Part shown: one piece after another, positions 1 through 32,000 of the stretch
How the letters are laid out: each line of letters starts with the position of its first letter
How positions within the stretch are numbered: position 1 is the first letter of the stretch
Source of the DNA: Clostridia bacterium
Lineage (GTDB): Bacteria; Bacillota; Clostridia; TANB77; RGIG9151
Assembly: GCA_017934955.1 (NCBI GenBank)
Contig: JAGBIO010000025.1
Span: forward strand, 72,787-104,786
Reading direction: 5' to 3'
DNA length: 32,000 nucleotides
Notes under the pieces: model-generated
Database searches by the model: none
Seen by the model: the letters and a program-made list of their open reading frames with translations, nothing else
What the model was told of the DNA's origin: nothing
Made by a program: the position numbers and the translations under genes

Positions 1-231
1 ATAGTTTGTATAATGTAAAGAAGATGGGATAGTAATATGGTATAGAGGATGGTGCCGTAAAAACGAAGGAACAGAAGAAAATGGGGTAAATTTGACAAAA
101 TTACGTTTTTGTGTTAACATAAAATTATAAAGACATACATGAAAGGAGATAAAAATTTTTTTATTGCCGGTCGTTAAACTATCAGATGTTGTATTAAAAA
201 AGAACTGGACGTTAAAGGAGGATAAAATAAT

Positions 232-666
232 ATGTTGAATCTCGTGATGATCTTTGGTTTGTTTGTGGGTTGCGTTGTTTTGACGTGCCTGGTTGAGAGG
301 AAGCAGTTAAAGAGTTGCAAGTGGAGAATTTTGTTTGTGTGGATTGCATTCGTATTTTGTACATTTGTTGCTATGCTTGATATCGTTCTGCGCCCGATTC
401 ATGTCGAAACGCTTCAGGTTCTCGAAGAGGAACGCTATGTGTTTGACACGTTTGAACTGAGCTTTAAGAACTATGGTGCTAAGTTTGAAGGGATGACTAC
501 GGAAGGAAAAACAATTTCTAAGAGTCTTTTTCAATGTGGCGGAGTTTATGGAGAATCGGCGACTATGATTGTCCACCCGGTAATTGTGGAGAAAACCTAT
601 TTCTTGAGGGGAAAAATCCAAGAGCGAGAGGAGACATACGAAATCTTTATTGGGAGTGGCGAATAA
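232..666 (+). CDS. hypothetical membrane protein (two N-terminal TM helices)
   Basis: 144-aa ORF with AAGGAGG about 10 nt upstream of the ATG. Hydrophobic N-terminus (LVMIFGLFVGCVVLTCLV, ILFVWIAFVFCTFVAML). Followed by hairpin ggcgaataatcgcc plus a T-run. No family recognised. Confidence 0.6.
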   Translation: MLNLVMIFGLFVGCVVLTCLVERKQLKSCKWRILFVWIAFVFCTFVAMLDIVLRPIHVETLQVLEEERYVFDTFELSFKNYGAKFEGMTTEGKTISKSLFQCGGVYGESATMIVHPVIVEKTYFLRGKIQEREETYEIFIGSGE

Positions 667-757
667 TCGCCCTCTTTTTTTGTTAAATTTTATCTAACAA
701 ATTTTCAAAAAATTTGGAGACACTAACGGTAATAGACTTTTTTGGGGGTTAAAGGGT

Positions 758-1543
758 ATGAGAAAATTTTTAACTTTTTTTATTGCAAGAGTAAGAAAGT
801 TTAGGGATATCCGTCCGAAATCTGTGATTGCGTTGACAGGTATGTTTCTTATTTTTATCCCGTTTGTGGCTTCTTATGCAGCGGCCTTTCCGGTGCAGTC
901 GGCGGGATTCAGTGAGTGTACGGTTCATGCGACGAATTTGAATATTCGGAGCGGTCCGGGTTCGAATTATAAAATTGTAAAGACTGTTTCGAAGGGGACG
1001 AAATTAAAGGCATATGGAAGAATTTACGGTTGGTATTTGGTGCAGACGTCGGATAATACCTTTGGTATGGTGAATGGCTGGTATATTACGCCGGCGACAG
1101 CGTCTGCGGGAAGTGGCAGCGGTTCTTCTTCGGAAAATACTACTACGACAACGTTGGGGATGACGAGTGATGAGAAGAAAATTTTTGATTTGGTGAATGA
1201 GGCAAGAAGAAATGCGGGATTGAGTGAATTAAAATCCGATCCGGAAATTTTAAGAGTGGCTCGGATTAAATCGAAGGATATGGTGGATAATAATTATTTT
1301 TCGCATACGTCGCCGATTTATGGAACGCCGTTTCAAATGTTGAAAAATTTTGGAATAAGTTATCGCTCGGCGGGAGAAAATATTGCGGGAAATTCGAATG
1401 TAGAGGCTGCGTTTAAAGATTGGATGAACTCTTCGGGACATAAAGCGAATATTTTGAATGATTCTTTTAATTATACGGGGATTGGAATTGTGGAAGGCTC
1501 GAAGTATGGGAAGATTTTTACGCAGTTGTTTGTCGGAAAATAG
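758..1543 (+). CDS. SH3b domain + CAP/SCP (YkwD-like) domain secreted protein
   Basis: N-terminal signal/anchor. SH3b-like block (NLNIRSGPGSNYKIVKTVSKGTKLKAYGRIYGWYLV). Ser/Gly/Thr linker. C-terminal YkwD/CAP-like block (NNYFSHTSPIYGTPFQML...GENIAGN...WMNSSGHKANIL). Confidence 0.8.
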   Translation: MRKFLTFFIARVRKFRDIRPKSVIALTGMFLIFIPFVASYAAAFPVQSAGFSECTVHATNLNIRSGPGSNYKIVKTVSKGTKLKAYGRIYGWYLVQTSDNTFGMVNGWYITPATASAGSGSGSSSENTTTTTLGMTSDEKKIFDLVNEARRNAGLSELKSDPEILRVARIKSKDMVDNNYFSHTSPIYGTPFQMLKNFGISYRSAGENIAGNSNVEAAFKDWMNSSGHKANILNDSFNYTGIGIVEGSKYGKIFTQLFVGK

Positions 1544-1545
1544 CT

Positions 1546-1569
1546 GGACACCATGAATGGTGTCCGTAC
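1546..1569. repeat. solo REP-like hairpin, C:G variant (ggacaccatgaatggtgtcc + gtac)
   Basis: Perfect 9+9 palindrome of the same family as ggacagcatgaatgctgtcc, with both arms changed in concert. With its flanks it reads TGGACA-16-TACAAT (1545-1572) facing the ger operon. Confidence 0.85.
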
Positions 1570-1629
1570 AATTAGTTTCTTTTTTATGAAAAGTGCTAAA
1601 AAAACAGAGGAAGAAAGGAGGTTGGCGGA

Positions 1630-3099
1630 ATGTTTAATTTATGGCAAATTGATCGAAAAGTAAAGGAACTTCCTCAGATTACAATCAAGGGAAAATTGAC
1701 TTCGGACAAAGCGAAAGAGGTATTGGGAGATAGCAATGATGTGCTTGTGAAGGATATTTATACCGGGAATAAAAGCGTTAAAATTCAGGCGATTGGGATT
1801 GATGGGTTGATTGACAGTGATGTGATTGATAACTATGTATTAAGGCCATTTACGAATATTGCTTTGAATAAGACGGAAAAAGATCTTTATGAGATGTGTA
1901 AGAATGGCGTAATTTACCATATTTCACAAAAAGAAATAAAAGACATTAACGAAGCGGTAGAAAATATTTTGCAGGGAAATACGGTTGTCTTTTTTGATCA
2001 TTTGGAGAAGGCAGTTAGTTTTGATGCGAAGAATTTACCGGCACGAAGCATTACTGAGCCGGAAAATGAGAGTGTTTTAAAAGGCGCGAAGGATGCTTTT
2101 ATTGAGTCGATTCGTGTGAATACAGGTTTGGTGCGGAAAAAATTGAAAACCCCGATGTTGCGGTTAGAGAGTTTTACCGTTGGAAAAGAGGCGGTTACGA
2201 AGTTAAATATTGTTTATATTGAAGGGGTTACGGATGAGGATTTATTAAATAAGGTGCGAGAAAAAATCAAAAATATAGATATGAACGATTTGATTTCTGC
2301 CGGAAAATTCGAAATCTGTATGAAAGATTATAAATATTCGCTTTTTCCGCAGTTATTGTTTACCGAAAGGGTGGAAAAGTTTTGTGCGAATATTTGTGAT
2401 GGAAAAGTGGGCGTGTTAATTGACGGACTTCCGATTGCGTATCTGTTACCGGGTGTATTTTCTACCTATTTTCAGGCACCGGAAGATTATTCTCAAAATT
2501 ATGTGTTAAGTTCCGGTATTCGCTTACTGCGGTATATTTGTTTTATTATTACCTTGGTTTTGCCGGCGTTGTATATTGCAATTACTATGTTTCATCATGA
2601 AATGATGCCAACCGATTTGGCAATATCAATTATTGAGAGTAAAGAAGGAGTTCCGTTTGATACTGCGGTTGAAATTGTTATTATGTTGGTTGCTTTTGAG
2701 CTTTTGTTAGAGGCAAGTTTGCGGTTACCGAAGACGATTGGCTCGACGATTTCGATTATCGGAGGTTTGATTGTGGGAGAAGCGGCAGTTAATGCGAAAT
2801 TTATTTCTCCGGCAGTTGTGGTAATTATTGCGTTTACGGGAATTACGGGCTTTGTGATTCCGAATCAGGAAATGTCAAATGCTTTGCGGGTTTGCAGAAT
2901 CTTTTTGGTAATTTGTGCTTCTTTGGCGGGAATGTTTGGAATTTCCTTTGGGCTTTTGTTTATTTTGTATTATTTATGTAGTATAGAGGTTCTTGGTGTT
3001 CCTTATATGGTCCCGTTTGTGGCGAATGGGGGAAAGAATATGTTAAAGGATACCATAATTCGATTACCTCGTGATTTGTTTGGAGGAAAAGATGATTAA
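1630..3099 (+). CDS. spore germination protein, GerA-family A subunit
   Basis: 489 aa. Soluble N-terminal part plus C-terminal multi-TM region with GerA-family signature (IGSTISIIGGLIVGEAAVNAKFISPAVVVIIAFTGITGF). GGAGG upstream. Followed by C- and B-type subunits. Confidence 0.85.
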   Translation: MFNLWQIDRKVKELPQITIKGKLTSDKAKEVLGDSNDVLVKDIYTGNKSVKIQAIGIDGLIDSDVIDNYVLRPFTNIALNKTEKDLYEMCKNGVIYHISQKEIKDINEAVENILQGNTVVFFDHLEKAVSFDAKNLPARSITEPENESVLKGAKDAFIESIRVNTGLVRKKLKTPMLRLESFTVGKEAVTKLNIVYIEGVTDEDLLNKVREKIKNIDMNDLISAGKFEICMKDYKYSLFPQLLFTERVEKFCANICDGKVGVLIDGLPIAYLLPGVFSTYFQAPEDYSQNYVLSSGIRLLRYICFIITLVLPALYIAITMFHHEMMPTDLAISIIESKEGVPFDTAVEIVIMLVAFELLLEASLRLPKTIGSTISIIGGLIVGEAAVNAKFISPAVVVIIAFTGITGFVIPNQEMSNALRVCRIFLVICASLAGMFGISFGLLFILYYLCSIEVLGVPYMVPFVANGGKNMLKDTIIRLPRDLFGGKDD

Positions 3100-4306
3100 A
3101 CGAATCTATTTTTTTATCTATTTAGTGATTTTTATCGTGTTTTTGAGTTGGAGTGAAAAAATTATTCCAACACGGAATGAAATTAGTGAATTACAGTTAA
3201 GCCGAGTTGCCGGTTTTGATGTAGAGGAGCCGTCGAAAAAGGTTCAATTTTCTTTGGTGGTAGATAGTGAGAAGGAAAAATCAAAAAACGCTTCTTCAGA
3301 TCAGAACAGTAATTCCGGTAAAAAAGAAAATGTGATTACCGTTACGTCGGATACCTTTGCGATGTGTTTACAAGGGTTACAAGGTTATCGGGAAAAGACT
3401 TTTACGACGGGGCACATTAAAAATATTTTAATCGGAGAGAATGCTGCAAAAAACGGGTTGGTAGAGGAATTTGATTTTGCTGCCAGAAATTATGACCTGC
3501 GATTTGATACGAATGTTTATGTGACAAAGGATACTTCCGCAAAAGATTTTTTGATTACCGGAACGAAAGAAGTTTCTTCTCTTAATGCAGGAATTGAGAA
3601 TTTATCGACGACTTTACGGGGAGCGAGCGCGCCGGGAGATTATAAAGTGGTGGATATTCTAAAAATGCTAACCTCCGAGCAGAAGAGTGGCTTGATTCCT
3701 GCTGTTGAATTAGTGAAGGAAGAAGAGGAGAAAAAGGAATGGAGAATTGAAAATTCAGAAGAAAAAGGCGAATCAGTACGAATGGAAGTGGCAGGGTACG
3801 GAATCATTAAGGATGCGAAATTGATTAGTTTTTTTAGCGAGGAAGAGTTACATGGCTATAATACGGTAAATGAAAATTATATCAATCTTATGCTTACTTT
3901 AAAAAACGGAGAAGAAAAGGTAGGAATCGATATATCTGACATTAAAGTAAAGAAGAATTTTGTTTTTTCAAAGGATAAATTAGAGGAAGTGAAATTGGAA
4001 ATTGAACTTGTAGGAGATATTACGGAAGTGAGTGACGGAAAGAATTTATTAAAAGAGGGACTTTCATTTTATGAGCAAAAGACTTCTGAAATGGTGACAA
4101 ATTACGTGCTAGATGCCGTAAAAAAGTCGCAGGAAACCGATGTGGATTTTTTGAAGATAAAGCAGTCATTTCGGATGCAACATCCTTATCGTTATGAAAA
4201 GATGAAAGATGACTTTGAAAAAGAATTTTCAACACTTCCGGTAACGGTAGATGTGCAAACAACGATCAATAAAACGTATGGAATGTTTTCGGTTGTAGAG
4301 GAGTAG
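3092..4306 (+). CDS. spore germination protein, Ger(x)C-family subunit
   Basis: Start moved to ATG 3092 (GGAGG 5 nt upstream, ATGATTAA overlap with the upstream stop). N-terminal hydrophobic anchor then a hydrophilic ~380 aa, typical of GerAC/GerKC position and size. No Cys where the lipobox is expected (FLSWSEK). Confidence 0.7.
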   Translation: MIKRIYFFIYLVIFIVFLSWSEKIIPTRNEISELQLSRVAGFDVEEPSKKVQFSLVVDSEKEKSKNASSDQNSNSGKKENVITVTSDTFAMCLQGLQGYREKTFTTGHIKNILIGENAAKNGLVEEFDFAARNYDLRFDTNVYVTKDTSAKDFLITGTKEVSSLNAGIENLSTTLRGASAPGDYKVVDILKMLTSEQKSGLIPAVELVKEEEEKKEWRIENSEEKGESVRMEVAGYGIIKDAKLISFFSEEELHGYNTVNENYINLMLTLKNGEEKVGIDISDIKVKKNFVFSKDKLEEVKLEIELVGDITEVSDGKNLLKEGLSFYEQKTSEMVTNYVLDAVKKSQETDVDFLKIKQSFRMQHPYRYEKMKDDFEKEFSTLPVTVDVQTTINKTYGMFSVVEE

Positions 4307-4321
4307 AAGGGGATAAAAATC

Positions 4322-5410
4322 ATGGAGATTACAAAGGGAAAAATCAGCATCAGACAAGCTTATATTATCGTAATTCTTGCTTTAACGGCACCAAGCTTAC
4401 GTGTTATTCCGAATTATGTGGCGCGGATTGCAAAAGAAGCCGGTTGGGAGACACCTTTTTTAGTGATAATTCCGGGTGTTATTTTGGTGTATGTGATAAA
4501 TTCGTTATTTCAAAAGCATCAAGAAGATAGTTTGTATGAAGTATTTATGAGTGTTTTTGGAAAAACGATTACCAAAATCATCTTTTTGGTATATGGGATA
4601 TGGATTGTATTTTTATGTTCTATGTATCTTAGGATGTTTGGAGAACGTTTTGTGGGAACGTTGTTATTTAATGCGAATATGAGAGCTTTATTGGGGTTAA
4701 TGATGATTTTTGTAGGAATCGCTGTTTTGAAAAAATTTGAGACGTTAGGGCGGCTAAGTGAAATATTATTATTGTTTTTTATCATTTTATTTACGACGGT
4801 AACGCTTGCGATTCTTCCTCAGATTCATTTGGAGAATCTTTATCCGGTTACCTATTATGATACGCTTCCGGTATTAAAGTCTGTTTTGCCGGTGTTCTCA
4901 TTATTTTCCTATATTACGCCGTTAATGATTTTAGGAGATAAGATTAGTCATAAAGATAAATTGAAAACTTACGGGAAAAGAGCTTTGTATGTGTTAGCAG
5001 CATTTTTTCTCATGCTGATTTTATCGACGGTAGGTTTGTTCGGTTATAGCGTGAGTCAGCAGTTTATTTTCCCGTATTATTTTGTGTTAAATAGTGTGAG
5101 TTTGTTTGGAAATGTTGAGCGGCTGGAATCCTTATTTATTTCAACTTGGTTAGCGTCGGATTTTACGATTGTTTTGTTTTTTCTCTTTATGGCGAAGCAA
5201 ACGGCGCAAAAATTACTTCCGATTAAAAAGCAGATTTTTTATGTAATTCCGCTGTGTATTGTCATTTATGTTTTAGCGGTAATGGTGTTTCGAAATGTAA
5301 GTCAGGTTGAGCAGTTTGCAAGTAATATCTTGTATTATATCAATATCGGCTTGTTTGCCTTGATTCCTCTGATTGCACTGATTGTGGGGAAGGTGAGAAA
5401 AGTGGTATGA
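4322..5410 (+). CDS. spore germination protein, Ger(x)B-family permease-like subunit
   Basis: 362 aa with about 10 TM segments. N-terminus ISIRQAYIIVILAL is typical of GerAB/APC-like germinant permeases. Third gene of the operon. Confidence 0.8.
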   Translation: MEITKGKISIRQAYIIVILALTAPSLRVIPNYVARIAKEAGWETPFLVIIPGVILVYVINSLFQKHQEDSLYEVFMSVFGKTITKIIFLVYGIWIVFLCSMYLRMFGERFVGTLLFNANMRALLGLMMIFVGIAVLKKFETLGRLSEILLLFFIILFTTVTLAILPQIHLENLYPVTYYDTLPVLKSVLPVFSLFSYITPLMILGDKISHKDKLKTYGKRALYVLAAFFLMLILSTVGLFGYSVSQQFIFPYYFVLNSVSLFGNVERLESLFISTWLASDFTIVLFFLFMAKQTAQKLLPIKKQIFYVIPLCIVIYVLAVMVFRNVSQVEQFASNILYYINIGLFALIPLIALIVGKVRKVV

Positions 5411-5775
5411 GTGGGATTTTTATGTCTTTTGCGATTGGTTCTGTGTTATATGGAACTATGGAAATTTTATGGCGAGGCTATACGCATTGGACGATGCTAT
5501 TAACGGGTGGCGTTTGTTTGATGGTGTTTTATGTGTTTAATTTGAATTATTTTTATTTACCGCTTTGGCAGAAGTGCTTGGCGGGGGCGTTTATTATTAC
5601 ATCTTTTGAATTTGTGGTGGGATGTATTACGAATATCGGGCTTGGGTGGAATGTTTGGAATTATTCCGGTATGCCGTTTAATTTATATGGTCAAGTTTGT
5701 TTGCTATACACGTTTTTGTGGTTTTTGTTAGGTATTCCGATGGTGTTTTTGTGTAATCGTATTGCGAATTTTTAG
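5407..5775 (+). CDS. small 4-TM membrane protein, translationally coupled to the ger operon
   Basis: ATGA overlap with the upstream stop. 122 aa, all hydrophobic helices. Resembles the 'putative ABC-transporter type IV' (PF06541-like) small membrane proteins, but this is recalled from memory only. Confidence 0.55.
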   Translation: MSGIFMSFAIGSVLYGTMEILWRGYTHWTMLLTGGVCLMVFYVFNLNYFYLPLWQKCLAGAFIITSFEFVVGCITNIGLGWNVWNYSGMPFNLYGQVCLLYTFLWFLLGIPMVFLCNRIANF

Positions 5776-5806
5776 GACAACTGTGATTATTGGGGGAACA
5801 ATATAT

Positions 5807-5898
5807 GGCACAAACCTTGTAGGGACAGCATTTATGCTGTCCTACTTTTCTACCTTTTCTGTGGACAGCATGAATGCTGTCCCTACAGGGTTTGTGCC
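5807..5898. repeat. REPIN-like inverted doublet of GTAG-hairpin units with ggcacaaac/gtttgtgcc outer arms
   Basis: ggcacaaaccttGTAGGGACAGCATTTATGCTGTCC...GGACAGCATGAATGCTGTCCCTACagggtttgtgcc. Followed by T8, so it probably also terminates the ger operon. Confidence 0.9.
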
Positions 5899-5956
5899 AT
5901 TTTTTTTAATTTTAAGTTTAAACTGTAACTGATAAACAAAAAAGAATACTTCTCGG

Positions 5957-5985
5957 TTGACAATAATTGAAAAACGATGTAAAAT
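5957..5985 (+). promoter_or_regulatory. sigma-A-like promoter TTGACA-17-TAAAAT
   Basis: TTGACA 5957-5962, 17-nt spacer, TAAAAT 5980-5985, about 60 nt upstream of the WG-repeat gene. Confidence 0.55.
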
Positions 5986-6044
5986 AATTTGAAAAATCCC
6001 ATTATTTATTTGAACATGTTTTTGTTTGAAGGAGGTAGCGAAAA

Positions 6045-6596
6045 ATGCAAATTCTTATGGATCGTCCCGGTATGGTGGTAAATGGTAAGACGGTATATTT
6101 TAAGGAAATGGATGAAGTCGTGGAAGATGTAAGGCGTGTAGTGAAATATAGCGGGAAAGTAAATTATGTAGATTCTCTTGGAAATTTTGTTTGTCCTAAG
6201 GATTATGAAGAAGGACATCGCTTTGTTCATGGTTTTGCAAGGGTAAAAGAAAATGGACTTTGGGGGTTTGTAAACCACCGTGGTGAGGAGGTTTGCAAAT
6301 GTCAGTTTGAGAAATTACGAGACTCAAAATTTGACTATACCGTTGCATACAAAAATGCAAAATGGTTTTTGATTCACAAAGACGGAACTTTGCTGAATCG
6401 TAAGGGTTACGATGAAATTGTTATTTTCGCAAGCTCGTTTATTCGAGTAAAACAGGATGGAAAGTATGGTTTTCTGAATCAAGAAGGAAAGGCACTTACT
6501 GAGTGCATTTATGATCGCATTTTATCTACCGAGAGGGCAATTTATAATGGGCAAGTGGTAAGCATTTGTTGGTCTGAGAGTAATGAAAAAGTGTAA
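6045..6596 (+). CDS. WG-repeat (KWG-like) containing protein
   Basis: GAAGGAGG upstream. Repeated motifs NGLWGFVNHRGEEV, AKWFLIHKDGTLL, DGKYGFLNQEGKAL. Confidence 0.7.
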   Translation: MQILMDRPGMVVNGKTVYFKEMDEVVEDVRRVVKYSGKVNYVDSLGNFVCPKDYEEGHRFVHGFARVKENGLWGFVNHRGEEVCKCQFEKLRDSKFDYTVAYKNAKWFLIHKDGTLLNRKGYDEIVIFASSFIRVKQDGKYGFLNQEGKALTECIYDRILSTERAIYNGQVVSICWSESNEKV

Positions 6597-6601
6597 TGAA
6601 T

Positions 6602-6636
6602 AAAAAATAGAGCTTGAAAAAGCTCTATTTTTTTTT
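6602..6636. terminator. bidirectional intrinsic terminator
   Basis: A-run, atagagctt-gaaa-aagctctat stem-loop, T9. Lies between convergent genes. Confidence 0.85.
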
Positions 6637-6662
6637 ACAATGAGAAACATAATTGTCTCTGT

Positions 6663-6986
6663 TTATTGTGTATGTTCTTCTTCGTTTTTGATTTCCCAAT
6701 GAATCAGCCATGTGAGGGCGGCTCGGATGGCGATGATGGCGGCGACGATGGTGACTTCGGATAATTCTCTTACGACAACGGTTCTTAAAATCTCGCTTCC
6801 GAGCTTGAATTCGAGCCCCATTGCCATTCCCTTTGCCAAATTTAATTTGGTGAGGGGATTTTTTGTGAAGTAATCGAAGATTCCTCTTATTCCGGCGACG
6901 ATTAGGACAAAAACGCCGATGAATTCAAATAACAAGATGGAATATTCTACAATTGTGATTAATACATTATTTAATATTTCAGACAT
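6663..6986 (-). CDS. DUF1622-like small membrane protein
   Basis: 107 aa, AAGGAGG upstream. Motif GLEFKLGSEILRTVV between TM helices resembles DUF1622. Confidence 0.6.
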   Translation of the reverse strand: MSEILNNVLITIVEYSILLFEFIGVFVLIVAGIRGIFDYFTKNPLTKLNLAKGMAMGLEFKLGSEILRTVVVRELSEVTIVAAIIAIRAALTWLIHWEIKNEEEHTQ

Positions 6987-7061
6987 GTTGACCTCCTTAG
7001 TTTAATATTGTTACCTATATATCGTATTTTTTTCGTGATTCGTTATATGTTTTTTGAGTTC

Positions 7062-7089
7062 GGGACGTTGAGGACGCCGTCCCCTACGG
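7062..7089. repeat. solo/collapsed copy of the second repeat family (gggacgttgaggacgccgtcccctac)
   Basis: On the reverse strand it reads GTAG + GGGACG...CGTCCC hairpin. Its halves match the two termini of the 180-bp element at 18659-18838. Confidence 0.7.
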
Positions 7090-7166
7090 ATTGTGTTTTG
7101 ACAATAACACACTTTTGTTCTTTTTGGCATAGTATAAAGAGAATTTTGTGGTTCATTCTCTAATTT

Positions 7167-7244
7167 GTAGGGACAGCATTTATGCTGTCCGTTTTAGGAA
7201 GGTGTCCGTTTGAGATAACTGGACAACATAAATGCTGTCCCTAC
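7167..7244. repeat. REPIN-like inverted doublet (second arm imperfect)
   Basis: GTAGGGACAGCATTTATGCTGTCC ... GGACAACATAAATGCTGTCCCTAC, directly upstream of the asnB-like ORF. Confidence 0.9.
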
Positions 7245-7293
7245 AGTTTGAGTATTGAAAACAACGGAAAATTAATGTAAAGGAGTGGGATGA

Positions 7294-9015
7294 GTGGGAA
7301 CTTTCGGTGGTATGGTGAAGGATGAGCAGGGTTTTATTGATATCGCGGGCGTGAAAGAGGCGAAGATTTATTCTTACAAGGGCAGGACATTTGTGGTTAC
7401 ATACGATGGCGAGATTTATAATCAGCCGGAATTGAAATCGGAATTGACAAGACGTGGAAATTATTTTGAGACGGAAGAGGATGAGGAGTTTATCCTAAAG
7501 GCTTATACAACATGGCGGGAAGAATGTTTGGAGAAGTTTGAGGGAGTTTTTGCGCTTGGTATTTGGGAAGTGGAAGAGAGACGGTTATTTTTAGCGAGAG
7601 ACCCGATTGGGGCGAAGTCGTTATTCTTTTCGGTTTTAAAATCCGGAATTGTGTTTGCGGGACATGTGAAAGATATTCTTAATACGCGGGAAGTGAGTCC
7701 TCAAGTGACTTACGAAGGAATGGCGGAATTGCTTTGTTTGGGACCGTCGAGAAGACAGACTTCGGCGGTTTTTCGGAATATTTCGCAATTAGAGTCGGGA
7801 ACCTATTTAAAGTATGTGAATGGTTCTATGAAATTGGTGAAATATGCGGAATTGGAGGCTTATGAAAATCAGGAAAGTTTCGAGGAAGTCGTGGATAATA
7901 TTCGGGAAATGGTGATTGATTCGGTTCTTCATCAGTATCGGGCAAATGGGGAGATTGCGACACTATTGTCGGGTGGTTTGGATTCGAGTATTGTGACAAC
8001 AATTGTAGCGGAGGCGTTAAAGCATGATAATCGGACGTTGCGGACGTTTTCGGTAGATTATGAGGATAACGATTTGTTTTTTAAGAGTAATTCCTATCAG
8101 CCGAATTCCGATAATGATTGGATAAAAAAAATGGTAGAGTTTTTGGATACCGATCATCGGGATGTGACGTTGAGAAGTGAGGATTTGGCGGATGCTTTAA
8201 AGGAAGCAATGTTGGCAAGAGGCTTTCCGGGAATGGGAGATATCGACAGTTCGCTACTGTTGTTCTGTAAGAGTATGAAGAAGTATGCGGATGTGGGACT
8301 TGGCGGCGAGTGCGCAGATGAAGTGTTTGGCGGGTATCCGTGGTTTCATCGGGAGGAGCTTAAAAATGCGGATTTCTTTCCTTGGATTCGTTCGGTAAAT
8401 GAGAGAAAGGAATTTGTGAATAAGGAAATTCGGGCAAATGTGAATATTAATGAGTTAGCAAACAGCGTATATCGGGTAGAGATAAATAAAGTGCCGAAGT
8501 TGTATGGAGAGTCGGAGGAAAATAAGCGGATTCGAGAAATCGGGTATCTTACCTATAAATGGTTTTTACCGGTATTATTGGAACGACAGGATAAGATGGC
8601 GGGAAAAGCTGGATTCCATATTCGGGCACCGTTTTGTAACTTTAAGCTGATGAATTATGTATATAACGTTCCATGGGCGTATCGGATTCATGGGGATATG
8701 GAAAAAGGGTTGTTACGCTATGCCTTTCAAGATATTTTGCCGAAAGAAGTGGCGTTTCGTAAGAAGAGTCCGTATCCGAAGACCTTCAATCCGACTTATC
8801 GCGAGATTATGATTCGTGAATTGAAGCATATTTTGGAAAATCCAACCTCGCCGCTTTTGGATGTAGTGGATTGTGACAGAGTCGAAGAATTGATTGCGGA
8901 AGAAGAGAGTGCGAGTCGCCCTTGGTTTGGTCAACTGATGAGGGGTCCGCAAGTGATGGCGTTCTTTATTCAGTTAAATGAGTGGCTAAAGGAGTATCAT
9001 GTTACGATTGTTTGA
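7294..9015 (+). CDS. asparagine synthetase (AsnB-like) lacking the N-terminal Cys nucleophile segment
   Basis: GATase-II remnant (YDGEIYNQPELKSEL, ARDPIGAKSLFF) and an intact synthetase domain (LLSGGLDSS PP-loop). GTG start 8 nt after AAAGGAG with an in-frame TGA immediately upstream. No MCG...HRGPD region anywhere in frame. Confidence 0.75.
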   Translation: MGTFGGMVKDEQGFIDIAGVKEAKIYSYKGRTFVVTYDGEIYNQPELKSELTRRGNYFETEEDEEFILKAYTTWREECLEKFEGVFALGIWEVEERRLFLARDPIGAKSLFFSVLKSGIVFAGHVKDILNTREVSPQVTYEGMAELLCLGPSRRQTSAVFRNISQLESGTYLKYVNGSMKLVKYAELEAYENQESFEEVVDNIREMVIDSVLHQYRANGEIATLLSGGLDSSIVTTIVAEALKHDNRTLRTFSVDYEDNDLFFKSNSYQPNSDNDWIKKMVEFLDTDHRDVTLRSEDLADALKEAMLARGFPGMGDIDSSLLLFCKSMKKYADVGLGGECADEVFGGYPWFHREELKNADFFPWIRSVNERKEFVNKEIRANVNINELANSVYRVEINKVPKLYGESEENKRIREIGYLTYKWFLPVLLERQDKMAGKAGFHIRAPFCNFKLMNYVYNVPWAYRIHGDMEKGLLRYAFQDILPKEVAFRKKSPYPKTFNPTYREIMIRELKHILENPTSPLLDVVDCDRVEELIAEEESASRPWFGQLMRGPQVMAFFIQLNEWLKEYHVTIV

Positions 9016-9036
9016 TTTGGAATTATAATATTTTTT

Positions 9037-9124
9037 CAATCCTTGCAGGGACAGCATTTATGCTGTCCATTCTTTACTGACAGTTACTATTTGGACAGCA
9101 TGAATCCTGTCCCTACAGGGATTG
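9037..9124. repeat. REPIN-like inverted doublet with caatcc/ggattg outer arms
   Basis: caatccttgcaGGGACAGCATTTATGCTGTCC ... GGACAGCATGAATCCTGTCCCTACagggattg. Confidence 0.9.
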
Positions 9125-9150
9125 TTACAACTTAATGGGAGGATGAAAAA

Positions 9151-9444
9151 ATGAGTAAAGCGAGACGAGCGGCGGGTTTGTTGAAACGACGATTTACCGA
9201 ATTGAGTGATTTGCCTCGAGAGTTGGTAGGGAGTTCGTCACGGATGGTTTTAATGGGGAACAGCGAGTTTATGATTGAGAATTATGATGGAGTTTTAGAG
9301 TACGAGGAGAGCCGAATTAAATTAAGTACGAAAACCGGAATAATTTCTGTGGCTGGGAATAAATTGACAATAGACGAATTGGATGATGAGAATCTGATGG
9401 TTCGTGGGAAGATTTATTCCATTACCATAGAAAGCGAGGAATAG
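9151..9444 (+). CDS. yqfC: sporulation protein YqfC (YabP/YqfC family)
   Basis: 97 aa, GGGAGG upstream. Pattern MIENYDGVLEYEESRIKLSTKTGIISVAGNKLTIDEL...VRGKIYSI is typical of YqfC. Followed by yqfD. Confidence 0.8.
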   Translation: MSKARRAAGLLKRRFTELSDLPRELVGSSSRMVLMGNSEFMIENYDGVLEYEESRIKLSTKTGIISVAGNKLTIDELDDENLMVRGKIYSITIESEE

Positions 9445-9446
9445 CC

Positions 9447-10466
9447 TTGGCAGAGAGTGTATTCACAAGATTTTGGCGATTTTTAAGAGGATATGTGACA
9501 GTTATTGTTGAGGGCTTTTTTATTGAAAAATTTACGAATCTTTGTGCGATAAATGATTTGCCGATTTGGGGGCTTAGGCGGTACGGTACGACGAAGTTGG
9601 TTTGTCGGACGACGATAAAAGGATATAAGCAAATGCGACATCAGGCGAAGAAGTGTGGGTGTCGAGTGAGATTAGAGCGTAGACGGGGGACGCCTTTTAT
9701 TGTATTTAAATATCGGAAGCGTAAGGTTTTTTTGATTGGAATTCTTTTGTTTTTGTGTATTGTGAAGGGAATTACTTCCTTTATTTGGAGTATTGAAGTG
9801 GTAAAGGATGGGACTGTTGTTGAGGATAAGCTGATGCTGACTCAGTTGGAGGAGCTTGGAGTGCATGCGGGAACGTTAAAATATGGATTGGACTTCAGAA
9901 AACTGGCGAATGAGGTGCTGATTAAGCGGGATGATCTTAGCTGGGTAGGGTTTGATATGACCGGAATGAAGCTAAGGGTAAAAGTGGTTGATAAGGTTTT
10001 GATTCCGGAACGAAATGAGGAAGATATCGCTTGTAATATTATTGCACGGAAGGATTGCTTGATTGAGACGGTGAATGTTTATCAGGGGACGGTGCTTGTA
10101 AAGCCGGGAGATGTGGTGCAAGCAGGGCAGATTTTAGTTTCTGCGATGGTGGAAATGAAGAATTTTCCGGAGAAAAATGAAATGGTGCATTCTATGGCAG
10201 AGATTAAGGGAAGAATGTGGTATGAGAAAAGTAAAACTTTAAAGTTGTCTTCGAAATTTGAAAATAGTTCTATTGAGGACTTTGCATATCGGATTGCGTA
10301 TGATAAAATAAAGCAAGAATTAAATGAGAGTTCAGAGATAAAAGATATTCAGAAACGTGTAAAACATAATGAAAATAATACCGTTACGGTAACTGTGACG
10401 GTGGAAACGTTGGAAGATGCCGGAATAGAGCAAGTTTTAGGTTACCATTCAGATTTAAATTTATAA
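9447..10466 (+). CDS. yqfD: sporulation protein YqfD (stage IV-like)
   Basis: TTG start 6 nt after GAGGA. N-terminus FLRGYVTVIVEG, central TM helix, conserved position after yqfC. The last 8 codons and the stop lie inside the MITE arm starting at 10441. Confidence 0.8.
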   Translation: MAESVFTRFWRFLRGYVTVIVEGFFIEKFTNLCAINDLPIWGLRRYGTTKLVCRTTIKGYKQMRHQAKKCGCRVRLERRRGTPFIVFKYRKRKVFLIGILLFLCIVKGITSFIWSIEVVKDGTVVEDKLMLTQLEELGVHAGTLKYGLDFRKLANEVLIKRDDLSWVGFDMTGMKLRVKVVDKVLIPERNEEDIACNIIARKDCLIETVNVYQGTVLVKPGDVVQAGQILVSAMVEMKNFPEKNEMVHSMAEIKGRMWYEKSKTLKLSSKFENSSIEDFAYRIAYDKIKQELNESSEIKDIQKRVKHNENNTVTVTVTVETLEDAGIEQVLGYHSDLNL

Positions 10467-10555
10467 AGAAAGCACAAATAGTGTAGGGACAGCATAAATG
10501 CTGTCCGTACAGTGTGATTTGGCGAAAATAGAAAAGTGTTAAATCCGGTAGTAAC
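10441..10555. mobile_element. MITE of the gttac...gtaac family with a single core hairpin
   Basis: Left arm gttaccattcagatttaaatttataaagaaagcacaaatagtGTAGGGACAGC aligns with the left arms at 13489 and 19592. Core is a 28-nt palindrome at 10483-10510. Right end is taaatccggtagtaac. Flanking 8-mers are only 5/8 identical. Confidence 0.6.
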
Positions 10556-10572
10556 GATTTTGGGAGGACAGA

Positions 10573-11466
10573 ATGGAAATTAAAAAGATACTTGTAGAGA
10601 AGAGCGGAGAGCGACTTGATAAGTTCCTTGCGGAGAAATTGGAGTTATCGCGATCGCATGTGCAAGGATTAGTTGAAAACGAGAAGGTGAGCGTAAACGG
10701 AAAGGCGGCGAAGGCTTCCTTAAAGGTAGAGGAAGGAATGGTAATTTCGGTGGAGATTCCGGAACCGGTGCTGCTAAATGTTTTGCCGGAGGAAATTAAG
10801 TTGGATATTTTGTATGAGGATGAGGATGTTTTGGTAGTGAATAAGCCGAAGGGAATGGTGGTTCATCCGGCGAACGGAAATCAAAGCGGGACGTTGGTGA
10901 ATGCGGTTTTGGCGCATTGCGGAGAGAATTTGTCGGGGATTAACGGTGTGATTCGTCCGGGAATTGTGCATCGAATTGATAAAGATACGTCGGGAATTTT
11001 AGTGATTGCAAAAAACGATCAGGCACACGTCAGTCTTGCGAAACAGTTAAAGGAACATAGTATGACACGGGTTTATGTGGCGGTTGTGAAGGGAAAGTTG
11101 AAATCAGAGACGGGAACGATTTCGGCTCCGATTGGGAGAAATCCGAAAGATCGAAAGAAAATGGGCGTTGTGGCGAATGGAAAACATGCGGTGACGCATT
11201 ATAAGGTGATAAAGGAGTTGCCGGATTGTAGTGTGATTGAAGTGCGATTAGAAACCGGACGAACTCACCAGATTCGTGTACATATGGCGTATATCGGGCA
11301 TCCGCTTTTGGGAGACGGGGTGTACGGTACTGCGAAAAACAAATACGGTTTTGAGGGACAAGCTTTACATGCAAAAATTCTCGGATTTAAGCATCCGAGA
11401 ACGGGAGAATATATGGAGTTTTCTTCTACTCTTCCTGAAGAGTTTCTTGAATTGCTTGCCAAATAG
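10573..11466 (+). CDS. rluD: RluA-family 23S rRNA pseudouridine synthase (RluD-like)
   Basis: N-terminal S4 domain (RLDKFLAEKLELSRSHVQGLV), catalytic HRIDKDTSG, C-terminal GRTHQIRVH. Confidence 0.9.
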   Translation: MEIKKILVEKSGERLDKFLAEKLELSRSHVQGLVENEKVSVNGKAAKASLKVEEGMVISVEIPEPVLLNVLPEEIKLDILYEDEDVLVVNKPKGMVVHPANGNQSGTLVNAVLAHCGENLSGINGVIRPGIVHRIDKDTSGILVIAKNDQAHVSLAKQLKEHSMTRVYVAVVKGKLKSETGTISAPIGRNPKDRKKMGVVANGKHAVTHYKVIKELPDCSVIEVRLETGRTHQIRVHMAYIGHPLLGDGVYGTAKNKYGFEGQALHAKILGFKHPRTGEYMEFSSTLPEEFLELLAK

Positions 11467-12022
11467 CGTGTAAGTTTTGCTTTTTGTCAGAAGAGACCGG
11501 AATGATATCGACAGTTTCTGGGACATTCAATTCTTTTTGAATAATTTCGCAGTAATCCGGAATTTTTGTAATCGGTACTTTATCTGCTTTTGTCGGAACG
11601 ACGATAAAGTTAAGCTTGGAACGCATTAAATAATCGAACATCGTTAAATCGTCTGCGGTGGGTTTGTGGCGAATGTCTACCAGCATAACGATTAAGGCAA
11701 TGTTTTTCCGCTTTTTTAAGTAAAGGTCAATGGTTTTGCTGATTTTTTGGACTTTTTCTTTTCCCATGGTTGCGAAGGAATAGCCGGGTAAATCGACGAA
11801 ATAAATCTTTTCGTCAATGCAAAAGAAATTGATTTCCTGTGTTTTTCCCGGTCTTTGACCGACATAAGCTAAATTTTTTCGATTTAATAAAGCGTTTAAC
11901 AGAGAGGATTTTCCGACGTTGGAGCGGCCGACAAAGACGATTTCCGGAAGAAAATCTTGAGGAAATTGTTTTTCACTTACGGCGGATAAGATAAATTTTG
12001 CGTTGTGTATATTGATTTGCAT
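11426..12022 (-). CDS. engB: ribosome biogenesis GTPase YsxC/EngB
   Basis: P-loop GRSNVGKSSLLNAL, DLPGY, TKADK motifs. AAGGAG upstream. The 3' end overlaps the rluD 3' end by 41 nt. Confidence 0.9.
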   Translation of the reverse strand: MQINIHNAKFILSAVSEKQFPQDFLPEIVFVGRSNVGKSSLLNALLNRKNLAYVGQRPGKTQEINFFCIDEKIYFVDLPGYSFATMGKEKVQKISKTIDLYLKKRKNIALIVMLVDIRHKPTADDLTMFDYLMRSKLNFIVVPTKADKVPITKIPDYCEIIQKELNVPETVDIIPVSSDKKQNLHAIWQAIQETLQEE

Positions 12023-12056
12023 GTTATCACTCCTTTTTTATTACAGTACATTTTCT

Positions 12057-12129
12057 GTAGGGACACAATTTATTGTGTCCGAGAAATTGGTAAACATTAG
12101 AATTAGGACACAATAAATTGTGTCCCTAC
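12057..12129. repeat. REPIN-like inverted doublet, ACACAAT/ATTGTGT variant
   Basis: GTAGGGACACAATTTATTGTGTCC ... GGACACAATAAATTGTGTCCCTAC. Fills most of the 133-bp divergent engB/tadA intergenic region. Confidence 0.9.
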
Positions 12130-12155
12130 AATATATTACCATGAAAGGAAGAATT

Positions 12156-12614
12156 ATGGAAGAATTTTTTATGAAAGAGGCATTAAAAGAAGCTCAAAAA
12201 GCATATTGCCGGAAAGAAGTTCCGATTGGTGCGGTTGTGGTTTATAAGAATAAAATTATCGGAAGAGGATATAATTTAAGAGAAAAGAAAAAAAGTGCAT
12301 TGATGCACGCAGAGATTGTGGCGATTTCCAAGGCTTGCAAGAAGTTAAAGTCTTGGCGATTGGAGGATTGCGAGCTTTATGTGACGTTAGAGCCTTGTCC
12401 GATGTGTGCCGGTGCGATTATTCAGTCTAGAATAAAAAAAGTTTTTTTTGGTGCGTTTGATGCGAAAGCAGGATGCGCAGGCTCTACTTTTGACCTTTTT
12501 GAAAAAGGAAAATTCAATCATGATGTTGAAGTGACAGGAGGCGTATTACAAGAGGATTGTGCGGCACTTTTGAAAACTTTTTTTAAGGAGCTAAGAAAAT
12601 TTGACAAATCATGA
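12156..12614 (+). CDS. tadA: tRNA adenosine(34) deaminase TadA
   Basis: HAE...PCPMCAGA zinc motifs. Start set to ATG 12156 (AAAGGAAG upstream). ATG 12141 and 12171 are alternatives. The track start at 12120 lies inside the repeat. Confidence 0.85.
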   Translation: MEEFFMKEALKEAQKAYCRKEVPIGAVVVYKNKIIGRGYNLREKKKSALMHAEIVAISKACKKLKSWRLEDCELYVTLEPCPMCAGAIIQSRIKKVFFGAFDAKAGCAGSTFDLFEKGKFNHDVEVTGGVLQEDCAALLKTFFKELRKFDKS

Positions 12615-12653
12615 AATTTATAATAGAATTTCATTCGAACGGGAGGGAAAGTA

Positions 12654-13484
12654 ATGAACAAACGCTCAAAGAAGAAGAGAATGAAGCGAATAATGAAAGC
12701 GGTCGGTTTTGCTTTTGCTATGACGGTTTTCTCGGCAGCGGTTTATGTGACTCAAATCAAAGAAGTGAATGTGAATTACTTAGGTCAGAATATTTCTTTT
12801 AAGACGATGGCATCGACGGTAAATGATGCGTTAAAAGAGAAAAATATTGAAATTAAAGAGGGCGAAAATATTTCGACCGATATCTATAGCAGACTTGGAA
12901 AAAGTAATAACATTGTAATTGAGAAGCCGGTGGTGTTAGCAATGGCAGAACCGGTTGCAGTAGAGCCGAAAGTGGAAGAGCCGGTGGAACCAGCCCCGGT
13001 AGAGAAAGAAGTTGTGTTTGAGCAGGAACCGGAAGTAGTGAAAGAAGTAAAGACAACGAAATCCGCAACGTCGCGTGGCGTGGTAAGAACAACTTGGGCG
13101 CCGGATGTAACGGAAGTGGAAGACGGCGTTTTGGAAACTGCCGATGGAGAGGTAATTGAGTATTCGCAAGTGATGCAGTTGGAAGCGACAGCGTATTGCC
13201 CTTGTTATTCTTGTTGCGGAAAGCATCCGGGAAATAAATGGTATAACGTTACAGCGACCGGAACAACCGCGAAAGTAGGAACTATCGCAGTAGATCCACA
13301 GGTAATTCCGCTTGGCACAAAGGTTTATATCGAAGGATTGAACGGTGCAAAGAATTACGGGTATGCCGTTGCAGAAGATACCGGCGGTGCGATTAAGGGA
13401 AATATCATTGATTTGTATTTCAATACGCATGGTGAAACCGTGATTTGGGGAAGACAACAAGTGAAGGTTTATATCTTGAAGTAG
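12654..13484 (+). CDS. 3D-domain cell-wall protein (DUF348-like N-terminal part, Pro/Glu-rich linker, C-terminal 3D domain)
   Basis: GGGAGGG upstream, signal anchor, linker PVAVEPKVEEPVEPAPVEKE. C-terminus ATAYCPCYSCCGK...GTIAVDPQVIPLGTKVYIEG...AEDTGGAIKGNIIDLYF is typical of 3D/YabE/YocH-like proteins. Confidence 0.8.
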   Translation: MNKRSKKKRMKRIMKAVGFAFAMTVFSAAVYVTQIKEVNVNYLGQNISFKTMASTVNDALKEKNIEIKEGENISTDIYSRLGKSNNIVIEKPVVLAMAEPVAVEPKVEEPVEPAPVEKEVVFEQEPEVVKEVKTTKSATSRGVVRTTWAPDVTEVEDGVLETADGEVIEYSQVMQLEATAYCPCYSCCGKHPGNKWYNVTATGTTAKVGTIAVDPQVIPLGTKVYIEGLNGAKNYGYAVAEDTGGAIKGNIIDLYFNTHGETVIWGRQQVKVYILK

Positions 13485-13488
13485 AGAA

Positions 13489-13641
13489 GTTACAGGTCAG
13501 ACTTAAATTTATAGAGAAGGCACGAACACTGTAGGGACAGCATTTATGCTGTCCGCGGAATAGGCAGAAAGCAGGACAGCATAAATGCTGTCCGTACAAT
13601 GGTTGCGCATCATTGTAGGACGATATAGTCTGACTTGTAAC
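13489..13641. mobile_element. MITE (153 bp) with TIRs gttacaggtcagact / agtctgacttgtaac and an internal REP doublet
   Basis: Perfect 8-bp direct duplication GTAGAGAA at 13481-13488 and 13642-13649 flanks the inverted termini. Inserted right after the stop codon of the 3D-domain gene. Confidence 0.85.
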
Positions 13642-13670
13642 GTAGAGAAAAGATATTTAATTAGAAAATA

Positions 13671-13699
13671 TTGACAAAAGAAAGAAAATAGGGTAATCT
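13671..13699 (+). promoter_or_regulatory. sigma-A-like promoter TTGACA-17-TAATCT (candidate antitoxin sRNA, unit 1)
   Basis: TTGACA 13671-13676, 17-nt spacer, TAATCT 13694-13699. The block ttagaaaatattgaca is conserved at 14158-14173. Confidence 0.6.
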
Positions 13700-13705
13700 A
13701 ATAGT

Positions 13706-13777
13706 AGAAACTTTAGAAACTTATCCGTTTTATATGGACAACAAAAAAGGATGCTGGGGGCATCCTTTTTTGTTGTC
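13706..13777 (+). ncRNA. candidate ~70-nt antitoxin sRNA, unit 1
   Basis: Runs from the promoter above to the terminator at 13737-13777. Contains tttagaaacttatccgt (13712-13728), an exact direct repeat of 13838-13854, so it is perfectly complementary over 17 nt to the convergent mRNA just after its SD. Ends are approximate. Confidence 0.5.
13737..13777. terminator. bidirectional intrinsic terminator shared by convergent transcripts (unit 1)
   Basis: ggacaacAAAAAAGGATGCtgggGGCATCCTTTTTTgttgtc. GC stem flanked by A6 and T6, extended by ggacaac/gttgtc. Confidence 0.8.
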
Positions 13778-13782
13778 TGTGT

Positions 13783-13863
13783 TTAGGAGCAAGTACTTGT
13801 AAGAACAAGAAACACGACAATAAGTATAACTATAAATTTTAGAAACTTATCCGTAAGAATCAC
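13783..13863 (-). CDS. candidate type I toxin, small hydrophobic peptide (up to 26 aa: VILTDKFLKFIVILIVVFLVLTSTCS)
   Basis: Strong SD AAAGGAGG (13863-13870 on the + strand). Open frame to TAA at 13783-13785 just before the terminator. One TM-like stretch. Start is uncertain: the only in-frame canonical start (GTG 13863) overlaps the SD, and the codon homologous to the well-spaced GTG of unit 2 is ACG (13854). Confidence 0.4.
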   Translation of the reverse strand: MILTDKFLKFIVILIVVFLVLTSTCS

Positions 13864-13899
13864 CTCCTTTCAACAGAGATTATCCTTACGGACAAAAAG

Positions 13900-13928
13900 A
13901 GAATACCATATATTGTAAAATTTTACGA
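13900..13928 (-). promoter_or_regulatory. candidate promoter of the unit 1 toxin mRNA (TCGTAA-17-TATTCT; alternative -10 TACAAT)
   Basis: AT-rich block ttttacaatatatggtatt is conserved with unit 2 (14393-14421). The exact hexamers are ambiguous. Confidence 0.3.
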
Positions 13929-13987
13929 TATGTTTAAAATGTTTTTGTTGGTAAATTTGTGTTGAAGTATAAGTATAGAAATACTTT

Positions 13988-14150
13988 GTTACAATTCAGA
14001 CTCAAATTTATATATGTACCTTAAATTTTCCTCAGTCTATTGTAGGGACAGCATTTATGCTGTCCTGCTTTCTGCCTTTTCTGTGGACAGCATGAATGCT
14101 GTCCCTACATTGTTTGTGCCTTCTCTATAAATTTGAGTCTGATTAGTAAC
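13988..14150. mobile_element. MITE (163 bp) with TIRs gttacaattcagactcaaatttata / tataaatttgagtctgattagtaac and an internal REP doublet
   Basis: Perfect 8-bp direct duplication AATACTTT at 13980-13987 and 14151-14158. The internal part is nearly identical to 5807-5898. Confidence 0.85.
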
Positions 14151-14167
14151 AATACTTTTAGAAAATA

Positions 14168-14196
14168 TTGACAGAAGAAGGAAAATGAGATAATAT
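14168..14196 (+). promoter_or_regulatory. sigma-A-like promoter TTGACA-17-TAATAT (candidate antitoxin sRNA, unit 2)
   Basis: TTGACA 14168-14173, 17-nt spacer, TAATAT 14191-14196. Confidence 0.6.
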
Positions 14197-14202
14197 AATT
14201 AT

Positions 14203-14283
14203 AGAAGTATTATTTTGATTATATGTCTTGCTTTATACGGACAAAGAAAAAAGGGTGTTGGTGGCACCCTTTTTTCTTTGTCC
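14203..14283 (+). ncRNA. candidate ~80-nt antitoxin sRNA, unit 2
   Basis: Contains ttgattatatgtct (14215-14228), a 13/14 direct repeat of ttgactatatgtct (14331-14344). The mismatch gives a G:U pair with the convergent mRNA, and the duplex covers its start codon. Ends at the terminator 14239-14283. Ends are approximate. Confidence 0.5.
14239..14283. terminator. bidirectional intrinsic terminator (unit 2)
   Basis: ggacaaagAAAAAAGGGTGttggtggCACCCTTTTTTctttgtcc. Confidence 0.8.
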
Positions 14284-14299
14284 ATCTCAGTAGCATTCA

Positions 14300-14347
14300 C
14301 TAACAATAAGTAATAAGTAGGACGACTATCTTGACTATATGTCTCAC
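14300..14347 (-). CDS. candidate type I toxin remnant or very short peptide (15 aa: MRHIVKIVVLLITYC)
   Basis: AAAGGAGG then 8 nt then GTG (14347). Stops at TAG TGA (14300-14302 and beyond). The N-terminus resembles the 29-aa peptide at 18374 (MSRKYIVKII). Shortness suggests truncation. Confidence 0.35.
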   Translation of the reverse strand: MRHIVKIVVLLITYC

Positions 14348-14392
14348 AAGGTTCACCTCCTTTCAATAGAGATTATCCTTACGGACGAGAAA

Positions 14393-14421
14393 ACAATACC
14401 ATATATTGTAAAATATTACAA
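14393..14421 (-). promoter_or_regulatory. candidate promoter of the unit 2 toxin mRNA (TTGTAA-17-TATTGT)
   Basis: Conserved with 13900-13928. The hexamers are weak matches. Confidence 0.3.
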
Positions 14422-14461
14422 TATATTTAAATTAAAAAATCCTAAAATTTACAAAATTCTA

Positions 14462-14490
14462 TTGACAAACCGCATGATCGGTTGTATGAT
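14462..14490 (+). promoter_or_regulatory. sigma-A promoter TTGACA-17-TATGAT for the rpsP operon
   Basis: TTGACA 14462-14467, 17-nt spacer, TATGAT 14485-14490, about 58 nt upstream of the rpsP start. Confidence 0.7.
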
Positions 14491-14547
14491 ATAGAGGCTG
14501 TCAAGTAGTAGTACTTTACAGTATGAATGCAGAGGGGTGGTGAAATA

Positions 14548-14787
14548 ATGGTAAAAATCAGATTACAAAGAGTTGGAGCGAAGAAAGCACCGTTTTATAA
14601 AATCGTTGTTGCAGATTCGAGATATCCGAGAGATGGTAGATTAATCGAGGAAATCGGTAACTATGATCCTATGAAAGATCCTGCTGTAATTCATTTCAAA
14701 GAAGGCAAGGTTGATGAGTGGATTAAAAAAGGTGCACAGCCTACAGATACTGTGAAGGCTTTAATTAAAAAAGCGAATATTAACTAA
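14548..14787 (+). CDS. rpsP: 30S ribosomal protein S16
   Basis: [25 protein letters not shown] is a canonical S16 N-terminus. Start moved to ATG 14548 after GAGGGGTGG. Confidence 0.97.
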
Positions 14788-14804
14788 TAGAGGAGGAATA
14801 CGCA

Positions 14805-15035
14805 ATGAAAGAAATGTTAGAGACAATCGCAAAATATTTAGTTAATAACCCGGATGCTGTTTCCGTTACGGAAGTAGAAGGAGAACAATCTGTAATTCTT
14901 GAACTCAGAGTTGATCCGGAAGATATGGGAAGAGTAATCGGAAAAGAAGGAAGAATTGCAAAGGCAATCAGAACTCTTGTAAAAGCTAACGCTGTAAGAT
15001 CCAACAAGAGAGTAAACGTTGAAATTATTGAATAA
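14805..15035 (+). CDS. ylqC: KH-domain RNA-binding protein (YlqC/UPF0109)
   Basis: GRVIGKEGRIAKAIRTLV KH motif. Conserved position between rpsP and rimM. Confidence 0.9.
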   Translation: MKEMLETIAKYLVNNPDAVSVTEVEGEQSVILELRVDPEDMGRVIGKEGRIAKAIRTLVKANAVRSNKRVNVEIIE

Positions 15036-15072
15036 TTTCGAAGGGATTGTGAAATCTTTGGAGAAAAAAGAG

Positions 15073-15555
15073 ATGCTCTGTATAGGAGAAATCGTAAACA
15101 CGCATGGGATTCGCGGGGAACTGAAAGTGATTCCGTTGGTGGATGATGCGAATGATTTGTACTCTTACCGGAAGGTTTCTATCGATGGTACTTTTTATGA
15201 AGTAGAAGGAATTCGTTTTCATAAAAATTTCGCATTGATGAAATTGCATGGGATTGATGACAAAACGACAGCAGACCGCTATAAAGGAAAGTTCTTGGAA
15301 TTACCGCGTGAGGAATTGAAGCCGCTGGATGACGGGAGATATTATGTTTGTGACCTAATGGGATTAAAGATAATTGACGCGGAATTAGGCGAGCTTGGAG
15401 AAGTAAATGATGTAATTGAAACGGGAAGCAATTTGGTGTATGTGACCGAATATAACGGGAAACCGCTTTGCATTCCGGTTTTGGAAGGAGTCGTTCAGGA
15501 AATCGATATAAATGCCGGCTTTATCAAAGTTGTCCTTCCGAAGGGGTTAATTTAG
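15073..15555 (+). CDS. rimM: 16S rRNA processing protein RimM
   Basis: [17 protein letters not shown]-terminal PRC-barrel family signature. Start set at ATG 15073; the track start at 15019 overlaps ylqC. Confidence 0.9.
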
Positions 15556-15566
15556 GAGGACTGAAA

Positions 15567-16247
15567 ATGCGTTTTGATGTTTTAACGCTGTTTCCGGAGA
15601 TGTTTTCCGCTATAAAGGAGAGCATTATCGGGAGAGCAGAACAAGCCGAATTGATAGAGATTCATCCTGTGAATATACGGGATTTTGCGAATAATAAGCA
15701 TAACCGCGTAGACGATTATCCGTATGGCGGAGGGGCAGGTATGGTGATGCAAGCTCAGCCGATTTATGACGCGTATAAAAGTTTAGCGGGAGAAAATAAG
15801 ACGATTCCTGTGATTTACATGTCTCCGCAAGGAAGGAAATTGACACAGTCAATGGCGTCGGATATTGCAAAGCATGATCATGTGATTTTGCTGTGCGGGC
15901 ACTACGAAGGAGTTGACGAACGGATTATCGAGGAGATTGTAACTGAAGAAATTTCCATCGGTGATTACGTTTTGACCGGAGGCGAGTTGCCGGCGATGGT
16001 GCTGATTGACGTAGTATCGAGATTGATTCCGGGGGTTTTGGCGGATGATTCGACAAAAGAAGAGTCTTTTTCGAATGGTTTGCTGGAATATCCTCAATAT
16101 ACAAGGCCCGAAGAATTTATGGGGCGCAAGGTGCCGGAGGTTCTCTTGTCCGGTCATCATGAAAATATCAGAAAATGGAGAGAAGAGCAGTCGCTGTTAA
16201 GAACAAAGCAAAAGCGACCGGAATTATTAGATAAAGAGGTGAAATAA
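15567..16247 (+). CDS. trmD: tRNA (guanine37-N1)-methyltransferase TrmD
   Basis: [39 protein letters not shown] motifs. Start at ATG 15567 after AGGAGGA. Confidence 0.95.
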
Positions 16248-16250
16248 ATA

Positions 16251-16595
16251 ATGGATATTATGAAGAGCATTAACGAAGAACAACTTAGAACTGATTTACC
16301 GCAATTAAACATTGGTGATACTGCTAAAGTTTATTATAAGGTTATCGAAGGTTCTCGTGAAAGAATTCAGATGTTTGAAGGTACAATTATCAAGAAGAGA
16401 GGTGCCGGTATTTCTGAAACATTTACAGTAAGAAGAATTTCTTACGGTGTAGGTGTTGAAAGAGTATTCCCTGTTCATTCTCCTAAGATTGATAAAATTG
16501 AGATCGTTAGAACAGGTAAAGTTAGACGTGCAAAACTTTACTACTTAAAAGACCGTGTTGGTAAAGCAACTAAGGTTAAGGAAAAAATGCAATAG
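16251..16595 (+). CDS. rplS: 50S ribosomal protein L19
   Basis: FNIGDT-type N-terminus ([26 protein letters not shown]) and RRAKLYYL. Confidence 0.97.
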
Positions 16596-16603
16596 TATAG
16601 AAA

Positions 16604-16638
16604 AGACTGAGGAAAGAAATTTCACTCAGTCTTTTTTT
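16604..16638. terminator. bidirectional terminator shared by rplS and spoVB
   Basis: agactgag-(13 nt)-ctcagtct followed by T7. The spoVB stop codon lies inside the 3' arm. Confidence 0.8.
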
Positions 16639-18146
16639 AACTTAAAGTCATCTTTACCAATTCCGCCGGTTACAATCAGAAATAAGAAGTACAGAACGCA
16701 AATAATTCCGGTACCGATAATGACGTAGTAGAGTGGTGAAAGTAGAAACTTTTGTGTGAGATAAGTCATGGCAAGAATAGCAAGCGAAACAGAAATAAGC
16801 GGTTTGATAATCCATTTGGAGAGATTGATTTGGGTGTGAGTGGCTTTTAAGGTTTTATAGATGTTTAACGAAGAGGTTGTGATATTGCTTAAAATCATAA
16901 TTCCAATAAAAATCGTTAAGCCGTGTTTAGGGACAAATATATAAATAAGCGGTAATCGTATGAGGGCGTCGAAGATGTTGTATTTTAAGGAACTCATTTG
17001 TTCATTTAATCCTTGTAGAATTCCCATGACGACAGTTTCTAAGTACATAAATGGGACGATGGGGGCTAACATTTTTAAAATAGTTCCGATTTCGATTTCA
17101 TGGTAAATCAGTTCGGCGAGTTCATAGGAAAAAGCGAAGAAAATTCCGGCAATCAAGATAGAGAGTGTAATGGCGATATGAAAGGTTTTATCAGCCATTT
17201 TTTTTACTTTTTCGCTTTGCCCTAAAATCTTTGCTTCTGCCATTTCGGGAATCAGTAAAGTGGAGAAGGCGGTGAGGAGGGAAGAAGGAAAGAAAAGAAT
17301 CGGCATCGCCATTCCTTTTAACATTCCGAATTGGGCTAAAGAAGTTTCTCGGGAACCGGTAAATTGGCGTAAAGATTCGGGAACCAGCATATTTTCGTAA
17401 GTTCGCAATCCGGTATTTAGGTATTTATTGAAAGCAACCGGCGCAGCGGAGCCAATCATCTTTTTGGTAATGTGAGGACTTTTTATTTTTGCAAGATAGG
17501 GATTTCTATGTCTCTTTTTTTCCTTGCGGTAAGCAATATACGAGTAAAGGCAAGAGGACATTTCGGAGATTACGTCTCCAATCATAACGGCAAGACAAGC
17601 GGCATCAATTCCATAAGGAATGAAGTGGTCGATAAGAAAGAAGATAATAACAAGTCTTACGATTTGCTCTAAAATTTGTGCTTCGGAGGGAATCGAGACT
17701 CTTCGGTGGGCGATAAAATATCCTTTAATGCAGGAAGTGGTAGCCATAAAGGGAAGAGCGAAGATTGTGACGGTGAGAGAGGGAATGGTTCGGACATCGT
17801 TAATCCAGTATTTCCCGATATAACCAGCGGAAAAGTACATAACGGTAGAGAGGCAGAGTCCCCAGCAGATACAGAGAAGCAAGGTTTTCCGAAAGGCTTT
17901 TATCGTACTTTCTTTTGTACCTACTGCTATTTCGTCACTAACAACTTGGATAACACCGGTAGAGACTCCGGCAGTGGCGAAGGTAGCGGCCATCATGTAG
18001 ACCGAGAGAATGACTTGGTATAATCCCATTCCTTCGGCTCCGATTTTATTTGAGAGATAAACTCGTAACAACATTCCAAGCCCGCGGAGAATAAAGGCGG
18101 TTACGGTTAAAATAACGGCATTTTTCAGAAAGATAAATTTTTTCAA
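16626..18146 (-). CDS. spoVB: stage V sporulation protein B / MOP-superfamily flippase
   Basis: About 14 TM. N-terminus KNAVILTVTAFILRGLGMLLRVYLSNKIGAEGMGLYQ is typical of SpoVB. Start set at TTG 18146, 8 nt after AAAGGAG. The track start at 18230 lies in the REP hairpin. Confidence 0.8.
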   Translation of the reverse strand: MKKFIFLKNAVILTVTAFILRGLGMLLRVYLSNKIGAEGMGLYQVILSVYMMAATFATAGVSTGVIQVVSDEIAVGTKESTIKAFRKTLLLCICWGLCLSTVMYFSAGYIGKYWINDVRTIPSLTVTIFALPFMATTSCIKGYFIAHRRVSIPSEAQILEQIVRLVIIFFLIDHFIPYGIDAACLAVMIGDVISEMSSCLYSYIAYRKEKKRHRNPYLAKIKSPHITKKMIGSAAPVAFNKYLNTGLRTYENMLVPESLRQFTGSRETSLAQFGMLKGMAMPILFFPSSLLTAFSTLLIPEMAEAKILGQSEKVKKMADKTFHIAITLSILIAGIFFAFSYELAELIYHEIEIGTILKMLAPIVPFMYLETVVMGILQGLNEQMSSLKYNIFDALIRLPLIYIFVPKHGLTIFIGIMILSNITTSSLNIYKTLKATHTQINLSKWIIKPLISVSLAILAMTYLTQKFLLSPLYYVIIGTGIICVLYFLFLIVTGGIGKDDFKLKKD

Positions 18147-18221
18147 TCGGCTCACTCCTTTAGTGCATGTATATTTTGCGTGAGTGGGATTTATACCGAT
18201 TGCGTTGAGAGAAAAAGAATT

Positions 18222-18245
18222 GGACAGCATGAATGCTGTCCGTAC
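18222..18245. repeat. solo REP-like hairpin ggacagcatgaatgctgtcc + gtac
   Basis: Perfect palindrome. With its flanks it reads TGGACA-16-TACAAT (18221-18248). Confidence 0.9.
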
Positions 18246-18276
18246 AATAAAAATGTAAAAAATTTCAAATTTAATC

Positions 18277-18305
18277 TTGAAAATTTTGGAATTCTATAGT
18301 ATAGT
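18277..18305 (+). promoter_or_regulatory. sigma-A-like promoter TTGAAA-17-TATAGT for the small-ORF mRNA
   Basis: TTGAAA 18277-18282, 17-nt spacer, TATAGT 18300-18305. Confidence 0.6.
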
Positions 18306-18373
18306 ACTTTTACAAGAGAGAAAATTGAAAACGGTCAGCGGTTGTTTCACCTCGCAAGGGAGGTGAGTTGCCT

Positions 18374-18463
18374 ATGAGCAGAAAATACATAGTAAAAATA
18401 ATTTTTAGAGTATTTGTTCTATCTATTATCTTTATATTGTTTTTCCCTTATATAGCAAAATAA
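18374..18463 (+). CDS. candidate type I toxin, 29-aa hydrophobic peptide MSRKYIVKIIFRVFVLSIIFILFFPYIAK
   Basis: ATG 10 nt after GGGAGGTGA. The SD is sequestered by the hairpin tcacctc(18347-18353)/gaggtga(18360-18366). Basic N-terminus plus one TM-length hydrophobic stretch and a C-terminal Lys. Too short for the ORF track. Confidence 0.55.
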   Translation: MSRKYIVKIIFRVFVLSIIFILFFPYIAK

Positions 18464-18546
18464 CCGCTTCTCCATCAAAGTATGCGGTTATTTGCTAACT
18501 AAATTATTTTGGTGAGACAACCGTTGATACGATTTTCTCTCTTGCT
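18455..18546 (-). ncRNA. candidate antisense/convergent sRNA (antitoxin candidate)
   Basis: Driven by the consensus promoter at 18553-18581. It would run into the 3' end of the small ORF through the stem gcaaaataaccgc/gcggttatttgc. The 3' end is uncertain because there is no clean U-tract. Confidence 0.45.
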
Positions 18547-18552
18547 ATATTT

Positions 18553-18581
18553 ATTATATCGTATATTTTAAAATATGTCAA
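18553..18581 (-). promoter_or_regulatory. perfect consensus sigma-A promoter TTGACA-17-TATAAT on the minus strand
   Basis: + strand attata 18553-18558 and tgtcaa 18576-18581, 17-nt spacer. No protein gene lies downstream of it. Confidence 0.7.
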
Positions 18582-18658
18582 TTTTTAACTTCTTATTTTA
18601 AGATTTTATTTTAAGATTTTCATGTTACTGTTTAGGCTAAAATTGTTGCAAATATATT

Positions 18659-18838
18659 GGGACGTCGAGGACGGAGGCTGCTGAAAAAGTACGATTTTTT
18701 TGAAAAATTTCATTTTCCCCAGGTCAAAAATCATTACCCAACGTTCCAAAATTGATTGTAGACGATTTATAAGCTAACAATTTTTGGAAACTGTTTTTTT
18801 TGAGAACTTTTTCAGCAGCTTCCGAGGACGCCGTCCCC
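18659..18838. mobile_element. 180-bp MITE-like element with ~32-nt terminal inverted repeats (second family)
   Basis: gggacgtcgaggacggaggctgctgaaaaagt ... actttttcagcagcttccgaggacgccgtcccc. The right end continues as ctac, giving GTAGGGGAC on the reverse strand. A collapsed copy is at 7062-7089. Confidence 0.7.
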
Positions 18839-18890
18839 TACAAACGTTTTTTTATCGATATTTTCAAAAATTATCAATCTATAGACTGAA

Positions 18891-19562
18891 CTATAAGATT
18901 TGCATTGCTTTTTCATAAATTTCTTTGTGAATGTCTTCGATACTGCGTAAAGTTCCGTCTTTTGTGCAGTTAATTTCATCCCAGTTGAATTTTTCGATTA
19001 AGTAGCAAGCACTGGTGTACATTTTATTTAAGTATTCTTTATTGCTTTCATGGATGTCTTTTTCTTTTTCATGGGAAAATTTATTTTCACGTTCTGCCAT
19101 GAGTTTTTGACTGACTTCAGGCGGGATATTTAGGAAGAAGACCTTGTCGGGAACAGGAATTCCGAATAGGTTAAATTCGAAGTCCCAGAGCCATTTTAGA
19201 AATTTATCCCGTTCTTCGATATCGTCGATTTTTCCGGCTTGGTGTACCATGTTGGCGGTGACATAGCGATCTAAGATTAAAATTCCGCCGTTTTTGTAGA
19301 ATTCTTCATAGTCTTGTTTATAAGAAGCATAGCGATCTACTGCATAAAAGGTTGAGGCGATATACGGACTGATTTCGTTTGGATTTTTTCCGAATTCGCC
19401 GGAGAGATACATTTTTACAAGGGAAGAGGATGGATTTTCATATCTTGGGTAAGCTATTTTCATGACCGGATAATTTTCTTCTTTTAGTCGTTGATACAAT
19501 TTTTCTGATTGTGTTTGTTTTCCGCAACCATCTAAGCCTTCTATTACAATGATTTTTCCCAT
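18891..19562 (-). CDS. tmk: thymidylate kinase
   Basis: MGKIIVIEGLDGCGKQTQ P-loop, DRY motif (LDRYVTANMVHQ). Start set at ATG 19562; the track TTG at 19580 contains the SD. Confidence 0.85.
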   Translation of the reverse strand: MGKIIVIEGLDGCGKQTQSEKLYQRLKEENYPVMKIAYPRYENPSSSLVKMYLSGEFGKNPNEISPYIASTFYAVDRYASYKQDYEEFYKNGGILILDRYVTANMVHQAGKIDDIEERDKFLKWLWDFEFNLFGIPVPDKVFFLNIPPEVSQKLMAERENKFSHEKEKDIHESNKEYLNKMYTSACYLIEKFNWDEINCTKDGTLRSIEDIHKEIYEKAMQIL

Positions 19563-19591
19563 ATAATCGCGTCCTTTCAAAAATAATATTA

Positions 19592-19763
19592 GTTACAGGT
19601 CAGACTAAAAATTATAGAGAAGGCAGAGATAGTGTAGAGACACAATTTATTGTGTCCACGAAATAGGCAGACGGTAGAATTAGGACACAATGAATTGTGT
19701 CCCTACAAACGGGATATTACCGATATTTTTCGAAAGATACAAGATTATAGTCTGATTAATAAC
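19592..19763. mobile_element. MITE (172 bp) with TIRs gttacaggtcagact / agtctgattaataac and an internal ACACAAT-variant REP doublet
   Basis: The left arm is near-identical to 13489-13530. Flanking 8-mers TAATATTA / TAATTCTA are 6/8 identical. Occupies the divergent tmk / yaaR intergenic region. Confidence 0.75.
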
Positions 19764-19780
19764 TAATTCTATCATAAATT

Positions 19781-19808
19781 TTGAAAAATTTATGGTAGGA
19801 ATGATAAT
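19781..19808 (+). promoter_or_regulatory. sigma-A-like promoter TTGAAA-16-GATAAT for yaaR-holB-yaaT
   Basis: TTGAAA 19781-19786, GATAAT 19803-19808. Confidence 0.5.
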
Positions 19809-19862
19809 TTTATGATATCTTATTTTAAGAAAGAAAGCAAGAAAAAGGAGGAGTTTACGAGT

Positions 19863-20312
19863 ATGAAAATTGATAATGTGAATCTTGCTTCTTCGATTGT
19901 GGGAGCGTCGGCGCAGGAGGAAAGAAAAGTGAGAAAGAGTAAAAACTCTTCTTTTTCGAATACCTTTGCGAATATGACGCATGAGAATGAGAAAGAGTTT
20001 TTGGAGAATAAGTTAAAAGAGATTGGTGAAAAGGGAAAATTCGTAAAGGAAAGAATGGATTTGAAGGATTTGGTAGAGTACAAGAAGATGATTGCGGATT
20101 TTTTGGAATATACGGTGAAGTATTCTTATAAGTACTCAAAGGAGACGAAGCTTGGGCGAGATGGCAGTTTTCGCGTGATGGGAATTGTTAAGAAAATCAA
20201 CGAACAGTTAGAAAGTTTGACGACAGCGTTATTGAATAATGAAAAGGATAGATTAAAGATTGTGAATACGATAAGCGGAATCCATGGAATGTTGGTGGAT
20301 TTGTTAATGTAA
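19863..20312 (+). CDS. yaaR: YaaR/DUF327 family protein
   Basis: Start at ATG 19863 after AAAGGAGG. About 149 aa. Conserved position upstream of holB. The central motif pattern fits DUF327 from memory. Confidence 0.65.
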   Translation: MKIDNVNLASSIVGASAQEERKVRKSKNSSFSNTFANMTHENEKEFLENKLKEIGEKGKFVKERMDLKDLVEYKKMIADFLEYTVKYSYKYSKETKLGRDGSFRVMGIVKKINEQLESLTTALLNNEKDRLKIVNTISGIHGMLVDLLM

Positions 20313-20317
20313 ATGGG

Positions 20318-21061
20318 GTGAAGAGGTTGAATCAGACATTGATTTCGGATATTGAGCGGGGGACGATTAGTCATGCTTACTTTTTGGAGTGTGATGATGA
20401 GGAAACGGTAAATCGTGAGGCGGAGGAGTTTGTAAAGCGGATTTTTCAGGATGATTTAGCGAATAATCCGGATTACAAGCGGATTACGGTAGAGGATAAA
20501 AGCATTAAGGTGGAGAAGATAAGAGAATTACAAAAAGATGTGATTGTGAAGCCGATTTTGCATGAGAAAAAGATTTATGTGATTCCTTCTGCGAATAAAA
20601 TGAATTTGGCGGCTCAAAACTGTTTATTAAAGACGCTTGAGGAACCGCCGGAGAATGTGATGATTATTTTAACGGGACCGTCGATTTACAGTGTTATCGG
20701 GACGATTCGTTCGCGCGTGAAACAGGTAAAAATTGCGTGTGCGCGGGAGGATATTTTCCCGGAGGAAATGAAGGAAATGTTGGATCATCTGCATCGAAAA
20801 AATATAACGGAAGTTATGAAATATTCTGATTTTTTTGATAAGAATAAAGAGGGTATAATGGAGCTGTTACATAGCATGGCGACTTATTGCGATAAGAAAA
20901 TCGACAGACTGAAAAATGAGTTGTCATCGAATGCAGAATGTGATATAATGAGGTTCGCAAAATATATTGATGAGATTAATTCGGCAGAGCAAATGTTAGC
21001 GGAAAATGCGAATTTTGGTATGACGATTGATAATATGTTATTGAATATGAGAGGATTATAA
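20318..21061 (+). CDS. holB: DNA polymerase III delta-prime subunit (short form)
   Basis: ISHAYFLE, LLKTLEEPP, TIRSRV motifs (clamp-loader boxes). GTG start. No intact P-loop, as expected for delta-prime. Confidence 0.8.
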   Translation: MKRLNQTLISDIERGTISHAYFLECDDEETVNREAEEFVKRIFQDDLANNPDYKRITVEDKSIKVEKIRELQKDVIVKPILHEKKIYVIPSANKMNLAAQNCLLKTLEEPPENVMIILTGPSIYSVIGTIRSRVKQVKIACAREDIFPEEMKEMLDHLHRKNITEVMKYSDFFDKNKEGIMELLHSMATYCDKKIDRLKNELSSNAECDIMRFAKYIDEINSAEQMLAENANFGMTIDNMLLNMRGL

Positions 21062-21065
21062 AACT

Positions 21066-21938
21066 ATGATGACGAGTGTGGTTGGTGTTCGATTTAAAGA
21101 ACAGGGAAAAACGTATTATTTTAATCCGAACGGACTGGATATAAAGCTGAATGATAAAGTAATCGTAGAGACGGTGCGTGGTCTTGAGTTCGGAACGGTT
21201 AGTTTAGCGCATAAGGAAGTGGATGATGAGAATTTTCAAAATCCGCTGAAGAATGTCATCCGAATTGCGACGAAGGAGGATGAAGTGAAAAATGCGGAGA
21301 ACAAGCGAAAGGAAAAAGAGGCGCTTGTTTCTTGTATTAAAAAGGCAGAAGAACATAATTTAGGAATGAAATTTATTGATGCGGAATATACTTTTGATAA
21401 CAGTAAGATTATTTTTTATTTTTCTGCGGAAGGAAGAATTGATTTTAGAGATTTGGTAAAGGATTTGGCGGCAATTTTTAAGACGAGAATCGAATTAAGA
21501 CAGATTGGTGTGCGGGATGAAGCGAAGATGCTTGGCGGATTGGGACATTGTGGCAGAGAGTTTTGCTGTCATAAGTTCTTATCGGATTTTCAGCCGGTGT
21601 CGATTAAAATGGCGAAAGACCAAGGCTTGTCTTTAAATCCGACGAAAATTTCCGGGGCTTGCGGAAGACTGATGTGTTGCTTGGCTTATGAACAGTGTGG
21701 GTACGAAGAAAAAATCAAGCGTGTTCCTAAGACGGGTTCGTTGGTATTGACTCCGCTTGGACAAGGAACGGTGGTTTCTTCGAATATTTTAAAAGAAGAA
21801 GTAAAAGTAAAAATGGTGGATAAAGACGATGATGTGGATTTGGAGACCTTTAAGGCGACAGATGTGAAAGTGATTAAGGGAGTATCGGAGAAAAACGCAG
21901 AAGATAATATAGATGAGTTGAAGCAGTTGGAAGATTAA
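21066..21938 (+). CDS. yaaT: PSP1-domain protein YaaT/RicT (stage 0 sporulation)
   Basis: GVRFKEQGKTYYF N-terminus, Cys-rich HCGREFCCHKFL...GACGRLMCCLAYE. Follows holB. Confidence 0.9.
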   Translation: MMTSVVGVRFKEQGKTYYFNPNGLDIKLNDKVIVETVRGLEFGTVSLAHKEVDDENFQNPLKNVIRIATKEDEVKNAENKRKEKEALVSCIKKAEEHNLGMKFIDAEYTFDNSKIIFYFSAEGRIDFRDLVKDLAAIFKTRIELRQIGVRDEAKMLGGLGHCGREFCCHKFLSDFQPVSIKMAKDQGLSLNPTKISGACGRLMCCLAYEQCGYEEKIKRVPKTGSLVLTPLGQGTVVSSNILKEEVKVKMVDKDDDVDLETFKATDVKVIKGVSEKNAEDNIDELKQLED

Positions 21939-21957
21939 GTAACGGAGGTAGCAGAAA

Positions 21958-23637
21958 ATGATTATTGAAAGGATAATTTATAATTTGATTGCCGTTTTTC
22001 TCGGCATATACATCATTCGTTCGTACATTAACAAACGAAAAGAAACTTATTTACTGATTGCCGGTGGAGAGGTTATTGCGATTACTTTTAATATTTTGAA
22101 TTTGTTTAACAGCGTTTATTACGGAAATTATTTGATTGAAGGAATTGCGGCGATTTTGGGAATTGTTGTACCGGGGTCGGTTTTTATAACGGATTATTTA
22201 AAAAATTCAAAGAACAAAATTATCGGGCTTTTAGGTGCCGGAAGCAGTTTCTTTGAAAAGGGCAGTATCAGCGAGTATTATCAGCAAATTCCGATGTTGG
22301 AGGCAAAAGAATCGGGAGATATTGTAAAATGGATTCGGCTAAACGAAGAGGATGTACTGGTGCAGCTAAAAGATAAATTTGCCGAAGCAGAGCAATTAGC
22401 GGATAAAGATAAATTTAAGGAAGCTTTGGATATTTATAACGGTGCGGAAGCTTTATTTAAGGAAAATCCGGTAATCTTGTTTAATTCCGGTATTATTTAT
22501 ATGAAAAATGCAAATTATGCGCAGGCAGTGGTTCGTTTCCAACGCGCAGCAGAGTTATTGGAAGATCAGGATTTGGATAACGATACGAGTGCGTCGATTG
22601 CGTTTGATAGAGCGAAAGTGATTATTCAAGGCATTGAGAAATTTGATGCTTATTATAATTTGGCGCTTGCGTTTGCTTGTTTGGGAAAACCGGAACTTGC
22701 GGTAGAAAACTTTAAGAAAGCCGGAGAGGCGAAGGGTAACTGGATTTTGGTTTATAAACCGCTTGCGATTATTTTGGAAAACCTAAAGCGCTACGAAGAA
22801 GCTGCTAAAATGTATGAAAAACTTTCGGAATACGAGCCGGAAGATTTTGAGGGTTACGGAAAGATTGGTACGTTATTTGCATTTAAGAAGGAATACGATA
22901 AGGCAATTTTGAATTACAGAAAAGCAATTCGATTAGATCCGAATAATGCGTCACTTTATTACAACATGGGTATTTTATTGTATGAGACGGATAAGACGAC
23001 AGAGGCGGTAAGTAAGTTTAGAAATGCGATTGAAATCAATCCGAACGATTATCGTTTCCACTATAATTTGGCGTTGGCTTTGGAGAAGGCGGATGAAAAG
23101 AATTTAGCGATTGATGAGTTGAAGAAAACGTTGGTATTAAAGCCGGATTATACGGTTGCGTCGAATATGTTGGCAATTTTATATTGCGGAATCGGAAATC
23201 GTGAGGAAGCCATTCGCGTTTGTGAAAGCGCTTTGAGTTATGATCCGGATAATTATGAATTATATTTTAATGCGGCAATTGCGTATATGGAATTAAAAGA
23301 TTATGAAAATGCAAAAAAATTCTTTACAATGGCGACAGTGAAAAATTCATTATTGGCAGAGGCTTACTTCGGACTTGGGCAAATTGCAGTAATGAAGGAA
23401 GAATATTTTGTGGCGGAAGAAAATTACATAAAGGCGATTAAGGCGGATCCGGAATATGCAACTCCATATTATAATCTTTCTCGAATCTATGCATTTCGGA
23501 AGGAATATGCGAAAGTGATTGAAAATTTAACGATGGCAATTAAGTTAAATCCTGCATATAAACAGAAAGTGAAGAATGATGCGGCGTTTGATTTGATGCG
23601 TAATATGAATGAATTGCAGGAAATTGTAGATAATTAA
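21958..23637 (+). CDS. membrane-anchored TPR-repeat protein
   Basis: Three N-terminal TM helices, then many 34-aa TPR-like repeats (A..Y.KAI.L.P....A..N.G). Confidence 0.8.
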   Translation: MIIERIIYNLIAVFLGIYIIRSYINKRKETYLLIAGGEVIAITFNILNLFNSVYYGNYLIEGIAAILGIVVPGSVFITDYLKNSKNKIIGLLGAGSSFFEKGSISEYYQQIPMLEAKESGDIVKWIRLNEEDVLVQLKDKFAEAEQLADKDKFKEALDIYNGAEALFKENPVILFNSGIIYMKNANYAQAVVRFQRAAELLEDQDLDNDTSASIAFDRAKVIIQGIEKFDAYYNLALAFACLGKPELAVENFKKAGEAKGNWILVYKPLAIILENLKRYEEAAKMYEKLSEYEPEDFEGYGKIGTLFAFKKEYDKAILNYRKAIRLDPNNASLYYNMGILLYETDKTTEAVSKFRNAIEINPNDYRFHYNLALALEKADEKNLAIDELKKTLVLKPDYTVASNMLAILYCGIGNREEAIRVCESALSYDPDNYELYFNAAIAYMELKDYENAKKFFTMATVKNSLLAEAYFGLGQIAVMKEEYFVAEENYIKAIKADPEYATPYYNLSRIYAFRKEYAKVIENLTMAIKLNPAYKQKVKNDAAFDLMRNMNELQEIVDN

Positions 23638-23655
23638 ATTTGAGGAGGTTGTGTT

Positions 23656-23979
23656 ATGAGTGAAAAAGTTGTGAATTTGACAAACGAAAATTACGGGGAA
23701 TACATTCACGGAGAAACACCGATTGTGGTGGATTTCTGGGCTACTTGGTGCGGACCTTGCCGTATGGTGGGTCCGGTGATTGATTCTTTGGCAGATGAGT
23801 ATGACGGAAAGATGGCAGTTTGTAAAATCAACGTGGATGATATGCCGGATGTTGCGGCGGAATACAAGATTATGAGTATTCCTACCGTAATGGTGATGAA
23901 GAATGGCGAAATTATCGAAAAAGCGGTTGGTGTCAGAACAAAGGAAGAGTATAAGAATATGATTGAAAAAGCGTTATAG
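23656..23979 (+). CDS. trxA: thioredoxin
   Basis: DFWATWCGPC active site, 107 aa. Confidence 0.95.
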   Translation: MSEKVVNLTNENYGEYIHGETPIVVDFWATWCGPCRMVGPVIDSLADEYDGKMAVCKINVDDMPDVAAEYKIMSIPTVMVMKNGEIIEKAVGVRTKEEYKNMIEKAL

Positions 23980-24074
23980 TTGAAAAAGGCAAATTGTAGT
24001 AAGGAAACGGAAATAATAAATACTATGATTTGCCGTTTTTCTTTTAAGAGACAGCATATAAGGAGGTCAGGAAG

Positions 24075-25133
24075 ATGAATGTTGTGATTGCGGCCGGTGG
24101 GACGGCGGGACATATCAATCCGGGGATTGCGATTGCGGATAAGATTCGGGAGAAAAATTCGGATGCGAAGATTCATTTTATCGGTACAGAATACGGATTA
24201 GAAGGTAAACTTGTCGGAAATGCGGGTTATCCGATTCATTACATACATTCGAAGGGACTTTCAAAGAATCCGATAAAATTGTGTAAGTCGATGTACTATA
24301 ACTTTAAGGGTGTCTTTGAGGCAAAGGAGATTTTGAAGAAATTGCATCCGAAAGTTGTTATCGGAATGGGTGGCTATGTTTGCGGTCCGGTTTTGTTTGC
24401 GGCGAAAAAGATGCTGAATCTTCCGGTATTTATTCATGAGAGTAATTCAATTGCGGGAAAAACCAATAAGTTTGTGGGAAATTTTGCAGATGGAATTGCG
24501 GTTGGATTTTCCAAGACAAAGGAGGATTTTACCGGAAAGGCTGTTATTGTGACGGGGAATCCGATTCGGCAGGATTTTATGAATTTAACCCGTCAGTTAA
24601 AAGAAGAAAAGACAGTCCTTATTTTCGGGGGAAGCCAAGGGGCACGTGCGATTAATAATGCCGTGGTGGAACTTTTAAGCAATTATCATGAATTACCGTA
24701 TAAAATTGTATATGCAACAGGAGAGAAGCAGTATGATGCGGTAATAGATGAATTAAAAAGCCGAAATATTTCACTGAATGATAAAATTGAGATAAAACCA
24801 TATATTGATGATATGCCGAAAGAATTGGCGGAAGCGACAATTGCAGTTAGTCGTGCGGGTGCTCTTACGTTAAGCGAATTAGAAGCTTGTGGGGTTCCGG
24901 CAATTTTAATTCCGTTGCCGACAGCAGCGGAAAATCATCAGGAGAAAAATGCAAGGATGTTTGAAGCGGAGGGGAGAGCGAAGGTGATTTTGGAAAGAGA
25001 GTTGACTTCGACGAAATTGAAAATGACGATTGATGAAATGCTAAAGAGCGAGAAATATATGACTTTGAAGGGAATTTCCAATCATGCGTGCGATAGTTTT
25101 TACGAGATGATTGAGGGATATTTGAAGAAATAG
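24075..25133 (+). CDS. murG: UDP-GlcNAc:lipid I GlcNAc transferase MurG
   Basis: AAGGTAGHINPGIAIA N-terminus, GGSQGA, C-terminal AGALTLSELEACGVPAILIP...HQEKNA. Confidence 0.9.
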   Translation: MNVVIAAGGTAGHINPGIAIADKIREKNSDAKIHFIGTEYGLEGKLVGNAGYPIHYIHSKGLSKNPIKLCKSMYYNFKGVFEAKEILKKLHPKVVIGMGGYVCGPVLFAAKKMLNLPVFIHESNSIAGKTNKFVGNFADGIAVGFSKTKEDFTGKAVIVTGNPIRQDFMNLTRQLKEEKTVLIFGGSQGARAINNAVVELLSNYHELPYKIVYATGEKQYDAVIDELKSRNISLNDKIEIKPYIDDMPKELAEATIAVSRAGALTLSELEACGVPAILIPLPTAAENHQEKNARMFEAEGRAKVILERELTSTKLKMTIDEMLKSEKYMTLKGISNHACDSFYEMIEGYLKK

Positions 25134-25141
25134 ATTAAAAG

Positions 25142-25181
25142 AAAAAAGAGCTTAAAGTTTTTTCGCTTTAGGCTCTTTTTT
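25142..25181. terminator. bidirectional intrinsic terminator
   Basis: A6-gagcttaaag-(8 nt)-ctttaggctc-T6, between convergent murG and the holin-like gene. Confidence 0.8.
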
Positions 25182-25202
25182 CTTTTTAAAACACTTCTTT
25201 TA

Positions 25203-25583
25203 TTAAAGTGCTTCGTTTCCGGGAATTAAATAGGTTACGATTCCGTAAACGATAGCACCGATTACTGCAGATAATACAGAAATACTATAACCTGCAACAA
25301 AGAATTGTGTTAAGTATAGTATTAAGGCTGCAGCGACAAAACCTACGATACCGCGACCAAATGGCGATGCTTCTATTCCGAGCAATTTTACGAATAGGTA
25401 GTCCATAATTGTTAATACAATAGCAGCAACAATTAAGGAACCTACACTGCTAATTGAGAATCCCGGTATTAAAAACGCTGTAATCGCAAGAACAACAGCG
25501 GAAGCGATTAAACGGATGATAATTCCGGCAACGTTCCAGTCGGTTGACATGCTTTTACTATTTGATTTTTGTTGATTATCCAT
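25203..25583 (-). CDS. small 4-TM membrane protein (YvlD/phage-holin-4-like)
   Basis: Start at ATG 25583 after AAGGAGGG. Repeated LIPGFSISS / FVAGYSISV half-domains resemble the Phage_holin_4_2 / YvlD family. The assignment is tentative. Confidence 0.55.
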   Translation of the reverse strand: MDNQQKSNSKSMSTDWNVAGIIIRLIASAVVLAITAFLIPGFSISSVGSLIVAAIVLTIMDYLFVKLLGIEASPFGRGIVGFVAAALILYLTQFFVAGYSISVLSAVIGAIVYGIVTYLIPGNEAL

Positions 25584-25722
25584 GATAACCCTCCTTTTTG
25601 TGTTTGATTTTATTTTTAGCACATATTTAATTTTTATACAGTTTTTTTTAAAGATTAGTATGTATTTTAGTAATAAAGGAAAAATTAGTATTAATGATTT
25701 TTGCGTGGAGGGAATTGATTAT

Positions 25723-26406
25723 ATGCTAATTTTGATTTTTCGGGCGATATTTCTGTACCTTTTGGTAATTTTAGTGATGCGAATTATGGGGAAAAGGGAA
25801 ATTGGGCAATTGCAGCCGTATGAATTGGCGATTACGCTTATTATCTCCGAACTTGTGACGTTGCCGATGGAAAATAACGGAGTTCCTTTATTAGCCGGCA
25901 TAATACCGGCTTTTACCATTACGTTGACACAATTACTGCTTTCTTATTTAACGACGAAAAGTCAATGGCTACAGGATTTTATTTCCGGCAGATATACCAT
26001 TATGATAGAAAATGGAAAGTTGATAGAGGGAAACTTGAGAAAACAAAAATATAACATTACCGAATTGTTAGAGCAACTTCGTATGAGTGGCGTGATGAAA
26101 ATACAGGATGTGCAATATGCTATTTTGGAAACGAGCGGACAACTGAGTGTCATTTTAAAAGCACCGAAACAACCGGTTACAGCGGAGCAGATGATGGTAA
26201 ATACCACTTATGAAGGATTACCGATTAACATCATTTTAGACGGAAAGCTTATTCAAGAGAATTTAAGCGGAGCGAAGTTAACACCGGAAAAGGTAAAAGA
26301 GAAGTTAAAAGAGAAAAACTTAACTTTAGAAGAAGTATTTTATGCCAACGTAGATGCGACCGGAGAGTTCTTTATTCAAGAAAGAGAGGAGGAAAAGAAA
26401 AAATGA
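25723..26406 (+). CDS. DUF421 (YetF-like) membrane protein
   Basis: Start at ATG 25723 after GGAGGG. N-terminus IFRAIFLYLLVILVMRIMGKREIGQLQPYELAITLII is the DUF421 signature. Soluble C-terminal YetF-like domain. Confidence 0.8.
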   Translation: MLILIFRAIFLYLLVILVMRIMGKREIGQLQPYELAITLIISELVTLPMENNGVPLLAGIIPAFTITLTQLLLSYLTTKSQWLQDFISGRYTIMIENGKLIEGNLRKQKYNITELLEQLRMSGVMKIQDVQYAILETSGQLSVILKAPKQPVTAEQMMVNTTYEGLPINIILDGKLIQENLSGAKLTPEKVKEKLKEKNLTLEEVFYANVDATGEFFIQEREEEKKK

Positions 26407-26789
26407 AAGGTAGCGTTGTTTTTATGATAGTTGGATTTATTGTTATTATTTCTGTGGGCTGGATTCAGCAAACGTATTTACAAAAAAGTTCGAAAAAATT
26501 GTTGGAATCGGTAAACGCTCTTGAAATTTTGGCAAATCATGATAAAATAAGTGAGGTTGACGGGAAAATCGTAGAATTGACTCGTGAATGGGAAAAAATG
26601 AGTAAAATATGGAAAATACTTGTTTATCATGATGAAATTCAGCCGATCGAGGAAACGTTGGTAGAAGTTTGTGCAGATTTAGGAAAAAAATTAGAAGATT
26701 CGCAAATTTCGTCAAAGTTTGAATTATTAAAGATGTATATTAAGAATGTAAGTGAGAATAATCAATTTATATTAGAAAACATATTGTAA
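26403..26789 (+). CDS. DUF4363-like small membrane-anchored protein
   Basis: ATGA coupling to the DUF421 gene, single N-terminal TM, helical remainder. A DUF421-DUF4363 pairing is recalled as common in clostridia. Confidence 0.6.
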   Translation: MKGSVVFMIVGFIVIISVGWIQQTYLQKSSKKLLESVNALEILANHDKISEVDGKIVELTREWEKMSKIWKILVYHDEIQPIEETLVEVCADLGKKLEDSQISSKFELLKMYIKNVSENNQFILENIL

Positions 26790-26831
26790 ATTTCTTTACT
26801 CTATAGTAAAATTATTAAGGAGAGAATAATT

Positions 26832-27047
26832 ATGAGAGAAGAAATAGAAAGTATGGTAAGCAGGATACTGCGGAGTTCTAATGTAAAGAGATATAGAGAC
26901 AAGATAAGAAGATTGGAAAATGAGCTCACCCAATCTTTAAACAAAAGGGAATTAAGGATTTTTTTGGAATATGAGAGATTAGTGAATGAAGAGTTGTATG
27001 AAATTATATTAATGATTATTCAAATGAAAGAAGATGATTTGGCGTAA
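26832..27047 (+). CDS. hypothetical 71-aa charged helical protein
   Basis: AAGGAG 9 nt upstream. No recognisable family. The 3' end overlaps the convergent XRE gene by 32 nt. Confidence 0.5.
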   Translation: MREEIESMVSRILRSSNVKRYRDKIRRLENELTQSLNKRELRIFLEYERLVNEELYEIILMIIQMKEDDLA

Positions 27048-27258
27048 CATCTAAGGCTTTCGCAATTTCATACAATTCATAATCGGAAACAAATCGCTTT
27101 CCGGATTCAATTCGAGAGATGACGATTCTGTCTATTTTTACTTCATTAATTTCTAATTTCGCGGCAAGTTGGTCTTGTGTAAGCCCTTTTTGTATTCTTA
27201 ATTCTCTTACTTTCTTACCGATAATATTTTTATGTTGGGATTGATTTGTTGTTTTCAT
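27016..27258 (-). CDS. XRE-family helix-turn-helix transcriptional regulator
   Basis: Start at ATG 27258 after GGGAGG. IGKKVRELRIQKGLTQDQLAAKL...ISRIESGKR is an HTH_3 pattern. Confidence 0.85.
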   Translation of the reverse strand: MKTTNQSQHKNIIGKKVRELRIQKGLTQDQLAAKLEINEVKIDRIVISRIESGKRFVSDYELYEIAKALDVTPNHLLSFE

Positions 27259-27600
27259 GCAATAACCTCCCGAAATGTGTAATGTGTAAAAATATAACAA
27301 ATAGACAGTTCTCTGAATATGAATAAAATATATTCCGACTTGATTTTACAAATTATTCTTGTTAAAATGTTGCTAAAGATGAACATTTTATTATTTTTTT
27401 AGAGAATTGGAAAAGATAGTTTCTCTTTCATAAAATACTATAGGGAGTATCCTAACGTAAGTTGTTTAAAAAATATGTTGTGAAAGTATGAAAAGAACGC
27501 ATAGGTTGACATAAAAATAAAGAACAAAGCAAATCGAAAGGTTATAAAGGATAAAAAGTTAGCATTTAGCAAAGAAATGACAAATTTTTGGAGGTGGGAT

Positions 27601-27774
27601 ATGAAGAGAACAATTGACGAAATAGAAAAAGAAATTAATGTATTACGAGCCCAAATGGATAGTATGTTAGATGAGGGAATAAAAGACCATGTTCCTACGC
27701 CGGAAGTGTTGGACATCAGTAGAAAGATTGATGTATTACTGATGGAACATCAAAGGACCATAATGGAATCTTGA
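27601..27774 (+). CDS. Spo0E-family aspartyl-phosphate phosphatase-like protein
   Basis: Start at ATG 27601 after GGAGGTG. 57 aa. IEKEINVLRAQM...EVLDISRKIDVLLMEH matches the Spo0E-like two-helix pattern. Confidence 0.7.
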   Translation: MKRTIDEIEKEINVLRAQMDSMLDEGIKDHVPTPEVLDISRKIDVLLMEHQRTIMES

Positions 27775-27778
27775 AATA

Positions 27779-27820
27779 AAAAGATATTCTGTTGGAAAAA
27801 GACAGAATATCTTTTCATTT
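27779..27820 (+). terminator. intrinsic terminator
   Basis: aagatattctgt-(9 nt)-acagaatatctt followed by a T-rich tract. Confidence 0.8.
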
Positions 27821-27892
27821 TAATGAGCGTTTTGTGAGATTGACGAAGTTTAGAAATTATAGTAGTATATTACAGAAAGGGGACGAGATGAT

Positions 27893-28327
27893 ATGAAGAT
27901 TGCGATTGCAGGTGATCATGGGGGCTTTGAATTAAAAAGAACTTTAAAAAGCTATCTCGTTGAGAATGGACATGAGGTGCAGGATTTTGGGGCTTGTGAA
28001 TTTAACGCGGAGGATGGATTCCCGGATTTTGCCTTACCCTTGGCAAGGGCAGTTGCAAATGGAGATTTCGACAGAGGCGTTTTAGTTTGTGGAAGCGGTG
28101 TGGGAGTTTCGATTGCAGCAAATAAGGTAAAAGGAATTCGTGCGGTAAATTGTAATTCGAAGGAACTTGCGGAACTTTCTCGACTTCACAATAATACGAA
28201 TGTGATTTGTTTTGGTGGAAGATTGATGACGGCAGAGCAAGCAATAGAATATTTGGATATTTGGCTAAATACCGAGTTCTTGGGTGGAAAATATCAAACA
28301 AGAAATGATGTATTGGATAATTTATAG
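27893..28327 (+). CDS. rpiB: ribose-5-phosphate isomerase B (RpiB/LacAB family)
   Basis: MKIAIAGDHGGFELK, VLVCGSGVGVSIAANKVKGIRA. Confidence 0.9.
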   Translation: MKIAIAGDHGGFELKRTLKSYLVENGHEVQDFGACEFNAEDGFPDFALPLARAVANGDFDRGVLVCGSGVGVSIAANKVKGIRAVNCNSKELAELSRLHNNTNVICFGGRLMTAEQAIEYLDIWLNTEFLGGKYQTRNDVLDNL

Positions 28328-28356
28328 AGGAAACTTCTTTACAAAGGAGAAAGAAA

Positions 28357-29442
28357 ATGGATAACTATATTAATTTGATTATGATTTTTACAATTGCTTT
28401 TGTAACCGCTTTTTTTATGACTCCGTTTGTGCGTTCGTTAGCGTTAAAATTGAATGCGATTGATATACCGAAAGATGAGCGGCGCGTTCACCATAAACCG
28501 ATACCAAGACTTGGCGGACTCGCAATTCTTGGCGGCTTTTTAATGGCTTTGGTGTACTATCTTGTAGTGGTTGGCGTAAATGACGAGATGTTTAATTTTA
28601 AGATTTTGGGATTGTTGTTAGGAATTATTGTAATAGAAATCGCGGGCATTTGGGACGATATTAAGCCGATTGGGGCTTGGACAAAGTTAATGTTTCAGAT
28701 TATAGCAGCTGCGATTGTGGTTGGTTTTGGTGTGCGTGTGGAGTTTTTATCTAATCCGTTTGTGGAAAACGGAATTATTGAGTTTAGTACGCCGATATCG
28801 ATTCTGATGTCGATGGTTTGGATTGTGGGAATTACGAATGCAATTAATTTTATTGACGGACTTGATGGCTTAGCGGCGGGAGTTGCGACGATTTCATCCA
28901 TTTCTTTGTTGTTTATTGCAATTTATTTGAATCAAACGCAGACAATTGTACTGACAGCAGCCTTAGCAGGTGCAACAATGGGATTCCTACCCTTTAACTT
29001 TAATCCGGCGAAAATTTTTATGGGTGAGACCGGCTCGGGATTTTTGGGCTTTACCCTTGGAACGATTGCGATTATGGGACTTGTAAAGAATTATACGGCG
29101 ATTGCGATTATCGTTCCGCTGGTTGTGTTGGGATTGCCGATTTTTGATACGGCGTTTGCGATTATTCGAAGAATTTTGCACAAAAAATCGCCGATGGAGG
29201 CAGATCGTGGGCATCTGCATCATCGCTTGGTAGATTCCGGGCTTTCGCAAAAACAATCGGTAATGATTTTATATATTATCAGTGCATTTTTGGGACTTGC
29301 CGGAATTGTGTTGATTGAAACGGGAATTTGGAAGTTTACGTTATTAATTGTTATGATTGTAATATTTATTTTAGCAGGTAGCAGAAGTATGGTAGATATG
29401 GCACATGAAGAAAAAGAGGGAGAGAAAAATGAAAAAAATTAA
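28357..29442 (+). CDS. tagO: glycosyltransferase family 4, undecaprenyl-phosphate GlcNAc-1-phosphate transferase (TagO/WecA-like)
   Basis: MraY/WecA motifs: DDIKPI, NAINFIDGLDGLAAG, FMGETGSGFLGF. About 11 TM. Confidence 0.85.
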   Translation: MDNYINLIMIFTIAFVTAFFMTPFVRSLALKLNAIDIPKDERRVHHKPIPRLGGLAILGGFLMALVYYLVVVGVNDEMFNFKILGLLLGIIVIEIAGIWDDIKPIGAWTKLMFQIIAAAIVVGFGVRVEFLSNPFVENGIIEFSTPISILMSMVWIVGITNAINFIDGLDGLAAGVATISSISLLFIAIYLNQTQTIVLTAALAGATMGFLPFNFNPAKIFMGETGSGFLGFTLGTIAIMGLVKNYTAIAIIVPLVVLGLPIFDTAFAIIRRILHKKSPMEADRGHLHHRLVDSGLSQKQSVMILYIISAFLGLAGIVLIETGIWKFTLLIVMIVIFILAGSRSMVDMAHEEKEGEKNEKN

Positions 29443-30571
29443 GGTAATGACAATCTTTGGAACAAGACCGGAAGCAATTAAGATGGCTCCGCTTGTAAAT
29501 GAATTGAAAAAAGATGACCAGATTGAGACAATTGTTTGCGTAACGGCGCAACATCGTCAGATGTTGGATCAGGTGTTAAGAATTTTTAAGATTACACCGG
29601 ATTATGATTTGAATATTATGAAGGAACGGCAAACGTTGGCGGATATTACTTCTGACGTATTAAGAGGAATCATTAACGTGATTAACGACTGCAAGCCGGA
29701 TATTGTACTGGTACACGGAGACACGACGACGACTTTTGCGGGGGCTTTAGCGGCTTTTTATTCAAAAGTTCGTATCGGTCATGTGGAAGCTGGACTTAGA
29801 ACCTACGATAAGTATTCTCCGTATCCGGAGGAGATGAATCGAAGATTGACGGGAAATTTGGCAGATATTCATTTTTGTCCGACGGAAAATAATAAAAATA
29901 ATTTGCTCAAAGAAAATATTTCGGAAAGTGGTATTTATATTACGGGAAATACGGTAATTGATGCGTTAAAAACAACGGTAAGCAATTCCTATGTATTTCA
30001 AAGTGATGTTTTAAAGAATTTGGATTTTACGAAGAAAGTAATTTTGGTAACGGCGCACAGAAGAGAGAATTTGGGAGAACCGTTAAAGAATATTTTAACA
30101 GCGATTAAGCAGGTTGCGGAAGAATATAAAGAAGTAGAGTTTGTTTATCCGGTGCATTTGAATCCGGCGGTTTCCGGCCCGGCGCAAGAGCTTTTGGGTA
30201 ATTCGGAACGTGTTCATTTGATTGAACCGTTAAATGTGCAGGAATTACATAATTTAATGGATCGTTGTTATATGGTAATGACGGATTCCGGCGGACTTCA
30301 AGAAGAGGCTCCGGCACTTTCAAAACCGGTTTTGGTGTTACGCCAGGAAACCGAACGACCGGAAGCGGTAGAAGCAGGAACGGTTCGAATTGCGGGTACC
30401 GAAACGGAAAAAATCGTAGAAATGACGAAGTTGTTATTAGATAATCAAGAGGAATATGATAAAATGCATAAGGCGGCAAACCCTTATGGAGACGGAAAGG
30501 CGTCGCAGAGAATTATTCAGGCGATTAAGTTTTACTTTGGTGTAGCAGAGGAACCGCCGGTTGAATTTTAA
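29429..30571 (+). CDS. mnaA: UDP-N-acetylglucosamine 2-epimerase (non-hydrolysing)
   Basis: IKVMTIFGTRPEAIKMAP, HVEAGLRT, TDSGGLQEEAP. Start at ATG 29429, overlapping the tagO end by 14 nt. Confidence 0.9.
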   Translation: MKKIKVMTIFGTRPEAIKMAPLVNELKKDDQIETIVCVTAQHRQMLDQVLRIFKITPDYDLNIMKERQTLADITSDVLRGIINVINDCKPDIVLVHGDTTTTFAGALAAFYSKVRIGHVEAGLRTYDKYSPYPEEMNRRLTGNLADIHFCPTENNKNNLLKENISESGIYITGNTVIDALKTTVSNSYVFQSDVLKNLDFTKKVILVTAHRRENLGEPLKNILTAIKQVAEEYKEVEFVYPVHLNPAVSGPAQELLGNSERVHLIEPLNVQELHNLMDRCYMVMTDSGGLQEEAPALSKPVLVLRQETERPEAVEAGTVRIAGTETEKIVEMTKLLLDNQEEYDKMHKAANPYGDGKASQRIIQAIKFYFGVAEEPPVEF

Positions 30572-30629
30572 AAAGTGACATATTTTATCTTTGTTAAAGA
30601 GTATAATGGATGTTGTGGAGGTGTACTCT

Positions 30630-31496
30630 TTGACGATTTATGCGGACCAAATGTTTCTTGAAAACTTTATTATGAATTTTCTGATTCTGTATATGACAGC
30701 AGTGTTTTCAAGAATTGAGTATAAATGGTGTCGAGTGGCGTTAAGTTCCGCTGTTGGAGCTTTATATGTCATCTTCAGTTATGTTTTTTACTTTTATGAT
30801 TTTCAGCGGATTTTGTGGAAAATATTGCTTTCGGTTGTTCTTGTAGTAATCGCCTTTCGTTTAAAACATATAAAGGTTTTTGTCAGAACACTTTTGTGTT
30901 TTTATGCAATTACCTTTTTTATCGGTGGCGTTAGTTTCGGACTTTCGTTTATGTTTAACATATATACCGTTCAAGCAAATGGAATCATTTATGTTTCGGA
31001 TTTTCCGGTTGTGCTTGTGGCCGGGGCAGTATTGCTTTCGATGATGTTGATTCGGTATTTGATGATGTTTTGGAAGAATCGAGCGAATATGGAACAGTTT
31101 ATTTATCCGATTGAGGTTTTTATTGCGGGGCATCAATTTAAGGTAAACGCTTTCTTTGATTCCGGAAATAGTGTAACAGAGCCACTTAGTGATTATCCGG
31201 TGATATTTTTGGAAAAAAGTGTGTTTGAAAAAATTTTACCAACGAATGTGATGGAGGAGATTGAGAGGAAGACTTACTTTATAGAGGATAATACTTGGAA
31301 ACGGAGATTCCGTTTGATTCCGATTTCGACGGTAAATAATGAAAAGTCAATAATGGCTGGATTTAAAAGTGACAAAGCGATTGTTTATCTGCCGGAGGAA
31401 GAAAAGAAATTAGAACATGCAATTTTGGTTTATTGTGAAGGAAGGCTTTCGAAAAACGGGGAGTATGTTGCTTTAATAGGCAGAAAAACTCTTTGA
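30630..31496 (+). CDS. spoIIGA: sigma-E processing peptidase SpoIIGA
   Basis: TTG 30630, 8 nt after GGAGG. N-terminus LTIYADQMFLENFIMNFLIL, five TM, C-terminal aspartic protease motif FFDSGNS. Confidence 0.8.
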   Translation: MTIYADQMFLENFIMNFLILYMTAVFSRIEYKWCRVALSSAVGALYVIFSYVFYFYDFQRILWKILLSVVLVVIAFRLKHIKVFVRTLLCFYAITFFIGGVSFGLSFMFNIYTVQANGIIYVSDFPVVLVAGAVLLSMMLIRYLMMFWKNRANMEQFIYPIEVFIAGHQFKVNAFFDSGNSVTEPLSDYPVIFLEKSVFEKILPTNVMEEIERKTYFIEDNTWKRRFRLIPISTVNNEKSIMAGFKSDKAIVYLPEEEKKLEHAILVYCEGRLSKNGEYVALIGRKTL

Positions 31497-31516
31497 TAAC
31501 TTGGAGGATGAAGCAG

Positions 31517-32000
31517 TTGACGGAGTTGACAGGAGAAGTAGCAGATATTATTTATAAGAATGAAACGTCGGGGTATGTGATTTGTACTCTTTATACGGCA
31601 GAGGATGAAGTGACGGTCGTGGGATTTCTTCCGTATGTTTCCTCGGGGGAAAATATTAGAGTGACCGGAAACTGGGTGAATCATCCGGATTATGGAAGAC
31701 AGTTTAAAGCGGAGACTTTTGAAAAGTTACTTCCGCAGGGAATTCCGGCGATTGAACGATACCTTTCTTCCGGAATTTTAAAGGGAGTTGGTTTGGCTAC
31801 TGCCAGAAAGTTTACTGCGAAATTTGGCTTGGAAACGATTGAAGTGATTCGAAATACGCCTGAGAGATTGGAAGAAGTACGTGGAATTTCTTATGAGAAG
31901 GCAATGTCAATCAGTCAGGCATTAAATGAACAGTGGGATTTGTGGAAGTTAGTTTCTTTCGTAGGAAACTACGGAATCGGAAATAAGAATGCGGTGAAAT
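31517..32000 (+). CDS. recD2: RecD2-like ATP-dependent DNA helicase, N-terminal fragment (runs off the window)
   Basis: TTG 9 nt after GGAGG. The open frame to the window end translates to LTGEVADIIYKNETSGYVICTL...GNWVNHPDYGRQFKAE...LSSGILKGVGLATARKF, the typical RecD2 N-terminal OB/HhH region. Confidence 0.75.
   Translation, partial: MTELTGEVADIIYKNETSGYVICTLYTAEDEVTVVGFLPYVSSGENIRVTGNWVNHPDYGRQFKAETFEKLLPQGIPAIERYLSSGILKGVGLATARKFTAKFGLETIEVIRNTPERLEEVRGISYEKAMSISQALNEQWDLWKLVSFVGNYGIGNKNAVK

Follow-up and report, generated by a model that had tools for sequence, protein, structure and literature searches.

Tandem copies of a candidate type I toxin-antitoxin-like module with a par-like layout upstream of rpsP in uncultured Clostridia

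We analyzed a 32,000-nucleotide stretch from a Clostridia bacterium (contig JAGBIO010000025.1, positions 72,787 to 104,786), referred to here as the window. As judged from sequence anatomy, the gap between a 3D-domain gene and rpsP contains two tandem copies of a small module comprising an mRNA and an antisense RNA, unit 1 (13650-13945) and unit 2 (14150-14440), which are paralogues of each other. Every element that a preliminary description had claimed for unit 1 could be read from the sequence at the coordinates given below. When the loci of relatives were scanned with nhmmer, every homologous unit found lay directly downstream of this same gene, in related uncultured Clostridia (loci L004, L008/9/10, and L031/32, with a partial unit in L014), and the 3D-domain gene products of these unit-bearing relatives are 76%-100% identical to that of the window. 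The 3D-gene neighborhoods of L007, L011, L015, L016, L019, and L033 contain no unit, while L030 and L034 end too near the 3D gene to be counted for presence or absence. Only five full distinct units represent the family so far, all at one locus within a narrow clade, so that the comparative statistics reported here are small.

On the plus strand, the unit 1 antisense RNA promoter (13671-13699) had been proposed as TTGACA-17-TAATCT and was read directly as TTGACA at 13671-13676, a 17-nt spacer, and TAATCT at 13694-13699, its designation being a consensus match only. This block is conserved in unit 2, L004, L008, L014, and L031, always as TTGACA with TAAnnT at 17 nt, and all units found retain the A at position 2 and the T at position 6 of the -10 element. 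A simple promoter scan listed the TTGACA-17-TAATAT of unit 2 at 10/12 but not the equivalent in unit 1, because TAATCT matches TATAAT at just 3/6 positions. With its ends predicted from promoter and terminator, the unit 1 antitoxin sRNA would be about 72 nt long (13706-13777, plus strand), the predicted lengths for both window units being 72-80 nt. Its predicted fold (MFE -28.8 kcal/mol, z = -6.4) consists of a single-stranded 5' tail carrying the target-recognition repeat, followed by the terminator hairpin. The strong bidirectional terminator that had been described at 13737-13777 is indeed a perfect 18-bp stem with a 5-nt loop and U-runs on both strands; its 18-nt arms (13737-13754 and 13760-13777) are 100% complementary, and either strand reads GGAUGC-loop-GCAUCC and then UUUUUUGUUGUC. 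A terminator scan missed it because the U-tract sits within the extended stem. In unit 2, the sRNA gene (14168-14283, plus strand) begins with the promoter at 14168-14196 and would yield an sRNA at about 14203-14283 with a fold of -33.8 kcal/mol (z = -7.4); its repeat copy lies at 14202-14228 and its terminator at 14239-14283. The terminator hairpins of both units have perfect stems of 18-19 bp, with z-scores of -6.4 in unit 1 and -7.4 in unit 2.

The candidate toxin mRNA is encoded on the minus strand. By alignment of upstream regions, its putative promoter in unit 1 (13900-13928) has the -35 element TCGTAA (13923-13928; TTGTAA in the other units), a 17-nt spacer, and a TGn-extended -10 element TATTCT (13900-13905). 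Promoter consensus matches are conserved on both strands in all units, and the putative mRNA promoter is the weaker of the two. The unit 1 mRNA, with ends again predicted from promoter and terminator, would span about 157 nt (13737-13893), and the predicted lengths across units are 147-158 nt. From the predicted +1, one two-tier hairpin (13849-13893) would sequester both the Shine-Dalgarno (SD) sequence and the extreme 5' end. The inner helix of this fold pairs an anti-SD, AUCUCU (13875-13880), with the SD AGGAGGU (13862-13868), and in unit 1 the outer helix pairs GUCCGUAAGG with the region of the start position. The pairing of uccguaag with cuuacgga around AAAGGAGG, noted in the preliminary description, is real; the 45-nt hairpin reaches -21.9 kcal/mol (z = -6.1), and none of 200 shuffles was as good. 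All six units show the same SD-burying fold, and hairpin columns 5-41 and 6-40 carry GC/GU/AU and UA/UG/CG variants, which are changes on both sides. Over four distinct rows, the hairpin alignment is 89% paired versus 42%-53% in slid registers, and a covariation test on four distinct rows was no better than column shuffles. The SD belongs to an extended 13-nt element, GAAAGGAGGUGAU (13859-13871, minus strand; read directly), which is complementary to the 3' end of 16S rRNA; SDs of 12-13 nt at canonical spacing from GUG are conserved across units. The 5' part of the unit 2 mRNA (14300-14386, minus strand) is built likewise, with a hairpin at 14342-14386, a GTG start at 14345-14347, and a repeat copy at 14318-14344.

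The small ORF of unit 1 (13783-13854, minus strand) comprises 23 codons, TDKFLKFIVILIVVFLVLTSTCS, and a TAA stop, and its frame remains open upstream to a GTG inside the SD (13861-13863), giving 26 codons at 13783-13863. The earlier account of a hydrophobic ORF of 23-26 codons therefore holds, although the gap between its stop and the terminator is 5 nt rather than 6. In length and hydrophobic profile the unit 1 ORF matches the 23-aa ORFs of L004 unit 2, L008, and L031. GRAVY values of the 23-codon peptides are 1.8-2.3, and with about 13-16 residues their hydrophobic core falls short of a usual membrane-spanning length. Residues K6, V9, L11, V14, L16, and S20 are invariant in the five peptides, which lack Trp, Pro, and a charged tail and end in STCS, SECY, SECC, or SESC. 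At 23 aa, the peptide is shorter than Fst, which has about 33 aa, and longer than Ibs, which has 18-19 aa.

The two transcripts would be brought together by a direct repeat. As had been reported, a 17-mer occurs as an exact direct repeat at 13712-13728 and 13838-13854, and it extends to 24 nt at 92%, with one copy in the sRNA (13705-13728, plus strand) and the other in the mRNA (13831-13854, minus strand), where it would form the sRNA target over the start position and codons 2-8. In 1000 dinucleotide shuffles of unit 1, no repeat reached 17 nt (maximum 14, mean 8.3). The sRNA gene (13706-13777) and the ORF (13783-13854) have zero overlap, and the perfect 17-nt complementarity claimed for the two RNAs was upheld by duplex energy, with 17 contiguous Watson-Crick pairs at -25.0 kcal/mol (z = -6.2). 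The longest-pairing ungapped register of each unit extends for 14-23 pairs from the first start-codon base onward, and cognate duplexes range from -20.7 to -29.4 kcal/mol (z = -4.3 to -6.2). The repeat sequence differs between units, yet pairing is retained: between units 1 and 2, 12 of 18 differing mRNA positions are compensated in the antisense RNA, as are 13 of the 14 that differ between unit 1 and L031. These sequence comparisons support covariation of the antisense pairing between paralogues and orthologues. When homologous loci were checked for conservation of both the repeat and the ORF, both were found, as five distinct 23-codon ORFs and as a 14-23 pair duplex in every unit. Cross-pairing between the two window units reaches just -9.1 and -12.0 kcal/mol; with repeats that differ in this way, each antisense RNA should act on its own mRNA only.

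We propose that a weak minus-strand promoter would produce an mRNA of about 150 nt, the first 45 nt of which would fold into the two-tier hairpin, with the anti-SD (UCUCU) paired to a very strong SD and the outer stem enclosing the start codon. Since the hairpin pairs the SD and holds the start codon, the fold suggests that the primary transcript is poorly translated. Translation would give a very hydrophobic 23-residue peptide, the ORF ending 5 nt before the terminator. The stronger, convergent promoter would produce a 72-80 nt antisense RNA that uses the same terminator, and the free 5' tail of this RNA is complementary, via the direct repeat, to its own mRNA at the start codon and codons 2-8. 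By analogy with par and SprA1, such pairing would be expected to block initiation and would probably make the duplex accessible to RNase III.

The par locus of Enterococcus faecalis has the same layout: its promoters converge, its terminator works in both directions, its direct repeats cover the initiation region, and a structure at the 5' end hides the SD (PMC7472228). More specifically, par (on pAD1 and as chromosomal homologues; Fst/Ldr superfamily) and the present module have in common convergent promoters with the terminator as the sole physical overlap, a direct repeat that is transcribed in opposite directions and so yields complementarity over the initiation region, a 5' structure that conceals the 5' end together with the SD, GUG as start codon, and an antisense RNA of about 65-80 nt. 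Interaction repeats in both are poorly conserved in sequence, without cross-talk between co-resident copies (PMC7472228). However, par has two repeats, DRa and DRb, whereas a single continuous repeat is present here, covering the start codon and codons 2-8 with the SD outside it, so that the repeats follow a common principle in a different arrangement, and the par mRNA is about 210 nt compared with about 150 nt. The Fst signature of a transmembrane helix, a Trp, a highly charged C-terminus, and a P/D/S/TxxxG(C) motif (PMC7472228) is absent from the peptide, and the single Gly, in the L031 peptide, lies outside a P/D/S/TxxxG context. The preliminary proposal of a type I candidate with par architecture gains from the antisense covariation, the 23-codon ORF, and the SD-burying hairpin; the architecture matches par, with the limits that the peptide is not an Fst homologue and that one repeat takes the place of two. 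In par, a YUNR U-turn in the terminator loop starts the kissing contact, although it is not present in all homologues (PMC7472228); a YUNR tetramer can be found in the loops of each unit on one strand or the other, and so short a motif does not stand out from chance.

Other type I systems share some of these features. Two families, Fst/RNAII and SprA1/SprA1AS, are set apart in the literature by an interaction site located beyond the region of overlap, and they are grouped together in T1TAdb because the antisense RNA overlaps the 3' end only and acts via its 5' domain (PMC8594479). Similarly, SprA1/SprA1AS (PepA1) of Staphylococcus aureus and the present module have a 3'-end-only overlap and a non-overlapping 5' domain aimed at the initiation region, but PepA1 is an Fst homologue and the shorter peptide described here is not. 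The Ibs/Sib peptides of E. coli are also very short and almost purely hydrophobic; this Gram-negative family is without sequence similarity to our module, and Sib RNA lies wholly within the ibs mRNA and spans the full ORF (PMC8594479), whereas the antisense gene here overlaps none of the ORF. Within Clostridia, type I systems have been characterized almost only in C. difficile, where CD2517.1-RCd8, CD0956.2-RCd10, and others likewise consist of convergent genes with toxins lacking homology to classical families (PMC6563280). Those toxins have 34-59 aa and lysine-rich C-termini (PMC6563280), and their genes overlap and are mostly located in prophages or adjacent to CRISPR arrays, none of which applies here. 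Type I systems are defined by an mRNA of 150-400 nt, a hydrophobic protein of 20-60 aa, and an antisense RNA of 60-200 nt that pairs over at least 15 nt, together with toxicity of the expressed protein and its neutralization by the RNA (PMC8594479). The corresponding sizes and pairing lengths here, with transcript ends predicted, are 147-158 nt, 23 codons, which is near the low end of the toxin range, 72-80 nt, and duplexes of 14-23 bp.

Our observations are the sequence anatomy, folds, duplex energies, covariation, and a coding-type pattern of substitution. They support a previously undescribed module with a candidate toxin mRNA, an antisense RNA, and a par-like build, and the two units are likely to be paralogous tandem copies of a type I toxin-antitoxin-like module that is restricted to this clade and has the RNA I/RNA II layout of E. 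faecalis par. The state of the two peptide genes in this genome requires separate consideration. As the preliminary description had cautioned, the unit 1 position equivalent to the GTG of unit 2 (13852-13854) is ACG; the other units have GTG, the ACG recurs in a second strain, and no canonical start codon is correctly spaced in unit 1. Since the ACG is real and is shared by a second strain, unit 1 may make little or no peptide. The ORF of unit 2 has been cut to 15 codons (MRHIVKIVVLLITYC) by an 11-nt frameshifting deletion relative to L004, L008, and L031. Together, the ACG and the frameshift suggest that both peptide genes in the window have probably been weakened or inactivated, with the RNA circuitry still intact. 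In L004, unit 1 has a pairing run of 14 (-20.7 kcal/mol), a hairpin mismatch, and a worse -10 element, which fits decay. Tentatively, we entertain a new toxin family without a charged tail that converged on or inherited the par logic, of which both copies are decaying and the RNA pair outlives the toxin. If so, the RNA pair may be kept for a role at the RNA level, such as cross-protection against incoming copies, and the change from GUG to ACG would at the same time have removed the start codon and locked the unit 1 hairpin.

Alternatively, unit 1 may still be a fully active pair that initiates at the ACG or at the GUG overlapping the SD (MILTDKF..., 26 aa), with the weak start acting as an extra brake. 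The open frame of 26 codons from GTG 13861-13863 is in keeping with this, as are the 13-nt SD, located 8 nt upstream of the ACG as it is for GUG in other units, and the retention of the ACG and the open frame in two strains, whose ORFs differ by two I/V swaps and one synonymous change. However, ACG is a very poor initiator in bacteria, the GUG lies inside the SD without a spacer, and the ACG stabilizes the hairpin (-21.9 kcal/mol versus -11.3 in unit 2, a difference of about 10 kcal/mol), making the unit 1 initiation site less accessible. In L004, moreover, the pairing, hairpin, and promoter of unit 1 have eroded further. We consider an active unit 1 unlikely.

It is also conceivable, if improbable, that the module is truly antisense-regulated but that the 23 aa it encodes form an innocuous small membrane protein serving a housekeeping or stress role, in which case there is no toxin-antitoxin system. 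Such a product would suit the fixed chromosomal location away from plasmids and phages, and the peptide shows no similarity to toxin families (no toxin model in Pfam or NCBIfam was matched at E <= 10) and has none of the charge at its C-terminal tail that reviews describe as usual for type I toxins (PMC6563280). Against this, the gene appears to be held down by three layers of repression, namely the anti-SD, the stem-held start codon, and the antisense RNA over the start, and the antisense promoter outdoes the mRNA promoter; layered translational repression combined with a stronger antisense promoter is a hallmark of genes for harmful products (PMC7472228). Independent lesions in both window copies (the ACG and the 11-nt deletion) and a patchy distribution among close relatives (absent from L007, L011, L015, L019, and L033) fit a dispensable, costly gene.

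We regard it as very unlikely that no unit encodes a peptide and that the gap between the 3D gene and rpsP merely holds convergent small RNAs or an insulator/terminator cassette with an incidental ORF. The terminator is the strongest single feature, and AT-rich, U-rich sequence readily gives short hydrophobic ORFs. Nevertheless, all five distinct sequences retain exactly 23 codons despite 30%-74% peptide identity, codon position 2 has the fewest changes, dN/dS is 0.13-0.29 among the unit-2-type orthologues (L004 unit 2, L008, and L031), and the other two frames are closed by 2-4 stops. The long SD is conserved at canonical spacing from GUG, and an insulator would not need a covarying repeat. 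An origin of the repeats and hairpins as parts of mobile MITE-like elements filling the gap is hardly credible, since although such elements flank or split the units (13489-13641 and 13988-14150) and about 10 members of their family are present in the window, the units have no sequence in common with the MITEs, whose own terminal inverted repeats and 8-bp target duplications fall outside the units, L004 has both units with an empty site between them, and L008 and L031 have a unit without a nearby MITE.

Searches beyond the related loci returned no further members. The exact 5'-UTR pattern had 0 matches in genome contigs, a RimM-based search of genome contigs for related loci confirmed no relatives, and pattern searches gave 0 matches in viral contigs. 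Metagenome contigs, in a collection evidently without the JGI samples that hold L008-L010, gave either 0 matches or 10 to the pattern alone; for example, the SD-based pattern also matched the reverse complement of the 16S rRNA 3' end in L028. Against plasmids and phages, blastn ('distant') of unit 1 found none, nor did tblastn of the peptides, possibly owing to low-complexity masking. Nothing in the whole window reached the gathering score of an Rfam 15 model. At E <= 10, the Rfam matches OrzO-P (25.9 bits) and EF0408_EF0409 (12.7 bits) were carried by or confined to the terminator, ncr1015 matched the unit 2 plus-strand RNA over its full length at 26.9 bits against a gathering score of 60, and sub-threshold miRNA models were hairpin look-alikes on MITE hairpins.

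Supported by comparative evidence, the module adds a family from an uncultured lineage that does not detectably resemble a described toxin or antitoxin RNA. It suggests that the par layout, with a terminator-only overlap and a repeat over the start codon, can also occur with peptides other than the Fst type. The two units offer a compact natural example of two seemingly orthogonal antisense pairs side by side and of two independent ways in which a candidate toxin gene may be silenced. For searches of Clostridia metagenome-assembled genomes, the conserved 5' hairpin/SD block can serve as the seed of a covariance model and the 23-aa peptide as that of a profile. The carriers of the module are uncultured spore-forming Clostridia.

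The 1063-nt gene-free gap between the 3D-domain gene (12654-13484) and rpsP (14548-14787) holds two related modules, unit 1 (about 13650-13945) and unit 2 (about 14150-14440), each preceded by a MITE-like element: copy A (13489-13641), the first element of the gap, and copy B (13988-14150), inverted relative to copy A. Judged from its sequence, the module appears to be a narrowly distributed new member of the type I class of toxin-antitoxin pairs that encodes an unrelated 23-aa peptide. The preliminary description had likened unit 1 to the par locus of Enterococcus faecalis; that observation is borne out, and the reading as a par-type architecture finds support in the published par layout, in covarying RNA-RNA pairing, and in a coding-type ORF in relatives. 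The published features of par are convergent promoters, a bidirectional terminator, and a GUG start, together with direct repeats of poorly conserved sequence that are transcribed in opposite directions and sequester the initiation site, a 5' stem-loop that hides the Shine-Dalgarno (SD) sequence, and an upstream helix that hides the 5' end (PMC7472228).

In unit 1, the plus-strand promoter TTGACA-17-TAATCT was found at 13671-13699 and the minus-strand hairpin around AAAGGAGG, as described, and the proposed strong bidirectional terminator (13737-13777) has a perfectly paired stem of 18 bp closed by a 5-nt loop and gives a hairpin and U-run on either strand. The small hydrophobic ORF is present 3' of the hairpin, with its stop 5 nt from the terminator instead of the 6 nt claimed. 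The 17-nt direct repeat is exact at 13712-13728 and 13838-13854 and goes beyond composition, as none of 1000 dinucleotide shuffles of unit 1 reached 17 nt (maximum 14, mean 8.3). Folding is far better than in shuffles for the 5' hairpin, at -21.9 kcal/mol with z = -6.1, and likewise for the predicted + RNA, at -28.8 kcal/mol with z = -6.4.

Units 1 and 2 are paralogues, with 83% identity in a minus-strand alignment. Both promoter regions, the 5' UTR (an 84-nt block, 88%), and the terminator are near-identical, whereas divergence is seen in the ORF and in the + RNA 5' tail. Unit 2 carries its own direct repeat in the equivalent two places (14202-14228 and 14318-14344), and its sequence is unlike that of unit 1.

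The 5' tail of each predicted + RNA was compared with its own mRNA in the best ungapped antiparallel register, counting G-U pairs. The duplex starts at the first start-codon base in every unit and extends over 14-23 pairs, and several apparent mismatches in the unit 2 DNA repeat reflect C/T differences, which form G-U pairs at the RNA level. The predicted pairing covaries between units: positions that differ in the mRNA are compensated in the antisense RNA, and thus paired in both, at 12 of 18 sites between units 1 and 2, 13 of 14 between unit 1 and the relative L031, 10 of 13 between unit 1 and the relative L008, and 5 of 8 between unit 2 and L008. Cognate duplexes reach -20.7 to -29.4 kcal/mol (z = -4.3 to -6.2 against shuffled tails), whereas the cross-combinations of the two units of the window genome reach -9.1 and -12.0 kcal/mol; the co-resident units should therefore be orthogonal, as par loci sharing a genome have been reported to be (PMC7472228). 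Codons 1-8 lie within the repeat, so differences at the peptide N-terminus track those of the antisense RNA.

The small ORF behaves like coding DNA. With the start placed at the GUG 8 nt past GGAGG, or at the homologous ACG in unit 1, the peptides are MRHIVKIVVLLSIVLLLIVSECY (unit 2 of L004, a Logan contig), MKYILKIIVLLSIVLLLLVSECC (L008), MKYIIKTIVILGIVILLLVSESC (L031), and TDKFLKFIVILIVVFLVLTSTCS (unit 1, relative to which L004 unit 1 has the changes I10V and V17I). Each of the five ORFs is exactly 23 codons long, and they share K6, V9, L11, V14, L16, and S20, and the remaining two frames contain 2-4 stops. Codon position 2 is spared (L008 and L031, for example, differ by 5 changes at position 1, 1 at position 2, and 9 at position 3), and the three pairs of unit-2 type (L004 unit 2, L008, L031) give dN/dS values of 0.29, 0.22, and 0.13. 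The SD, GAAAGGAGGUGAU, is complementary to the 16S rRNA 3' end over 12-13 nt; a search pattern built on it also matched a 16S 3' terminus in reverse complement.

All six mRNAs are predicted to fold, from the predicted +1, into one shared two-tier hairpin, in which an inner helix joins AUCUCU (anti-SD) to AGGAGGU (SD) and an outer helix joins GUCCRYAAGG to the region containing the start codon. The hairpin is 89% paired, compared with 42-53% in slid registers. Two outer pairs facing the start codon vary (G-C/G-U/A-U and U-A/U-G/C-G), and covariation within the hairpin is not above column shuffles across its four distinct rows. Promoters on both strands are only what we infer from sequence motifs. 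The + RNA promoter has a perfect -35, a TAAnnT -10, and 17-nt spacing in all units (10/12 in unit 2); the best minus-strand candidate, TTGTAA-17-TGnTATTnT (TCGTAA ... TATTCT in unit 1, 13928-13900), would set +1 on the hairpin's first base. This candidate toxin promoter seems the weaker of the two, which agrees with reports of antitoxin excess for par_EF0409 and SprA1 (PMC7472228). The rpsP promoter (14462-14490; TTGACA-17-TATGAT, 11/12 consensus positions) and the candidate unit 2 toxin promoter (14394-14422) are divergent with only ~40 nt between them, so transcription of the rpsP operon and of the unit 2 toxin mRNA could affect each other.

The caution raised earlier over the start codon holds, as ACG stands in unit 1, and likewise in its L004 allele, where all other units carry GUG. 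Upstream, the one canonical start that is in frame is a GUG within the SD, with zero spacer. ACG forms perfect Watson-Crick pairs with the hairpin 5' arm and the antisense RNA, whereas GUG pairs by wobbles, which explains why the hairpin gains ~10 kcal/mol of stability in unit 1 over unit 2. Compared with L004, L008, and L031, the window copy of unit 2 is missing 11 nt, as are the identical assemblies L001-L003 and L005; this shifts the frame to a 15-aa product, MRHIVKIVVLLITYC. With these lesions, both peptide genes look attenuated or dead, whereas the promoters, hairpins, terminators, and pairing of both window units have stayed intact. Unit 1 is most likely an intact predicted RNA circuit around a peptide gene whose start codon has been lost. 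The two genes would have been silenced recently and independently, which fits a costly product.

Fst/RNAII and SprA1/SprA1as have been singled out as pairs whose antisense RNA overlaps the 3' end only, not the ORF, with the interaction outside the overlap (PMC8594479), and the module would work in the same manner. Unlike par, it has one repeat instead of two, and its peptide lacks the signature by which the toxin is defined, with neither a Trp placed between a helix and a charged C-terminus nor a PxxxG motif. It also differs from the Clostridioides difficile systems, in which the toxins have 34-59 aa and Lys-rich tails and overlapping genes give rise to the RNAs (PMC6563280). The peptide is similarly tiny to Ibs, but the antisense RNA of Ibs/Sib is fully overlapping and that of the module is not. 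No Pfam, NCBIfam, or Rfam model matches the module. We infer its transcription, translation, and toxicity. The family is new and well supported, and it clearly exemplifies covariation between molecules and the decay of a toxin, but the principle itself is not new.

No exact or near match to the module was found in species-representative genomes, the JGI scan set, IMG/VR, PLSDB plasmids, or INPHARED phages. Walking outward from 3D-protein homologues, we traced a single unit in three JGI samples (L008/L009/L010; 3D-protein identity 77%; the unit is 81% identical to unit 2) and in two ENA samples (L031/L032; 79%), and the sRNA half in Logan SRR25400510 (L014; 76%), where the contig ends. Logan SRR32406730 (L004), with the 3D gene not on the contig, carries unit 1 (93% DNA identity) and then unit 2 (96.6%) with no MITE between. 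Units in relatives lie immediately 3' of the 3D gene, irrespective of the next gene. No unit occurs at the more distant 3D neighbourhoods L011, L015, L016, and L019 (3D identity 68-71%) or at some close ones, L007 and L033 (77-78%), and the module therefore seems clade-restricted and variably present. The window corresponds to scaffold_188 of ENA ERZ28654807, a metagenomic contig of 165 kb. The sporulation genes yabP, yqfD, and gerA in the syntenic loci, and the nearest named 3D/YabE proteins ("Clostridiales bacterium" MAG, Alkaliphilus, Keratinibaculum), point to an uncultured spore-forming member of the Clostridia as host. Rearrangements appear to cluster in the stretch 3' of the 3D gene. 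What follows 3D differs by locus (rpsP in the window, DUF3006 in L008, others in L031, L011, L015, and L019), and just past the L008 unit (4120-4300) lies an apparent C-terminal remnant of an ABC-transporter ATPase gene without its upstream part.

Each full MITE-like copy in the gap carries terminal inverted repeats of 15 bp, GTTACAGGTCAGACT for copy A and GTTACAATTCAGACT for copy B, and each has target-site duplications of 8 bp (GTAGAGAA at 13481-88 and 13642-49 for copy A; AATACTTT at 13980-87 and 14151-58 for copy B). The 3D gene's stop codon marks the insertion point of copy A, and L004 shows the empty site for copy B. This palindromic family, with the core TGTAGGGACAGCATTTATGCTGTCC ... 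GGACAGCATGAATGCTGTCCCTACA, is abundant in the window, with copies or fragments near 1535 and at 5800-5915, 7155-7247, 9033-9142, 10440-10520, 12045-12132, 18211-18248, and 19591-19709. Sub-threshold matches of Rfam miRNA models to its hairpins are spurious. A related hairpin motif, GGTCAGCATGAATGCTGACC, stands at the extreme contig ends of two related genomes (L007 11180-11207 and L033 2790-2813), which suggests that the family interrupts short-read assembly in the clade. Assemblies L002 and L003 begin inside copy B, ~15 nt short of its end (window 14121); L006 stops within copy A. Two further repeats are unrelated to this family: a short GC-rich one, GAGGACGCCGTCCCCTAC, at 7070-7106 and 18824-18860, and an inverted repeat containing GGGACGTCGAGGACGG at 18659-18690 / 18806-18837.

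Follow-up and report, generated by a model that had tools for sequence, protein, structure and literature searches.

Two tandem candidate type I toxin-antitoxin-like cassettes with par-like RNA architecture in an uncultured Clostridia bacterium

Homology is a poor guide to type I toxin-antitoxin families, which to our knowledge are almost uncharted in uncultured anaerobic Clostridia. Some of the peptides concerned are tiny: the Ibs/Sib loci of E. coli, of which there are several paralogues, encode peptides of 18-19 residues that are hydrophobic almost throughout. Par-like loci, named after par (Fst/RNA I-RNA II) of Enterococcus faecalis pAD1 and its chromosomal relatives, have in common convergent promoters, a bidirectional terminator, direct repeats and a 5′ stem-loop that sequesters the Shine-Dalgarno sequence (SD) (PMC7472228, PMC8594479). 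In SprA1/SprA1AS of Staphylococcus aureus, the overlap between antisense RNA and toxin mRNA is confined to the 3′ end of the latter (as summarised in PMC8594479). [quoted passage not shown]

Here we describe a cassette of the small-RNA/mini-membrane-peptide type from an uncultured Clostridia bacterium, present as two neighbouring units of ~280 nt (unit 1, 13661-13938; unit 2, 14158-14431) in a 32-kb window, the whole stretch of DNA analysed. Every RNA-level feature listed for par-like loci (PMC7472228, PMC8594479) has a predicted counterpart in these units: convergent promoters, common to both systems; one bidirectional intrinsic terminator giving complementary 3′ hairpins; direct repeats read in opposite directions, through which the sRNA would pair with the toxin translation-initiation region outside any overlap; and a 5′ stem-loop sequestering the SD, with an sRNA that does not overlap the ORF. 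The differences from par lie mostly in the peptide, which is shorter (23-26 residues compared with 33), has neither the PXXXG motif nor a charged C-terminal tail, and terminates in S-x-C-(C/S). In addition, there is one long repeat of ~21 nt plus a possible short second one in place of DRa and DRb, and no clear U-turn motif was seen on reading the mRNA terminator loop.

SprA1AS resembles the sRNAs reported here in that its non-overlapping 5′ domain pairs with the ribosome-binding and start region (PMC8594479), whereas PepA1 is an Fst-family peptide bearing no sequence similarity to the present one. Zor/Orz shares tandem duplication and the principle of paralogue discrimination; its sRNAs are divergently encoded upstream of the toxin genes without overlap and its copies differ at few pairing positions, whereas here the genes converge on a common terminator and only ~30% of pairing positions are common to the two units. 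Ibs/Sib is comparable in its very short hydrophobic peptides and several paralogues, but Sib is fully antisense to the whole ibs ORF, unlike the sRNA here.

Layout of the two units

Alignment of units 1 and 2 revealed near-identical promoter, 5′UTR and terminator-frame blocks (84-90% scaffold identity) around a small ORF and a ~20-nt direct repeat that differ. All four conserved blocks named in the original prediction were recovered where it had placed them. The sRNA promoter block (13661-13689 and 14158-14186) and the 5′UTR block (13860-13893 and 14353-14386) each gave exactly two matches in 32 kb where none would be expected, and the toxin promoter block lies within an 84-nt repeat of 88% identity. 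The terminator frame is also present but only approximate, since unit 1 opens with T instead of C and the stem carries a 1-2-nt indel. The duplicated stretch takes in the final bases of the upstream 3D-domain gene, and the locus is surrounded by core genes, with the 3D-domain gene on one side and rpsP on the other.

The earlier view that the ORF body is unrelated between the units, and was swapped together with its repeat, did not hold. Homology of the peptides and preservation of frame and length show that the two units originated by tandem duplication followed by divergence in place.

Table 1. Positions of the features of units 1 and 2 and of the adjacent MITE-like elements
Feature	Coordinates	Strand	Description
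MITE-like element 1	13489..13641		TIRs GTTACAGGTCAGACT.../...AGTCTGACTTGTAAC, two GGACAGCATnnATGCTGTCC hairpins
Unit 1 sRNA promoter	13671..13699	+	Predicted; TTGACA, 17 nt, TAATCT
Unit 1 direct-repeat copy A	13705..13728	+	sRNA pairing segment; perfect 17-nt core 13712-13728
Unit 1 antitoxin sRNA	13706..13775	+	Predicted, with its ends; about 70 nt
Unit 1 shared bidirectional intrinsic terminator	13737..13777		18-bp perfect palindrome, 5-nt loop, T-run on both strands
Unit 1 small hydrophobic ORF	13783..13863	-	VILTDKFLKFIVILIVVFLVLTSTCS; 26 codons from a GTG inside the SD
Unit 1 direct-repeat copy B	13831..13854	-	sRNA target on the mRNA, codon 4 to codon 11
Unit 1 toxin-mRNA 5′ hairpin	13841..13895	-	SD AAAGGAGGUGA (13860-13870) sequestered
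Unit 1 toxin promoter	13900..13928	-	Predicted; TCGTAA, 17 nt, TGg-TATTCT
MITE-like element 2	13988..14150		Core inverted relative to element 1
Unit 2 sRNA promoter	14168..14196	+	Predicted; TTGACA, 17 nt, TAATAT
Unit 2 antitoxin sRNA	14203..14280	+	Predicted, with its ends; about 76 nt
Unit 2 direct-repeat copy A	14211..14231	+	sRNA pairing segment
Unit 2 shared bidirectional terminator	14239..14283		19-bp perfect palindrome, 7-nt loop
Unit 2 small ORF	14300..14356	-	VNLVRHIVKIVVLLITYC; 18 codons; likely GTG start 14345-14347
Unit 2 direct-repeat copy B	14327..14347	-	sRNA target; first bases are the GTG start codon
Unit 2 toxin-mRNA 5′ hairpin	14334..14388	-	SD (14353-14363) sequestered
Unit 2 toxin promoter	14393..14421	-	Predicted; TTGTAA, 17 nt, TGg-TATTGT

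Promoters, transcript ends and the start codon were all deduced from sequence. On the + strand, the hexamers of the sRNA promoter (TTGACA-17-TAAT(A/C)T) are near-invariant across five units, position 5 of the -10 hexamer being the sole varying site, and the spacer is variable. A conserved - strand block (TTGTAA/TCGTAA-17-TGg-TATTNT) would supply the convergent promoter; in unit 1 this is a weak promoter of the extended -10 type. The toxin mRNA, with a predicted length of ~150-160 nt, would start near 13893 in unit 1 and near 14386 in unit 2. In the predicted unit 1 sRNA, a 5′ pairing segment free of structure is followed by a small hairpin and then the terminator hairpin, and the consensus fold of the sRNA leaves the 5′ ~24 nt unpaired. 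Both terminators are flanked by A6/T6 on both sides; across units, one stem pair has changed in a compensatory manner (A:U to G:C), and loop sequence is hypervariable. The predicted sRNA 3′ end falls ~6 nt short of the ORF stop codon, so that sRNA and ORF do not overlap.

At the other end of the mRNA, the SD is unusually long (11 nt) and always buried in a two-tier hairpin, which is conserved and shows one compensatory pair. The consensus structure places AUCUCU:GGAGGU inside an outer 7-bp stem in 4/4 sequences, and single-sequence folds agree. In unit 1, the outer stem is formed by GUCCGUAAGGAU with AUUCUUACGGAU and the inner one by AUCUCU with GGAGGU.

Pairing and co-variation of sRNA and mRNA

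The sRNA and the start region of its mRNA are complementary because a ~20-nt direct repeat in the DNA is read in opposite directions. In unit 1, copies A and B are identical at 22 of 24 positions, 17 of them contiguous, which bears out the predicted 17/17 match. The unit 2 repeat, detectable in the DNA as 14202-14228 versus 14318-14344, had been credited with 13/14 paired positions; the duplex between its two copies in fact pairs at 21/21 positions, with 17 Watson-Crick and 4 G:U pairs. In 4/4 diverged complete units, the ~21-nt repeat begins exactly at codon 4 (GTG or ACG), and the start-codon register is constant.

The calculated cognate duplexes reach -25.0 (unit 1) and -28.7 kcal/mol (unit 2), with z = -6.2 and -5.7 against shuffled sRNAs, whereas the cross pairs give -9.1 and -12.0 kcal/mol, inside the shuffle range. 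Cofolding agrees (ddG -11.8 and -26.6 for cognate pairs versus -3.5 and -6.0 for cross pairs), so the cross-pairing calculation proposed with the original prediction came out as it had anticipated. Over all four complete units, the cognate duplexes comprise 17-21 bp at -23.9 to -28.7 kcal/mol (z = -4.9 to -6.2 against shuffles), and cofolding predicts one common three-way complex in 4/4. In these cofold predictions the mRNA 5′ end is also paired, through what may be a second short repeat (TAYGGRC versus TRYGGAC).

The claim that each sRNA matches only its own mRNA therefore stands for the co-resident units but not beyond them, since the sRNA of the orthologous unit U4 is calculated to pair with unit 2 mRNA at -31.1 kcal/mol, equal to or better than the cognate pairs. 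Orthogonality is, on these calculated energies, limited to the two co-resident paralogues; sRNAs of orthologues from other genomes are predicted to cross-pair.

Collected for this family were four complete units (U1-U4, the first two being units 1 and 2, U3 coming from L014 and U4 from L032) and one partial unit, all at one syntenic site in close relatives, which makes for a small and phylogenetically shallow alignment. The three further units lie on related metagenome contigs, each downstream of the same 3D-domain gene. Across the 21 pairs in the four complete units, 96.4% of cells are paired although 13 of the 21 pairs have changed on both sides; this level was reached in 0/500 shuffles, and slid controls were 33-48% paired. 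In these few units the two segments co-vary, and the reading of paired divergence under selection on RNA-RNA pairing holds. The scaffolding is also well preserved: unit 2 and its orthologues are 88-92% identical in the 5′UTR, 87-89% in the toxin promoter and 81-91% in the terminator, compared with only 47-49% at synonymous-type third positions of the adjacent gene. Of the 8 transitions among the differences between repeat copies, 6 are compatible with G:U pairing, a bias that does not reach significance.

The peptides and competing readings

The encoded peptide is hydrophobic, 23-26 residues long and conserved in frame. U1, U3 and U4 each have a 26-codon frame with an identical stop position, and GTG stands 8 nt past GGAGG in 3/4 units. 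The peptides are collinear, with 10/23 and 9/23 identical residues (p <= 0.001 versus composition shuffles), contrary to the earlier statement that they are unrelated. Substitutions between U3 and U4 number 5, 1 and 9 at codon positions 1, 2 and 3, and position 2 is T in 14-15 of 23 codons. Other ORFs were considered and rejected as coding: the + strand ORFs within the sRNAs (22-26 residues) have no SD and no conserved frame, and a 55-residue TTG ORF across unit 2 reads through the terminator and is missing in unit 1.

Two changes had gone unnoticed in the original prediction. Codon 4 of unit 1 (13852-13854) is ACG where the relatives have a likely GTG start, and no canonical start lies at a usable distance from the SD. 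In unit 2, an 11-nt frameshifting deletion near 14313/14314 cuts the product to 15-18 residues, and an out-of-frame remnant, ...IVSECY*, matches the C-terminus of the orthologues. Given the unit 2 frameshift and the unit 1 ACG, toxin function in this genome is therefore doubtful; both peptide genes look compromised, and the predicted sRNA-mRNA pairings appear intact.

No known family accommodates the peptide. The Fst models of Pfam and NCBIfam gave no match at E <= 10; no match was obtained to other toxin families in Pfam, NCBIfam or PADLOC. The only hit, a weak one, was to the small membrane protein Prli42 (17.7 bits, under its cut-off). The combination of hydrophobic helix, PXXXG(C) and charged tail that marks the Fst/Ldr superfamily is not found, the Pro/Gly (PXXXG) motif and the charged tail being absent from VILTDKFLKFIVILIVVFLVLTSTCS, ...LLLLVSECC and ...LLLVSESC. 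Rfam returned 0 matches in the window at gathering score, RNA II included, and at E <= 10 only sub-threshold hairpin matches, such as OrzO-P (25.9 vs 60 bits) and BsrG (10.9 vs 55). In more general terms, type I systems are marked by a small (<60 aa) hydrophobic peptide with an sRNA complementary to its mRNA, a combination predicted here, and by a peptide that is toxic on expression and neutralised by the sRNA.

We consider it likely that both units are chromosomal type I toxin-antitoxin-like cassettes whose regulation is organised as in par (Fst/RNA II) of Enterococcus. A strong + strand promoter would drive an sRNA of ~70-76 nt and a weaker convergent - strand promoter an mRNA of ~150-160 nt for the hydrophobic peptide, both RNAs ending in the one common bidirectional terminator. 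The mRNA 5′UTR hairpin would bury the SD. The unpaired 5′ segment of the sRNA, complementary to the start codon and the next ~6 codons, would bind its own mRNA there. A second contact is probable between the extreme 5′ end of the mRNA (GUCCRYA) and UAYGGRC in the sRNA, and a third between the complementary terminator hairpins. Pairing would lock the SD hairpin and block translation of a membrane-active peptide. After duplication, the pairing sequences of the two units would have diverged in step, and the co-resident sRNAs would therefore have become orthogonal.

Against this toxin-antitoxin reading, it is conceivable, though unlikely, that the sRNA tunes synthesis of a small membrane protein that is not a toxin and has a physiological, non-lethal role. 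The peptide does belong to no known toxin family, with only the weak sub-cut-off match to Prli42; the neighbourhood from the 3D-domain gene to rpsP consists of core genes; and toxin-disabling changes are tolerated in both units. However, tight multi-layer repression is a type I toxin signature (PMC7472228), here represented by the buried SD, a weak promoter facing a consensus sRNA promoter, and pairing at the start codon; decay of the peptide ORF with retention of the sRNA is also expected of a costly toxin. We give slightly less weight still to a reading prompted by the state of the locus itself, in which both peptide genes are disabled while sRNAs, pairing sites and SD hairpins are intact in both units: the RNA pair may be kept for a toxin-independent role, as an orthogonal sRNA/decoy-mRNA regulator or a transcriptional insulator by the rpsP operon, or else the 15-23-residue peptides with non-canonical starts may be the smallest functional type I toxins.

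That RNA pairing is not under selection at all, and that the repeats and their co-variation are a DNA-level by-product of slippage, gene conversion or MITE-like carriage in selfish or repeat DNA undergoing decay, seems very improbable. The region is repeat-rich, with two MITE-like elements flanking unit 1 and 13 occurrences of their hairpin motif in 32 kb; the two ORFs of the window appear damaged, and the G:U-compatible bias is not significant. Yet each MITE-like element is bordered by an 8-bp target-site duplication of its own and neither is present at the orthologous loci, the repeat keeps a constant register over the start codon in all four diverged units, scaffolding is 81-92% conserved against 47-49% at neutral sites, and 96% of cells are paired despite 13/21 positions changed on both sides. 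We see just as little chance that strands or roles are mis-assigned, for example that the - strand RNA is non-coding and the "SD hairpin" is a protein- or ribosome-binding decoy. The missing canonical start codon of unit 1 and the long, always buried SD would suit such a decoy, but the conserved 26-codon frame and stop, the significant peptide similarity, the codon-position pattern of substitutions and the GTG 8 nt past GGAGG in 3/4 units all speak for a coding - strand.

With the type I-like cassette as the preferred interpretation, the locus adds a peptide family absent from Pfam, NCBIfam, PADLOC and Rfam together with a full par-type RNA architecture. Two co-resident paralogues and three orthologues make a compact natural experiment on how duplicated antisense regulators turn orthogonal, in which promoters, SD hairpin and terminator frame would have stayed under strong purifying selection while the pairing code changed. 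In practice, the units could seed covariance-model mining of rumen and gut metagenomes, and small orthogonal RNA-RNA pairs could be drawn from them. The locus is a neat natural illustration of a principle already known; it is not a new kind of system and changes no concept in the field.

Distribution in relatives and neighbouring elements

Synteny through the 3D-domain protein located the module in close relatives only, at 76-79% identity (L013, L014-16, L032/33). By the same approach it was missing from L036, L041 and L017 (<= 71% identity), from L044 (82%, a partial match) and also from the closer L012/L034 (77-78%); several relative contigs break off at the repeat. Scanning genome contigs with CCTCCTTTCAANAGAGATTATCC gave 0 matches, and metagenome contigs scanned with CACCTCCTTTCAANAGAGAT gave 8, all unrelated SD-like noise; the latter scan overlooked the motif-bearing JGI contigs (L014-L016), and the collection is incomplete. 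Nothing relevant was found in viral contigs with three patterns, in plasmids and phages by blastn ("distant"), in a protein search for candidates with a spurious 51-residue ORF spanning the conserved blocks, or, as an extra copy in the window or the fetched loci, by nhmmer with the four-unit profile. We also looked for a mosaic phylogeny indicative of gene conversion. Six sites group U1 with U2, all in the sRNA promoter spacer, and a clear mosaic did not emerge.

The two MITE-like elements are later insertions, because they have target-site duplications of their own (8 bp each) and are absent from orthologous loci. The duplication is GTAGAGAA at 13481-13488 and 13642-13649 for element 1, and AATACTTT at 13980-13987 and 14151-14158 for element 2. 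With these separate duplications and differing outer flanks, a composite transposon of the two elements around unit 1 was discarded. Element 1 stands outside the module, between it and the 3D-domain gene. A mir-144 match at 13526-13604 (32 bits versus a gathering score of 60) is merely a MITE hairpin, a motif that occurs 13 times in the window.

Architecture of the tandem units

Both units occupy the 1.06-kb spacer separating the 3D-domain gene from rpsP; the surrounding DNA belongs to a 165-kb metagenome scaffold (ENA ERZ28654807), and by its 3D protein (65% identical) an uncultured 'Clostridia bacterium' MAG comes closest among named genomes. Pairwise alignment of 13642-13960 (unit 1) with 14131-14460 (unit 2) yields a mean column identity of 81%, with the originally noted near-identity in blocks. 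The SD, 5'UTR and toxin promoter form an 84-nt stretch that is 88% identical (repeat D2), and the sRNA promoter region contributes a 49-nt stretch of 84% identity (D4). The repeated promoter and 5'UTR blocks each have exactly two matches in 32 kb, where none is expected. The terminator frame is present too, but its proposed consensus fits only approximately: the first base differs between the units, and there is an indel of 1-2 nt.

Features of the locus (window coordinates)
Feature	Position	Strand	Remark
3D-domain (YabE-like) gene	12654-13484	+	
MITE-like element	13489-13641		flanks unit 1
Unit 1 direct repeat (D7)	13705-13728 vs 13831-13854		22/24 identical, 17 contiguous
MITE-like element	13988-14150		flanks unit 1
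Unit 2 direct repeat (D5)	14202-14228 vs 14318-14344		
Unit 2 ORF	14300-14356	-	
rpsP promoter	14462-14490	+	near-consensus TTGACA-17-TATGAT (11/12)
rpsP	14548-14787	+	then KH-domain gene, rimM, trmD
Hairpin motif, other sites	1546, 5823/5863, 7171/7221, 9049/9093, 10487, 18222		

On the + strand, TTGACA-17-TAATCT/TAATAT is followed by a segment of about 70-76 nt whose end is a perfect palindrome of 18-19 bp (I9 and I7 in the two units), with arms of A6/T6. The - strand carries, in order, a weaker TTGTAA/TCGTAA-17-TGg-TATTNT block, GUCCGUAAGGAUAAUCUCU(R)UUGAAAGGAGGUGA, a small hydrophobic ORF and the same palindrome as the sRNA; a consensus putative sRNA promoter is thus shown to face a weak putative toxin promoter. 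The two RNAs come from opposite strands (sRNA +, mRNA -), which turns the direct repeat in DNA into a duplex in RNA; this duplex sets in precisely at ORF codon 4 and takes in about six codons more. In the predicted mRNA 5' fold, common to four units and with one compensatory pair, the SD GGAGGU is paired with AUCUCU within an outer stem, and the consensus fold prediction leaves the first ~24 nt of the sRNA unpaired. Complementarity is thereby shown at the start-codon region and the shared terminator, with the SD predicted to be buried and the sRNA 5' end predicted to be free. The rpsP promoter lies about 40 nt from the divergent unit 2 toxin promoter, and the cassette therefore borders the region that controls the rpsP-rimM-trmD operon.

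Relatives, cognate pairing and co-variation

Exact-pattern scans of genome, metagenome and viral collections returned no family member, and neither did blastn among plasmids and phages. The metagenome scan for CACCTCCTTTCAANAGAGAT missed the JGI contigs Ga0318466_10162580, Ga0307249_10321421 and Ga0224413_10448736 (L014-L016), all of which have the motif, and its lack of matches therefore cannot be read as absence from JGI metagenomes. What did yield relatives was the protein of the adjacent 3D-domain gene, traced through related contigs. Single units lie directly downstream of the 3D-domain gene in L014 (U3, identical in L015 and L016) and in L032 (U4, identical in L033); a further unit (U5), cut at the end of contig L013, retains its sRNA half only. 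No unit was found in relatives with a 3D protein at most 71% identical, in L044 (82% over a partial match) or in the closer relatives L012 and L034 (77-78%). Unit 2 has U3 and U4 as its orthologues; the outlying paralogue is unit 1.

When the sRNA 5' segment was hybridized in silico to the mRNA without its terminator (RNAduplex, z-scores against shuffled sRNAs), the cognate duplexes reached -25.0 (unit 1) and -28.7 kcal/mol (unit 2; z = -6.2 and -5.7), and the cross pairs sRNA1:mRNA2 and sRNA2:mRNA1 only -9.1 and -12.0 kcal/mol (shuffle means -10.3 and -13.3). Cofolding of full-length sRNAs, with competing intramolecular structure included, gave gains of -11.8 and -26.6 for cognate versus -3.5 and -6.0 for cross pairs. 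The predicted unit 2 pairing was recovered at a greater length than first proposed, 21 contiguous pairs (17 Watson-Crick and 4 G:U). That each sRNA matches only its own mRNA holds for the co-resident paralogues but fails across genomes, since unit 2 mRNA also pairs with the U4 (-31.1 kcal/mol) and U5 (-23.1 kcal/mol) sRNAs; orthogonality is thus confined to two paralogues in one cell, and there is none between orthologues of different genomes.

In an alignment (A3) of the repeat copies anchored on conserved flanks, with sRNA segment, linker and mRNA segment concatenated, 96.4% of cells in the 21-pair helix are paired; 13 pairs have changed on both sides, 3 on one side only, and 5 are invariant. 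None of 500 column shuffles came up to the real alignment on any of five measures, and with the partner slid by 1-3 columns only 33-48% of cells were paired. Orthologues differ likewise: codons 5-6 read AGA CAT in both unit 2 RNAs and AAA TAC in both U3 RNAs, and codon 8 is TTA in both U3 RNAs versus ATC in both U4 RNAs. Since co-variation extends to orthologues and the shuffles fail, independent variation of the sRNA and mRNA segments, which would have contradicted paired divergence under RNA-RNA recognition, is not what the larger set displays. The co-variation is convincing but small-sample; the original observation is confirmed and its interpretation largely right.

At conserved residues of four-fold type in the neighbouring 3D gene, codon third positions in the window agree with those of L014 or L032 in only 47-49% of cases. 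Unit 2 and U3/U4 share 88-92% of the SD and 5'UTR, 87-89% of the toxin promoter, 81-91% of the terminator and 62-74% of the repeat copies. The non-coding frame is conserved far above the third positions and is therefore under strong purifying selection; the pairing segment evolves faster than that frame, yet in step.

Likeness to par-type loci

The sRNA would block initiation by pairing with the start codon. In the cofold predictions all four units form one common three-way complex: the first bases of the mRNA, GUCCRYA, may in addition bind UAYGGRC, which immediately precedes the terminator of the sRNA (27/28 cells paired and one double change, by our count from the sequences), so that two intermolecular helices would clamp the SD hairpin. 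The terminator loops are hypervariable (UGGGG, UUGGUGG, CUCUA, CGCCA, UGCGA) and could contribute kissing-loop specificity, as in par.

Loci like par, the Enterococcus Fst/RNA II type I system, combine convergent promoters with a bidirectional terminator; direct repeats span the initiation site, a 5' stem-loop covers the SD, and the sRNA lies on the 3' side, clear of the ORF, and makes its interaction beyond the region of overlap (PMC7472228, PMC8594479). Every one of these RNA-level features is also predicted here. In contrast to Fst, the peptide has neither the PXXXG motif nor a charged tail; searches of Pfam, NCBIfam and PADLOC matched it to no model of a toxin, and the RNAs reached no Rfam family. 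The locus is therefore par-like in its predicted working and not a sequence member of Fst/RNA II, and is, on sequence grounds, a previously undescribed peptide/sRNA family from uncultured Clostridia, built on the par-type architecture. Such discrimination between tandem copies has a precedent, so it is no new principle: a few variable pairing nucleotides tell the type I paralogues zorO-orzO and zorP-orzP apart (PMC3919570).

Peptide ORFs, duplication and insertions

Numbered from the GTG within the SD, the ORFs of U1, U3 and U4 have 26 codons each and stop at the same position. The ORF bodies had been taken as unrelated and swapped; this did not survive ungapped alignment, in which U1 shares 10/23 residues with U3 and 9/23 with U4 (BLOSUM scores 45 and 31, shuffle means near 0, p <= 0.001). 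U3 and U4 differ at codon positions 1/2/3 by 5/1/9, and in 14-15 of the 23 codons position 2 is a T, a pattern in keeping with translation into a hydrophobic helix, for example (M)KYILKIIVLLSIVLLLLVSECC. The GTG at codon 4 of U2, U3 and U4, 8 nt past GGAGG, is the likely start. Unit 1 has ACG there (13852-13854, - strand) and lacks any further usable start; both the sRNA (…CCGU) and the 5'UTR stem partner (CGU) carry the matching change, so it is not very recent, and the peptide is either initiated from a non-canonical codon or no longer produced. Compared with all other units, unit 2 has an 11-nt deletion near 14313/14314, which shifts the frame to a stop after 18 codons and leaves the orthologous C-terminus ...IVSECY* out of frame. 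The toxins of this particular genome are probably disabled.

With both MITE-like insertions taken out, the upstream flanks of the units align from TTGAAGTA, the 3D gene end, onwards, which points to in-place tandem duplication. The insertions have terminal inverted repeats (GTTACAnnTCAGACT), perfect 8-bp target-site duplications (GTAGAGAA; AATACTTT) and mutually inverted cores (112 nt, 90% complementary). Neither is present at orthologous loci, which, together with their own target-site duplications, marks them as later arrivals outside the module.

Just past U3, L014 (4134-4301) holds the final 55 codons of an ABC-transporter ATPase gene (ENGTTIISIAHRLTTL...GRLK*) whose 5' part is missing, which hints that the module edge was the breakpoint of a deletion or an insertion. 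rpsP follows the module in neither L014 nor L032, synteny being limited to the 3D-gene side. Other DNA lies downstream of the 3D gene in L012 (5858-6207) and L034 (2169-2813), and both contigs stop at a co-varied REP hairpin (GGTCAGCATGAATGCTGACC); L031 and L035 end just past the 3D gene and L013 within the module. Repeats probably fragment assemblies at this site, hiding additional module copies. In the window, the dispersed REP/MITE-like palindrome GGACAGCATnnATGCTGTCC has 13 copies in 32 kb (0 expected), usually paired within a larger intergenic hairpin. The first MITE-like element stands in place of the 3D gene's own terminator, which is present in relatives.

Follow-up and report, generated by a model that had tools for sequence, protein, structure and literature searches.

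Positions 14158-14431 of the 32,000-nt stretch of DNA analysed here (the window) probably carry a par-like type I toxin-antitoxin (TA)-like cassette, in which the toxin gene was recently inactivated by a deletion and the antitoxin is apparently intact. This segment, unit 2, has the makings of a probable chromosomal type I TA-like cassette that combines a putative membrane-peptide gene with a predicted antisense RNA. The directly demonstrated part comprises the sequence anatomy, the deletion, the conservation of a 23-aa open reading frame (ORF) and the covariation of an intermolecular RNA duplex.

Layout of the tandem cassettes

Unit 2 lies in tandem with a paralogue, unit 1. The preliminary description had proposed that unit 2 is a second copy of a type I TA-like module, in agreement with which the two units share 83% mean column identity in a MAFFT alignment (70.6% by blastn), unit 2 has a complete par-like architecture and its antisense pairing covaries among modules. 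The window contains exactly two occurrences of the 19-mer GTCCGTAAGGATAATCTCT, 0.01 being expected. The host belongs to an uncultured gut Clostridia lineage of the ruminant gut, and the cassette site is chromosomal, between housekeeping genes. The presence of the module at this site varies among relatives, some strains carrying a HEPN/nucleotidyltransferase pair there. Six modules, five of them distinct, were aligned; they come from the window, the sister strain L016 and two more distant relatives (L004-6 and L011-12). The features are as follows.

13661-13938, minus strand: unit 1 paralogue; architecture as in unit 2, direct-repeat sequence different, ACG at the aligned start position
14168-14196, plus strand: predicted antitoxin-RNA promoter, TTGACA-17-TAATAT, matching the consensus at 10 of 12 positions
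14202-14228, plus strand: copy of the direct repeat within the 5' region of the antitoxin; complements the start region of the toxin
14203-14277, plus strand: predicted antisense (antitoxin) RNA of about 75 nt
14235-14241, plus strand: UACGGAC, a possible second contact, which cofolds with the toxin-RNA 5' end GUCCGUA (14386-14380)
14239-14283, both strands: shared bidirectional intrinsic terminator with a 19-bp stem and a 7-nt loop
14245-14386, minus strand: predicted toxin mRNA of about 142 nt, with a putative start at G 14386; fold z = -3.97
14287-14304, minus strand: relic of the ancestral C-terminal codons, GTT AGT GAA TGC TAC TGA (VSECY, stop), now out of frame
14300-14347, minus strand: truncated ORF, GTG plus 14 codons (MRHIVKIVVLLITYC) plus TAG
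14313-14314 (about), both strands: junction of the 11-nt deletion, plus-strand AAGCACGATAC missing relative to L016
14318-14344, minus strand: second copy of the direct repeat, within the toxin coding sequence; duplex with the antitoxin predicted at 14347-14324
14341-14386, minus strand: predicted toxin mRNA 5' hairpin
14356-14363 (read 14363-14356), minus strand: Shine-Dalgarno (SD) sequence AAAGGAGG, invariant in all modules
14393-14421, minus strand: predicted toxin promoter, TTGTAA-17-TATTGT with an extended -10 TG, conserved across modules

The plus-strand promoter and the bidirectional terminator named in the preliminary description are both present at the positions given there. The -35 and -10 boxes of the antitoxin promoter are kept in all six aligned modules, and the antitoxin RNA would start 7 nt downstream of the -10 box and end at the U-tract. 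Its first 40 nt are predicted to be largely unstructured (nt 1-40 are unpaired in the centroid fold, z = -4.25), and its 3' end is formed by the terminator hairpin. The two 19-nt arms of the terminator are 100% complementary, as found by both an inverted-repeat search and the folds, giving a perfect 19-bp hairpin whose position is conserved in all modules. Inside the stem, the G+C core is flanked by an A-run (14247-14252) and a T-run (14270-14275), so that termination is possible from both directions; the terminator scanner missed this element because it extends the stem across the T-run.

On the minus strand, only 8 of 12 positions of the toxin promoter agree with the consensus, and the promoter is therefore absent from the output of the promoter scanner; it was spotted in the sequence and in the alignment of the units. 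We placed the start of the toxin mRNA 7 nt downstream of the -10 box, at the point from which the two units are conserved in sequence. The proposed ribosome-binding arrangement, an SD sequence followed after 8 nt (TGAACCTT) by GTG at 14347-14345 and an ORF that runs into TAG (14302-14300) and TGA (14299-14297), is found as previously described.

The mRNA 5' end is predicted to fold into a hairpin in every module (z = -4 to -7.7), with 98.5% of cells paired compared with 45-60% in slid controls. The inner stem pairs AUCUCU (anti-SD) with GGAGGU (SD) in the lowest-energy folds of unit 1, unit 2 and L004, and the outer stem joins the mRNA 5' end to the region around GUG. All six AUCUCU/GGAGGU pairs are invariant, and the inner stem thus offers no covariation support; among the aligned modules only two pairs of the hairpin covary, which is not significant. 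For the extreme 5' end of the toxin RNA (GUCCGUAAGG), which an upstream helix sequesters in the par family, the start-codon region is the partner in the minimum-energy fold and GGAC adjoining the terminator is the partner in the centroid fold.

Predicted antisense pairing over the toxin start codon

With the two genes read in opposite directions across the direct repeat, the antisense RNA acquires a 5' end that is complementary to the toxin mRNA over its start codon and first seven to eight codons. The preliminary description had noted a short repeat with a single difference that yields a G:U pair, together with a duplex covering the start codon. The repeat core indeed matches at 13 of 14 positions (14215-14228 versus 14331-14344), the lone difference giving a G:U pair, and the full repeat proves longer, at 27 nt (14202-14228 versus 14318-14344). 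The predicted unit 2 duplex consists of 23 contiguous pairs from GUG into codon 8, with an energy of -29.5 kcal/mol compared with -13.6 +/- 2.8 kcal/mol for shuffled sequences, none of which reached that value in 500 trials.

Cognate duplexes between antitoxin and toxin 5' regions range from -20.7 to -30.3 kcal/mol in the modules compared (z = -4.1 to -6.0, 500 shuffles), and the start codon lies inside every one of them. Over 21 aligned intermolecular pairs in the five distinct modules, a small sample that includes paralogues and comes from one uncultured lineage, 96.2% of cells are paired, compared with 27-53% in slid controls; 14 of the 21 pairs have changed on both sides, a count equalled by none of 500 shuffles. 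The differences between repeat copies are G:U-compatible in 7 of 11 cases, which fits selection on RNA pairing and not on DNA identity. The possible second contact of 7 bp is paired in 97% of cells versus 17-46% in slid controls, its covariation among the aligned modules being not significant.

Cross-duplexes between unit 1 and unit 2 stay at background (-7.6 to -12 kcal/mol), and the pairing sequences of these two co-resident paralogues have, on the predicted energies, diverged to orthogonality. A role of the unit 2 antitoxin as a guard against the unit 1 toxin was rejected on the predicted duplex energy of -12 kcal/mol. Between orthologous loci, the L011 antitoxin and the unit 2 toxin RNA are predicted to cross-pair at -32 kcal/mol.

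Together these elements suggest how the ancestral cassette may have worked; start sites, transcript ends, transcription, the translation block and membrane toxicity are what we infer from the sequence. A weak minus-strand promoter would drive a transcript of about 142 nt that encodes a 23-aa peptide of very high hydrophobicity, and a stronger plus-strand promoter would drive an antisense RNA of about 75 nt. Both transcripts would converge on one bidirectional terminator, and hence carry complementary 3' hairpins. The 5' hairpin of the mRNA would conceal the SD sequence and GUG, and the antisense RNA, bound over GUG and the codons that follow, would block initiation.

The 11-nt deletion in the peptide gene

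Across unit 2 and rpsP, the window shares 98.4% identity with L016 if a single 11-nt gap within the ORF is set aside; position 14311 shows a C-to-T change relative to L016. An independent assembly, L015, is 100% identical to the window and has the same 11-nt deletion; it possibly comes from the same or a sibling sample, and it rules out an assembler error and says nothing on the spread of the allele. The loss of 11 nt shifts the frame into a pre-existing TAG TGA after 15 codons. The preliminary description had asked whether the TAG at 14300-14302 was a recent nonsense change, and comparison with related strains rules out a point nonsense mutation there: in intact orthologues the TAG TGA bases are conserved and read in the other frame, where they are part of GTT AGT GAA. 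The first 11 residues of the window peptide are unchanged and its new C-terminus, ITYC, is frameshift read-through; frame +1 across the relic still reads LLLIVSECY*. On this alignment, the 15-codon frame is the remnant of a 23-codon peptide gene after an 11-nt deletion, and the toxin half of the window allele has almost certainly lost its function. In the deletion allele nothing has changed in the promoters, hairpin, repeat, terminator or antisense RNA, suggesting a recent pseudogenisation that left an orphan antitoxin.

The suggestion that unit 2 holds a decaying toxin with an intact antitoxin is thus borne out as far as the sequence goes, since the 23-aa hydrophobic ORF is intact in L016 and in two more distant orthologues and the antitoxin parts are unchanged. 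The intact orthologous ORFs (MRHIVKIVVLLSIVLLLIVSECY, MKYILKIIVLLSIVLLLLVSECC and MKYIIKTIVILGIVILLLVSESC) all have 23 codons. Their pN/pS is 0.22-0.37 (Fisher p 0.001 to 0.03), with 8/3/11 variable columns at the three codon positions, a pattern by which the 23-aa ORF is under purifying selection in the orthologues. The encoded peptides are very hydrophobic (GRAVY about 1.9-2.2), have an uncharged run of 14 residues and end in VSECY, VSECC, VSESC or TSTCS; they contain no Trp, charged tail or PxxxG. A charged C-terminal tail is typical of Gram-positive type I toxins (PMC6563280).

The whole unit of about 290 nt is conserved in relatives with nhmmer E-values of 1e-75 to 1e-91, beside a 3D protein that is only 77-79% identical. 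An nhmmer search with the six-module profile returned no additional copies in the window or at other loci. Exact and degenerate DNA pattern scans found no copy in GTDB species representatives, JGI metagenome contigs or IMG/VR; two matches in these scans were false positives, namely 16S rRNA 3' ends matching the SD-complement part of the pattern. Distant-mode blastn against plasmids and phages returned only short AT-rich chance matches and no copy. The closest relatives by the 3D protein (P0002, P0003, P0005, P0007 and P0009) hold no additional modules: the contigs of P0002, P0003 and P0005 end directly after the 3D gene, and P0007 and P0009 have a different sequence downstream of it, without the module.

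Relation to known type I systems and competing readings

The RNA circuit resembles that of par from Enterococcus faecalis pAD1 (Fst, RNA I/RNA II), for whose family a list of defining features is available (PMC7472228). As in par, the toxin and antitoxin promoters, here predicted at consensus level, are convergent; a shared bidirectional intrinsic terminator gives complementary 3' stem-loops; direct repeats read in opposite directions let the antitoxin pair with the toxin initiation region, with a GUG start codon within the duplex; a predicted intramolecular 5' stem-loop sequesters the SD sequence; and the repeat sequences are poorly conserved between paralogues, as expected for co-resident copies without cross-talk. 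Unlike par, with its short DRa/DRb pair, the cassette has one continuous repeat of 21-27 nt and possibly the 7-nt second contact, and it comes from an uncultured Clostridia lineage. Unit 2 also differs from par in that its toxin terminator loop (CCACCAA) lacks YUNR, which is carried by the antitoxin loop (UUGGUGG); the motif is not universal in the par family (PMC7472228). YUNR is present in the toxin terminator loops of L004 and L011.

The peptide sets the cassette apart. Members of the Fst/Ldr family have about 27-35 aa, compared with 23 aa here, and the present peptide has no charged C-terminal tail, conserved Trp or P/D/S/TxxxG(C) motif. In Pfam and NCBIfam, the peptides match no toxin family: Fst_toxin gives no match even at E <= 10, Ibs_toxin reaches E = 8.5 on an artificial doubled query only, and the remainder (Prli42, DUF5510, AsmA, ECSCR) is sub-threshold hydrophobic noise. 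In its very short length, extreme hydrophobicity and lack of a charged tail, the peptide recalls the enterobacterial Ibs/Sib systems, in which Ibs has 18-19 aa and IbsC has a GRAVY comparable to that of the 23-aa peptide. Sib RNA genes lie directly antisense to the complete ibs ORF, whereas the antisense gene here is convergent, shares a terminator with the toxin gene and overlaps the ORF only via the direct repeat; the phylum differs as well.

Closer in taxonomy are the Clostridioides difficile modules, among them CD2517.1-RCd8, CD0956.2-RCd10 and CD0977.1-RCd11, which are likewise from class Clostridia and in which a small, hydrophobic toxin is accompanied by an antisense RNA in convergent, overlapping orientation (PMC6563280). 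The C. difficile toxins have 34-59 aa and Lys-rich charged C-termini, and their genes lie beside CRISPR arrays or in prophages (PMC6563280), in contrast to a 23-aa peptide that lacks a charged tail and is encoded between housekeeping genes. No sequence similarity was detected between unit 2 and these modules. The Bacillus subtilis txpA/RatA and bsrG/SR4 pairs are also Firmicute chromosomal modules with convergent transcription and a 3' overlap, through which their antitoxins mainly act; the dominant conserved contact here is instead the 5' direct-repeat duplex over the start codon. SR4 is reported to control both decay and translation of the toxin mRNA (PMC3834814). No Rfam family matches the 32-kb window at gathering score. 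At E <= 10, the weak matches in the two units are ncr1015 (E = 0.24, 26.9 bits versus 60), OrzO-P (E = 0.13) and, on unit 1, BsrG (E = 8.5); all these matches are far under threshold and driven by the terminators. An identity with ncr1015, an uncharacterised Bacillus sRNA with no TA link (Irnov et al. 2010), was dropped since the match rests on the terminator.

By these comparisons the modules probably represent a new type I TA-like family, one in which a peptide unrelated to Fst would be under par-like RNA control. A further-reaching proposal, which we put forward tentatively and at low confidence, is that the modules form an undescribed family of 23-aa type I toxins from uncultured ruminant-gut Clostridia. 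These peptides would lack a charged tail and be controlled by a par-type RNA circuit; they would rank with the shortest type I toxins known, and no toxin of Gram-positives would be shorter.

An unlikely alternative is that the ORF encoded a small membrane peptide devoid of toxicity, its synthesis adjusted by an antisense RNA encoded in cis, with no addiction function and with the deletion as loss of a dispensable gene. The missing charged tail and toxin-family match, the chromosomal locus beside housekeeping genes and the tolerated loss of the ORF all speak for it. Yet repression of the 23-aa ORF would have three layers (a hairpin enclosing the SD sequence and start codon, antisense pairing across the start, and opposition of its weak promoter by a strong one), which is a hallmark of toxin control (PMC7472228); moreover, the cassette occurs as a tandem duplicate whose repeats are orthogonal, and its variable presence, with the HEPN/nucleotidyltransferase pair at the site in some strains, is how accessory or selfish modules behave. 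That the 15-aa product is itself a functional micro-peptide, a new shorter toxin or a regulator produced by an adaptive deletion, had been raised in the preliminary description and now appears very improbable. The deletion allele keeps the SD sequence, the 8-nt spacing, GTG, the promoter, the hairpin and the first 11 residues, and the peptide remains hydrophobic (GRAVY 1.63), but a deletion as recent as the near-identity to L016 implies would be expected to leave the regulatory parts intact. Against it, the sister-strain allele is intact and the 11-nt deletion is out of frame, leaving a read-through tail and the old C-terminal codons and stop in another frame; the uncharged run falls from 14 to 9 residues, which is too short to span a membrane; and three of three orthologues keep exactly 23 codons under purifying selection.

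We likewise give little credence to the idea that selection has retained the orphan antisense RNA, either to neutralise incoming or homologous toxin mRNAs (anti-addiction) or for other trans targets. In its favour, its promoter, repeat and terminator are untouched, and the L011 antitoxin is predicted to cross-pair with the unit 2 toxin RNA. Pairing with the co-resident unit 1 toxin is at background, however, and the near-identity to L016 leaves too little time for decay, so that the intactness of the antitoxin is uninformative. Least credible, and already disfavoured, is that nothing here is functional, the locus being an intergenic terminator with chance promoter- and repeat-like motifs and spurious ORFs in AT-rich DNA. 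This AT-rich region holds many promoter-like sites (11 in the promoter scan versus 6.2 expected) and Rfam is silent at gathering score; such a reading is at odds with a unit so strongly conserved beside a more diverged 3D protein, with the codon-periodic substitutions and with the 14 covarying intermolecular pairs. We retain the reading of a par-like cassette with a recently inactivated toxin and an apparently intact antitoxin as the probable one.

Very few type I TA modules have been described in Clostridia outside C. difficile (PMC6563280). Such modules are poorly covered by annotation, given their tiny genes and the lack of sequence similarity among the toxins; the par-type design, with its shared terminator, start-codon repeat duplex and SD-hiding hairpin, is recognisable from sequence alone. 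For annotation, the 15-aa ORF is best labelled a pseudogene remnant and not a micro-protein, and the locus would provide a clear case from nature in which the toxin is lost and the antitoxin kept. If the proposal of a new 23-aa toxin family is true, the intact allele of L016 and the deleted allele of the window would form a ready-made natural genetic pair, with which the role of chromosomal type I modules and the retention of orphan antitoxins as anti-addiction immunity may be addressed.

Truncation of the unit 2 reading frame

On the minus strand, unit 2 carries the SD AAAGGAGG (14363-14356), an 8-nt gap and a GTG (14347), as borne out on reading 13300-15200; from this GTG the 15-aa frame MRHIVKIVVLLITYC runs into TAG (14302-14300) and TGA, exactly as the preliminary description had claimed. 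In three comparison loci the ORF is intact and encodes 23 residues from the same GTG.

Intact alleles of the unit 2 ORF
L016, sister strain: MRHIVKIVVLLSIVLLLIVSECY
L004, JGI sample: MKYILKIIVLLSIVLLLLVSECC
L011, ENA assembly: MKYIIKTIVILGIVILLLVSESC

Over 1.09 kb the window and L016 are 98.4% identical, differing at 6 mismatched positions and by a single gap of 11 nt; removing these 11 nt from the L016 allele (junction ~14313/14314) and changing one adjacent base gives the window allele, and the ancestral ...LLLIVSECY-stop persists in frame +1. Whether the TAG at 14300-14302 is a recent nonsense change had been posed as a question. Comparison with orthologues shows a truncation that is recent but of another kind: TAG TGA is kept out of frame in all intact alleles, where GT-TAG-TGA-A is read GTT AGT GAA, which rules out a nonsense substitution in favor of a deletion frameshift. 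An independent assembly, L015, possibly from the same or a sibling sample, also carries the window allele, ruling out a one-assembler artefact. The 11-nt deletion and the truncation of the ORF are near certain.

Among the three orthologous ORFs, pN/pS is 0.22-0.37, synonymous change is enriched (Fisher p 0.001 to 0.03) and variable columns number 8/3/11 at codon positions 1/2/3. Judged by sequence, the intact alleles carry a real gene here, of which the 15-aa ORF is a recently formed pseudogene. The intact peptides, of extreme hydrophobicity (GRAVY 1.9-2.2), contain an uncharged run of 14 residues; that of the truncated window product, 9 residues, is too short to span a bilayer. The suggestion of a decaying toxin kept beside an intact antitoxin fits the deletion frameshift, which leaves unit 2 with a dead toxin and an apparently intact antitoxin.

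That unit 2 (~14158-14431) is a second tandem copy is confirmed by its full-length alignment with unit 1 (~13661-13938). One 19-mer of the 5' UTR is present at exactly two places in the window, against 0.01 expected, and a module profile search of the window found no third copy. Read from the aligned start position, the unit 1 ORF likewise has 23 residues of like pattern, (M)DKFLKFIVILIVVFLVLTSTCS. This ORF (13783-13863, minus) is without a properly spaced canonical start codon; its GTG at 13863 shares bases with the SD's GGAGG, and the position aligned to the unit 2 GTG is ACG in the window and L016 alike. Translation of unit 1 may be weakened or absent, and the window genome may then lack any active toxin.

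Comparison loci, reached via neighbouring proteins as handles
L016: sister strain, identical S16 protein; both units present
L015: independent assembly; 100% identity to the window over 14121-16471
L004, L005, L006: three JGI samples; single module of the unit 2 type immediately after the 3D gene, 3D protein 77% identical
L011, L012: two ENA assemblies; 79%
L007: partial module copy, cut at the contig end

The modules of L004-L006, L011/L012 and L007 show 79-84% identity to unit 2 versus 70-72% to unit 1 (blastn), which makes unit 2 the orthologous copy. The source, whose neighbourhood encodes YabP and YqfD, is a spore-former that has not been cultured; among named relatives, those closest to the 3D-domain protein next to the module come from 'Clostridiales bacterium' MAGs (~53% identity), and sample names hint at an origin in ruminant gut metagenomes.

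Predicted RNAs and their pairing

Control elements of unit 2
14168-14196, plus: predicted antitoxin promoter, TTGACA-17-TAATAT
14239-14283: predicted shared bidirectional terminator
14421-14393, minus: predicted toxin promoter, TTGTAA-17-TATTGT with TG upstream, conserved
14202-14228 and 14318-14344: direct repeat

The plus-strand promoter and the terminator both hold up as first described. The former has 10/12 matches and is the region's second-best sigma-70-like site; in the latter, 19-nt arms match perfectly as an inverted repeat around a 7-nt loop, and the G+C core GGGTG/CACCC lies between A6 and T6, the form of a putative bidirectional intrinsic terminator. A simple terminator scan misses it solely because the scanner extends the stem through the T-run. 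The predicted antitoxin RNA is ~75 nt long, takes its 3' end from the shared terminator and is unstructured over its first ~40 nt in the centroid fold. The toxin RNA probably starts at G 14386, 7 nt past the -10 box, where near-perfect conservation between the two units begins. The fold of this predicted ~142-nt RNA beats shuffles (z = -3.97) and includes a 5' hairpin, with an inner stem of anti-SD AUCUCU and GGAGGU and an outer stem joining the 5' end to the region around GUG. A matching hairpin is predicted in unit 1 and one orthologue. Over the aligned modules, 98.5% of the hairpin's cells are paired versus 45-60% in slid controls; only two of its pairs covary, which is not significant.

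The direct repeat is real, its length having been understated: it spans 27 nt. Its sequence varies by module type, the repeat itself always being kept (AGACATATAGTCAAG in unit 2, AAATACATATTAAAA in L004, ACGGATAAGTTTCT in unit 1). The proposed duplex over the start codon reappears on co-folding as 24 intermolecular pairs at toxin nt 40-63, from GUG to codon 8 (14347-14324), and the complex is favoured by 26.9 kcal/mol over the separate RNAs. The alignment of five distinct modules offers 21 intermolecular pairs; standard pairing fills 96.2% of its cells, and at 14 of the pairs both partners have changed. None of 500 shuffles equalled these values for pairing or for the covariation score, and with the partner slid out of register pairing is 27-53%. 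Differences between repeat copies are G:U-compatible at 7/11 positions, an indication that selection acts on RNA pairing and not on DNA identity.

Co-folding also yields a second, 7-bp contact, in which UACGGAC of the antitoxin (14235-14241, plus), immediately before the terminator, pairs with GUCCGUA at the very 5' tip of the toxin RNA (14380-14386, minus). It is 97% paired across modules versus 17-46% in slid controls, with no significant covariation across modules, and might correspond to the second repeat of par or compete with an upstream helix.

Cognate duplexes reach -20.7 to -30.3 kcal/mol (z -4.1 to -6.0), and no cross-pairing is predicted between the co-resident units (-7.6 to -12 kcal/mol, background). 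The L011 antitoxin (2153-2176) belongs to the orthologous module of a relative that differs at species level; its predicted pairing with the window/L016 unit 2 toxin mRNA, at -32.1 kcal/mol, is as good as that of the cognate antitoxin (-29.5 to -30.3). Cross-neutralisation between orthologues is conceivable, even with co-resident paralogues that are orthogonal.

Genomic neighbourhood

The window contains a dispersed family of REP-like palindromic elements; their cores, GGACAGCATnnATGCTGTCC, are paired and number 13 in 32 kb versus 0 expected. One full element (~150 nt; 112-nt arms, 90% complementary) precedes each TA unit.

REP-like elements in the window
13489-13641: element
13988-14152: element
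1546, 5823/5863, 7171/7221, 9049/9093, 10487, 18222: further cores

The copy between the units is missing in L016 and is hence an insertion polymorphism. Relatives' contigs break at these elements, and two loci (L003 and L013) carry a variant with the stem altered on both sides, GGTCAGC...GCTGACC. Rfam 'mir-144' and similar matches here are hairpin artefacts.

The TA cassette lies directly upstream of the rpsP-KH-rimM-trmD-rplS operon. A near-consensus promoter, TTGACA-17-TATGAT (14462-14490, plus; 11/12 matches), sits ~60 nt upstream of rpsP; it and the toxin promoter of unit 2 are divergent, with 40 nt between them.

Where 3D proteins are 69% identical, the corresponding intergenic site downstream of the 3D gene holds no type I module. 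In some strains a HEPN + nucleotidyltransferase gene pair (HepT/MntA-like TA) fills it, and in L020-L023, L026 and L008 it holds nothing.

Loci compared for accessory cassettes downstream of the 3D-domain gene
L024: 1997-2772
L025: 2877-3038
L027: 2089-2250

This intergenic site has the look of a hot spot for small cassettes, TA or accessory. A last degenerate-pattern metagenome scan matched only 16S rRNA 3' ends (L017 218-242, L018 103-126), false positives that arise because the module plus-strand TCACCTCCTTT is the anti-SD sequence; search patterns containing the SD complement are prone to such matches.

Proposed mechanism and relation to known systems

In the par model, convergent promoters yield two RNAs that share a bidirectional terminator, complementary hairpin loops make first contact, pairing later extends across a direct repeat over the initiation codon, and an intramolecular 5' stem-loop buries the SD until the complex forms (PMC7472228). 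A par-type mechanism is the best-supported model for the module, for which sequence analysis establishes the conserved architecture, the covarying duplex, the constraint on coding and the deletion. Both RNAs would be made with the predicted start and end points, and the 5' stem-loop of the toxin mRNA would conceal the SD before complex formation; the complementary terminator loops would meet first, and the duplex would then spread over the direct repeat, masking GUG and blocking translation. The peptide would harm the membrane, and the antitoxin would be the less stable partner.

The module is like par in how it works and is not a family member by the toxin criterion. Its peptide is without the conserved Trp, charged C-terminus or P/D/S/TxxxG(C) motif of Fst and has no Pfam Fst_toxin match; the unit 2 toxin terminator loop is without YUNR; and the unit repeat is one long block, whereas par has DRa plus DRb. 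Ibs peptides, 18-19 aa long, are similar in size and composition but differ in RNA layout, and the module peptide has no significant match to them. Type I toxins of C. difficile are 34-59 aa with Lys-rich tails (PMC6563280). No Rfam family matched at threshold.

The combined explanation we consider likely is a TA-like module of type I under RNA control of the par type, this copy having an inactivated toxin; its uncertain part is toxin-antitoxin function. The 23-aa peptide family is undescribed and so far found only in one uncultured Clostridia lineage. The assignment of the 15-aa ORF as a pseudogene is unlikely to surprise a specialist; it is useful in annotation and supplies a natural allele pair for experiments.

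Follow-up and report, generated by a model that had tools for sequence, protein, structure and literature searches.

Among the closest described systems, the aapA1 and hok mRNAs are rendered inert by a long-distance interaction between their 5′ and 3′ ends (PMC5416894), par RNA I makes use of an upstream helix at its 5′ end together with a stem-loop around the SD (PMC7472228), and convergent antisense RNAs with long overlaps have been described in Clostridia (PMC6563280). Within a window of 32 kb (the whole stretch of DNA analysed) from a gut Clostridia genome, we located a strain-specific insert of 300 bp that looks, from its sequence, like a type I toxin-antitoxin (TA) module of unusual design. 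By analogy, our best reading of this design is a fold-back mRNA, as in hok and aapA1, combined, in the manner of txpA/RatA and bsrG/SR4, with an antisense RNA that converges on its 3′ end. Overall, we give about even chances to the locus being an orphan, chromosomally inserted type I TA-like module.

The hok/sok (plasmid R1) and aapA1/IsoA1 (Helicobacter pylori) systems share with this locus a hydrophobic peptide of the 29–30-aa class (AapA1 has 30 aa), an mRNA of ~230–250 nt, a predicted 5′–3′ helix, a buried SD and a strong antisense promoter (PMC5416894). However, the target of their antisense RNA is the 5′ UTR or the translation start, whereas that of the module would converge on the 3′ end; 3′ trimming frees their SD, whereas that of the module is predicted to be buried after 3′ truncation; and they show no sequence similarity to it. 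In the par/Fst system (RNA I and RNA II of pAD1), too, the promoters converge, a central hairpin is common to both RNAs, the SD is occluded by a 5′ stem-loop, and the very 5′ end of the toxin RNA is concealed in a helix (PMC7472228); in the module, the stem-loop and the helix are predictions. By contrast, par/Fst is built on direct repeats (DRa/DRb) and complementary 5′ regions, while the module has inverted repeats and identical leaders, and the partner of its 5′ end lies, unlike in par, beyond a central hairpin far weaker than the terminators of par systems. Neither the PXXXG(C) motif nor the charged tail of Fst is present in its peptide, which matches no Pfam or NCBIfam family.

An antisense overlap at the 3′ end, with duplex-triggered degradation as the expected action, is a trait of the CD2517.1/RCd8-type modules of Clostridioides difficile (PMC6563280). 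Convergent antisense RNAs that overlap the mRNAs of small hydrophobic toxins at their 3′ ends also characterize txpA/RatA, bsrG/SR4, bsrE/SR5 and yonT/SR6 of Bacillus subtilis, and the txpA/RatA, bsrG/SR4 and CD2517.1/RCd8 group has no homology to the module. The toxins of this group in B. subtilis and C. difficile are mostly 30–59 aa long, with charged tails, and to our knowledge no member has been described in which the antisense RNA targets the 3′ arm of a 5′–3′ closing helix, or in which one leader sequence is common to the sense and antisense RNAs. With the type I class as a whole, the locus has in common a predicted hydrophobic one-span peptide of fewer than 60 aa, a promoter of its own and a predicted structure limiting translation.

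Genomic context and distribution

The module is embedded in a lineage-specific insert of ~695 bp between tmk and spoVB. The nearest relative (L077, 82%) lacks the module and has a gap of 68 bp between these genes, and 68 tmk loci of GTDB species (at most 81% identity) presented neither a spoVB neighbour nor the module. Known type I TA loci show patchy, insert-borne occurrence, with which that of the module is consistent, and its location in an accessory insert thus accords with a type I TA reading. Moreover, par/Fst-style small-ORF/antisense modules occupy intergenic regions of the source genome and its relatives, in one case (L090) upstream of spoVB, and two further units of the window (units 1 and 2) have a genuine par/Fst-style layout. 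The type I TA-like reading put forward in an initial annotation of the window therefore fits this genomic context, as it does the anatomy of the locus.

The module is also carried by a second strain (L075, 97% identical), with 3 SNPs in its 305 nt. In the aligned 3.2 kb outside the module, 86 differences were counted over 2,895 nt (3.0%), and 49 of the 507 third positions of spoVB differ between the strains, while the divergence of tmk is 0.9%, matching the conservation of the module. Given this value for tmk, the low SNP count of the module may reflect a low-divergence block instead of selection; its conservation between the two strains, together with the placement in predicted loops of both SNPs that fall inside the RNA, is suggestive.

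The surrounding DNA is rich in REP, REPIN and MITE-like inverted repeats. On the − strand, a REP-type palindrome (GGACAGCATTCATGCTGTCC then AATTCTTTTT, 18222–18241) forms a terminator-like element for − transcripts ahead of spoVB, its family recurring at 5863, at 14085 and outside the window. On the other side of the module, the inverted-repeat scan detected a REPIN-like element (18659–18837) with inverted arms of 32 nt and a spacer of 115 nt, which belongs to the same lineage-specific insert and whose head motif GTAGGGGACGGCGTCC is also found at 7072 and outside the window. It is followed by a T-run on the + strand, and both together could possibly stop read-through on that strand.

Searches for relatives covered sequence, profile and pattern methods. 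Rfam gave no match for the whole window at the gathering threshold, and only chance matches for 18100–18950 at E up to 10; no tRNA or tmRNA gene was found. The peptide was assigned to no family of Pfam, NCBIfam, PHROGs or PADLOC, a 31-aa form of it gave no phmmer match among 1.84 billion representatives, and tblastn retrieved no match from plasmids and phages, where blastn of the module returned AT-rich chance matches only. When viral contigs were scanned for exact patterns of the leader, the SD hairpin, the paired termini and the N-terminal back-translation, each pattern yielded zero or a single chance match, the scan with the back-translated C-terminus yielded chance matches only, and the 10 matches to the leader pattern in JGI metagenomes were all single arms in coding DNA of unrelated G+C, hence attributed to chance. 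As no homologue was retrieved from these collections, the locus offers neither covariation nor peptide-conservation evidence. Three other candidates were rejected: a 6S or SRP RNA, given the lack of an Rfam match and the branched fold; a retron msr/msd, considered for the closing inverted repeats, as no reverse transcriptase is annotated near the module; and a prgQ/prgX-type peptide-pheromone cassette, as no RRNPP-type regulator is annotated among the neighbouring genes.

Promoters, small ORF and encoded peptide

Two inward-facing promoters flank the module, at the positions first annotated. P+, the sigma-70-like promoter for the peptide mRNA (TTGAAA-17-TATAGT, 18277–18305, + strand), matches the consensus at 10 of 12 positions, and P−, for the antisense RNA (TTGACA-17-TATAAT, 18553–18581, − strand), at all 12. 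P− is the sole 12/12 consensus promoter in the 32-kb window, in which five matches with at most one mismatch were observed versus 0.36 expected. It is situated 90 nt beyond the stop codon of the peptide, convergent with P+. Each −10 box ends 7–8 nt ahead of CAAGAGAG, and both promoters stand outside the inverted repeats described below, at matching distances, their sequences aligning weakly to each other. P+ is predicted to start (~18312–18313) where the 5′ arm of these repeats begins, and P− at ~18545–18546.

Downstream of P+ is a 29-codon ORF (MSRKYIVKIIFRVFVLSIIFILFFPYIAK, 18374–18463, + strand; ATG at 18374, TAA at 18461–18463), left uncalled by public gene callers, that would encode a candidate membrane toxin of 29 aa with 72% hydrophobic residues, a basic N-terminus and one predicted membrane span. 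The peptide ends in FFPYIAK, without the charged tail common in type I toxins. Its strong SD (GGAGGTGA / GGAGGUGA, 18359–18366), ahead of the ATG, is enclosed on the + strand in a hairpin (UCACCUC-GCAAGG-GAGGUGA, 18347–18366) where the MFE fold pairs 18347–18353 with 18360–18366 over 7 bp, with z = −3.3 for the hairpin alone; the coordinates of the ORF and the sequestration of its SD thus agree with those initially proposed. Bases 18360–18364 of the SD have a predicted unpaired probability of at most 0.06 in the full-length RNA and of about 0 in 3′-truncated RNAs. The SD is buried in every modelled form of the transcript, opening it costs ~9 kcal/mol, and this predicted burial is independent of the 3′ arm. 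Fold-back itself would therefore not control translation in the models, unlike in hok and aapA1, and no activation route is evident from them. The combination of GGAGGUGA, an ATG and a 29-codon hydrophobic ORF is rare: a scan of ~0.7 Mb of related loci for non-genic, hydrophobic small ORFs with a strong SD gave 23 matches, mostly this module or par-like modules.

The initial annotation had suggested one toxin family for the peptide and the ORF of unit 2. Their likeness consists of one short R-x-hydrophobic-hydrophobic-K-I motif, no DNA alignment extends past promoter and SD, and neither peptide is matched by family models; homology to units 1 and 2, unsupported by alignment, was thus discarded.

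The same expression signals would be expected from a gene for a non-toxic small membrane protein, or from a dual-function sRNA, tuned by a convergent antisense RNA and free of any addiction or stress logic. A peptide with no charged C-terminal tail and no match to a toxin family, encoded next to sporulation and envelope genes (spoVB-like), would suit such a function. Of the alternatives to a toxin module it survives best, but we consider it unlikely, as an SD this heavily locked, a 12/12 promoter for the antisense RNA and a lineage-specific insertion amid REP/MITE debris, missing from the closest relative, typify selfish type I modules more than they do housekeeping small proteins.

Inverted repeats and predicted RNA folds

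The inverted repeats announced at 18313–18351 and 18511–18544 were recovered as an outer pair of 13 nt (18313–18325/18532–18544), which is perfect, and an inner pair of 17 nt (18335–18351/18511–18527), identical at 88%. Both the inverted-repeat scan and the MFE fold identify them as the arms of a helix, P1, that would close the + RNA. Its 5′ arm (CAAGAGAGAAAAU...GGUUGUUUCACC, 18313–18351, + strand) ends in 5 nt (UCACC) that are also part of the anti-SD, and its 3′ arm (18511–18544, + strand) doubles, on the − strand, as the leader with which the antisense RNA would begin. The 13-mer leader motif occurs at two sites only, in the window as in 49 kb of scaffold.

The fold of 18311–18547 is non-random: on + it reaches −84.6 kcal/mol, with a z-score of −9.6, and on − it reaches −73.8 kcal/mol, with a z-score of −8.2, while the sub-helices have z-scores of −3.0 to −6.2. 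P1 itself, a 33-bp helix, reaches −47.1 kcal/mol on + versus −35.2 on −, a gain of 12 kcal/mol that arises because five positions are G.U on + and A.C on −, two of these five G.U pairs being located at helix ends picked by the folding algorithm. This strand asymmetry argues that the + RNA contains the 3′ arm, and the prediction lends support to the hok-type fold-back that had been suggested for a read-through mRNA. Inside P1, a long imperfect hairpin (18373–18452, + strand; MFE, z −3.0) pairs the start-codon region with the end of the ORF.

It is followed by a symmetrical hairpin (AGCAAAAUAACCGC-16 nt-GCGGUUAUUUGCU, 18453–18497) that overlaps the stop codon, with z-scores of −6.2 on + and −4.8 on −. 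This structure is a possible weak bidirectional terminator and would set the minimal overlap of sense and antisense RNAs, with predicted energies of −17.9 on + and −17.2 on − versus −32.3 kcal/mol for the terminator of unit 2. It was missed by the terminator scan, of which the loop limit is 3–8 nt versus a loop of 16 nt here. Five G-C-rich pairs under such a loop would make a poor terminator; the transcript ends are consequently guesses, and P1 requires read-through on the + strand.

Were this hairpin to stop both transcripts ahead of P1 formation, the inverted repeats could be devoid of any RNA role, as the remnant of an inverted promoter–leader duplication or as degenerate MITE-like termini, and the remainder may still be a TA module whose transcripts both stop at the shared hairpin. 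The weak alignment of the promoters to each other and the abundance of REP, REPIN and MITE-like inverted repeats in the neighbouring DNA are in line with such an origin. We nonetheless find it quite improbable: every non-Watson-Crick position is G.U on one strand, the promoters stay outside the repeats at a matching distance, no target-site duplication is visible around the module, and a single copy was found in 49 kb of scaffold, with none in JGI metagenomes, viral contigs, plasmids or phages. This lack of a second copy in the same collections also runs counter to the generic mobile element, found elsewhere, against which the initial annotation had cautioned. A MITE/REP-type repeated element was rejected on the single copy in the window and the 49-kb scaffold and on the missing target-site duplication.

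The very strong fold (z −9.6) raises another alternative, a structured non-coding RNA of 232 nt, whose four-way junction P1 would close. The ORF would then be incidental, and the opposite promoter would supply an antisense regulator, or the two promoters would interfere with each other. The region of the ORF is itself a long hairpin, and the two SNPs of L075 that fall inside the RNA are both in predicted loops, one of them altering the peptide (F14S, the sole coding SNP, non-synonymous). The prospects of this alternative are slim, since Rfam proposes no family even at E up to 10, there are no homologues that could show covariation, and GGAGGUGA well spaced before an ATG with a 29-codon open frame is unlikely to arise by chance at ~30% G+C.

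Predicted antisense RNA and its putative targets

The antisense leader alone is predicted to form a 5′ stem-loop (GAGA-AAUCGU-AUCA-ACGGUU-UCUC, 18507–18532, − strand) of −9.8 kcal/mol and z −3.4; the arms differ by a 5-nt indel, which deprives the + leader, at −3.5 kcal/mol and z +1.0, of such a fold. With this stem-loop, a single-stranded stretch and then the hairpin, the predicted leader looks like that of an antisense RNA. The initial annotation had further endowed it with its own copy of the anti-SD. In trans, this pairing (CUCACC/GGUGAG, 6 nt) does not exceed chance: the duplex of the antisense 5′ domain with the toxin translation start is predicted at −17.0 versus −18.3 ± 3.2 kcal/mol for shuffled sequences, and a trans-acting anti-SD, performing no better than shuffles, was thus discarded on energetic grounds. 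The identical leaders of the two RNAs are not mutually complementary, and no direct repeat of at least 10 nt was found between 18313–18400 and 18494–18546.

P− had also been credited with no protein gene to serve, which does not stand as worded, as the spoVB-like ORF (likely TTG start at 18146) lies 407 nt downstream on the same strand, though with a terminator-like hairpin between. P− might then be the vegetative promoter of this gene, with the module as a long structured 5′ leader and the + promoter and ORF as an antisense brake, and no further promoter-like site was reported between P− and spoVB. We regard this as very improbable, considering the REP hairpin and T-run in between, the better fold of the + strand, and the situation in L077, where spoVB follows tmk after 68 bp without the module, the 55 nt directly upstream of spoVB being conserved. 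The spoVB orthologues at 66–72% identity, for their part, stand in other gene contexts, and the upstream regions of relatives are unrelated. An inverton, in which site-specific recombination would flip the 160-bp ORF segment between the inward-facing promoters, is scarcely credible: imperfect inverted repeats of 13 + 17 bp around a ~160-bp segment have the typical dimensions of Clostridia invertons, but the segment contains no promoter, a flipped ORF would still follow one, the listed genes up to ~3 kb to each side in the scaffold include no annotated recombinase, and the orientation is identical in all five independent assemblies/contigs covering the module, a Logan contig passing through it unbroken.

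Proposed mechanism and implications

For a type I TA-like module, which remains our preferred reading, a mechanism can be sketched that starts from computed elements (promoters, SD/ORF, hairpins, helix, strand asymmetry and single-copy insert) and extends to inferred ones (transcript ends, translation, toxicity and nuclease steps). P+ would produce an mRNA beginning at the base of the 5′ arm and encoding the 29-aa single-span hydrophobic peptide, translationally locked by the local hairpin that buries its SD. On read-through of the 18453–18497 hairpin, this mRNA would close on itself via the 33-bp helix (18313–18351 with 18511–18544), hiding both of its ends from exonucleases, as fold-back toxin mRNAs do. 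P− would drive an antisense RNA whose start coincides with the outer end of the 3′ arm, with a length of ~90 nt if ended at the shared hairpin or ~330 nt if reaching the REP terminator (18241–18222). This RNA would pair without mismatch with the 3′ arm, the hairpin and the last part of the ORF. The duplex formed at the 3′ end would offer a substrate to RNase III and would strip the 3′ arm off the 5′ arm, leaving the 5′ end of the mRNA open to a 5′-exonuclease, so that the toxin message would be destroyed instead of being translationally blocked. One version of this scheme, which we advance as a speculative and rather unlikely one, is 'leader mimicry', where the antitoxin RNA, carrying a copy of the mRNA 5′ arm, would compete with that arm for the 3′ arm, dissolve the closing helix and thereby expose the ends to nucleases.

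If leader mimicry were true, the inverted repeat would be the functional core of the module, joining fold-back protection and antisense attack at one site. If the helix and the 3′ antisense do act on one and the same arm, the locus would exemplify a new control route, acting through the removal of end protection and not through ribosome blocking, and would provide a compact, testable model; otherwise, it would be one more orphan small-ORF/antisense pair. Type I TA loci are hard to detect by homology and barely charted in uncultured gut Clostridia. Together with the nearby par-style units, this candidate locus suggests that such genomes hold several unannotated small-toxin modules, in intergenic hot spots beside REP/MITE elements.

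Genomic context of the module

The window is part of a 165-kb metagenomic scaffold (ENA ERZ28654807, scaffold_188) from an uncultured Clostridia bacterium, whose thymidylate kinase is only 81% identical to that of the closest GTDB species. The module lies in the 750 bp that separate two minus-strand genes, the thymidylate kinase gene tmk (18891-19562/19580) and a gene (16626 to about 18146) for a SpoVB-like flippase of the MOP family, which matches Pfam Polysacc_synt/MatE and, with a score under the model cutoff, TIGR02900. Elsewhere, a 1.1-kb gene-poor stretch holds a 57-aa Spo0E-like ORF (27601-27774, +; Pfam PF09388, 24.8 bits for a cutoff of 23) adjoining an opposite-strand 80-aa XRE-type HTH gene (27016-27258, -), with a 71-aa ORF without family match nearby (26832-27047, +).

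Promoters, small ORF and inverted repeats

The initial annotation described a small ORF and inverted repeats between two inward-facing promoters, and all its element coordinates were correct on re-checking. A promoter scan recovered P+, the peptide mRNA promoter (TTGAAA-17-TATAGT, 18277-18305, +; 10/12), and P-, that of the antisense RNA (TTGACA-17-TATAAT, 18581-18553, -; 12/12). P- is the only perfect-consensus promoter of the 32-kb window, where five sites with at most one mismatch were observed for 0.36 expected. The ORF runs from ATG 18374 to TAA 18463, encodes MSRKYIVKIIFRVFVLSIIFILFFPYIAK and is preceded by GGAGGTGA at 18359-18366. The repeats comprise a perfect 13-nt pair (18313-18325/18532-18544) and a 17-nt pair at 88% (18335-18351/18511-18527), without further copies of the 13-mer leader in the rest of the window or in 49 kb of scaffold. 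At both promoters, CAAGAGAG begins 7-8 nt past the end of the -10 box, so that both predicted transcripts would start at the arm base.

Rfam gave no match to the module, and the peptide belonged to no family of Pfam, NCBIfam, PHROGs or PADLOC and had no phmmer match among 1.84 billion representative proteins. Likewise, blastn/tblastn against plasmids and phages and sequence-pattern scans of viral contigs returned no meaningful match, while the ten leader-pattern matches in JGI metagenomes were all chance occurrences in coding DNA. The peptide might be a benign small membrane protein under antisense control, which is a less probable alternative to a toxin. The canonical SD-ATG-ORF signature, which is seldom seen outside such modules in 0.7 Mb of related DNA, argues against a purely non-coding RNA.

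Predicted RNA structure

Over 18311-18547, the + RNA folds at -84.6 kcal/mol (z = -9.6) and the - RNA at -73.8 kcal/mol (z = -8.2). The + fold is a predicted four-way junction. Its closing helix, P1, is formed by the repeat arms (15 + 13 bp in the MFE structure and 33 bp when the arms are folded by themselves). The other branches are an SD hairpin (UCACCUC paired with GAGGUGA), an extended imperfect hairpin that takes in the whole ORF (18373-18452) and a symmetrical central hairpin at the stop codon (18453-18497). All sub-helices score better than shuffled controls (z -3.0 to -6.2). Arms-only pairing reaches -47.1 kcal/mol on the + strand versus -35.2 on the - strand, and the five non-Watson-Crick positions of the arms all read G.U on + and A.C on -. 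This one-strand pattern provides modest evidence that P1 matters in the + RNA, in which case the peptide mRNA must reach beyond the central hairpin. The latter is a possible but weak terminator (-17 kcal/mol, 16-nt loop, versus -32 for unit 2, another small-ORF/antisense module of the window), leaving transcript ends uncertain. Read-through would meet, on the - strand, a REP hairpin plus T-run (18241-18222) and, on the + strand, a REPIN-like hairpin, then a T-run near 18850.

For the SD bases 18360-18364, the predicted unpaired probability does not exceed 0.06 in the full-length + RNA and is close to 0 once the RNA is cut at 18497 or 18510; the SD is buried in all + forms modelled, with an opening cost of about 9 kcal/mol. 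The arms differ by a 5-nt indel, as a result of which the antisense leader, but not the + leader, is predicted to form a local 5' stem-loop (-9.8 kcal/mol, z = -3.4).

Repeat families around the modules

REP-like palindromes of the form GGACAGCAT(K)(M)ATGCTGTCC, with heads GTAGG/TACA and often in inverted doublets, occur at 5863-5882, 13535-13554, 13574-13593, 14046-14065, 14085-14104 and 18222-18241, and beyond the window at +33742; behind the 18222-18241 copy comes a T-run, and this copy is scored as a terminator on the - strand. A second repeat family, with the head GTAGGGGACGGCGTCC, includes the REPIN-like element (18659-18837); its head motif recurs at 7072-7087 and, outside the window, at +33888 and +35257. 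The REPIN-like element holds 115 nt between two 32-nt inverted arms (81% complementary), and Logan contigs break exactly at its arm 18659-18688, consistent with repeated sequence. At 13489-13650, 13986-14152 and 19594-19762 lies a composite, MITE-like element of about 165 nt that is bounded by the termini GTTACA(G/A)(G/T)TCAGACT…AAATTTATA and has REP doublets inside. Unit 1, the remaining module of the window, is bracketed by 112-nt inverted copies (13489-13600/14039-14150, 90% complementary) and may thus sit within a larger foldback or mobile structure.

For the module itself, several features argue against an origin as a MITE or duplication scar: it is single-copy in the window and in 49 kb of scaffold, lacks a target-site duplication, has its promoters outside the repeats in symmetrical positions and carries a G.U bias on one strand. 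An inverton is disfavoured by the lack of an internal promoter and of an annotated recombinase nearby, and by the same orientation in all assemblies covering the module.

A lineage-specific insert

Orthologous loci were found through the SpoVB-like protein. In strain L075 (SpoVB 98% identical; DNA 97.2% over 3.2 kb), the module is present with three SNPs, in the P- spacer, the SD-hairpin loop (G18359A) and the apical loop of the ORF hairpin (T18414C, also F14 to S). The module diverges by 1.0%, spoVB by 3.9% (49 of the 59 changes fall on third codon positions), tmk by 0.9% and the adjacent intergenic pieces by 3-10%, which hints at constraint on the module, with recombination blocks as a confounder.

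In the next relative, L077 (82% SpoVB), tmk and spoVB are only 68 bp apart and conservation with the window is confined to the 55 nt next to spoVB, so that about 695 bp here represent a lineage-specific insert containing the REPIN-like element, the module and the REP hairpin; the corresponding intervals are 18195-18890 here and 2933-2953 in L077. As far as sequence indicates, spoVB is not dependent on P-, and a role of the module as spoVB leader is disfavoured by the terminator-like hairpin in between and by the L077 arrangement. More distant spoVB orthologues have other genomic contexts. Among GTDB relatives by tmk (81% or less), spoVB never adjoins tmk, indicating repeated rearrangement of this neighbourhood.

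A probable orphan type I toxin-antitoxin-like locus

The likeliest reading of the module is an orphan type I toxin-antitoxin-like locus. The + RNA would be a toxin message locked by the SD hairpin and sealed by P1 if transcription passes the weak central hairpin, while the - RNA would arise from P-, the much stronger promoter. The - RNA is perfectly complementary to the 3' arm, central hairpin and ORF end. The 6-nt trans anti-SD contact suggested by the initial annotation was at chance level (-17.0 versus -18.3 +/- 3.2 kcal/mol for shuffled sequences), and the identical sense and antisense leaders are not complementary to each other; the antisense must therefore act via cis overlap. Its pairing could lead to duplex-dependent cleavage of the toxin message and could also free the 5' arm, which would leave the mRNA 5' end exposed. 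To our knowledge, a fold-back mRNA with an antisense RNA starting at the outer end of the fold-back 3' arm, and so sharing the leader sequence of the mRNA, has not been described.

Convergent systems of Clostridia and Bacillus have been proposed to work by duplex-dependent cleavage (PMC6563280). Sealing by P1 parallels the 5'-3' long-distance interaction that keeps full-length aapA1 and hok mRNAs stable and poorly translated (PMC5416894), but the module lacks the 5' antisense RNA of hok/aapA and is not predicted to be activated by 3' trimming. Similarly, its SD hairpin and P1 parallel the 5' stem-loop and 5' upstream helix of par RNA I (PMC7472228), but par/Fst direct repeats and peptide motif are missing. 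The module thus resembles type I systems in its predicted working, yet is a member of no named family.

Units 1 and 2 (13655-13945 and 14155-14445, - strand) are predicted par/Fst-style type I modules, each with an SD, a small ORF (unit 1 ending in ...VFLVLTSTCS; unit 2, MRHIVKIVVLLITYC), one convergent TTGACA promoter, a strong bidirectional terminator (13737-13777 and 14239-14283) and direct repeats (13705-13728/13831-13854 and 14202-14228/14318-14344), owing to which the 5' end of each antisense RNA is complementary to the region where the toxin starts. Peptides of this type (…LTSPCT, …LTSTCA) are encoded on both sides of spoVB in the related loci L090/L091 (L090 2248-2319 and 4125-4196), and none of these peptides matched Pfam, NCBIfam, PHROGs or PADLOC. 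Upstream of spoVB, L090/L091 carry a textbook par/Fst-style module with a small ORF (MPRFFKIFLLVLLLLIMLTSPCT) of the unit 1 peptide family, a strong bidirectional terminator, a perfect convergent promoter and a direct repeat of the start region. This suggests that gaps of this kind regularly receive small-toxin/antisense cassettes in this clade, which raises the prior for the general interpretation initially put forward.
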